DNA of 63,953 nucleotides, filler included, from Octopus bimaculoides (Eukaryota), in the NCBI RefSeq assembly GCF_001194135.2. It is 7 parts of 6 records of this genome, joined end to end, with 100 filler letters (N's around TTAATTAATTAA, not from the genome) between each part and the next. Parts side by side here need not be neighbours in the genome. Positions count along the whole stretch, not along the records: positions 20,433 to 37,857 come from NC_068997.1; 6 more parts are not named here. The stretch is one strand, 5' to 3'. Positions 1-63,953 of the stretch are shown here, in pieces (the first letter of the stretch is position 1; every line of letters begins with the position of its first letter). The notes beneath the pieces were generated by a model. It was not told where the DNA came from. It did not search any database and saw nothing but the letters and a program-made list of their open reading frames with translations. The position numbers and the translations under genes were made by a program.

Positions 1-50
<50 letters not shown>

Positions 51-54
51 TATA

Positions 55-330
55 CAGGGTCTTGCAAATAAATTGAGACAATCTTTACGATGCATAAAAC
101 TAGTTACAAATACTGAAATATTGGTAGTAGACAGATACAATTTTAATGTAACATTTATTACAAGAAAAATATTTATCACTCAATATGGCCGCCATTTTGG
201 GCAATTACTGCCTCCACACGATAACGTAATTGTTATGCAACTGCCGCGATGCAGGTCTTCAAACTGTTGACTCTCGAGTGTGGTGAAGCATTGGTCCTTG
301 CTTGAAGTCCGCTCCATAAAAAGTAATCCA
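55..330 (-). mobile_element. Tc1/mariner-superfamily DNA transposon remnant (transposase C-terminus plus one terminus)
   Basis: Minus strand reads DYFLWSGLQARTNASPHSRVNSLK...VEAVIAQNGGHIE* across a frameshift, the usual Tc1/maT C-terminus. The left end is TA|CAGGGTCTTGCAAATAAATTGAGAC. Confidence 0.7.
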
Positions 331-544
331 GAAGGTAAACTTAGGTATGCGAATAACGAGAGAAACAACTGGAAAACAAGACAAGTAACATAAAGAACGA
401 CCCTTCATCAGTTGTCGGCTGTTCATCTACTCCGCATTTCGAGCAATTAACGACAATATGAGGCTTCGAAAAACAGTTGCTCCCGCGAACCAAAATAAAA
501 TTTGGGATTTGCGGAAGGTTGTTCGCATACCCAAGTTTGCCTTC
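331..544. mobile_element. MITE with 27-bp terminal inverted repeats
   Basis: 331-357 GAAGGTAAACTTAGGTATGCGAATAAC versus the reverse complement of 518-544, GAAGGCAAACTTGGGTATGCGAACAAC (3 mismatches). The right end continues CCTTCG|TA, a mariner-like terminus. No ORF. Confidence 0.75.
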
Positions 545-821
545 GTATTTCATGTTGTTTGTGTTTTGTGGCGTCCTGTACCCATATATGCGTATATATA
601 TATATATATATACACATATATNNNNNNNNNNNNNNNNNNNNNNNNNNNNNNNNNNNNNNNNNNNNNNNNNNNNNNNNNNNNNNNNNNNNNNNNNNNNNNN
701 NNNNNNNNNNNNNNNNNNNNNNNNNNNNNNNNNNNNNNNNNNNNNNNNNNNNNNNNNNNNNNNNNNNNNNNNNNNNNNNNNNNNNNNNNNNNNNNNNNNN
801 NNNNNNNNNNNNNNNNNNNNN

Positions 822-864
<43 letters not shown>

Positions 865-1049
865 GCACGCGCACATATGCGGACTGGATATTCTGCTATC
901 CTAATGTATTTTGACTCGTTTTGAAGTTAGGCCTACGACAATAATTCTAGTAAGTTGGAAAGAGAATCGAGGTAAACAGCATTACTTTTATTTAACAGTT
1001 CACCAATAATCGGCCATGTATGGACACTTAGTGTGCAGAGTACACTAAT

Positions 1050-1431
1050 ATTCGGCATTGGTTAACAAAAAGCGACCTCTTTTACAGCAAGACAACACGA
1101 CCTCACACCACTCGAACGATCCGAAAGAAACTCCAATAAGTTGAGGGAATTGAACTGATACCACACCTAACATAGTTCTGGCCTAGTGCTCACTTTCTGC
1201 GCTCACAAGGCTTCATCAACCAAGAGAAAGTGGAAGCTTCAGTGAAGGCGTTCTTCGCCTAGAAGGACAAGAACTGGTATCAGAGTGAGATGAAAGGACT
1301 GGGAGAAAGCTGACTTCAGACGATACAGCACAATGGCCTCTACTTTGAATTCTAAGCTGATTTTATAATAACTTGACAAATAAAACAAATAGGCAACCAA
1401 AATATTGCATAACTTTTGACTCAACATAATA
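1050..1431 (+). mobile_element. mariner transposase 3' remnant with right TIR
   Basis: ALVNKKRPLLQQDN..RPH, then IELIPH, then EKVEASVKAFFA*KDKNWYQSEMKGLGES*LQTIQHNGLYFEF*. TIR TTGCATAACTTTTGACTCAACATAA followed by TA. Confidence 0.8.
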
Positions 1432-1443
1432 TGTATATATACA

Positions 1444-1500
<57 letters not shown>

Positions 1501-1539
1501 ATACGACAAATTTCCAGAAAGTTTTCGTCTGTTCACAAG

Positions 1540-1652
1540 GCATTGATTGGTCCGGAACTATAATAGAAGATACTTACCCAAGGTATCTTATCTTGCAATG
1601 GGACTAAACCCGAAACTACATGACTACAAAGCAAACTTCTTAACCACAAATC
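1540..1652 (-). mobile_element. tRNA-derived SINE family A, degraded head
   Basis: Reverse complement resembles the head and central part of the copy at 4159-4588. Confidence 0.6.
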
Positions 1653-2744
1653 ATACTTGATACGGGTAAATACCGACATCAAATTCCTATTAGGGAAGAA
1701 TCTCGTCGTTATGAAGCCTAAAATAATTATAAAAGTTGAAGAGGATTTTCCAGAGACGCTATCTACACGAAAAACGGCAGTAACGTTAGTTATGGCCATC
1801 ACTTTTAATGTAGCGAGGAGAAAGTATCCAACAAATTGATAGTACTTATGTAATAATAAGTAGAAGACATTAGGTTACTGATGAAGAAACAAGGGTGACA
1901 ACACCGAATATGTTTTGATCTTATGAAACCTCCTCAGAGAAACATACTTTACTTCGCTCTTATCAGATTAATGACAAAGAAATCACTATATTTATAAGGT
2001 TATTTATACTGTGTATAATCTTATCGTGTTCTATTATCTATTTCCCAGTTGCATAGATAAGGCTTCCAATTTACAGTAATTTAAGTTCAAATATAGTGCA
2101 TTCGTTTCTTTTTGATTTGGGAGTGTGATTAATCGCATGTACTTCAGTTCGTCATGGTTCACCAGACAGTTCATTATGGTTCATTTAACAGTCGGAAATA
2201 AGTAACAGGTCATCTGGAAATGTTACCTGAGATAGAACGGCTTTCTATTCAGAGAATGTTTATTTTTCATCCGCTTAAAACTATGAACTTAAAAAGATAC
2301 ACACTGATGCTCGAAAGCTGCCATCCATCGCGTTTTGAAACATGTTTTTGTTACATAGCTATAGAAAACAAAAACCTGAATGTCACACTATATCATTATG
2401 ATTTTCCTATAACAATTAAGGCCTTCTGTTTTTGAAATAAAAACATATATAATCAATAATGGTATTAATCTGAATACGGACATAAATCCAACAGGGACGT
2501 CGATCCAATCAAATATGGAAGCCACATCTCTAGATAAAACGTGTTTCTTCCATATTATATTGCTTCAAATATTTTTATAGTTATCTCTTCCAGTTCAGTT
2601 GTTGTCTAGTGAATATTTGTTAAATATCAAGTTGTCCTCGTAGAAAATTCAATTTCATTCATTTTTTCTCCTTCTCAACCTTCATGATTTACTGAATATC
2701 TGTTTTAATAACAACAGTTATTATTTAAACAGAGTAAGACTGGG

Positions 2745-3245
2745 AACGGTAGAAGCGTTAGCACCTCGGACAAAATACTTAGCGACATTTCTTCCGGCTT
2801 TATGTTCTGAGTTCAAATGTCGCAGAGGTCGGCTTTGTCGTTCATCCTTTCTGGGGTCGATAAAATAAGTTACCAGTTGAGCACTTACTCGCTGTTATTC
2901 GCTCCCTCAAAATTGCTGGCCTTGCGCCAAAATTTGAAGCAGTTATTCAAATAAAAAGCGCGAGCTGGCAAAAGCATTAGCGCATCGGACAAGTTGCTTA
3001 GAATTTCTTCGGGCTCTTTATGTTCTGAATCCAAATCCAACCGAAGTTGACCTTGCCTTTCATTCCTCTTGAGATCGATAAAATAAAGTGTTAACCAAGT
3101 ACGAGGGTCGATGTAATCGACTTGCCTTCTCCCCTCAGTATTGCTGTCCATGTACCAAACTTAAGACCAATTATTTAAACAACGAAGTAGCGAGCTGGAA
3201 GAATTTTTAGTACGTCTGACAAAATACTTAGCGACATTTCTTCTA
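2745..3245 (+). mobile_element. Cluster of three degraded SINE family B copies
   Basis: Repeated GAGCTGGCAGAA...TTAGC...GTTCTGAGTTCAAAT...TTTCATCCTTTC..GGTCGATAAAATAAGT-like blocks near 2745, 2955 and 3185. Confidence 0.65.
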
Positions 3246-4158
3246 GATCGAGTACTTCTCCTTGTCCATTGTAAAGATTACCCGCTATTGTCTTTTAACT
3301 GAGTGCCAGGTAATTTTCTTTCTCTGTTTAGTTCCAGCTCTAAAAGAGCTTTGATGTATCGACATTATTTCTTAAACAGTTTATAATGTTCTTTAGTTGT
3401 CTGCCAAATAATTTCACCTCAGGGCCATCTGTCTCACTCGGATTCTCCTCCTGTAACCCTTGCTATATCTCATCATCCTAATTCCGCATTAAATACTACG
3501 CCAAATCATCCTTCTTCAGAACAATAACCCTCCTGGGAAACGTTTCTTTATCTCTGTGTTTCCGGCAGACCCTGACATCAACTGCATCGATGATTTCGCA
3601 AGCCTGAGGGTGTCTGCAAAAAGCATGGGCCTTGCCTCTTTTCCTCTTGTTTTGATAAATTCTACAATATCTGGGGAAAATTTTTTCAATGTTGCATGCA
3701 TCAGCTCAACATAACAATATGATGCAACTTAGTAACCGTAACAACAGAAAAAAAAAACCGAAAAAAACAGGCGTCGCAATTATGTTTATGTGATTTCGAG
3801 TTCGATCCCACGGCGTGTTATTTTGGGGCAAGTGTCTTCTACCATTGAGTAGAAACCGGGTGGACGGAAAGTTATGAAAGCTTATTGCAAGTATCGTTCA
3901 TATTCTTGAGTAATTGACTTAATCTGTTACTCGCCTAGTATTTGGGTACCTTCTTGCAGTATATATCGGCTGCAAGCTTTAGAAACCAATTCTTTAAAAT
4001 GAAGATAATTTTCTTCTTCTCGGAAACCCTTAAATGCACACACGCATGGCATTCGTCCATTGACAAAGCTATGGAAAAATATGAATGTGATTAGGCTTTG
4101 TGGAATTTTGATTTCACATGACTTTATTTCAGATTAGTTGTGTGTGATTATATTTTTT

Positions 4159-4324
4159 CAGGAGTGGCTGTGTGGCAAGTAGCTTGCTTACGAACCACAT
4201 GGTTCTGGGTTCAGTCCCACTGCGTGACACCTTGGGCAAGTGTCTTCTACTATAGCCTCGAGTCGACCAAAGCCTTGTGAATGGATTTGGTAGACGGAAA
4301 CTGAAAGCCCGTCGTATATATATA

Positions 4325-4355
<31 letters not shown>

Positions 4356-4588
4356 CTGTGTGTGTGTCTGTGTGTGTGTGTGTCTGTGTGTTTGTTCCCC
4401 AACATAGCATGACAACCGATGCTGGTGTGTTTACGCCCCCGTAACTTAGCGGTTCGGCAAACAGACCGATAGAATAAGTACTAGGCTTACAAAAAATAAG
4501 TCCTGGGGTCGATTTGCTCGACTAAAGGCGGTACTCCAGCATGGCCACAGTCAAATGTCTGAAACAAGTAAAAGAGTAAAAGAGTAAA
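4159..4588 (+). mobile_element. Full-length composite SINE family A: tRNA-like head, internal (TA)n(TG)n, 3' module, (GTAAAAGA)n tail
   Basis: A-box-like TGGCTGTGTGG and B-box-like GGTTCAGTCCC, a CCTTGGGCAAGTG block, microsatellite at about 4314-4389, and a 3' end CCAGCATGGCCACAGTCAAATGTCTGAAACAAGTAAAAGAGTAAAAGAG. The same layout recurs elsewhere in the window. Confidence 0.85.
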
Positions 4589-5282
4589 TCTGGTCACTTT
4601 CACCATTTTCTTATTTCGTATACAATTTACAGGCCATTACAAGCACCATTCCATACCTCTGCAGCATAGTTACTTCTCCAAAGCTTCTAATCTTATATTA
4701 CAAACGATCATCCAGACACTTTTGTCACCAATGTGTTCCATTATATAACCCACTCATTTCATGTCGTATTATTCTGATCAGTTGCTCACTCAAGCAAATT
4801 CCAAATGCGTAGTTATGTCTTCCCACAAGGCCCCATGAGACTACAATCCGGTGGATTATTCTTTTCTTTTCGGCAAATAATTCTATACTTTTCCCCATTT
4901 CATGCATAATCTCATTTATGAAACTATTCACGTACTCTGGCACTACCATCCATTCATGTAACCGGATTATCCAAATATTCGGCTTATGCGTCTTTCTATA
5001 GGAAGCAGAAAGCTATGGAAGCGTTTAGATGATGCCATTCGACTTAATCTGCGATACAGTCATCTATTATCAATTAGTGTATCATTTTTAAGTAAACCCT
5101 AGCACTTACCGTTGTGGCTCATATCCCACATTTTATTCCAATCGATGTTGCTATTTGATATATAAAAGAGCAGAACTTCAGGCAATGAATGATGCTGTAC
5201 GATGTATTCGTATAGATATTTGAACTACTGTTTTAGCTTATTTCACTTCAAATAATCATAGCGTTACCATTCAACGCAAGTG

Positions 5283-5585
5283 AAGGCGCATGGCTTAGTG
5301 GTTAGAGCGTCGAGCTTGCAATCGTAAGGTTGTAAGTTCGATTTCCAGATTAGCCTTTTGCTGTGTTCTTGATCCAGACTCTTTATTTCACGTTGCTTCA
5401 GTTTACTCAGTTGTAGAAATGAGTTGCTACGTCACTGGTTCCAAGCTGTATCAGCCTTTGTCTTTCCCTTGAATAACATCAGTGGCATGGAGAGGGGAGG
5501 CTAGTATGCATGGGCGGCTGCTGGCCGTCTATGAACAATCTTGCACGGTTTGGTCCTCTCAGTACAATACCAAAGCGGTCATCTT
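5283..5585 (+). mobile_element. tRNA-derived SINE family C
   Basis: GGCGCATGGCTTAGTGGTTAGAGCG (A box)...GTAAGTTCGATTTCC (B box), followed by non-tRNA body. Related heads lie at 13004-13125 (-) and about 17780 (+). Confidence 0.7.
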
Positions 5586-5709
5586 TTTTTTTTTCGCCAT
5601 TCAATGCTATCTAATTCCAACAGCATATTTGATTCTGTTTTTATTTATTTATTTATTTATAATTTTAACCGGAAATATTTGTAGGTTTTAAACAGATTAT
5701 TATAGTTTA

Positions 5710-5925
5710 TCTTTATCGTCTACTTGTTTCAGTCATTAAAGAGCAGCCTTGCTGGGACACCACCTTCAAGGGTTGAGTGGAACAGATCGACCCCAGTGCT
5801 TATTTTATTCAAAGTCTGGTACTTATTTCTGTCATTAACTTTGCCAAAACATCTAAGTTACGCGAAGGTAAACAAACCAGCAACGGTTGTCAAGCGGTTG
5901 GGTTAGAACAAGCAGAGAGACAAAG

Positions 5926-6009
<84 letters not shown>

Positions 6010-6160
6010 GTACCAGATTCAGTGACAAAGAATTGGTCGGCTCGAGGGGGTCTTTTAGTAGAAGCCATTTACTCAAGGTGTCCGCAGTGGGACTGAACCC
6101 GAAACAACATGGCTTAAAGGCGAACTTCTTAACCAACAGCCCATGCCTGCACCTGCGCCT
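5710..6160 (-). mobile_element. Composite SINE family A, older copy with internal (CA)n
   Basis: 3' module at 5710-5925, (CA)n at 5928-6009, head at 6010-6160 ending CCTGCGCCT. Confidence 0.75.
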
Positions 6161-6707
6161 GCAATTCCACACAGGGAGCGAAGAATGTTAAGATTAGAGT
6201 ATTTAGTTATGTAGATATTTTGTACCTTTCATATTTCTAGCATTGTCGCCGTCGTCATCGTCATCCTCATCCTCCTCATCAGCATCAATATCAACATCAT
6301 CATCATCATCTATACTTCTTTGGGAGGTACATTATCGTCTGACAGGACTGATTCGTCAATTTGTAGACACTCTCTTTCATAATGCTCTTGGAGAATAACA
6401 GCAGGAGGTACACATTATTCCTAGCCGATAAAAGAGCCATATTAAGAAATCTCAGCGCCCAAGCTTCTATCTGAACAACAGAAGTGAGATTTTTAATCCT
6501 TGCCTACAGGAAAGGAAGTACATTCTATCGCCATTTCCCCAAATTCGGCCCTCACATCAACAATACCTGGGATTCGACAAAGCGTTTTACCAGAGCATAC
6601 ACAAACGTACTCACAGATACATACGCACCCAAATACGGTGGACATCTACCCAATAGATTCTATTTACACTTATCACCCCAATAATATAAGCCCCTACTCA
6701 TATAGTA

Positions 6708-7100
6708 CTCTTTATTCTTTTTACTCTTTTACTTGTTTCAGTAATTTGACTGCGGCCATGCTGGAGCACCGCCTTTAGTCGAGCAAATCGACCCCAGGAC
6801 TTATTCTTTGTAAGCCTAGTACTTATTCTATCGGTTTCTTTTGTTGAACCGCTAAGTTACGGAGACGTAAACACACCAGCATCGGTTGTCAAGCGATGTT
6901 GGGGAGACAAACACAGATACACAAACACACACATATATATATACATATACTATATACGATGGGCTTCTTTCAGTTTCCGCCTACCAAATCCACTCACAAG
7001 GCTTTGGTCGGCCCGAGGCTATAGTAGAAGACACTTGCCCACGCAGTGGGACTGAACCCAGAACCATGTGGTTGGTAAGCAAGCTACTTACCACACAGCC
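6708..7100 (-). mobile_element. Composite SINE family A, young copy running into a gap
   Basis: Close reverse complement of 4159-4588. Internal (CA)/(TA) tract at about 6908-6957 and tail TCTTTTACTCTTTTAC. Confidence 0.85.
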
Positions 7101-7619
7101 NNNNNNNNNNNNNNNNNNNNNNNNNNNNNNNNNNNNNNNNNNNNNNNNNNNNNNNNNNNNNNNNNNNNNNNNNNNNNNNNNNNNNNNNNNNNNNNNNNNN
7201 NNNNNNNNNNNNNNNNNNNNNNNNNNNNNNNNNNNNNNNNNNNNNNNNNNNNNNNNNNNNNNNNNNNNNNNNNNNNNNNNNNNNNNNNNNNNNNNNNNNN
7301 NNNNNNNNNNNNNNNNNNNNNNNNNNNNNNNNNNNNNNNNNNNNNNNNNNNNNNNNNNNNNNNNNNNNNNNNNNNNNNNNNNNNNNNNNNNNNNNNNNNN
7401 NNNNNNNNNNNNNNNNNNNNNNNNNNNNNNNNNNNNNNNNNNNNNNNNNNNNNNNNNNNNNNNNNNNNNNNNNNNNNNNNNNNNNNNNNNNNNNNNNNNN
7501 NNNNNNNNNNNNNNNNNNNNNNNNNNNNNNNNNNNNNNNNNNNNNNNNNNNNNNNNNNNNNNNNNNNNAGAGAGAGAGAGAGAGAGATATGTATGTATCT
7601 TTGTATGTATGTATGTATG

Positions 7620-7651
<32 letters not shown>

Positions 7652-8260
7652 AGCTACTTCAGCAACTGCTTCTTGTTCATTTTAAACACACAACAACAAA
7701 ACGTGATTACGCACTTCCATGCATACTTTGCGTGGTAATTAACAAGAGAAGAAACGAAAGGTAAATCAACTCTCACATTCTCGAGCATATCCCATTCACC
7801 CATTCTGATCTACGTAGGTGCTTACATAACATTGATAAGCTTGCATTTGCCTACGTCGTCGTATAGTTAGTTTTCAACAGCTTACTTGAATATTTCAGTT
7901 TCCGACAGCCTTCTAATACTTTCAATTTCGAGGACGAATTCATATTCCTGTCTGATAACAATTATGTATTTCTGTTTTTCTTTCCCTCAATCATTTTGAT
8001 GCCGGTATTAGTGGTTTCAAGAGAAGACACCGCATATTTCTGGCGTCTTTTGCGCTTTTCGTTTCATATATTTCAGATTTTGTTTGTTTTGTTTCTGTGA
8101 AATCATTTCGTTTTGTTGTTTTTCTACGTTTTTTCTTTTTCTCTTTTAATTATTATGAGAGTTTATAAAATGTTTAAATATCTGAGATCATCAATCGTTA
8201 ATACGATAATTATATTACGACTACTAACATCATCTTTCATGACAAAAAATTTATATCTAA

Positions 8261-8300
8261 CTAGCAGAGATAACCGGCGTTGCTCGGGATTAAAATGATA
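8261..8300 (-). mobile_element. Isolated Helitron 3' terminus
   Basis: Reverse complement TTTAATCCCGAGCAACGCCGGTTATCTCTGCTAG|T closely matches the 3' end of the Helitron at 48660-48694. Confidence 0.65.
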
Positions 8301-8371
8301 TAGTTTTTTATTGTTTTACTTGTTTCGGTCATGTAGCTGCGGCCATGCTGGAGCACAGATTTCAGTCAAAG

Positions 8372-8618
8372 AAATGAAGTCGCACGAGTTTGGTTCCGGA
8401 CGGCAGAGTTGCTTGAGAGTAACGCGACACTCGCGGTGCCATTCGCTTAGCCTCGGTCTCTATTTGATCCACGACTGCAGTTCGGCCAATGACACGAGCT
8501 GCGGGAAAGCGCGCCGCACAAACGGCGACCACACCTGTTCCCCGTCGTCTATGAACCGCCGGAGATGTCGTAGTCGTCTCAGCGCATGTCTACGCATCAT
8601 CAACCACGGTATGCCTAA
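8372..8618 (-). mobile_element. Tx1/L1-clade LINE ORF2 fragment (post-RT region)
   Basis: Frame absent from the ORF track: LGIPWLMMRRHALRRLRHLRRFIDDGEQVWSPFVRRAFPQLVSLAELQSWIK*RPRLSEWHRECRVTLKQLCRP. Fits the (GG)LG.P.L...RL..L.R motif of L1/Tx1 ORF2 and is homologous to 34500-34720. Confidence 0.7.
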
Positions 8619-8652
8619 GATAGATAGATAGATGTGTGTATATACATATGTG

Positions 8653-8886
8653 TTATTTCTTTACTGCCCACAAGGGGCTACACACAGAGGGGACAAACAA
8701 GGACAGACAAACGGATTAAGTCGATTATATCGACCCCACTGCGTAACTGGTACTTATTTAATCGACCCCGAAAGGATGAAAGGCAAAGTCGACCTCGGCG
8801 GAATTTGAACTCAGAACGTAGCGGCAGACGAAATACCGCTAAGCATTTCGCCCGGTGTGCTAACGTTTCTGCCAGCTCACCGCCTT
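8653..8886 (-). mobile_element. Full-length SINE family B
   Basis: Minus strand runs AAGGCGGTGAGCTGGCAGAAACGTTAGC...GTTCTGAGTTCAAATTCCGCCGAGGTCGACTTTGCCTTTCATCCTTTCGGGGTCGATTAAATAAGTACCAG...GTGGGCAGTAAAGAAATAA. Confidence 0.85.
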
Positions 8887-8906
8887 ATACATGTGTATAT
8901 ACATGT

Positions 8907-8967
<61 letters not shown>

Positions 8968-9686
8968 CAAAAGTTACGAAATGGAGTAGATAAGATCTGA
9001 GCTACATATGTTCCATAGCGAAGTGATAAATATCCAAGAGAAGTGTATACCGCAGGCTACTCTTCAGGCCGAGGATATCTTGATTAAATGAAATGTTACA
9101 TTGTCGCAAGAAAGTAGGAACATGTTGATGCCTGGAAAGTTCACCCCGTCAGAAACTTCGTTTCTACCTTCACGGTCGTCACTGATAAAAAACAACACTA
9201 ATATTGTCACTGACAATGCTATCAAATCTGAGAGCTGTCATCTAACATGGCGTTCGTTTTCTTCTCACATCGCTTGGGCTTTACATTTAAATCAATAATT
9301 ATTCCGGTGAAATTATAAAGTTCCCGAAATAAAAAAAAATTTAAAAAGACACAGCCTTCCTATTTTATGCATTAAGTGGTTATGAAATTACTGGAAGCCG
9401 AAACCACTTCACAGCGAAGCAGCTACGAAAACAAACATATTTTGTTGTTTGAGAAATGGCTGCCACAACTATTGTTATCCCACATTTTGTGATCTTATTT
9501 TATTTACTGAAGGCATACCAAATGAAACATCTGCCTCAGAAAGGGGAGCAGCAAAATGTAAACAAACAGCTTTCCTCGTTGCCACCAACCTCGCAGTCAA
9601 CTAACAAAGATATTTTTCCATAGGAAACTAACCTGACAGAGATGACTGCAATACACACACACACACGCGCGCGCAGATACACACTC

Positions 9687-9719
<33 letters not shown>

Positions 9720-12581
9720 TGTAGGTATGTATGTGTTTGTGTTTATGTGTTTCGAATATGTAAGCAAGTATGCATGTAAATATGTATGTATATTTGTATG
9801 TATGAATGTACGTATGTATGTAGTAAGAAATAGGGGGAGGGAGATTAAAAACAATTAAAAGCCGTAGTTTGAGAAGAACTTTTCCAATTTCTGTATGCTA
9901 AGTCAACAAACCGTTTGTCGAGAGCAGGGAGAAAACCAATCACTCTCATGTCAAAAGTTATTTACGATTACGCTGTGGATGTTATGAAAATATGTAATAA
10001 CACGTTTGCGTAATCAATAACTGCCCGAATACAGTAGCTCAAAGTCAGATACCCGACTGGATAACAAAAATAGAAGGAAAGCTTCAACAACCGGCGCAGC
10101 TGAATCAGACGTTTCAGATACCATCTTAAGGTGTAAGATTAATTATACTGTTTAACACGATTTTTGTCCTTGGGTTGCAACTGTTATTTCTTATTTGCTT
10201 GCCCTAGAAAGTATAAAAATAGCTAATATTTCCTTCAAACTTTGCATTTGTTACATCTATTCAAACTTCAAGGAATCCCTCTCAATACATGGCTATGATG
10301 CCGCCCCCCCCCGCCCACCACCACACCCCTGTTCATGATCAGAGATGCACATATTGTCAGCCACTAAGGGACATGCTCAAGTAGTTAAAGCCAAGCAACT
10401 GACAAGCAAAATATGTGGTATTGAGCAAAATATTTGCTATAACGATATTTCTGCTTCAGCAACTCAGCACTGGATCTGCTTGAAATGTAATGGAAAATAG
10501 GTCAGTTTCAAAATATTGATGTTCAGGTCACAAAGGAAAGTTTGAAGGGAATAGTAGTGATTTCCTATCATTCCTAGGTAGAAGCAAATAAGAAATAACA
10601 CTTACTGACCAAAGACAAAGAAATAAAATAAAATAAAATAAAAATTTTGTTACACAGTGTTATAAGTTTAAGTTGTGCCAATTACACTTTATTTTATGAA
10701 GAAATGAAAAGACGATTTATATGTAGAGAATCTACACTTTAAACTTGAGAAATTATTAAAGTTAATATATAAAATATAAAACTCCGAACATTGAAAGAAA
10801 ATTGTCTTATAGAAAATGGCGATTTTGTCGAGTCAGCATAGGGCCTCTAACTTACATGATGTATGGCGGAAACAAATATCGCCTTCAAGAAAAATTCATG
10901 AAAATGGGCGCCTTCTTAGGAAGATTGAATTATTTCAGTCTGAGATCTGGAATGAGAGGAATGACTTCAATTAAAATATATCATTGCTAGATACAATCAT
11001 TACTCTGGTTTTCGTCTGTTTTAGTCATAACATTGGGGCCATGCTGGAACACCTCCTTGAAGTGTTTAGTCGAACAAATTGACCTCAATGCTTTTCTTAA
11101 GCTTGTTACTTATTCCATCGGTGTCTTCCTGCCGAATCAATAAGTTACGGATGTATAAACAAACCAACACGGTTGTTATGCAGTGGTGGTGAAGAAACGG
11201 CCAAATGGGAAGTTCTAGAAACCTAATCGTTGAATACTAGATAAAATTACCCGTGCAACTGTACTTCTCAAACTTTTTAAAATATCGCCTCCCTTTCTTC
11301 TACTTACTTATTTTAAAACTCCATCTGGCAACGACTCGTCAAAATTGAAGAGAGCAAAAGAAAAAAAAAACTGCTGCCGACAGTTTCATCACCATTAAAC
11401 GATAACTTGCAATGTCAGAGAAATATTTTACTAGTATAACTCAATGTTATCAGATGATTCATAAACAGAATAAAAAATATTTTTGAAAATTAAGAGAGGC
11501 ATTTATCGCCTTTCGTTGTTCACCGCCCACCCCAAATTCTGTATAAGATCTAAAAGGAAAACGAATCTACGTACTAGTTTGATGCAAACAGATCTTGTAG
11601 CCAAGGATGAAAAGACTGACTTAGCAAAAACTATTTAAGCTAGTTTGGGAAATTCCTCTAAAGTTATTGAGAGTCGACAGTAACTAATAGGTAAGCAGAG
11701 GGAAAGGCGGAAGTGTGGTATTTTGCCGAACAACTTCAAAATCATAAAATTATTCTCTCTGAACTGGAAACAAGAAAATTAAAACTGCACAAACCTTGCG
11801 GTAGTATGGTTTGATCACAGAAAGATTTTTGTTTTTCTTACTGGAATCATTACACCCGAAAAAAAAATTGAATGGTTCCCAAAAACTCGCTCAATAATTC
11901 TTTCACTTGTAACTGAGCGCATAACGATATTATACATTTTTCGGGAAAATATTCCAAGATTCCAAGAAGAGAGTCTGTCAGTGCTTCTGTTTATTTGACT
12001 ACTACATCTGCTGTGATACTTGTTTTTTTACAAACCTCCAGGGTCTATAAAAGAAAGATACACTAATATAATCCATAATTTCTTTGTTGTTGATCTAAAT
12101 AGTCTATCATCAAACGTAGGGTATGTAAGACTACAATTACAACGTACCATCTTAATAAAAAAAAGGTAGTTTGCATTGGTTACATGGGTCAATGTAAACT
12201 GTCTTTTTTATTGAGACGGTACGTTGTAATTTTAGGGATTTTCCTGCTATTTCTAGCAAGTTGAGTGAGAGTATAGAGATTAACGTCGACCATATCATGA
12301 TAATTGTTTTGCATTCTTTAGTCTAAGATCAAATTTGATGGAACAGAGATACGATCAAAGGCGCTCCAGCAGTAACCATCCTGTTGTTTTTTTTCTTTTA
12401 GGCATCTTGGATTTAGGATCATATAACCCGATAAGATATCCCTGTGTTGTTTTAAAGGAAGTCGAGAGTGATTTGAAAGAGAGATTAGAGGGAAATTTCT
12501 AGCTGAGGAAGCAATTGTGTAAAAAATCCTTTTATAAATAAATTCATTGGCGTTGATAAGTTGATTATGTTATCGTTCAGT

Positions 12582-12903
12582 GAGGCGCAATGGCCCAGTG
12601 GTTAGGGCAGTGGACTCGCGGTCATAGGATCGCTGTTTCGATTCCCAGACCGGGCGTTGTGAGTGTTTATTGAGAGAAAACACCTAAAGCTCCACGAGGC
12701 TCCGGCAGGGGATGGTGGCGAACCCTTGCTGTACTCTTTCGCCACAACTTTCTCTCACTCCTACTTCCTGTTTCTGTTGTGCCTGTAATTCAAAGGGTCA
12801 GCCTTGTCACACTGTGTCACGCTGAATATCCCCGAGAACTACGTTAAGGGTACACGTGTCTGTGGAGTGCTCAGCCACTTGCACGTTACTTTCACGAGCA
12901 GGC
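12582..12903 (+). mobile_element. tRNA-derived SINE family D (3' end lost in gap)
   Basis: GGCGCAATGGCCCAGTGGTTAGGG (A box)...GTTTCGATTCCC (B box), then about 250 bp of non-tRNA body. No acceptor stem or cloverleaf closure. Confidence 0.7.
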
Positions 12904-13003
12904 NNNNNNNNNNNNNNNNNNNNNNNNNNNNNNNNNNNNNNNNNNNNTTAATTAATTAANNNNNNNNNNNNNNNNNNNNNNNNNNNNNNNNNNNNNNNNN
13001 NNN

Positions 13004-13125
13004 GAACTGGAACGACGTGAAATAAAGTATCTTGCTCAAGAACACAATGCGTAGCCCGGTCCGGGATTCGAACTCACAACCTCACGATCGTAAGCTTGAC
13101 GGTCTAACCACTGAGTCATGCGCCT
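13004..13125 (-). mobile_element. tRNA-derived SINE family C head
   Basis: Reverse complement AGGCGCATGACTCAGTGGTTAGACCG...GTGAGTTCGAATCCCGGACCGGG. Confidence 0.7.
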
Positions 13126-13126
13126 A

Positions 13127-13198
<72 letters not shown>

Positions 13199-13204
13199 TG
13201 TATG

Positions 13205-13445
13205 TATGTGTGTGTGCTTGTGTCTTTGTGTTCGTCTTTATACTCCAACACCGCTTCACAACCGGTGCTTGTGTGTTTATGTCCTCGTGAGTTAGTGGTT
13301 CGGCAAAATCGACCGATAAAATGAGTACAAGGCAATCTTTAAACAAAAAGTGAAGTTCTGGGGTCGATTTATTCCACTATAAAACCCCCAAAGCGGCGCC
13401 CCAGCATGGGTGCAGTCTAATTACTGAAACAAGCAAAAGGTGAAA
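13205..13445 (+). mobile_element. SINE family A 3' module after a (TATG)n tract
   Basis: GGTTCGGCAAAATCGACCGATAAAATGAGTAC...CTGGGGTCGATTT...CCCCAGCATGG...CTGAAACAAG. Confidence 0.65.
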
Positions 13446-16400
13446 GATTATATTTCACAGCTAGACATGTGCGTTAATTTTACATTTACTCTTGTGAATA
13501 GACTAAAGAATTACTGCTTGCAAATATTTCGAATAAAAAATAGGTGATTAGAACAAATATACGAAATATATCATAACATTTTCTCATTTAAAATTCCTAT
13601 AAACAACTGTAAATTATAATCATGAAGAAATATTTATTAATGTAAACAATAAGCTAAGCACGAAGCAATTTCAAGCAAAAAGTTTTCAACACAGTCCAAT
13701 TTTCGTTTAGATTGGGAGAAGTCACGAGCAGACATGAATAAAATGAAAAGAATACGGGAATACATGGTGTCGTAGGGGTGTGGCGAACACGAATGATAAG
13801 ATCCGGTCAAGGTGTTTAAAAATGAGTTCAGTTGCAGATGAAAAAATAAGATGGTAAGAGATGATGTCTTACAATCGTGGGAAGGATGTAGATACTGGGG
13901 ATACTTATAAGTGTGAATGGTAGTGATGATGGTTGTAGAAAGACGAAACCGGTAGGAGATAGGTTATTGTATGCTGGCAGTATATTGGTAATTGTAGGCA
14001 AAGGAGACCTTCTTCTCCTGTCGGAAGCACTACACGTCTTATATCTCTCTGCGTATGACCAATAATCTCTAAACAACCATTAGAAGTGTAATTTAGGAAC
14101 CAACCAACAACTCATACTTTGGAAACCTCTATTATTTTCTCAAATGAAGTAACACATGACTTGCAAAGAAGTTAGCACAGAAGAATTTGAAGGCATGCTT
14201 CTATCAAAAGTGTTATCTTTTAATACTCTTTGGATAACTGATTCTATGAAAGCACTCTCTTTAATTTTTGACAGCAATTAAGTTTAGAAATATTAATAAT
14301 GGAAATTCAAATCGTGTCATTTTCTTATTTTGCTCGTGACAGTAACAAATTCCTCCATTGAACGGAGCTTGTCTTGAAGAAGTGGTTAAAATATTTTCTT
14401 TGAGTAAATGTTGTTTATGAGACATCACGCTCTATAATTGTGTTATGTCCTATAGACAGAAAACAGCATTGTTTGGTGATTTTCTTTGTTTGCCTTTTGA
14501 AATACTAATTACTTGAATATTTCCACAAACGGATCGTTGGTGACACTTGTTTGAACTGAAATAAAGACGTATCCTCATTAACATAAGGTTCTTTAAATGC
14601 ACTGAAAGGGCTACGAGGATAGGTTGTCTTACATTTCCATTAATTCATATAAAGCTACCATTCACTTGCAAGCTGCCTTTCATATAAACTGAGCACAATT
14701 TTCAGTAGTTTCACGAGCCACCACTTAAAAATATAAACATTTCATTGTTACGTTTTCGTTAACCGCGTAGTGCCTTTCTACCAAGAGAGAGGTGATGAAT
14801 TCTGTTTTGTTTTTGTTTTTTTAATAATTTTCTAAAGACTTCGCAAGATCGCTCACGTTTTCTTATAGCAAAAGAAAAAAAAAATGAACCTAACCTCTCT
14901 GATTTATGCTCCGAATCTATCAGAAATCCAGTACATTCGGCAATTGCAGCTTCAACAATATCTATTTCATCTGCAGTAGTTTTGAGTCCATCTTGATAGG
15001 AATAAGAAGACAGTGCGTTATATAACGTGACACAAGTTTACGTACTAAGTTTAAATAAATAGTTTACGTCTTTTGAAGAAAACCCTTTAATGCTATCAAA
15101 AAGGAAAAATAACACTCCTGCTCTCTCTCACTATTATTATCGCGTCAAAACTCTGTGATGTGTTAATCTTCTTTAAACAACTTGAAAGTGCCGTACAATC
15201 TAAATGGTGTACCATGGCTTTCTTGGTTACCTCCTCAGGAGTCAAAACATTAGTAAATTTAAAGATAAAAGTGTAAAACAAAATTTGAATTATAAGGAAG
15301 GTAAACAACATAAAACGAAATCAAAACTCATATCTCGAAAAATGTACGTGATAAAGAAAAACGAAAAACAATTTGAAAATCATTTGGAAAAAAATATCAT
15401 AAAAACAGACGAAATCGACTCTGATGAAATTTACTTGTTGACCTGTGTTCCTTGACATTTACGTTAAAGAATAAAATATAATTAAACCGAAATCTAAATT
15501 TAATAGGAAATAAAGGAAAATATTTTTCCTAAACTTAATTTTGCCTGCGGTGACTTTTTTTATTGTTGAATTAATGCAACTGACTTAATCTTTATCGAAT
15601 TTACTCTCCAGCCTAGTTAAATTTTGTCTGAACTATAAAGAGTTAACCAATCGGGTGTTGATAATAAACCATCAAAGTTATACTAAATATAACCATGTGT
15701 AAACTGCTGATAGAAGTAGCATTTGTTGTTGTCGATATTATGTTATAATTGGCAGCTGTTATTGGCAGATACAGTTGAGATTACAGTCGTAACAATAATG
15801 GTAATAGCGTCGGTAATACCGGCTGTAATCAAGGTATTGGTGGTAGTAAGAGGATTAGTTGATAAAGCAGCAGAATTAGTAAAAGTGACAGATCACTTAT
15901 GATACTTGCGGGAGGTATGACTATTATGGTATTTACGTCATAGAAATTTTTGAAACAGCGAGTGAAATGAAATAAATGGCTTTTGAAGGTGGGCATACGA
16001 AGCAGATAATGCTATAATTATTAGCATTCAGAATATTAGCTTAAAAAACCTCTTGGATATAAATAAGGCTAGAGGCTGTCCGTAGGACAGTAACTCACTT
16101 CTTCTGTAAGCATGACAAACCTGCTACCGTTATATCAAAGTAACCCTTCAAATTTTCTTCATCCATTTTAGAAAGTTTGTTTTTACTAGGAAGAAGTATA
16201 TATTGTTTACTTCATATGAAAAATAGAAACTTCTAGAGATAAGAAATATATCATTTTTAACAGTTAAACTCGACTTGAAAAAGTTTATAGGTAATAAGCA
16301 TGTTGAATATTGGGTTAAACCCACTTAGAGGGAAAGGTCAAAGGCTGCTTGTGGGGTACGAACCCATATGTATGAATATGACAGATGTCTTACAATTATA

Positions 16401-18941
16401 TCAAAGTAACACTTTGCATTTTCTCCATCTACGTGCAGCCTTCGACATTGTCCAGGAAAAGGTTTTGTATTCTAACGTGCAAAATAGCTAGTTCTAAAAT
16501 TTCTAAATGAGATACAAGTAGTAACAATACTAGACGGCAACGTTTTTTGCCACTATAACATGGCTGTTCTATAAAGAACTATGTTACTACATTTTAGCCC
16601 CAGGCAAACGTCTTTTCCAGTTGGTTAATTACACACAACCTGTGTCCAAGATATTGTGGGGAAGGGAGCGAATCACTACCCTCTAGCTTGACAAGACCAG
16701 TAGACAATGGTGTCTGGGTCTTTACCCTTCATTGGTACTAGACACCTTCTTGCTAGAGATGACACTCAAGCGTCCCTACTCATAATATATACATAGAGAA
16801 GCGGCGCACAGCCGCTGATCACGTAACGAGTAAAATAGCTAGTTCTAAAATCTCTAAATGAGATATAAGTAGCAAAATACTAGACGGTAACGCTTTTTGC
16901 CACTATAACATGGCTGTTCTATAAAGAACTATGTTACTACATTCTAATCCCATGAAAAAGTCTATAAGTGGTTATTTATAGCTTCATCTAAATGAATATC
17001 CACCGTTAAAAACGATTATTACATGGTATAACAATAATATTAGAGATATGGCTGCATGGACTTAATACTCCTAGCAGCGTTACGCAAATCATTTAACAGG
17101 TATATAATATAGAGTAACGAATCTAAACAGCTATTCACTATATAACTATATCTCTCTCAGACGGCATTGGTAGCTGCGTGTAAGTTGCTTAATAAAGGCT
17201 TCAATTTGAGATGAAACTGGTCTCGTTTCATAGTGTATCCGATTATGCTTGACAGTAAAATGTTTAAAATGTGTATTGCTTTTTATTAAATATTCTTTAT
17301 TGTACTTTTTAGATTATTAATCATAAGCATCACTAATTAAATGCAGATAATTTGTGCATCAATAATTAAATGATAACAAGTGTCATGACATATACATCGT
17401 CATCATGATGGTAGTAATGTTGTTATTTAAGATAAACGTGGCGGTTTTCATGCAAGAATAAAGACAATTAATGGTGATAATTATGGTGATACTGATGGTG
17501 GTACTTGCAAAAACAGTTAAAGTGAAACATTGTTTTTGCTGCAATAATGTTACGATTGTTATGGTTATTCTATGAAAGTTGTTGGCGATGTTGATGAAGA
17601 AGCTAAATAATAATGCTGTTAAGTTATCGTTGTTACAGTGAGTTATTCTAGAAGTTGAACTATCATTCACGGTCATTTCATTAAAATTTGATATTCTCAA
17701 TCATTATATTTTACTATCATCCATCTTATATTTCACTAAATATTTTTGAGGAAGAAGATATAGTGAAGATGAGTTATCTAGAGGTGAGAGTATTGGACAT
17801 ACGATCGTAAAATCGTAGTTTCGATTTCCGGACCGAGTGGTGCGTCACGTTTTTGAGCAAAAGGTCTTATTTCAGATTGTTTCAAACCACTCATTTGTAA
17901 AGGAGTTCCAGTAATAGTGAGGAAGTTAACCCTTCTATTACCTGGCTTCCAGTTCAGTAGAGGTGACTGTTGTATTCTTACTTATATAGCACTGAAACCA
18001 AGACAAGCACTGAGTTTATCAGTCCAAAGGCTCATGACAGACTTAAGCCCTAAAACCAGTAAAACAAGCTAATTTTGCGTCTTTCGTCCCTCTGAATAAA
18101 TCAACCTCACTAATGTATTAACTAATAGCGATCTTACTGTTTTGAGATGAAAAGCAAGTGGGCATCCCAAACATTTTGCCTTCATTCATTGTACTTATTC
18201 TTACGCATTTCTCTTTTCGGGAAACATTAGTTAGAAAATGCATGAAAGAGAATTGACCAGAATAGTTTGTACAACTTTGAAAACGAGGTACTCAAAACTT
18301 GGCGCCTAAATGTATTTGTACAGAGAAATTTTCATTCTGATCATATTTATTTTACTAATGACATGTAGGTACGTGATATACCGTTACGCAACAATAGTAT
18401 ACTATAAAGTATATTAAACGTTTTTATAAGTCAATACCGCGTTCACCTGCATTAGCTGTGCACTTTTACATTAAGGTTATCTTTACAGATATTCTGTAGA
18501 AATTATAGCCAACATTGATTTTTCTACAACGTTTCGTTTACGAGACGTCAGATGTAAACAAACAATGTTCGTATATACCATATATGCTTTTTTGCCCCTT
18601 CATCGGCAACCATCTAACCCATTAATCATCTTCGAACACATTGCTTAAATAGCCACTATATACATAGTGTATAGTTATTGAATAAACGACGTTACGTATT
18701 AAACGCATTCCTGGGAAGCTAGTACGTAAATACTAGTGACTTGTAGATTTGTGATATTTCGTTATGCAACCATAATATGCTATAAAGTATATTCAACATT
18801 GTTATAGGTTAATAACGCGTTTTACTGCGCTAGCAGTGCGCTGTTACATTTTTGGTTAAGGTTATCTTATCTCTACAGATACTCTGTAGAAATTATAGCC
18901 AACACTGATTTTGTTACTATGTTTCTCATAGATGTATGTAT

Positions 18942-19725
18942 AGGCGCAGGAGTTGCTGTGTGGTAAGATGCTCGCTTCCCAAAGACATGGTTCCCAGTCC
19001 AGTCCCACCAGCGTGCCAAAATGAGCAAGTGTCTCTTACTATAGCTTGAGGTCTACCAAAGCCTACAGTGTTAAATGTTCGAACAAAATTTGCTAGAGCT
19101 AATATAAAACTGTCATTGCTCAACCAGAATTGAACTTCACTTTTTCAAAAAGCAATAAATACAAACTAACAAAAGTGTTGCTTGGTAGACAGAAACTGAA
19201 AGACGCCCGTAGTTTATATGTGTATATATATATATATATATACGTGTGTGTGTGTGTATAGATATATGTGTGTGTGTGTGCGTGCGTATGCATATATATA
19301 TANNNNNNNNNNNNNNNNNNNNNNNNNNNNNNNNNNNNNNNNNNNNNNNNNNNNNNNNNNNNNNNNNNNNNNNNNNNNNNNNNNNNNNNNNNNNNNNNNN
19401 NNNNNNNNNNNNNNNNNNNNNNNNNNNNNNNNNNNNNNNNNNNNNNNNNNNNNNNNNNNNNNNNNNNNNNNNNNNNNNACACATATATATATGCATAGAG
19501 AGAAAGAGGGATAACTAGATATACATATATATGTATGTATCTATGTGTGTGTTTTTGTGTCTGTGATTATCGCCTACCACCTCTTGACAACTGGTGTTGG
19601 CGTATTTACATCTCCGCAAAAAATAGGTACGGGGTCGATTTGTTAAACTAACACCCTTCATGACTGTGCCCCAGCATGGCCACGGTCCCATAAATGAAAC
19701 AAGTAACACCTGAAAGCTGCAAAGT
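18942..19725 (+). mobile_element. Composite SINE family A (head, extra insert, microsatellite and gap, 3' module)
   Basis: Head AGGCGCAGGAGTTGCTGTGTGGTAAG at 18942, GGTAGACAGAAACTGAAAG at about 19185, 3' module at 19550-19725. Confidence 0.65.
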
Positions 19726-19973
19726 AAGAGACACATATGTGCACACACATGCGAGCACACACACATATTACAAAACATGATTGATTATAAGATATTTAAT
19801 TACGCCATCTTATGTTTGTTAGATTAACGTAAGGTGATTATTGGTTATATAACGAAAAATTATCAAATGCGCATACGCAATCAATGCTTATTGCTGGATC
19901 GTTACAGATATGTAATTATGTAACGTAATATTGTATAACATTCACATAATTATTATCTTATGCCAATAGAACT

Positions 19974-19989
<16 letters not shown>

Positions 19990-20007
<18 letters not shown>

Positions 20008-20332
20008 CATTCTTTTATTACATTACTTACATTATTTACATTATTTACATTTGACGGATATTTGTCCTCATCTTGTTTGTTGTTAACACAACGTTTCGGC
20101 TGATATACCCTCCAGCCTTCGTCAGGTGTCTTCGTCAGCTGTGGTAGGTTATACAAAGGCGAAACATGTTGCCCCCTCAAAATAAGGGTAGAAGAACATC
20201 GCAAAGCTGTGACACGAGGAGATATTGATAAATCGGGTATAGCTGATCATGTATGGCAAAATGGAGACCACATCCCCCTGTGGGATGAAGTTAAAATGAT
20301 AGGCAGCGAACAACACTGGAAAATACGAAAAC
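19990..20332 (+). mobile_element. Penelope-like element: inverted pseudo-LTR (about 19990-20131, -) fused to a GIY-YIG endonuclease fragment (about 20137-20332, +)
   Basis: SCGRLYKGETCCPLKIRVEEHRKAVTRGDIDKSGIADHVWQNGDHIPLWDEVKMIGSEQHWKIRK is the C-terminal half of a PLE GIY-YIG domain. The upstream segment carries a hammerhead on the opposite strand. The 3' end falls in a gap. Confidence 0.85.
20085..20130 (-). ncRNA. Minimal type I hammerhead ribozyme (Penelope-type)
   Basis: 5'-GACAC CUGACGA A GGCUG gaggguauau CAGCC GAAAC GUU GUGUU-3'. 5-bp stem I, CUGANGA and GAAA core, 5-bp stem II, palindromic loopless stem III (AACGUU), cleavage triplet GUU. Confidence 0.8.
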
Positions 20333-20432
20333 NNNNNNNNNNNNNNNNNNNNNNNNNNNNNNNNNNNNNNNNNNNNTTAATTAATTAANNNNNNNNNNNN
20401 NNNNNNNNNNNNNNNNNNNNNNNNNNNNNNNN

Positions 20433-20762
20433 ACCACCAGATAAGGGATCGGGGGACCCTGTCAAAGGCTTTCTCCATGTCAACGAAAGCCAGGTACAGA
20501 GGTTTATCCTTAGCTAGGTATTTCTCCTGCAACTGTCTCACTAGAAATAAGGCATCATTAGTGCTTTTACCTGGCACGAACCCAAACTGCATCTCATCTA
20601 AATTGATTCGCTCCCTAATTAGTTGGGCTATGACCCTCTCTGTAACTTTCATAACCTGATCTAACAGCTTGATGCCTCTGTAATTATTTGTATCTAAAGC
20701 GTCACCTTTACCTTTGTAGCAGTTGACTATGATGCTGCTACACCAGTCATTGGGTATGACTA
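20433..20762 (-). mobile_element. RTE LINE reverse-transcriptase fragment
   Basis: VIPNDWCSSIIVNCYKGKGDALDTNNYRGIKLLDQVMKV...LYLAFVDMEKAFDRVPRSLIWW, nearly identical to part of 26724-27725. Confidence 0.95.
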
Positions 20763-20847
20763 TGTACATATATGTCTGTGTATATGCATATACATATATA
20801 TTATTTATATTATATGATTGAATGCCATGCATCCATTTCCAAGTAAG

Positions 20848-20881
<34 letters not shown>

Positions 20882-21434
20882 AAAGAAAAGGATAAAGAGA
20901 CCAATGGCAAAGTTAGAATTATATTTTATGGATAAAGTCTTAAAGCTGTTTCAGGGAAAATCCAATGTATCCCTTCATCGGAGACGGTAATAGTAGAAGA
21001 ATGGATTATTACATCTATAAGAGCAGAGTTGTAGTAGGAAGTGAGAGCGATGCGTAGAAGAAAGAACAAATAAGAAAAGTACTTGGAGTATAGTTCCATT
21101 CCAACAGTAAACATCCATGTAAAGAATCCTTGTGGGTATTTTCCGGAGATAATTGTAGTAGCAAAGGTGGATATATATCATATCTTATCCGGAGTACTCT
21201 GTGCATTGTTTACTCAAAGGATAGCCCAAATCAAGTGATATATATATATATATGTGTGTGTGCATAAACACACACACACATATATTACTCCACCATCCCC
21301 GGTTTGTGGCCTTCTAATTGTAATCCTATGGATTACTATGTGTGAGGTGTGGTTGAGAAAGACACCAACTGCTCTGCCTGCAACACCACAGCTGAGCTGG
21401 TGACCAAGGTCAAGAAGGGATCTTTTTTAAAACG

Positions 21435-21756
21435 GGGGCCACATTTTTCATTAACGAAACACTTTGAAACTTGGAACACTGGTAGAATGTGTCATATAAA
21501 ACATCTTTTTCTCTTAGTCTTCTTTAAAAAAAAAGAAATCCATAAATTATTCCATGTTAAAGTTGTCGTATTTCTGTAATTTCAACCAATCACTGACGTC
21601 CATTCAGCCGACATACATTAAGTGCCGACTACATAAACAAACGATTCTGAAACAATTAATCCTAACCCTAACCCTAGGGTTAGGGTTAGGGTTAAAGCAA
21701 ATTTAAAATGAAAAAAGCAAATAAAACGAAGAATCGTTTGTTTATGTGGTCGGCAC
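21435..21756. mobile_element. MITE/foldback family member with an internal telomeric-repeat palindrome
   Basis: 21445-21610 matches the reverse complement of 59265-59450. 27-bp inverted repeats at 21622-21648 and 21730-21756 (1 mismatch) flank (CCCTAA)n(TTAGGG)n at 21656-21695. Confidence 0.65.
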
Positions 21757-22182
21757 NNNNNNNNNNNNNNNNNNNNNNNNNNNNNNNNNNNNNNNNNNNN
21801 NNNNNNNNNNNNNNNNNNNNNNNNNNNNNNNNNNNNNNNNNNNNNNNNNNNNNNNNNNNNNNNNNNNNNNNNNNNNNNNNNNNNNNNNNNNNNNNNNNNN
21901 NNNNNNNNNNNNNNNNNNNNNNNNNNNNNNNNNNNNNNNNNNNCTTGGAAGGAACAGTGGATTAGGAATCACCTATAGTGTATGAACAGATGCTTCACTT
22001 TATTGGCATTTTATTTTGGTAACAAATATTTGCAAGCATTCCTTTTAACAAAAGAGTTTCTTTGTACTTCAGTATATATGTATATCTTTTTCTTCTTTTT
22101 ATTTAGTGGCATTCTTTCTAGAAAGTGGGAGTTGGTTTCTAACAAAGAAATATATATGTATGCATGCATATGTATGTATGTA

Positions 22183-22232
<50 letters not shown>

Positions 22233-22379
22233 AATAATATATGAGTATATGCATGCACACACACACATAGACATCTGTAAGTAGAGGGAGTATGTGTTAC
22301 AGATAGTGTGGTTTAAGCAACATAACTAATCAAACCCACATCTCAGCTATGGAGACACATTCGTATACATTGATAAATA

Positions 22380-22860
22380 TGAGATGGTATCAAAAAGTTC
22401 CTAGACTAGTTCTGTAATGCACCAACAGATGGCAGCACATGGTTGCATGCACGGTGAGAGCTAACAGTGACCTTCATGGGACAGTGTGCCAAGTGACAAC
22501 ACTGTATTTACTTCAAAAGTTGTGAAATTTGTTTTTGTGATGATGTGTATGCTGTTGTCTGTTATTTTGTCATGGACAGGAACAAAGAGCCAACATCAAA
22601 TTTTGCATTAGACGTGATGCAGAGACATTGAGCATGCTTTAGAAGCTTATGGTGATGAGGCAATAGGCCATATGGAATGTTTCAAGTGGTACAGATGCTT
22701 CAAAAACAGAAGAACATCACTAGAATACAATCAACAGTCTGGAAGACCTGCCACAAGCATCACCCCCAGAAATGTAATATTGTGCACTGAGAATTTGTCC
22801 CCCAGGGCCAGATCATTAATCGAGAGTTCTAATGTGACATTTTGAAGCATTAGAGGGAGG
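22380..22860 (+). mobile_element. Internally deleted mariner element
   Basis: TA|TGAGATGGTATCAAAAAGTTCC..ACT terminus. Transposase N-terminus (..ANIKFCI..LEAYGDEAI..CFKWY..FKNRRTSLE...SGRPATS) joined to a ..EFVPQGQ..N segment. Confidence 0.7.
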
Positions 22861-22931
22861 ACATTTAGTGAAGATGACTGGTTCTGTGGAGCATTACTGA
22901 AGTTTTTTCTTTTTCTTAGAATTATATATAT

Positions 22932-23331
22932 ATAAAGTGTAGTATGTTGCCACTTAAGTGTGGCTGACCCCTAGGGGTGGATGTTACTGTTGCTTTTAGC
23001 CCCAGGAGGACATCTCCTCCAGCTGGCTTATCGACACACGACTGTGTCCTGTTTGCCAAGGGAAGTTATCCCTCTCACCTCGATCTGCAGCACGAACGTA
23101 TCCGGATTTCAGGGTCATCAGCTGTCGGACGCCGACGAAGGGAAATAACCCTGAAATCCGGATACGTTCGTGCTGCAGATCGAGGTGAGAGGGATAACTT
23201 CCCTTGGCAAACAGGACACAGTCGTGTGTCGATAAGCCAGCTGGAGGAGATGTCCTCCTGGGGCTAAAAGCAACAGTAACATCCACCCCTAGGGGTCAGC
23301 CACACTTAAGTGGCAACATACTACACTTTAT
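22932..23331. mobile_element. Foldback element with 184-bp arms and 32-bp spacer; probable tail-to-tail Penelope-type pLTR insertion
   Basis: 22932-23115 is the reverse complement of 23148-23331 with no mismatch seen; the mirrored 96-aa ORFs in the track agree. The spacer plus the start of the right arm form a hammerhead fold. Confidence 0.85.
23119..23175 (+). ncRNA. Type I hammerhead-like ribozyme with variant core (U4C)
   Basis: CAGC ugu CGGACG | CCGACGA | AGGG aaauaa CCCU | GAAA UCCGGA UA | CGUUCG u GCUG. Stem I is 6 bp plus 4 bp beyond an internal loop, stem II is 4 bp, stem III is palindromic (AUCCGGAU), triplet AUA. Confidence 0.6.
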
Positions 23332-23402
23332 CGTGCAGTTACTGTTAATACTTCATTTAGAGAATTAACATTGCTTATATATATATATATATATATGTAT
23401 AT

Positions 23403-23403
<1 letters not shown>

Positions 23404-23462
<59 letters not shown>

Positions 23463-23466
23463 GCAG
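23404..23466 (+). promoter_or_regulatory. T57 polypyrimidine tract and 3' splice acceptor
   Basis: 57 T followed by GCGCAG. Branch-like TTAAC at 23365-23369. No AG between 23364 and 23464. Confidence 0.6.
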
Positions 23467-23789
23467 GTGAACAGATAACAAATCCTGGAACCAGAACTGA
23501 ATTGAAGAAATTTGCTACTATCGCTCGAACTGAAAATCGTAATCACTATAACCAATTTGATAATAATAGTTCAGTAGTTTTTTCAAGATCCAAAACCTAT
23601 GATGATATTAAATCTTGCTCTCAACTTTCTTCTAAAAAGTCGAACATTTCTCAGGGATCAGAAACACAGTCCATAACTGAACCTATACGATACCAACCAC
23701 AGCTTCACTTACACAAGTATAAAGAACAGACATCAGCTTTCCATAAGAAGAAATTACTTGGTCCTTGTTTAAAAGAATCTTCAGTATGA
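23467..23789 (+). CDS. Probable terminal coding exon of an unidentified gene (phase 1; C-terminus ...LLGPCLKESSV*)
   Basis: Frame is open from the acceptor (xGT GAA CAG ATA...) for 106 codons to TGA at 23787-23789. Non-repetitive Ser/Lys/Asn-rich sequence with no TE motif. AATAAA at 23861 and 23925. Upstream exons were not identified. Confidence 0.6.
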
Positions 23790-24469
23790 TTTTCAGTATT
23801 CCAAAACAAATAACTGAATGATGAATGGATTCATTTATGTCAAAATATCAGATATTTTACAATAAATATTACACAAGACACTTCTAGATTATTTCTTATA
23901 CAGTTTTGCATTTTTTTTAAAAATAATAAAAATTTATATTGTTTATTCTATTTTATATCTCTAACTTTTATGATTAACACTTCTAATATTTTAATCGTAC
24001 TAAATATTGATGTAAAAGAGGAGATTAGTAACCTAACTTGATTGCTCAACCAAGTACCCCTGTAATCATTCTCAACCATCTTAAATAAGAACATATTGAA
24101 CAATATAGTCTGATATAGCAAGGTGATTATGGCTAGAATGCCTTTTGATCAAAAGTTTGTAGAGTGATGTCATGACTGTGCAAACAACAATAATAGTGGA
24201 AACTCATTGAGTTATACTTTTGTACACCAAAAATGAGTCAAAAGTTACATACAACTGTTGCTCTTTTTTTCTCATCCACATACTATACTGACAAATTGCT
24301 TACAGTTGTCGTAACACTCTGTGTTGGCTAAAAAAAAAAGCTATAGATATATTCTGTCATATAATATAGTAACAAAATGAAATGCTATTAATACAACCAT
24401 AATTTTATTTGTGCAAACTCTAGCCCCTATCATCACCACTCTTTAATCTTCCTATGTGCAGGGATATAT

Positions 24470-25129
24470 CCCAGTTTTGGAAACCTGCTACAGTGTCTGC
24501 AATTCCCTGCCTACCATTGTCCTATTCCATTCACTCCCAACACCTCAAAGGGATGGAGACAACTGTTAACAACACTGAATCCCTCTCCCTCCTTTATGGT
24601 CACAGGTGTGTCTTTTGTAAAGCCAGATCTACTGGAAGTCTACTTCCTTATATCCCTAACCAGTGAGCCGTCACCCTCAAGAATTTGGGGAAATCCATGT
24701 CATTGCATTTGACATCAGGGAATCAGTCAGCTATATCTGCCTGTGGGCTCCATTTGTCTTTTGGATCAATGTCTTCATATCAGAAGCACCATCAAAGTGT
24801 GTGCTGATGGAGCTCTTTCTGATCCACAGCATATCAATTCTGGTGTGACCAAGGTTCGGTACTGTTATAAGGTCAGTACATTGCTTAAACTGAGCTAATC
24901 AGTGAAGATATATTTCATTGGCTGCATGAATAATAACTAAAGCAAATTCACGAACATTTACTAGAAATATTTATTGTTGGATGTAAAGATATTTGATGTT
25001 GGCTATTTACAATGAACAAGGTTAGTAACTGCCAACAAGGATGGAGAGAAAAATCATGCCACAGTCATAGAAGTTTCTTATGAAACATTGTGTAAATGTT
25101 CAGTTCAATCTGTCCAAAAACCTAGAGTT
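24470..25129 (+). mobile_element. Ancient CR1/L2-like (Jockey-group) LINE RT remnant
   Basis: Frameshifted RT motifs ..ESLSLLYGH..FCKARSTG.., ..KNFGEIHVIAFDI.., ..IKVCADGALSDPQHINSGV.QGS. Its downstream part recurs at about 31115-31160 and 31410-31680. Confidence 0.6.
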
Positions 25130-28100
25130 CATCATCATCATCATCATTTAACGTCCACTTTCCATGCTAGTGTGGGGTGGATGATTTGACTGGGGACTGG
25201 CAAACCGGATGGCTACACCAGACTCCAATTTGATCTACAGCTGGATGCCCTTCCTAATGCCAAACACTCCAAGAGTGTGGTGAGTGCTTTTTGTGTGCCA
25301 CCGGCACATGGGCCAGTCCGGCAGTACTGACAATGGCCACGCTCAAATGGTGTTTTTACGTGCCACCTACACAGGAGTTAGTCCAAAGTTTTGTTTACAT
25401 GCCACCGGCACAAGTGCCAGTAAGGTGAAGCTGGAAACGATCGTGCTCAAATGGTGCTTTTTACGTGCCACTGGCACGGGAGCGAGACCACTGCTCTGGC
25501 AGTGATCCCACTCAGATGGTGCTGTTAGCGCTCCACTGGCACGGGTGCCATTCATCAAAATTGGTTCAGTTTTGATCTCGCTTGCCCCAACAGGTCTTCA
25601 CAAACTGAGTTTAGTGTCCAATGAGGGAAGTTTAGCATGTGTGCCAATCATCAAATTTGGTTCGATTTCAATTTTGATTTCACTTGCCTCAACAGGTCTT
25701 CGGAAGCAGGATTTTGTGTCCAAAGAAGGAAAGGTACGCATAGTGGGCTGGTTACACCCCTGGTGAAGGCCACAGGTTATGGTCTCACTTGGCTTGCCGA
25801 GTCTTTTCATGCACAGCATATTTCCAAAGGTCTTGGTCACTAGCCATTGCCTCAGTGAGGCCTAATGTTCGAAGGTCGTGCTTCACCACCTCATCCCCAG
25901 TACTCCTGGGTCTACCTCTTCCACAGGTTCACTTTTTCACACAGCTATCCTCATCCATTCTTGCCAAGTGACCATACCACCGCAATCGTCTGTCTTGCAC
26001 ACCACAACTGATGCTTCTTAAGTCCAACTTTTCCGTCAAGGTACTTACACTCTATCGAGTATGCACACTGACATTACACATACATCGGAGCATACTGACT
26101 TCATTCCTTGTGAGCTTACGCATCTCCTCAGCAGTCACGGCCCATGTTTCACTGCCATATAGCATGGCTGATCATACACATGCATCATACAGTCTGCTTT
26201 TTACTCTGAGTGAGAGGCCCTTTGTCACCAGCAGAGGTAAGAGTTCTCTGAACTTTGCCCAGGCTATTCTTATTCTAGCAGCTACACTTTGAGCGCACCG
26301 TCCCCCACTACTGACTTGGTCATCTAGGTAATGGAAGCTATCAACTACTTCTAGTTTTTCTCCCTGGAATGTGGCAGAAGTTGTTCTCTGCATATTTTCA
26401 GTGTTTATAGCTCCTGAGCATCTGCCACATACAAAAATTATCTTGCTAGTTAGCCTTCCTTTGATAATGCTGCACTTATGTGTCCATAGCTTACACTGAG
26501 TACATCTTATAGAGTTTCTACCTATGCCTTTTCTACAAATTGAGCAGGGCCATCTACCTGAAGGGGTTTGTGGTTTGTCTACCTTCCTACTTATTAGGAC
26601 TTTGGTTTTAGCTAGATTGACTCTAAGGCCCTTTGATTCTAATCCTTGCTTCCACACATGAAACTTCTCTAGTTCTGATAGTGACTCAGCAATTAGAGCA
26701 AGTTCATCAACATAGAGAAGCTCTCAGGAGCATTCTGTCTTGAATTCCTGTGTTATTGCCTGTAGGACTATTATAAATAGGAGGGAGCTGAGGACTGAAC
26801 CTTGGTGGACGCCTACCTCTACCCAGAATTCTTCACTGTACTCGTTGTCAACCCTCACTTTACTGACAGCATCCCTGTACATAGCTCTCACTAACCATTC
26901 TTCTATCCCTAGTTTCCTCATTGACCACCAGATAAGGGATCGGGGAACCCTGTCAAAGGCTTTCTCCATGTCAACGAAAGCCAGGTACAGAGGTTTATCT
27001 TTGGCTAGGTATTTCTCCTGCAGCTGTCTTACCAGAAATATAGCATCAGTGGTGCATTTCCCTGGCACGAATCCCAACTGCATCTCATATAAGCTGACTC
27101 TCTCCCTAATTAGTTGGGCTATGACCCTCCCCATGACCTTCATTACCTGGTCCAACAACTTGATACCTCTGTAATTATTTGTGTCTAAAGCGTCACCTTT
27201 ACCTTTGTAGCAGTTGACTATGGTGCTGCTACACCAGTCATTGGGTATGACTCCTTCATGCATCACCTGGTTAACTATACGGGTGACTAGTCTATAGCCG
27301 ACATTGCCAGATATTTTGAGCATCTCTGCATAGATTACTGATGGGCCGTGGGCTTTCCCTGTCTTCATACTCTTGATTGCTTTATCTACCAAAGTACTGT
27401 CAATTAGGATAGCTGATCCCTCTGTTGGGTCGACATTCGGCAGACTCGCTTTCTCCCATTCACTCTCTTTATTAAGCAACCTTTCATAGTGGCGTCTCCA
27501 AACCTCTTTCTTTGCAGCCTCGTTTAGTGCAAGTGAGCCATCATCCATGCGAACACATTTCTCTCCTACGACATCACAATTCTCTCTCACATACTGTCTT
27601 GCAACACAAAATACTTCAAGTCTTTGGTCCTCATGGCGCAGAACATTGGCAAAGTTTTTCTTATCTGCTTCCCCTCTGGCTAAGTAAACCTGTCTCCTAG
27701 CTTCCCTTCTGGCAGTCTGATACAATTCCCTGCTACCTCCGTTCTTCCAGTCCTTCCAAGCTTGTTTNNNNNNNNNNNNNNNNNNNNNNNNNNNNNNNNN
27801 NNNNNNNNNNNNNNNNNNNNNNNNNNNNNNNNNNNNACCATCACGTTACTTTGGGTCAAGAGGGGACTTTGCACCATCCATAGATCTGGTCAATGGCTCT
27901 CAGCAGGTTGTCCCATAGAAACCTCCAGTTGTCTTCCACATTATGTGATGCTATATCCCCTTCTATTTCATCGAAGGCTTTGAGTAACACGTCTCTAAAT
28001 CTCTGTTCATTTGCAGGAACTTTAAGCTTCCAGAGCCTTCTCGTCCAAGCTGGTCTACTTCTGGGCATCCTGATCCCGAAGTTGCTAACGACTAATCTGT

Positions 28101-28422
28101 GTTGAAGGGTACATTCTTCGCCTGGGAAGGTTTTGCCATTTATAAGCAGTCCTCTTTCCCTTTTTCTGGTGAGGAAGTAGTCAATTTGGCTAGTGTGTTT
28201 GCCAGAATGGTAAGTAACTAAGTGACAGGCAGGTTTTCTGAAGTTGGTATTGCAAACCATAAGATCATTTGCATCACAGAACTTCAACAGTCTGGTTCCC
28301 TCCTCATTGCAGGGACCAAAGCCATAGCCTCCATGTACGCCATGGAAGCCCCCTGCATGTTGTCCAACATGCCCATTGAAATCACCAGTCACAAAGAGAA
28401 GGTCCCTGTCATTCGGTGCAAA
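25130..28422 (-). mobile_element. 5'-truncated RTE-clade LINE (APE fragment, RT, PHD-like insert, 3' UTR, (GAT)n tail)
   Basis: 27856-28420 APE (GDFNGHVG, SQIDY, QHRLVV). 26724-27725 RT (NYRGIKLL, FVDMEKAFDRV, GVHQGSVLS). Degenerate YVDE at about 26710. 26172-26657 C-terminal RT. (CAT)n at 25130-25147. Confidence 0.95.
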
Positions 28423-28974
28423 TGTCCAGAACCTGAAGTTGTCTGTGGAAATGTCCAATCTGCATGGCAAGAGTAGAGACACATTTCAGTCAGCTGTTTC
28501 CAATATTTCCAGTGAGTTAAATTGCCAAAACAGTTTTTATAGGGTACTAGAGGTTTTATTCTACAACAATCAAGAAAACACCACAACCTCACACTGATTG
28601 ATCGATTTATAGACTGATCACATGAAACTATAGTTCACTTGTAGTGTCTGACCAGTTGAGTGGTTAGGATTTGAATCACCACTACAAGTAGTCTCCTCCC
28701 AGTTCTTTATGTGAATGTGAAAAGAACAGAATAATAAAACAGAGAATTTACATAAAAATACAATAGGTCAACACATGCAAAAAGAATAGGAAAGAGAAAA
28801 ACATGCATTGAATACTGAATAAATACTGAAAGAATGTTCATGTAACAATGATAAGTTTGTAAAATATGCAAAGTTCTGCAGTTTTTTGTTTGTTTGTTTC
28901 CTTTTTTTAACTCTAAAAAGGAAAACATTTGTGTAAAAAAGAAAGTGAGTCTAAGCACTGATATAAAAAATGGG

Positions 28975-30400
28975 GGCTAGAGCTTCTGCTGCAAGAATTT
29001 CCTGCTCCCTTGATATAATGTATATCCACAGTAAACTGTGAGATATAATCAAGGCATTTGCTTAAGGAGTATTTTTTCATGTTGTATTATGATTCATAGA
29101 TTAGTTGAAGATCAGCATACATGATGAAGGTTCTTCTTTCCAAGGAATGGTGTAAGTGTTTTAATGACAAAGGAAGTGCTGATGTCCCACATTTGAGTTG
29201 CTAACTTGAAAGAACATGGTTGAGTGCATACATGTGTGATAATGCCAAAATGTGGGTCTCCCACAGGGACTGAATGAACGATTTCTTGTAGTTCTTCAGC
29301 CATGACAATTTGAATGCACAGAATCAAAGCCATTGCCAATGTACGAGTCTGTCAGAGCCTGAATTTTGTCTTCAATCATCTTATGAAAAATCACCAGTTC
29401 AGAGAAAATGGAAGAGACAAAAGTAAGAGGATAAGTATCTTCTTTAAAAAAGAAATATCCATAATACTGTCTGCCAATTTGGCCGACTGGGTAGTAGAGT
29501 TCTGCTCTCTTATAGCTGTTAAAATGGTTTGCACATTTGCCAAGAAAAAGTTGTCTCAACATTGCTCTTCAAATGGGTTACTCTCTACTAATTCTCTCAT
29601 TCTTCTCAACAGTTCTGAAGGTTTCTTATCTCCTAAAACGTCTTTGTAAAGGAGTAGATGAAAATGCTACTGTTTGAATGCAGAAGTATGTTGCAAAATT
29701 TCTGTTTTCATACTTTGATATGATGTGGAGTCAGAATGGTTCATAATCAAATCTTTGATTTCACTGCTTAAGGCAGGAGGCAAAACACTAACTAAAAGGT
29801 GAAACTGGTACATATCCAAAGAAAATTTTTTTTTGCAGTGAAATTAGCTTGAAGCTGAGAAAACCAAATGGAAGGATCTCTGTTATATGGAGGTGAAGCA
29901 AAGGACAAAGCAGGCTGAACAGCTAGGCTGTCACTATTTTCAGATGGAATCAACAGAACAAGTGAAGTTGCTATTTTTTTAATGTAAATTACTTGGAATC
30001 ACTCAAATGAAAGGATATAAAAAGATTAAAAACCAGTTGTTACTGCAAACTTGGTAAAGCTATGGATAAAATTCACTCCAGAATCATTCATTTAAGGAAA
30101 GAGGTTTTCCTTGGTATTGATAGTTAGTTTTGACTGTTATTTCACAAATTCAAAAAATATGGCTAATTCATTACTAACATCACAGCTTTAAGAGTTATGG
30201 GTTGTGGTGGTAAAAGCTCTGATCTATAGAATCTGCCTTCTTTCATCTTCCACTCACTGTTGTTGGTGGCAGTGATGAGTTGATTTTCATGAGATTGACA
30301 AGTTGGTTCACTAATTGTTGCAGCTTGGTTTTGCTGACTTTTTCCTGAGTCGAGGGTCACCAATGTCACTGAATGTTTGCTCTTGCTTGAGTTGAGCTGG
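28975..30400 (-). mobile_element. Internally deleted Gypsy LTR retrotransposon, CsRn1-like (LTR end, PBS, gag, RNase H end)
   Basis: ...GACA|T|TGGTGACCCTCGAC PBS at 30362-30349. Gag motifs PSIWFSQLQANF, DVLGDKKPSELLRRMRELV, MLRQLFL and HFG....CTQPCSF. LDYISQFTVDIHYIKG at about 29060-29000. Confidence 0.8.
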
Positions 30401-31100
30401 ACATCATTATCATCATCATTTAACGTCTGTTGTCCATGCTGGCATGGGTTGGATGGTTTGACCAGGGCTGGCAAGCTGGAAGGCTGCACCAGACTCCAGT
30501 CTGGTTTGGCATGGTTTCTACAGTTGGATGCCTTTCCTAATGCCAACCACTCCAAGAGTGTAATGGGCACTTTTATGTGTCACTGGCACGGGTTCCATTT
30601 GCATGACTCTGGTATCTGTCATGACTGTTGTTTTGCTCAGCTTAATGGGTCTTCTTCTCAAGCATAGCATGACATAATGCCAAAAGCCTTGGTCATTGCC
30701 TCCATGAGGCCAAACACTTGGAAGGAGCTCAGCCACTTTTCCTCCATGAGGCCTAATGCTCGAAAGGTGCTTTTTACATGTAACTGGCACAGGTGCCAGT
30801 TATATGACACCAGCATCAGCCACGACTATGATTTCACTTGGCTTAACGGGTCCTCTCAAGCACAGCAAATAGCCAAAGGTCTCAGTCACTGGTCATTACC
30901 TCCATGAGGCCTAAAGTTTGAAGATAATGCTTCACCACCTCGTCCCATGTCTTCCTGAGTCTACCTCTATTACAGGTTCCCCCTACAGTTAGAGATCGGC
31001 ACTTCTTTACACAGCTGTCCTCGTTCATATGCATCACATGACCATACCAGTGCAGTTGTCTCTCTTGCACACCACATCTGATGCCCCTTATTCCCAACTA
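30400..31100 (-). mobile_element. RTE LINE 3' fragment
   Basis: GIRGIRCGVQERQLHWYGHVMHMNEDSCVKKC..GRLRKTWDEVVK, plus a 3' UTR and (GAT)n tail like 25130-26000. Confidence 0.9.
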
Positions 31101-31164
31101 TTCTCTCAAGAAATATAGATATATTTCATTGGCTGTATGGGTTGGTTAGATATATTTTATTGGC

Positions 31165-31410
31165 TGCATGGCTGTATGGTTTGACCAGGACTGGTAAGCT
31201 GGAAGGCTGCACCAGACTCCAGTCTGATTTGGCATGGTTTCTACGGCTGGATGCCCTTCCTAACATCAACCACTCCATGAGTGTAATGGGTGCTTTTATG
31301 TGCCACCTGCATAGGTGCCATTTGCATGACACCAGTATCTGCCACGACTGTCATTTTGCTCAGCTTAATGGGTCTTCTTCTCAAGCATGTCATGATGCAA
31401 AGGTCTCAAA
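31165..31410 (-). mobile_element. RTE 3' UTR fragment
   Basis: Matches 30445-30680. Confidence 0.8.
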
Positions 31411-31949
31411 CTCATGAACATTTAACTGAAATATTTATTGCTGGACATAAAGATATTTGGTGTTGGTTATTTACAATGAACAATATTAATAATTGCCAAA
31501 TGATATAGAGAGAAAAACTGCTTTGCATATATAGAAGTTACCTATGAGATATTGTGTAAATATTCAGTTTAGTCTGTTTGAGAACCTGGAATTATCTATG
31601 CAAATGTCCAAAGCCATCTGCATGGCAAAAGTGAAGGTGCATGTGAGTCAACTGCTTCCAACATTCTGTGATTAATTTGAGCACCTATAACATCAATGAC
31701 CTATTTGTTGTTATTACCAACATTGCCCATTCCTGTGCAGGCATAGCCACCATTCCTATCTAACCTGCCTCTCTCATTCATCATCCATATGTCTAATCTG
31801 TATTGACCTTATGAACAATGACAGAAAATATCCACCAATAGAATTCTACCAATCTTGTTTCCTTTGGCATCACAAAGACACAATTATTATACATATAAAG
31901 AAAACAATACTATATGCCACCTACCCTAAACATTACCAGCTCACCATGA

Positions 31950-32400
31950 GAACTCATCCTAAACAGAGCAAGATCTACTTCACTAGAATTGGTTTTTCTG
32001 GGATGAAACAATCAGATTGTTTTTCTTAGCCTGTCTTAATCAAAAAAGAATACATCTAATGGCATGATAGAGTTAAGGTTTTCATACATAGCATGTGAAA
32101 TACTGACAGTAAAGAGATGTGTTATTAACATATATGACAAAAGAACTCAGAGGAAGACAAACCCAATCCTGCACTGACGTTTACTAATCTACATAGACAA
32201 GGACATCAAGTTGAAATAATGGAATATTATCATTAAAATCTACCAAGAAAAGAAGTATTTCTTGATCAAAGTGTCAGTCCCAATTGATGATATATTTTAA
32301 AATGATCTAGAAATAGACAGAACCAGAATGTAGGGTATTAAAAGCAGAAACAATTACTAAAATCTAATATAATATGCGAAAACTAATTTCTGTGTGCCAG
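31950..32400 (+). mobile_element. Old R4/Dong LINE remnant
   Basis: Degenerate KEYI..HDRV...IH.. and ..KK.FLI.VSVP.DD motifs, alignable by eye to 56511-56830. A Dong-like 3' UTR remnant also lies at about 33770-33850. Confidence 0.5.
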
Positions 32401-32864
32401 TGTATCACACTTAGACCGCCTCTCTCACTATTCAATGACACTCCTACTATTCTTCATGATGGAGTGAGAGTAATAGTAGGTACAGAGATGGTGGGGGTGA
32501 TAGTGAAGACAGACAGAGGGAAAGAAAGAGAGACAAGGAAATTTAGGGAGAGTTGATGATGTTTTATTAAAAGTAGTAGTGTTGATGATGGCAATGGGAG
32601 TAATGATAAAAGAGAGAGAAAGAGGGAGATGATGTACAACTTTTTTTAACCATGTCTCTTTGACAGAAATTCCTGTCACCATCATACTGAGCTCTATCAT
32701 TTTTGTTTTATTTTTTGCTTTCTTTAATACCTATATATATACATACACACAGACACACACATATAAATAAAGTTTTCCAAAAATTAAACATATCTAATAT
32801 AATAAATGTGAATGTCAGTTTGTCACACTTTTTCAACTTTAAAAAATCCTTTCTACTGAAAGCA

Positions 32865-33062
32865 TAAGGCCTCAGATTTTGGTGTAAGGGATTAAGTTGA
32901 TTACATCAACCCCAGTATGTAACTGGTACTAATTTTATCAACTCCAAAAGGATGAAAGGCAAAGTCAACCTTGGCAGAATTCAAACTCAAAACCTAATGG
33001 CAGATGAAATACCGCTAAGCATTTTGCTTGGATGCTAATGATTCTGCCAGTTCATTGCCTTA
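32865..33062 (-). mobile_element. SINE family B
   Basis: ...AACTGGTACTAATTTTATCAACTCCAAAAGGATGAAAGGCAAAGTCAACCTTGGCAGAATT...TTCTGCCAGTTCATTGCCTT. Confidence 0.75.
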
Positions 33063-33157
33063 ATATAATATAATAAACGTGAATGTTAGTGTGTCACACT
33101 TTTTCAACTTTACTCCTAGAGGCCGTAGTCCAATATATCATACCATCTGGAAACACA

Positions 33158-33460
33158 GGCTGACTCCATGAGTAAATTAAAAACATTCCAGGCCAAATCC
33201 GGACCCACAATCCTGAAATTTTGGATTCCCAAGTTTTCATTACTGTGATTGCTTTCGGCAATTTTTTTACATGACTTTTTGCGACAAATTTTTTGTACGA
33301 TAACAATTTTTATAATTTGAAGGCTAACTCCGTGAGTAAATTAAAAACATTCCAGGCCGAATCTGGACCTGCAGTCCTGAAATTCTGGATTCCTATGTCT
33401 TCATTATTGTGATTGTTTTTGGCAATTTTTTTTACAGAATTTTTTTGTGACAAATATGAT
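33158..33460. repeat. Two-copy tandem repeat, period about 164 bp
   Basis: GGCT(G/A)ACTCC(A/G)TGAGTAAATTAAAAACATTCCAGGCC.. at 33158 and 33322. Confidence 0.8.
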
Positions 33461-33999
33461 CATCATTAGGATATGACTCTGCAGAAAGCAATTACAACAA
33501 ATTCTCCAAAACAAGTCAGAAGTCTGTCTGCAGATCTTTCCATTCAGGGTCAGTTGCCTAAAAGCTAGTAATATATAACTTAGGAATAACTAAATAAGTT
33601 GATGACAAATACACAATACAAATCCCCAAATTTGTATATACAATATACAAAAAATAGTTCTATTAGGCACCAAACACACATGTAGAAATCCATATGATTT
33701 ATACAGACACAACATATGAAATGGAGTACAAGAAAGCACTGCATACATTATGTAGGCTACTTACAAAACACAAACTGCAAACAGGACCCTGCACATACCC
33801 AAGGCATACTAAGCTATGCTTGGTTGTGCAGTGAAAGCAGACAATAAAATTAAGAATAGTGAAAAATGATTGTGGATAGATTTAGTCAATACTAATTACA
33901 GTAATAAATGATGAAGTAGTCCTCCTGATACAGGCTATCCACAAAATCCTGCAGATCCAAGATTACCCTAAATGCCACAGGAAAGTGTCCCCCCCACCA

Positions 34000-34960
34000 A
34001 CTATCATTCTCTGATCTACAGGCATGGTTCCATCAACTCTTACCTTTGAATAAATTCAATGAAGGCTACAGCTTTCTCTTTACCCTCACCTTTTTCAAGT
34101 AAAACTTGAAACGGCTAATGAGGGCTCAACCAAAGAGAAAAGTGTCTGCTTTCTCACCTTTCAACAAGCCCACCCCCACTGTCCAACAAAGGAAAATTGC
34201 CTTCCCTGCCTGGTTAAAGAAAGGTTATTGGGCATTCATCATGCTTGACTCAGCCCTAAGCCAAATCCATTCCACAAGTGGTAGCAGCTTTTTGACATAA
34301 TTTTGCAAGCCAATTGGGCTCAGACATTCAAAAAGTGCATGTAGAAAGATTTCTTGGACAGATCTCTCTGGTGGTACTTGCATGTCTAGAGTTTATCTCT
34401 CTCAGTGCAGTAGTACCCCTTGGTAGCACTACGAGACCAAAGATTTCTGGGAGTTGTCCATTGTAGGTCCTAACTCCAAACTTCTCTGGAATACCTGACA
34501 ACATTCCAGATACCAGTCCTAGTCTTTGCTTCACCCAGGACTGCTTCTCTCTCAAGGAGATTTATTGTTGAAAGACATGCTGCCCAAACAGCAACCATGT
34601 CTATTTACCATCCAGAAATCTCAGCAGATGTAGCAGCCTGAGAACATGTCCATCTCTCAGCACTCACAGCATGCCATGCAGAGGGTGCTGGCATCAAACA
34701 GACTGCCTGACCAGAAGCTATGGCAAAATAAACAAATGGTCAGGCAATAAATGATTACAACAACAATATAGGCATTCACTTTCTCAGCCCAACCATTCAA
34801 TGGTAGCTTCTTGGTTCATATTTGGAAAAGATTTGACTGCCCTGCTCATTACCTTGTCCCAGATCAGCTCATTTGGTAGCAAGGATTAAACCAAATCCCA
34901 TGCAGTTTAAGCATTCCATTAGCTCAGCACACCATGACAACATCTGACAGCAATGGACTT
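34000..34960 (-). mobile_element. Degraded Tx1/L1-clade LINE ORF2 3' part
   Basis: LKLHGIWF....KKLPLNGWAEKVNAYI, LVRQSV*CQHPLHG, HVLRLLHLLRFLDG....SLREKQSWVKQR, and a CPR...HALFEC zinc knuckle. Confidence 0.7.
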
Positions 34961-35069
34961 GCCTCTCCAGATGCCGGCTGCAAGCTAATCAACATGCCCT
35001 GGTTGATTTTAGCCCGGTTATTGTCTCCTGTTCTTCAGAATTGTGCCAGCTACTTCCATTTTTCGTATA

Positions 35070-35343
35070 TGTATTTCGTGAGTGTAAAAACAGAAACACG
35101 ACATACATAGGTGAAACGGCAAGAAGTTTGGCTGAGCGTGTAAATGAACATTGGAGGGACTATAATAATCAAAAACAAACCTCGGTGATCTACCAGCATG
35201 CCAAAGAACAACATGGTGGTGTACTGGACAGAATTAGCATAGAAATCCTGTCTAGACACCCCGGTGACGCATCGTTGCAGCAAATACAGGAGTCAGTCCT
35301 CATAACTGAAACGCAACCAATTTTGAACACCAAATACACGTAG
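35070..35343 (+). mobile_element. Penelope-like GIY-YIG endonuclease fragment
   Basis: YIGETARSLAERVNEH...SVIYQHAKEQH...IEILS....QIQESVLI...QPILN. Confidence 0.85.
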
Positions 35344-35829
35344 ATGAGGGCCTTACAATTGCCCATGGCTGCATGTGTTGTTCACACATATGATGCGGAA
35401 TATGAACGTAAATAAATAAATTTAAATTAATTTTTAAAAAAAGTCTCTATCTGATCTGATATAAACGAAATTGTTACAAACACACATATGGACGCACATA
35501 CTTACATATAAGCACGAACACATAAGTGCGTGCACACATATGAGCATGCACACATACGAGCTTGCACACACTCACATGCTCATACCGAACAGTTTCAAAA
35601 CAACGCCAGATCATATATTCAAAATAAATGGAAGTGGAGAGACAAGTTACTGAAGAGATTGCAAGAGTGCAATGAAATAATTTAACAAAAAAACTGTATA
35701 AATAAATTAATGAAGGACTGAACCAGTGCGTGTGTTTATTACCGGCATAATGCCTCTCCCAAGGTTTAATTGTACTTCCATTTTGTTGGCTTTCAACAAC
35801 ACAGCAGTGACATGTTAACACATCCCTTC

Positions 35830-36170
35830 CACAATCCATCTTGCTAATAGGAATGCTCCTCCATTGCACAATACCAAACAGAAGTGTCCAGGAGCTGACC
35901 ATTTATGCTAACCACTAAACAGATAGCTGTGACATTCCCATATTGCCTTCCTTGGCAGATATAAACTATGGAAATCCACACTTCTCCCAGACATTTTTCT
36001 GTTTCGACAGGGAAAGTATGTTGTGGCTTTCTTTCTGTGCGAGTAATGCACTCATATATTATTGTTCTTTTCTTAGTGAAAATCATTTCCTCTTCTAGGA
36101 GTGACATGATGCCAGGTTGAATAATATCTTTCTGATATTTTTATAATGGTCTCTGCTTTCACCTGCTATG
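35830..36170 (-). mobile_element. Degraded Tc1-like transposase C-terminal remnant
   Basis: ..VYICQGRQYGNVTAI.. resembles the Tc1 VY.NGRQF.NV..L motif. Otherwise heavily frameshifted. Confidence 0.35.
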
Positions 36171-36599
36171 AATGGGTGACCTTGTAATATTTACAAATCT
36201 TTTTTTCCTTTCAGTGTGTTTTATCTTTACTGCCTTTATGAAAAGCTTTACTGTTGTCTTCCTTGTTGATATTGTAGTAGTCAGCGTTGATGTCATTACT
36301 GTTGCTAATTATTATACTATTATTGTTGTTGGTGGTGGTGTTGTATTGGTTTCTTTACTGTTGCTGGTCTTTTACTGTTGTTACTGTCGTTGCTGGTTTC
36401 TTTACTGTGTAAAAGTTTAGATAGTGTTGTCATAAGTGATTTTAGTCTCTCTCTATCACCTTTCAACAGCATTATAAATGAAGAGACATTGGAACAATTT
36501 TACAACATAATAAAAATAAGATTTATTTTTTCTTGATGCTTGATTTCACAATTCCTGTTATTCAGCTTAGCAGCTGCTGATTATGTTGTAATTTGATAT

Positions 36600-37570
36600 T
36601 GGAAGGTTAAAGGCTTCCTTGACGCCTGCCAGAGAAACAAGTAGCTATCACCATCGAAGGCATCGAGGTGAAGAGTGCTTCTTTGAGGAGCGAGGAGTTG
36701 TCACGTAGAAGGTCTGTGGCTCAACTCACTAACAAAGTGAAACTAACTGTTTAAGTACGAGTTTTACTACGCATGTGCACTCGAGGGGCTTCCGGTGGTG
36801 AAGTCCCCTGCGCATGCGCAGAATAGTACTTCCTCAATGGCGGCTATAATTTCGCCCCCCCCCCCTCCGAGTGCGTAGCACGAATAAGGAAATGATTGTA
36901 GTAGGCGCCTGAAACAAGATGCAGCTGTAGATATACAATGAAAAAGAAACAATTCGTTAATACAGAGAATGAAAAATAATATTCCAGCGGCACAAGTCAA
37001 GTTCAGCTTGGTAAATGTTGTTGGCTGTAAAAAAATTTTTTTGCTGCTTATGTCACTGCAGTTCCTTTATTACTTGTGATTGATGCAGTGGCGCAAGAAA
37101 TGTCTGAGTGTTCAGTACTAATAGGGAAAGTACTCAAACACAATTCGAGCCTTTTTTACAAAAGGAATGCTGAAAAGTGCAATAATATACAATGCAGTCA
37201 AATATAAATTGTCTTGGAGAGGTTCTTCGGCCAGTGCACTGTACGGCCAGACCTAGTGACATAGGGTTCACTTGTGGTAGTTCTCAACGATGAAGGTGGA
37301 GTTTTCACAGGTGTATATGTTGGTGATGATAAAGGTGTATGCGTTGGTGATGGTGTTGACAAAGGTATATGCAAGGTTGAAAAGGGAGTATGTCAGTATT
37401 GTCAACGGAAGATGTAGTTTCATCAAAATACGCTTTCTTCAGACGGTCGACAGACACAGTCTCCGTACGACCATTAGCGTCTATTTTAAAAAATTTGGGT
37501 GTGCGTGCGAGAGAGCGCATGAAAGGGTCCTTTATAAGGAGAAACAGAATCATCCCTAACAAACACATGT
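36600..37570 (-). mobile_element. Gypsy 3' remnant: integrase C-terminus, polypurine tract, probable 3' LTR
   Basis: HVFVRDDSV.SPYKGPF...TPKFFKIDANGRTETVSVDRLKKAY, then TRSGRTVHWPK. GGAGGGGGGGGGGG PPT at 36868-36855. The left boundary of the LTR is uncertain. Confidence 0.7.
36765..36845. promoter_or_regulatory. CpG-rich cluster of promoter-type motifs (NRF1-, ETS- and YY1-like)
   Basis: TGCGCATGCGCA at 36809-36820, CTTCCGGT at 36789-36796, ACTTCCT at 36828-36834, CAATGGCGGC at 36835-36844. Confidence 0.4.
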
Positions 37571-37957
37571 ATAGGAAAGTTGGTTATACATCATTAGATA
37601 TATACCTGACTTTCCTATATAAAATTAAAGAATATAACGGAACGCTGAACTCCAGACCATCAACTTAAACAACATTTTATTCAGGTGGTAAATATATACA
37701 TCTTTAGCTCTTGTTGTTACAGCTTCTATGTGAGTGAGCATAGTTGTTGGGACGTTGTTATGTAGATGTGAGCGAGCTGTCGAGTGTAAGTCCGAAAGAT
37801 GGAGAGTGACAGCTATACACGTAAAGAGACTGTCTCCAGGTTGGAATGTTAGAGACANNNNNNNNNNNNNNNNNNNNNNNNNNNNNNNNNNNNNNNNNNN
37901 NTTAATTAATTAANNNNNNNNNNNNNNNNNNNNNNNNNNNNNNNNNNNNNNNNNNNN

Positions 37958-38039
<82 letters not shown>

Positions 38040-38525
38040 ATATAATATGTGTGTGCCTGTGTGCGTGTGCGTGGTGTTTGTGTGTGCATGCTTTAATGAA
38101 TATTTTGTCTTTATATTCTGGTGTATGTTTTGCCGTCTAATCATTACCAAATATAAATAAGAAAGGACCTTACAACATTATCTCTTATTTTTTTATCCAA
38201 AATGTTGCTTATGCTCCCAATCCGTTTCTCTCGATTCATCTCTCAGTCCTTTTCTGTCTCTTTTCAACCCTTTCCCCCCTTATCTCTGTATCTTTCACTG
38301 CCATATCATCTCTCTTTATGCACTCACCAACTGTCACAACCTGCCTTTGAAATACGCGCATATATAAACACACAAACGAACAAATAACCCATTTTATACT
38401 TTAGTAACATATAACACTGCAATTTTCACACCTACTGGTGTTGCTGCATTACTCATCTAAATGCATATAAGCTCTTTGGAAACTGGATGTGTATCTAATA
38501 AAAAAAAGCATACGTATATACATAC

Positions 38526-38580
<55 letters not shown>

Positions 38581-39348
38581 NNNNNNNNNNNNNNNNNNNN
38601 NNNNNNNNNNNNNNNNNNNNNNNNNNNNNNNNNNNNNNNNNNNNNNNNNNNNNNNNNNNNNNNNNNNNNNNNNNNNNNNNNNNNNNNNNNNNNNNNNNNN
38701 NNNNNNNNNNNNNNNNNNNNNNNNNNNNNNNNNNNNNNNNNNNNNNNNNNNNNNNNNNNNNNNNNNNNNNNNNNNNNNNNNNNNNNNNNNNNNNNNNNNN
38801 NNNNNNNNNNNNNNNNNNNNNNNNNNNNNNNNNNNNNNNNNNNNNNNNNNNNNNNNNNNNNNNNNNNNNNNNNNNNNNNNNNNNNNNNNNNNNNNNNNNN
38901 NNNNNNNNNNNNNNNNNNNNNNNNNNNNNNNNNNNNNNNNNNNNNNNNNNNNNNNNNNNNNNNNNNNNNNNNNNNNNNNNNNNNNNNNNNNNNNNNNNNN
39001 NNNNNNNNNNNNNNNNNNNNNNNNNNNNNNNNNNNNNNNNNNNNNNNNNNNNNNNNNNNNNNNNNNNNNNNNNNNNNNNNNNNNNNNNNNNNNNNNNNNN
39101 NNNNNNNNNNNNNNNNNNNNNNNNNNNNNNNNNNNNNNNNNNNNNNNNNNNNNNNNNNNNNNNNNNNNNNNNNNNNNNNNNNNNNNNNNNNNNNNNNNNN
39201 NNNNNNNNNNNNNNNNNNNNNNNNNNNNNNNNNNNNNNNNNNNNNNNNNNNNNNNNNNNNNNNNNNNNNNNNNNNNNNNNNNNNNNNNNNNNNNNNNNNN
39301 NNNNNNNNNNNNNNNNNNNNNNNNNNNNNNNNNNNNNNNNNNNNNNNN

Positions 39349-39419
<71 letters not shown>

Positions 39420-39861
39420 TATATGTGTGTGTACACACATGTATGCACACATATATATATATATGTATATACGCACATACACATGTACATACAGATATAC
39501 ATATACATGTAGATATGCGCACGCACTCTCCCACACTCTCATACACACGCGCACAGACATCCTTGTGTAAATACATACGCAGAAACACATGCAATTATAC
39601 ATTCTTTGTATATTGACTGGCAAACATGCAAATCCATATACACACCCTCTTTGAATCTTGCTCTTTAATAACTTCATTCCATCTTACACGATTTCTGGTT
39701 CTCCTTTCATAGTCTTGTGAATGAATGATAAACTCTTTTGAACAAGAGTATATATGTGTATACAGAACAAACACTTAAACACATATACACACATGCATGA
39801 ATGCACACTTCCTCCTAATTTGTCTCTTTTTCGGTCTCTTTCTGTCTCTCCCTCTCTCTCG

Positions 39862-39900
<39 letters not shown>

Positions 39901-40078
39901 CTTCTTTCTTTCTTTCTTTCTTTCTCCCCCCCCTATCTCTCTCTCTCTCTCACACACACACACACTTATGTACACATACGTGATTAGCAAACCTATTCAC
40001 TGCGAAACATGGAACTTCATGTAGAAATGCAGCAGGTAGCNNNNNNNNNNNNNNNNNNNNNNNNNNNNNNACACACAT

Positions 40079-40117
<39 letters not shown>

Positions 40118-40717
40118 AATGTACACACATACAAACACGTTCACACCCATACACACGTACACACACACGTGCACACACACACACATGCGTACATACATTT
40201 CATATAAATACCCGCTTGCAAACGTTTATTTCTTATTTAAACACGTATATTTAAAAACGTAGTCTGTTTCCACTTTTGGGGTTGTTTTATCTACTTTTTT
40301 TTATTAAGCCACTTAAAGAAATTCTCATAGAACTCTACGTTTTATTTTTTCTTTAAATATAAAGAATATATGGCACCATATGTATAATTTCAACAAGCTC
40401 ACACTCCTGTAAGATCGCTGGCGACAAAACCTGAATCGTTGTTTCTTTTCTTGATTTTTTTGCCTGCAAAACTTTATATATAATATTTTTAATTTGGCTT
40501 TTGGTAGTGGATTTAAGAAAAAAAATGTGTAAGTATAGAGATTTCACCTCCTCTCTCCTCCAAACACACACATACACACGAAAGAAAAACATTATAATTA
40601 TGAGCGCTTTCTCTGGTGCTACAAAGAATGAAAAATGATATCTATGGAAATAAAATATCCATGGAAATCAAATGCATGTGGTTTGAAGTGCTTATTTGTA
40701 TAATATAAGTTATGAGA

Positions 40718-40766
<49 letters not shown>

Positions 40767-40851
40767 NNNNNNNNNNNNNNNNNNNNNNNNNNNNNNNNNN
40801 NNNNNNNNNNNNNNNNNNNNNNNNNNNNNNNNNNNNNNNNNNNNNNNNNNN

Positions 40852-40852
<1 letters not shown>

Positions 40853-40943
<91 letters not shown>

Positions 40944-40956
40944 GTAGATAGATAGG

Positions 40957-41007
<51 letters not shown>
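40853..41007. repeat. (AG)n plus (AGAT)n compound microsatellite
   Basis: Seen directly. Confidence 0.95.
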
Positions 41008-41008
<1 letters not shown>

Positions 41009-42115
41009 AGAATGAGAGAAGTGTTGAGTTTGGAGACAACTGAAAGAATGAGAGCGTTGAGTTGGGCGAGAGGATTGTTAAATCCTGAACGAATATGTTT
41101 CATTTTCTTGAGTATCGCAGTTCAATACTCGCCTGAAAGCATTGACGATATCAGCATATAAAACACTTCAACACAATGAATGAATTTAAATGTGTTGAAA
41201 AGAAAAGTAAGCTTTATGTCTCTACATATTTATTTCAATTACTTTGCTTCATACCGTATAAATAATACATTTGATTTTTCCGGCGCCATTAAGATTTCAT
41301 TGTAAGTTTCTATGAAATAGTTGTTGAGAAACTCGCAGGCATAGCTGCACGGTTAACGCGTTTGCATTGCAACTCGGTGGATTCGAATTCTTTACTATAT
41401 CGCAGTAGTTTGGGTCCGTGAATTCTAAATACATCTTTGGAGTTAAACTGCCCTGTGAGTGGAATCTGGTAAGCACAAAAATACAAGAAACCCAGTGTAT
41501 GTGTACTGCTGATGTATATTGGTGAAGGTTGTTAAACATCGATGAGAAAAAAACAACGAAAATTCAATTCGTTATGAACATCATTCCTCGTGGCATATGT
41601 TCTGCCGCGAGTCTCATAAATGCTTCAGACTACTACGGTGGAATTTAAAAGTGGTTTCTTTCAGCTGTTATTTCTAGCATGTCATGTAACCCCATAGAAA
41701 ATCTTCCGTGACTCATGCGCCTATAGGTTGATAATTGTAGTAAAAATGCGTGTTAGGAAGGTATTTCAGCTGATTTTCATTTGAGATGTGGGGGACTCAG
41801 AGAAGTGGTTTGGAATGAAATACTGTAGACATATTAAGAAAAGAAAAAAATGACAGACACATGGGGACAGTAGACAGCTTGCTGTCGATGACTTTGTTGA
41901 AGTCAACAGCAATAACATTGTTTTCATTGAAATTCTCAAGTGCAAGATACTAATTGTGTGAGACATATATATATGAAAGCAGATCTCCGATTAATTTGGT
42001 TCTTTGAGAACCTTACTGATGGCCACAAGGACGGGAAGAATCTCAGACTGATAAATTAAGATAAAAAAAACAGCTTTCCCCTGTTCCCTTTTCCCGTCCA
42101 AACTGCTGCTGCTGT

Positions 42116-42193
42116 TTCTTCTTCTTCTTCTTCTTCTTCTTCTTCTTCTTCTTCTTCTTCTTCTTCTTCTTCTTCTTCTTCTTCTTCTTCTTC
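42116..42193. repeat. (CTT)n microsatellite
   Basis: Seen directly; explains the poly-Arg ORF. Confidence 0.95.
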
Positions 42194-42649
42194 TCATCCT
42201 CCTCCTCATCATGACCATCNNNNNNNNNNNNNNNNNNNNNNNNNNNNNNNNNNNNNNNNNNNNNNNNNNNNNNNNNNNNNNNNNNNNNNNNNNNNNNNNN
42301 NNNNNNNNNNNNNNNNNNNNNNNNNNNNNNNNNNNNNNNNNNNNNNNNNNNNNNNNNNNNNNNNNNNNNNNNNNNNNNNNNNNNNNNNNNNNNNNNNNNN
42401 NNNNNNNNNNNNNNNNNNNNNNNNNNNNNNNNNNNNNNNNNNNNNNNNNNNNNNNNNNNNNNNNNNNNNNNNNNNNNNNNNNNNNNNNNNNNNNNNNNNN
42501 NNNNNNNNNNNNNNNNNNNNNNNNNNNNNNNNNNNNNNNNNNNNNNNNNNNNNNNNNNNNNNNNNNAAAATATATATAATCAATGTTTCTAGGTTATATT
42601 GATATGGCAAAAACAATTTAAATTAAAGTCTTACAACTGCAATGCAAAT

Positions 42650-43410
42650 TTTACTCAGGATGAAAAGCAAAGTCGACCTCGGCGGGATTTGAACTTAGAA
42701 CATAAAGACGGACGAAATGGTGCTAAAATTTTTTTTCGCTGTGCTAACGCTTCTGCCAACACATCACTTTCATAATAATATTGATTTCAAATTTTGGCTC
42801 AAGGCCAGCAATTTCAGGGGAGCGGTTAAGTCGATAACGTTGACCGCAGGCTTCAACTGGTACTTATTTTATCGACCCCCCCCCCACCAAAAGATGAAAA
42901 GCAAAGTCGATCCCACGGAATTTGAACTCAGAACATAAAGATGCTAAGCATTGTGCTCGGCGTGCTAGCGATTCTGCCTGGTAGCCGCCTTCTTCGCCTT
43001 CATAATAATAATATTTTCTGCTATAAGCACAAAGCCTGAAATTTTCGAGGAGAACGATTTGTCGATTACACCAACCCCAGTATTCAACTGGTACTTATTT
43101 CATCGACCCCGGATGGATGAAAGGTCAAATCCACCTCAGCGGAATTTGTACTTAGAACCTAACGCTGGAAGAAATGCCGCATTTTTCCGCCATCAGTAAT
43201 AGTAATAATAACGGTTTCAAATTTTGGCACAAGACCAGTAATTTGGGGGCAAGGGATAAGTCGATTATATTGACCTAGTATTTCCCTGGTACTATCGACC
43301 CCGAAAGGATGAAAGGCAAAGTCGACCTCGGCGGAATTTCAACTCAGAACGAAATACTTTCTAAGTATTTCGTCCAGTAGCGTGCTAATGATTCTGCCAG
43401 CTCACCGCTT
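42650..43410 (-). mobile_element. Head-to-tail array of four SINE family B copies
   Basis: The GGATGAAA(G/A)GCAAAGTCGA..CGGAATTT block recurs at about 42660, 42895, 43115 and 43308. Copies are separated by short (AAT)n tracts. Confidence 0.8.
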
Positions 43411-43435
43411 TAATAATAATAATAATAATAATAAT

Positions 43436-43860
43436 AATTAAGGCCAATAGACCAGATATAGTTGTCAAAGATCATGAATGAAAAAAATGCTTTCTAATTG
43501 ATGTATCAATACCAGCAGATGACAACGTTTCCCTAAAAGAAATGGTGTAACTTTCAAAATACAAAGACCTGGAAATAGAGGTAACTCGAATGTGGAATCT
43601 AAAAACAGAAACAATTCCTATCATAGTAGGTGCCTTAGGTATAATAAAAAAATATTCAGACAAATACATAACAAAGACACCAGGACTTACAAATATATAT
43701 AACATACAGAAAATTGCACTACTGGGCACTGCACACATCCTACGCAAAACACTTTCAATACAGTAACCATAAGAGCATCACAGCAAACCACAGCACATAC
43801 CCAAGGCACACAGAGCTGCGCTCGGTAGTGAAGTGAAAGCACGTTATAAAAATAAAACTA

Positions 43861-43911
<51 letters not shown>
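43436..43911 (+). mobile_element. 5'-truncated R4/Dong LINE (restriction-like endonuclease end, 3' UTR, (AAT)n tail)
   Basis: KANRPDIVVKDHE*KKCFLIDVSIPADDNVSLKEM..SKYKDLEIEVTRMWNLKTETIPIIVGALG...QKIALLGTAHILRKTLSIQ*. (TAA)n on both sides. Confidence 0.9.
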
Positions 43912-44773
43912 TACAAAATATGGCACCTATCAAATAATTTCCGCAGAATTTCCATATAAGAAACGCACTTAAATGTATTCACATCACTAGTCAATGCTAA
44001 ATAACATCTCTATAATGTCAATTCTATCAGATATCTATCTCAGTAAGACATAAACTAAACCACGACATACATGCATACAAGATATCTACCTTCCACGCTG
44101 TCCGCTCACATACGGACACCAACGTCTAACGCATAATCAGTATATGTTCCAGATGTATTAGCTGCAAAAACAAAAAACAAAAACAAAAGATAAAACGACA
44201 TACTGAATGTTAGTTGTTTCTTATATGTTTTACTGAAGTAAGTAAAAGCCATCGTAGTATGACTGCGAAAGAAAAATAGCTTGAGTGAGAGGTAGAGAGT
44301 AGGAGATACAATACAAGGAGAGAAGATGCGAGAGAATGAGAGAGATGGAGAGAAAGAGAGAGGTATAGATTCTTGAAAGATATAGAAATACAAGTTTACT
44401 GTAATTTAACGGAATATTTTGACAACTATAATCTAAATGACACAACTGACAGACCAGAGGCGTCTTAAACGATAACTAATGCTGCTCTTATCTCTTACTA
44501 GACAAACAGGCAACGTTGCTTGAATAGACTACTTTTGATTCTGTTACACAAAGTTGTATGATACGCACACACAAACTTGCACTAATATATAAACGTACAT
44601 ATATANNNNNNNNNNNNNNNNNNNNNNNNNNNNNNNNNNNNNNNNNNNNNNNNNNNNNNNNNNNNNNNNNNNNNNNNNNNNNNNNNNNNNNNNNNNNNNN
44701 NNNNNNNNNNNNNNNNNNNNNNNNNNNNNNNNNNNNNNNNNNNNNNNNNNNNNNNNNNNNNNNNNNNNNNNNN

Positions 44774-44812
<39 letters not shown>

Positions 44813-45054
44813 TACATTCATACATACATACATACCTACTTGCATATTTTTATATATGTGTGTGTGAGTATATATATATAGACGTATATGTGTGTGTATA
44901 CATATATATATACGTACGTGTACACATGTATGCGTATATGTGTGTGCATATATATATATAAACACATGTATACACATAAACATATATATGTATGTGTGTG
45001 TGTGTGTGTGCATTTATATATATGCATATATATATTTATGAATATATACATGCA

Positions 45055-45093
<39 letters not shown>

Positions 45094-46280
45094 CATACAT
45101 GCATATACATACATGCATATACATACATATACATATGCATATATACATATATATATATGTACCACTAACAAAGGTAGTAATAGCTTACTCTCACACCTGC
45201 GGTTTGTGAATCCACAGTAACAAATATATAAATGTGTGTGTGTGTGTGCGTGCGCGTGTGTGCGTGCGTGTGTGTGTATTCTAGATATATTTCTCAGTCT
45301 TTTTTTCTGCTCTCTTTCTTACACGCTTGCATTGCTCCTCTCTGGCTTTCTTTTCCTTCTTTCTCTCTTCTTTCCTTCCTTCCGTTCTTTCTTCCTCCCT
45401 TTCTTTCTTTATTACACCTGCATTCTTTCCCACCTATAGATCTGTATGCATGTATCTGTGAATATATGTTTCTATGTACTTACGTAGAAATATATAGACA
45501 TATATCTATGTTTGTATGTATGCGGTTATAAATCTGTGACATGTTCAGTAACGCACTATAAAGGTGAAATTCAGCCGCATGCAAAATATGTCCAGTGTTA
45601 TCAAGGGTCACAATTCTAAATAGACCAAAAGACAATTGCTGACATATGAAGCTCTAATCTCTGGAAAGGATATATGCCTCAATACATGCAAGATAACTTG
45701 TATTCGGCTTATAATGAGGAAGCTTTTTCTCATCAACATCTTCTCTCACTACTACTTGACAAGCAGCGCTGCGTTTTCAAAGTGTATTTCGAGATCGGAT
45801 AATTAGGGAAAGAGCAAACTACATTTTGTTAGTGATAGTAAGCGAATCACCAAGGTATCGCAGAGGATCGAGATACTGCGGTGTCTGTTATACAGATAAG
45901 CTCCACATACTACTCACTCTACTCTAGTGCCATATGAAATAGACAAATAAAACGAGAATAGTTTCATCCTACCACCATGGGTCGAACTATTTTCTTATCA
46001 GAAACATGAAGGGATCCCCATTAATGTTGCAAAAAAAAAGATAAATAAATAAATAAAAAGGCACGCGGTCACTTTATCACATTCAGAAATGTAGGCAATT
46101 CTAGAGAATATGCGGGGCTTCTCGTGACTACAGGGGAACCAAAAGTCTGGGATTTCTCAGCCTAATATACTCGCTTGCATGTATGCATGTATGTATATAA
46201 TCGTATATACATATAAACGAAAATGTACACACACACAGACAAACACACACACTTACACATATATTATATATATATACATA

Positions 46281-46332
<52 letters not shown>

Positions 46333-46669
46333 GATAGATAGATAGATAGATATATTTACATATATAGTATGAATATATATGTATAAATATATGCATCTTT
46401 CTATCTTTCACCGTTTTCTATCTGTCTGTCTGTCTACCTCTTTCTTTTTTCTCTCTCTCGTTGCACACACGTAATCATCATCCATCTTTCTTTTCCTCAC
46501 GCGACCATCTTTTTTTTCCTGCACGGATGTTCAAAAGACTGAAAGTTTTATTTCTCTCTCTTCTATCTTTTCTTATTTCAAAGAAAATATTTCTCCCAGC
46601 ATTCACTATTTTCCTCTCGTTCTGGTCTAACGATATGCACTGATATATATACAAACACACACACGCACG

Positions 46670-46722
<53 letters not shown>

Positions 46723-47642
46723 ACACACACACACACACTTGTTACAGGTAGCACTAATGAGCAATAGCAAATCGCAAATAAATTGTACCTAAAGTAAAAC
46801 ATGATAGAACTTTAGCAATAGTTATCAATAACATCAACATATTCGTTAACATAAATTACCAACTTCATTTAAACATTCACAAAGCATATAATTAAAACAA
46901 TGCCTTTTAAGCAAAGCAACACTGACAACAACATTCATTTATTCGTGAAAGTTTCTAAGTTGGTACTAGAATATGTTGCTATGGTATTTTAGTGTGAGCA
47001 CTTCAGTCACGTTATAGATTCACATCACTGTAGCTAGTGCCATTAGCTAAAAAGCCAGCTTCATTTTGCAGCTATATTGTTCCTTATCGCATAGAACTGT
47101 TGTTGATCTTGCTTTTGTTGTCATCATTGCGAAGCGCCAGATGAATTTATGACGTGTCTACGTTACCACCGATTAATTTCTCACAATACCTCATGCTTTC
47201 GGCTAGATGGTGGAACAAGGATGCATACGTTCACGAAGGAAGAAGCTCTTCATAGTTGTCATTCAACTAGAATTAAAAAGCAACCAAATCCCCTTTAAAT
47301 TTTTGTACACTACCGTAATACAGATGACTATTTGGGATAACTGAATTCTGAACATAACATGCTAGAAAAGAACACGTGTGAGTCACGGCTAAAAGACTAA
47401 TCAAACGGGGAAATAAAGACTTGCAGAAAATGGACATAGAAATATTGTTACTTGTGACTCCTATTCTCAAATTGTAAATTCATATGGTGATTGCTAACAT
47501 CAGTAAAATTTACGTTATGAGACACAAGATTAACCTTAAATATTATGTCACATTCTGTGGTCATTTAAACGGGTACACTGTGGATGATGAAAGGGCAATA
47601 TATGCCTGAAGATAGTCCAACTTAAATCATTTTTCCTCTCCA

Positions 47643-48694
47643 TCTATATCTATAAAATTCACTGTGTGTGTGAGTGTTTCCTCTAGGCACCGCCAAACTG
47701 CTGGATCAATCTGTACCAAATTTGGCATGAAGGTTTTTCATTATCCAGGGAAGGTTCTAGGGATGGGGGTCAAATTTTGGCTCTTGATCATATAGGGGGG
47801 TGTAGATCCCCACTATACGACCTTTCCGATTGTTTCAACGCTATAATATTGCTTCACTTTTATTCTTTCACATTTTATAAGACTATAATATTGTTTCACT
47901 TTTTTCTTTCACTAATTGTTTCACTTTATTCTTTCACTTTTGATAAAACTTTCCCAAGATCAGCAAATGCATGCTGCAGCATGTCAAATGGAGTCTCAAG
48001 CCAAGCGAGACGACACTTTCTCAAGATCAGCAAACGCATGCTGTAGCATGTCAGATGAAGTTTCAGTACAGAAGGAAGATGAGGCTTTCCCAAAATTTCC
48101 AAATGAAACTAATGTCATGCGCTGCTCAAGTGGTAAGGTAAGATTATAAATCTTCTGGTAGGCACTTCCATTCAGTCAAAAGGTTTTCTGAACAATATCA
48201 GTTAATACAATTCTGCATTTCAAATGACATCGCTTGGAGTATCTAAAGAGATAGTTGAACATGGATTTACGCCAACATTTAAATTTCAAGGGGAAATCTA
48301 TCATCTCATTGCATCCCTATTACCTACAAATGAACAACTACACTTCCTCCAAATTTACTTCGAAGATAATAAACCCGAAGGAGGTGTCAAAGCTTCAGAT
48401 GATGGGTCGTGTTAGACGCAGCGCCGACTGCTTCAAAGGAGAGTATATCCACTGACAGCTTTTCGGTGCGTTCAAAAATCACATACCCCCACCTCCAATT
48501 TCCATGACCAGTTAGGACTTGCAATACTCCAAAAAGAGGCACGACATATCGCTTAGTCGAATTAGCCCATCATTTTCTCCACAAATGTTTTGTCGTCAAT
48601 ACTGCACTTACTCGTATCACCTGTTCCAGCATAACTGTAATATGTATACAAACTATGACATTTAACCCCGAGCAACACCGGGTATCTCTGCTAG
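47643..48694 (+). mobile_element. Non-autonomous Helitron with both termini and a Rep N-terminal remnant
   Basis: A|TCTATATCTATAAAA 5' end. KFPNETN.MRCSSGKVRL and NSAFQMTSLG...TPTFKFQGEIYHLIASLLP...HFLQIYF. 3' hairpin CCCG..CGGG then CTAG|T. Confidence 0.9.
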
Positions 48695-49607
48695 TAGAAT
48701 ATAAAAGCGAGGTGCTTGCCTGTGTCTATTAGGTATTTTGTTTGCTAAAGTTGTTACCGAAAACAGTATGAGACAAACAGTCGTACAGTACGATATTGAA
48801 ATAAAGCATTCCAACGAACCAGTAATTATATATGTATGCGCACGTGCACGTATACTTATATAAATACATTTATGTACATACATAAATACATTCATACGTA
48901 TATATATAAAATTATTAGTTCGTTAGCAGTGTTTGCTTCAGTGTAACATTGTTCGATGTCTGTCTATTACATACTGTGCTGTCTTTAGATTTCAGACTGA
49001 CGTAAGCACCTTGCTTTTATATATATAGAATACATAGAATATATACAATATGTTAATATATATTATATATTTATATATATGTGCATAAATACACACACAC
49101 CCGCACATACATACATATATATATTATGGAAACGCATACGTGCATACATACATACATACATACATACATACATACATACAGATGTTGCTTATGATAACAC
49201 TTCAAAAGGCTAAAAACAGTAAAAAGTAACAGACTAGATGGGAAATACAGAAAAGAAAACGGGGAAAAAGGCAAAATAGAAGTATTAAGATAAATAGTTG
49301 GACATCTATCAATAACACCTACTATATCGTTTCCAATTAAGAAGTAAATGAGAGCTATCAACAAGAAATGAAAGCTGGTGTGTTCTTTTAGAAGTTCTCA
49401 AAATGAAAGTGAAAGTAAACTACGCTATATAGTGTTTTGTTTAAAGCTATTTAACGCGTACAGTAACTCAGTATTATCAAAAGGTGTGAGACACTTATTA
49501 GGAAAATGGTAACAAAGGAATCACTTTAAATCTATTGTTCTTTTACTTCTAGCGTCTATTTCTTTCACTCTCTTTCACTATTATTTCGTCTCCCCTTTCA
49601 CCTTTTC

Positions 49608-49710
<103 letters not shown>

Positions 49711-49879
49711 GCATCTCTCGCTTTTCTCTCTCCTATATTTATGCATGTATAAATATATGTATAAATATATGTATAAATACATGTATAAATATATATATAT
49801 ATNNNNNNNNNNGTGTGTGTGTGTGTATGTGTGTGTGTGTGTATAAATATACGCATAAATATATATATACATGTATATA

Positions 49880-50059
49880 GATAGGCGCAGGAGTCGCTAT
49901 GTGATACGAAGCTTGCTTCCCAACCACATGGTTCCGGGTTCAGCCCCACTGCGTTACACCTTGGGCAAGTGTCTTCTTCTATAGTCTCGGGCCAACCAAA
50001 GCCTTGTGATTGGATTAGACAGAAACTGAAAGAAGCCCGTCGCAAATGTGTATATGTGT

Positions 50060-50095
<36 letters not shown>

Positions 50096-50154
50096 GTGTG
50101 CGTGTGTGTATGTGTGTATGTGTGTATTTGTGTGTCTGTATTTGGTTCCCGCAC
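49880..50154 (+). mobile_element. Composite SINE family A (head, (TG)n, start of 3' module; cut by gap)
   Basis: AGGCGCAGGAGTCGCTATGTG...GGTTCAGCCCC...CCTTGGGCAAGTGTCTTCT...CTGAAAGAAGCCCGTCG, then microsatellite. Confidence 0.8.
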
Positions 50155-50261
50155 NNNNNNNNNNNNNNNNNNNNNNNNNNNNNNNNNNNNNNNNNNNNTT
50201 AATTAATTAANNNNNNNNNNNNNNNNNNNNNNNNNNNNNNNNNNNNNNNNNNNNTGTAATA

Positions 50262-63623: not shown

Positions 63624-63953
63624 TCTGTATTATATCAAAGTCTGGCTGGTCTTCTGTTTTCGTTGTTCTTTTATTTAATTTGATTTTAGTTTATTGCAAT
63701 TTTAGTTTTTAATTTATTTTTCAAATGATAATAGATAATAGTAATATTATATCATAATAATAATAGATAATAAGATAATAATAAAAATATTTTCTGTTAT
63801 TTTTTTCTGATAATGTGTATAATATATATCAGGCTGAGTAAAAAGTAAGCAACGTTTTGCAACATGAAATTCATCACAATATATTCCAACAATGCTGAAA
63901 TTTTATTCGTCAAAGTACCAATACGATCAACACATTTTTACCAACGAGTTACA
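63624..63953. repeat. Near-identical second copy of 61324-61640
   Basis: Differs by two short AT-rich insertions (13 bp in total). The first copy starts exactly at a contig edge. Confidence 0.85.

What the first reader, a model, noticed from the sequence alone, without database searches (positions are those of the whole stretch)
22932..23331. 400-bp foldback that looks like a protein-free, tail-to-tail Penelope-type pLTR unit
The 184-bp arms match with no mismatch seen and keep their CpGs, although neighbouring DNA is decayed, so the insertion or inversion is recent. There is no transposase or RT remnant. The only unique part is a 32-bp spacer holding the 5' half of a hammerhead fold. The right half reads as ribozyme plus about 160 nt of downstream sequence, and the left arm is an inverted copy of the same 3' end. 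That is the geometry of PLE insertions, as at 19990-20332. I infer a small non-autonomous ribozyme-bearing retroelement (retrozyme-like or mini-PLE) rather than a DNA MITE. The arms also contain nested mini-palindromes (ACCCCTAGGGGT, GGAGGA..TCCTCC, GACACA..TGTGTC).
Basis: partly seen in the sequence, partly recalled or inferred. Interest (0 to 1): 0.85.

Follow-up and report, generated by a model that had tools for sequence, protein, structure and literature searches.

The report
Inverted twin hammerhead-like retroelement insertion
A perfect 400-bp hairpin in an AT-rich animal genome is most likely two truncated copies, joined back to back, of a small ribozyme-carrying jumping element of the Penelope/retrozyme kind; that is a known sort of insertion, but its ribozyme core carries one unusual base.

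Summary
Two arms, 22932-23115 and 23148-23331, are exactly complementary over 184 nt around a 32-nt spacer. The element is richer in G+C and CpG than its flanks, and it has no coding capacity.

My first tests (Rfam, a strict descriptor) found no hammerhead. A generic scoring scan then found a type-I hammerhead-like motif at 23126-23170 (+). It has a 6-bp helix I, a 4-bp helix II with a 6-nt loop, GAAA, an 8-nt palindromic helix III (ATCCGGAT) and a UA cut site 167 nt from the arm's outer end. No shuffle or control sequence scored as high. One core base deviates: CCGACGA has C at the conserved U4, and the Rfam models do not report the motif.

The same variant (CCGAYGA-AGGG...CCCT-GAAA) recurs in a second, unrelated 359-bp element at 20879-21237 (-). 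That element, like this one, lies between (TA)n tracts.

Best reading (0.55): two 5'-truncated copies of a protein-free, hammerhead-bearing Penelope-type or retrozyme-like retroelement, joined 5'-to-5' and inserted into a (TA)n microsatellite, with a possible 39-44-nt one-sided tail. A foldback MITE with a TA duplication is the main rival (0.17).

This is a known kind of insertion. No other copy could be retrieved because the source genome is not in the searchable collections.

The parts
22923..22934 (.). (TA)6 tract abutting the left arm. It is either the left part of the presumed (TA)n target or the site of a TA duplication (TA at 22933-22934, mirrored by TA at 23329-23330).
   Evidence: Sequence; list of (TA)n tracts.
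22932..23115 (-). Left arm: the inverted copy (sense on the minus strand) of the 184 nt that lie 3' of hammerhead loop 2. It carries CCCT-GAAA-ATCCGGAT-A-CGTTCG at its inner end.
   Evidence: Exact complementarity to 23148-23331.
23115..23121 (-). Canonical CTGATGA box on the minus strand, fused directly to the left arm's CCCT-GAAA with no helix II 5' strand or loop. It is either a coincidence or the remnant of the left copy's box 1.
23116..23147 (+). The 32-nt unique spacer, read as the 5' extension of the direct (plus-sense) copy. It holds a small hairpin (GTCGG-acg-CCGAC), helix I strand a, box 1, the helix II 5' strand and loop 2.
23126..23170 (+). Type-I hammerhead-like motif:
- helix I: CGGACG (23126-31) with CGTTCG (23165-70)
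- box 1: CCGACGA (23132-38), with C at U4
- helix II: AGGG with CCCT (23139-42 and 23149-52); loop AAATAA
- GAAA: 23153-56
- palindromic helix III: ATCCGGAT (23156-63)
- predicted cut after A 23164
   Evidence: Generic hammerhead score 21. None of 1000 dinucleotide shuffles reach it, and no locus reaches 21 in about 61 kb of control sequence read on both strands. The minimum-free-energy fold of 23122-23174 keeps helices I and II. The Rfam models do not report it.
23148..23331 (+). Right arm: the direct copy from the helix II 3' strand to the outer (3') end.
23332..23375 (+). A 39-44-nt unique segment between the right arm and the next (TA)n tract. It is either a PLE-type one-sided 'tail' or host DNA (possibly the end of the mariner relic).
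   Evidence: Sequence. The tail is described in PMC8557442 and PMC11167929. The register test against L001 gives 20/46 identities, rank 18 of 2331 offsets, but the nhmmer profile finds no mariner homology here. Unresolved.
23376..23402 (.). (TA)13 tract, the right part of the presumed (TA)n target. It is followed by T57 at 23404-23460.
   Evidence: TRF.
20879..21237 (-). Second small element of 359 bp, flanked on both sides by (TA)n (21238-21253 and 20849-20878). It carries the same variant motif: CCGATGA (20981-20975), AGGGA..TCCCT, GAAA (to 20949), and a 4-bp helix I (GTCT with AGAC).
   Evidence: There is no other similarity to the palindrome.

Best explanation
The 400-bp foldback is a single insertion made of two 5'-truncated copies of one small, protein-free, hammerhead-bearing retroelement. 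That element is the pLTR-type or retrozyme-like non-autonomous partner of Penelope-like elements.

The two copies are joined 5'-to-5', so their 3' ends face outward. The plus-sense copy (about 23116-23331, perhaps extended by a 39-44-nt tail to about 23370-23375) still contains the whole hammerhead-like motif. The minus-sense copy (23115-22932) is truncated inside the motif.

Inferred mechanism:
- A PLE-type GIY-YIG/RT enzyme supplied in trans nicked both strands of a (TA)n microsatellite.
- It primed reverse transcription of the same RNA from both nicks.
- The two incomplete cDNAs were joined with 0-3 nt of microhomology. The arms were therefore identical at birth, and they have had no time to diverge or lose CpGs.

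In this copy the ribozyme is probably inactive. It has C at core position 4, its helix III is of the dimer-only type, and its 3' half would be locked into a 184-bp perfect stem in any full-length transcript. The locus is therefore best seen as a dead-on-arrival insertion. If transcribed, it would give a long hairpin RNA.

Shown: the palindrome, the motif and its statistics, the (TA)n flanks, and the second element with the same core variant. Inferred: the RNA intermediate, priming on both strands, the tail, and the PLE enzyme as the mobiliser.
For: 1. A hammerhead-like architecture with canonical metazoan type-I dimensions lies exactly at the inner junction: helix I 6 bp, helix II 4 bp with a 6-nt A-rich loop, GAAA, a palindromic helix III and a UA cut.
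   - Score 21, against a maximum of 20 in 1000 dinucleotide shuffles.
   - The reversed piece reaches at most 19, and six other loci (forward and reversed) reach at most 20.
   - The only higher score in the piece (22) is a canonical min-hammerhead candidate about 300 nt downstream of a GIY-YIG ORF, which is a PLE 3' end.
2. The pattern CCGAYGAAGGG-N(4-24)-CCCTGAAA occurs twice in the window, and in none of 100 shuffles. The second copy sits in an unrelated 359-bp element that is also bracketed by (TA)n, and its helix I is kept by different bases.
3. The geometry matches published PLE features:
   - An inverted 5'-truncated copy, a 30-40-bp tail at one end, and microsatellite or (TA)n targets (PMC8557442).
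   - Pairs of hammerheads 100-700 bp apart on opposite strands (PMC4209133).
   - The PLE enzyme cleaves and extends both DNA strands and starts reverse transcription at two internal sites (PMC11167929).
   - Animal retrozymes are related to PLE pLTRs (bioRxiv 10.64898/2026.07.22.740005).
4. The insertion is compositionally foreign (GC 0.515 against 0.33) and keeps its CpGs.
5. (TA)6 abuts the left arm, and (TA)13 follows the right arm after 44 nt.
6. PLE remnants are present in the same 17-kb piece.
Against: - Box 1 is CCGACGA. U4 belongs to the conserved core and its uridine turn (PMC6155905; that it is essential is my recollection of mutational studies).
- The Rfam hammerhead models give no hit even at E<=10 on 63 nt. 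They also miss the PLE-adjacent candidate, so this test is weak.
- 10.1-11.1 is A-U rather than the usual G-C, and there is no bulge after A9, unlike published PLE min-hammerheads.
- There is no direct or tandem repeat, no RT/EN within 2 kb, and no similarity to the PLE fragment at 35 kb.
- No ATG-initiated ORF runs out of the 3' end, as it does in the canonical PLE studied in vitro.
- Only one copy is available.
- The 44-nt 'tail' may be host DNA.
- The scoring scheme is my own, and short dyads are generally enriched in the arms.
Confidence: 0.55

Rival explanations
1. Foldback MITE: a non-autonomous DNA transposon with 184-187-bp terminal inverted repeats and a 26-32-nt core (22935-23328). 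A Tc1/mariner-type transposase cut and pasted it into a TA dinucleotide at the edge of a (TA)n tract. The hammerhead resemblance is coincidental.
For: - Perfect long terminal inverted repeats, small size and no coding capacity.
- TA on both sides (22933-34 and 23329-30), so the inverted repeat extends 2-3 nt beyond AAGTG..CACTT exactly as a TA duplication would make it.
- After removing 396 bp, the distance between two landmarks of the flanking mariner relic equals that in the related contig L001 (48 nt). The right flank matches L001 in that register at 20/46, rank 18 of 2331.
- Tc1-like elements are known to favour TA-rich palindromic targets (my recollection).
Against: - The hammerhead-like motif at the centre, and its recurrence in a second (TA)n-flanked element, would both be coincidences.
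- The register signal comes only from the last 11 nt, and the nhmmer profile of the mariner family finds nothing to the right of the palindrome.
- The ends (AAGTGTAG...) do not resemble the inverted repeats of the adjacent mariner family.
- There are no internal direct repeats of the IR/DR type.
- G+C content of 51% is atypical for MITEs.
- No other copy was found in the piece or in any collection.
Confidence: 0.17
2. Two-step origin. A single 5'-truncated hammerhead-bearing retroelement inserted first. A later DNA-level event then produced the inverted arm: a replication template switch, foldback repair, or hairpin-primed (snap-back) second-strand synthesis.
For: - The centre of the palindrome coincides with a short self-complementary hairpin (GTCGGacgCCGAC, 23124-23136) that could nucleate a foldback.
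- The arms are perfect.
Against: - The centre is not symmetric around that hairpin: TCATCAGCT on the left against GAAGGGAAATAA on the right.
- The inverted arm ends exactly where the (TA)n target begins. Priming from the target predicts this; a later local duplication does not.
Confidence: 0.1
3. Assembly or library artefact: a chimeric inverted read, or a collapsed or consensus-corrected hairpin path in a scaffolded assembly.
For: - The piece contains an N gap (about 21750-21950), so it is a scaffolded draft.
- PLE tandem and inverted insertions are said to cause assembly problems (PMC8557442).
- Perfect arm identity is what a collapsed graph node would give.
Against: - The palindrome is internal, short and flanked by different unique sequence on each side.
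- It has a unique asymmetric spacer.
- It differs in composition from its flanks. An artefactual foldback of local DNA would mirror the flanks.
Confidence: 0.05
4. A host hairpin-RNA, miRNA or endo-siRNA locus selected for its long stem.
For: A perfect 184-bp stem. Rfam miRNA hairpin models give sub-threshold hits (mir-4637, 49.6 bits against a gathering score of 89).
Against: - The hits are generic hairpin matches below threshold.
- There is no conservation evidence.
- The locus sits among decayed transposons and is compositionally foreign.
- A stem of this length without bulges is not miRNA-like.
Confidence: 0.03

Closest known systems
Penelope-like element (PLE) insertions with an inverted 5'-truncated copy and hammerhead-bearing pLTR (Evgen'ev & Arkhipova; Cervera & de la Pena 2014, PMC4209133; Craig et al. 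2021, PMC8557442; Frangieh et al. 2024, PMC11167929)
   Same: - Inverted pair of 5'-truncated 3' ends.
- Hammerhead-type motif near the 3' end.
- AT-rich or (TA)n target.
- Possible 30-40-nt tail on one side.
- PLE remnants nearby in the same piece.
- Pairs of hammerheads 100-700 bp apart on opposite strands have been described.
   Different: - No RT or GIY-YIG ORF, and no direct pLTR.
- Box 1 has C at U4; helix II is 4 bp without the usual bulge or the G10.1-C11.1 pair.
- No ORF start runs out of the 3' end.
- No sequence similarity to the PLE fragment at 35 kb.
Metazoan non-LTR retrozymes (Cervera & de la Pena 2020, PMC7229834; Li et al. 2026 preprint)
   Same: - Protein-free unit of a few hundred nt with a type-I hammerhead of canonical helix sizes and a dimer-type palindromic helix III.
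- Present in invertebrates that also carry PLEs.
- The unit RNA is structured (z = -3.0).
   Different: - Retrozymes are defined by tandem direct repeats; here there is an inverted pair and no tandem copy.
- G+C is 51%, against the reported <45-50%.
- Circular RNA was not testable.
Foldback or Stowaway-like MITEs with a TA duplication (Tc1/mariner-mobilised)
   Same: Long perfect terminal inverted repeats, small size, no ORF, TA on both sides, insertion next to a TA-rich tract.
   Different: - Carries a hammerhead-like motif that is shared with another, non-palindromic element.
- GC-rich.
- No partner transposase with matching ends found.
- Copy number unknown.
Drosophila-type Foldback (FB) elements
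   Same: Long inverted repeats with a short middle.
   Different: FB arms are built of tandem subrepeats. None are present here.

Membership tests
Hammerhead ribozyme, type I | Core box 1 CUGANGA (C3 U4 G5 A6 N7 G8 A9) | tested here: not met
   The sequence is CCGACGA (23132-38): five of six specified bases, with C at U4. The same C4 occurs in the second element (CCGATGA).
Hammerhead ribozyme, type I | GAAA box, then U16.1-H17 cut site | tested here: met
   GAAA at 23153-56; T 23163 and A 23164, with the cut predicted after 23164.
Hammerhead ribozyme, type I | Helices I and II of canonical size closing the core; helix III short and palindromic (dimer-type) in metazoan type-I motifs | tested here: met
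   Helix I is 6 bp and helix II is 4 bp with a 6-nt loop; ATCCGGAT is a perfect 8-nt palindrome. Helices I and II appear in the minimum-free-energy fold. The canonical sizes are taken from PMC4209133.
Hammerhead ribozyme, type I | Match to curated covariance models (Rfam hammerhead families) | tested here: not met
   No hammerhead hit at E<=10 on 17 kb, 461 nt or 63 nt. The models also miss the canonical-box candidate at 35646-35686, so sensitivity for such minimal forms is low.
Hammerhead ribozyme, type I | Self-cleavage | not testable with these tools
   Needs in vitro transcription of the unit as monomer and dimer.
Penelope-like element (autonomous) | Single ORF with a telomerase-like RT and a GIY-YIG endonuclease | tested here: not met
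   No Pfam domain or homologue in the element. The nearest GIY-YIG is at 35041-35343 and is unrelated in sequence.
Penelope-like element (insertion signature) | Inverted 5'-truncated copy next to a direct copy, 3' ends outward | tested here: met
   Arms and asymmetric spacer. Orientation is set by the hammerhead-like motif.
Penelope-like element (insertion signature) | Direct pseudo-LTRs or partial tandem | tested here: not met
   No direct or tandem repeat in or around the element.
Penelope-like element (insertion signature) | Optional 30-40-bp tail at one end; AT-rich or microsatellite target; variable duplication | tested here: inconclusive
   A 39-44-nt unique segment lies on the right only, with (TA)6 to the left and (TA)13 to the right. 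The segment may instead be host DNA.
Non-LTR retrozyme | Tandem direct repeats of 150-450 bp, each with a type-I hammerhead | tested here: not met
   One complete motif and one truncated motif in inverted orientation; no tandem copy.
Non-LTR retrozyme | Expression as small circular RNA | not testable with these tools
   No RNA data available.
MITE (Tc1/mariner-type) | Terminal inverted repeats, small size, no ORF | tested here: met
MITE (Tc1/mariner-type) | TA target-site duplication | tested here: inconclusive
   TA is present at 22933-34 and 23329-30. Because TA is its own reverse complement, it cannot be told apart from a 2-nt extension of the inverted repeat.
MITE (Tc1/mariner-type) | Many copies with identical ends, and an autonomous partner with matching inverted repeats | not testable with these tools
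   No second copy in the 17-kb piece. The source genome is not in the collections: the best LINE relatives are only about 60% identical, and all DNA scans were empty or gave chance hits. The ends of the adjacent mariner relic do not match.
Foldback (FB) elements | Inverted repeats composed of tandem subrepeats | tested here: not met
   No internal direct or tandem repeats in the arm.

The most novel reading that the evidence does not exclude
The C4 core (CCGAYGA) is not a defect. It would be a lineage-specific, catalytically competent hammerhead variant that marks a family of protein-free retroelements targeting (TA)n. Two otherwise unrelated members lie in this 17-kb piece. These elements would routinely insert as perfect foldbacks, which then act as long-hairpin RNA sources against their own family.
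Probability: 0.12. Interest if true: 0.65.

Novelty: new member of a known kind. Interest (0 to 1): 0.35.

Why it matters
If the reading is right, the locus is a clean, very young example of the two-strand priming that PLE enzymes show in vitro. Both cDNA start points and the 5'-5' junction are preserved to the nucleotide in a unit small enough to rebuild and test.

The recurrence of C at the conserved position 4 of the hammerhead core in two unrelated elements is the one point a ribozyme specialist might want to test. Otherwise this is an ordinary transposon relic in a repeat-rich intergenic region.

It also carries a practical lesson. Both the curated Rfam models and a strict descriptor missed the motif.

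Tried and rejected
- Rfam at E<=10 on the piece, on 461 nt and on 63 nt gave only sub-threshold miRNA-type hairpin hits and no hammerhead.
- A strict hammerhead descriptor (exact CUGANGA, helix II, GAA) gave 0 hits in the piece. I first took this as refuting the hammerhead claim. I withdrew that after a relaxed scan found a PLE-adjacent candidate and a generic scoring scan found the central motif.
- The palindrome ORF (96 aa) has no homologue among 5.8 billion proteins and no Pfam hit.
- Exact and gapped DNA patterns from the arm and from the hammerhead were scanned in viral, metagenome and prokaryotic genome collections. They gave nothing, or one chance hit (L006, GC 62%, only the two short palindromes match).
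- Source genome. LINE RT relatives are at most 60% identical (a named one from the mollusc Elysia at 52%), so neither the genome nor a close relative is searchable. The SRA run that holds the related mariner contigs is not mentioned in the literature library.
- 'Empty site' by homology. The left flank is an internally deleted mariner relic, 74% identical to the Logan contig L001. I tried to show that the palindrome is a clean 396-bp insertion into it. The register test is suggestive, but BLAST and an nhmmer profile of three family members find no homology beyond 22896. I leave this inconclusive.
- The mariner as mobiliser: its inverted repeats do not resemble the palindrome ends.
- IR/DR-type internal direct repeats: none.
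- Literature searches for the sequence strings ACCCCTAGGGGT and CCGAUGA found nothing relevant.
- One protein search was wasted on a frame-corrected mariner translation, because the word filter found no candidates.

Full report
**Observation**

The window holds a near-perfect palindrome at the stated place. The repeat finder reports arms 22932-23118 and 23145-23331, 187 nt, 99% complementary, 26 nt apart. A base-by-base comparison shows a single mismatch at arm position 185. As single-stranded DNA the region folds at -256.8 kcal/mol, against -53.6 +/- 4.8 for shuffles (z = -42).

The element has GC 0.515 and CpG observed/expected 0.60. The 2-kb flanks have GC 0.33-0.34 and CpG observed/expected 0.40 and 0.27. 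The only ORF is a 96-aa by-product of the symmetry, with no Pfam hit and no homologue. Short dyads are enriched in the 216-nt unit: eight loci, 17 stem calls against 5.7 in shuffles. No second copy of the arm exists in the 17.4-kb piece.

**The hammerhead question, and a correction of my own first answer**

Rfam found no hammerhead at E<=10 on the piece or on the 461 nt around the element. A strict descriptor (exact CUGANGA, helix II, GAA) found nothing in the piece either. I then read how PLE hammerheads are built: minimal or dimer-type helix III, and relaxed helix sizes (PMC4209133).

- A relaxed scan found a good candidate at 35646-35686 (+). It reads GTTA-CTGAAGA-g-ATTGCA-agag-TGCAAT-GAAA-taa-TT|TAAC. 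It lies about 300 nt downstream of a GIY-YIG ORF at 35041-35343 (Pfam E = 9e-6), so it marks a PLE 3' end. Rfam misses this one too, so the Rfam negative carries little weight.
- A generic scoring scan counted core matches, helix II, GAA, A15.1, U16.1, H17 and contiguous helix I pairs, with an optional bulge and a 0-6-nt loop 3. At the centre of the palindrome it found:
  - helix I CGGACG/CGTTCG (6 bp);
  - box 1 CCGACGA;
  - helix II AGGG/CCCT with loop AAATAA;
  - GAAA;
  - the perfect 8-nt palindrome ATCCGGAT in place of helix III;
  - a cut after A 23164.
- These are the canonical sizes of metazoan type-I hammerheads: helix I 6 bp, helix II 4 bp, short palindromic helix III.
- The score is 21.
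  - None of 1000 dinucleotide shuffles reach it (maximum 20).
  - The reversed piece reaches 19. Six unrelated loci, forward and reversed, reach 20.
  - In the piece only the PLE-adjacent candidate scores higher, at 22.
- The minimum-free-energy fold of 23122-23174 keeps helices I and II.
- The flaw is one base. Box 1 has C where the conserved U4 of the uridine turn should be (PMC6155905). The 10.1-11.1 pair is A-U.

**A second element with the same variant**

The scan also picked up CCGATGA-AGGGA..TCCCT-GAAA on the minus strand at 20981-20949, with a 4-bp helix I made of different bases.

- The pattern CCGAYGAAGGG-N(4-24)-CCCTGAAA occurs exactly twice in the window, and in none of 100 shuffles.
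- This second motif sits in a 359-bp stretch (21237 to 20879, minus strand) bracketed by (TA)8 and (TA)15.
- Apart from the motif, the two elements share no sequence.

Two small, protein-free, (TA)n-flanked units with the same unusual core in 17 kb argue that the motif is a family feature and not a chance match.

**Surroundings**

- (TA)6 (22923-22934) abuts the left arm.
- To the right come 44 unique nt (23332-23375), then (TA)13 (23376-23402) and T57.
- The left flank (22376 to about 22900) is an internally deleted mariner relic.
  - It hits the Pfam family HTH_48 at E = 1e-4.
  - It is 74% identical over 509 aligned positions to the Logan contig L001. The same deletion derivative is in L002-L005.
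- I tried to use this family as an empty-site reference.
  - After removing 396 bp, two landmarks are 48 nt apart both here and in L001. The right flank matches L001 in that register at 20/46, rank 18 of 2331 offsets.
  - The signal comes from the last 11 nt only, and an nhmmer profile finds no homology beyond 22896.
  - Whether the 44 nt are host DNA or part of the insertion stays open.

**What it most likely is**

Published PLE biology describes:

- insertions that are heavily 5'-truncated;
- an inverted 5'-truncated copy often adjoining the direct copy;
- a 30-40-bp tail at one end only;
- a bias for microsatellites, including (TA)n (PMC8557442);
- pairs of hammerheads 100-700 bp apart on opposite strands;
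- an enzyme that in vitro cleaves and extends both target strands and starts reverse transcription at two internal sites, whose spacing is the tail (PMC11167929);
- animal retrozymes that are protein-free relatives of PLE pLTRs (PMC7229834 and the 2026 preprint).

The locus fits this as follows:

- a (TA)n target;
- a minus-sense copy of 184-187 nt;
- a plus-sense copy of 213-217 nt that includes the whole motif;
- a 0-3-nt junction;
- a possible 39-44-nt tail.

The 3' ends face outward, so the arrangement is 5'-to-5', not 'tail-to-tail'. Identity of the arms follows from both cDNAs copying the same RNA. The retained CpGs and the absence of substitutions in 368 nt mean the event is recent. The steps involving RNA, priming on both strands and a trans-acting PLE enzyme are inferred.

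This copy is probably inert as a ribozyme. It has C4, its helix III works only in a dimer, and the 3' half of the motif would be buried in a 184-bp stem.

**Rivals**

- A foldback MITE with a TA duplication remains possible.
  - For it: TA lies at 22933-34 and 23329-30, and the register result could be read as support.
  - Against it: both hammerhead observations would have to be coincidences, and no matching transposase ends are seen.
- A two-step origin (single insertion, then DNA-level foldback) is less economical, because the inverted arm ends exactly at the target tract.
- An assembly artefact is unlikely for a short internal palindrome with an asymmetric spacer, distinct flanks and foreign composition. 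It needs long reads to exclude.
- A host hairpin-RNA gene has nothing in its favour beyond the stem.

**Limits**

The source genome is not in any searchable collection. The best LINE RT relatives are about 60% identical, and all DNA scans were empty or gave chance hits. Copy number, variation in breakpoints, linkage to PLE ORFs and RNA evidence could therefore not be examined. The scoring scheme is mine and was applied to one genome fragment. An oddity I cannot explain is a canonical CTGATGA on the minus strand (23121-23115), fused directly to the left arm's CCCT-GAAA.

**Verdict**

This is a new member of a known kind, of modest interest. The one testable curiosity is the recurrent C4 core.

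Noticed in passing
window 20879-21237 (minus strand): A 359-bp element bracketed by (TA)8 (21238-21253) and (TA)15 (20849-20878). It carries a hammerhead-like motif with the same C4 core and helix II as the palindrome: CCGATGA AGGGA...TCCCT GAAA, with helix I GTCT/AGAC. GC is 36%. It has no other similarity to the palindrome.
   Followed up: partly
window 35041-35343 (+) and 35646-35686 (+): A 5'-truncated Penelope-like element: a GIY-YIG endonuclease ORF (Pfam E = 9e-6) ending in ...LNTKYT*, followed about 300 nt later by a canonical-box min-hammerhead candidate (CTGAAGA, bulged G, 6-bp helix II, GAAA, 4-bp helix I). Rfam does not report it. No RT motif was seen upstream in 33300-35040.
   Followed up: partly
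window 22376-~22900 (+); loci L001-L005: An internally deleted mariner relic in which the HTH N-terminus is fused directly to the C-terminal '...EFVPQGQIINREF.CDILK...' region. The same deletion derivative, 65-74% identical, occurs in Logan contigs from runs SRR11869384/85/91/94. Out-of-frame ORFs across it have been called as proteins there (P0121, P0142, P0158). It looks like a widespread non-autonomous mariner family.
   Followed up: partly
window 23115-23121 (minus strand): A perfect CTGATGA box lies on the minus strand, immediately 5' of the left arm's CCCT-GAAA-ATCCGGAT-A-CGTTCG. This is a hammerhead lacking only the helix II 5' strand and loop. Its complement, TCATCAG, sits upstream of the plus-strand motif. 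Coincidence, a remnant of a second complete motif, or an anti-box: not resolved.
   Followed up: partly
window 26172-28482 (minus strand) and 20433-20832: A non-LTR retrotransposon with an AP-endonuclease fragment, RT (RVT_1, E = 3e-18) and a weak C-terminal PHD-like hit (E about 0.009, below the Pfam cut-off). A second fragment at 20433-20761 is 90.6% identical to 26924-27252. The best database relatives are only about 50-60% identical, including one from the mollusc Elysia chlorotica.
   Followed up: partly
window 23404-23460: An uninterrupted run of 57 T directly after (TA)13. On the minus strand this would be the poly(A) tail of a retroposon whose body lies to the right (23461 onward). That body was not identified.
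   Followed up: no
window ~21750-21950: A run of N (an assembly gap), so the piece comes from a scaffolded draft. This is relevant to the artefact rival.
   Followed up: no
window 30442-30672 vs 31166-31395; 24943-25315 vs 30402-30589 and 31170-31593; 25778-26040 vs 30827-31110: Several 72-87% identical dispersed repeats of an unidentified family. ORF fragments such as '...GLTRAGKLEGCTRLQSGLAWFLQLDAFPN...' recur.
   Followed up: no
locus L006 3962-4016 (metagenome contig Ga0209093_1000846): A GC-rich (62%) contig matches the two short palindromes ACCCCTAGGGGTGGA and CCAGGAGGACA.GTCCTCC at similar spacing but nothing else. Taken as a chance hit.
   Followed up: yes
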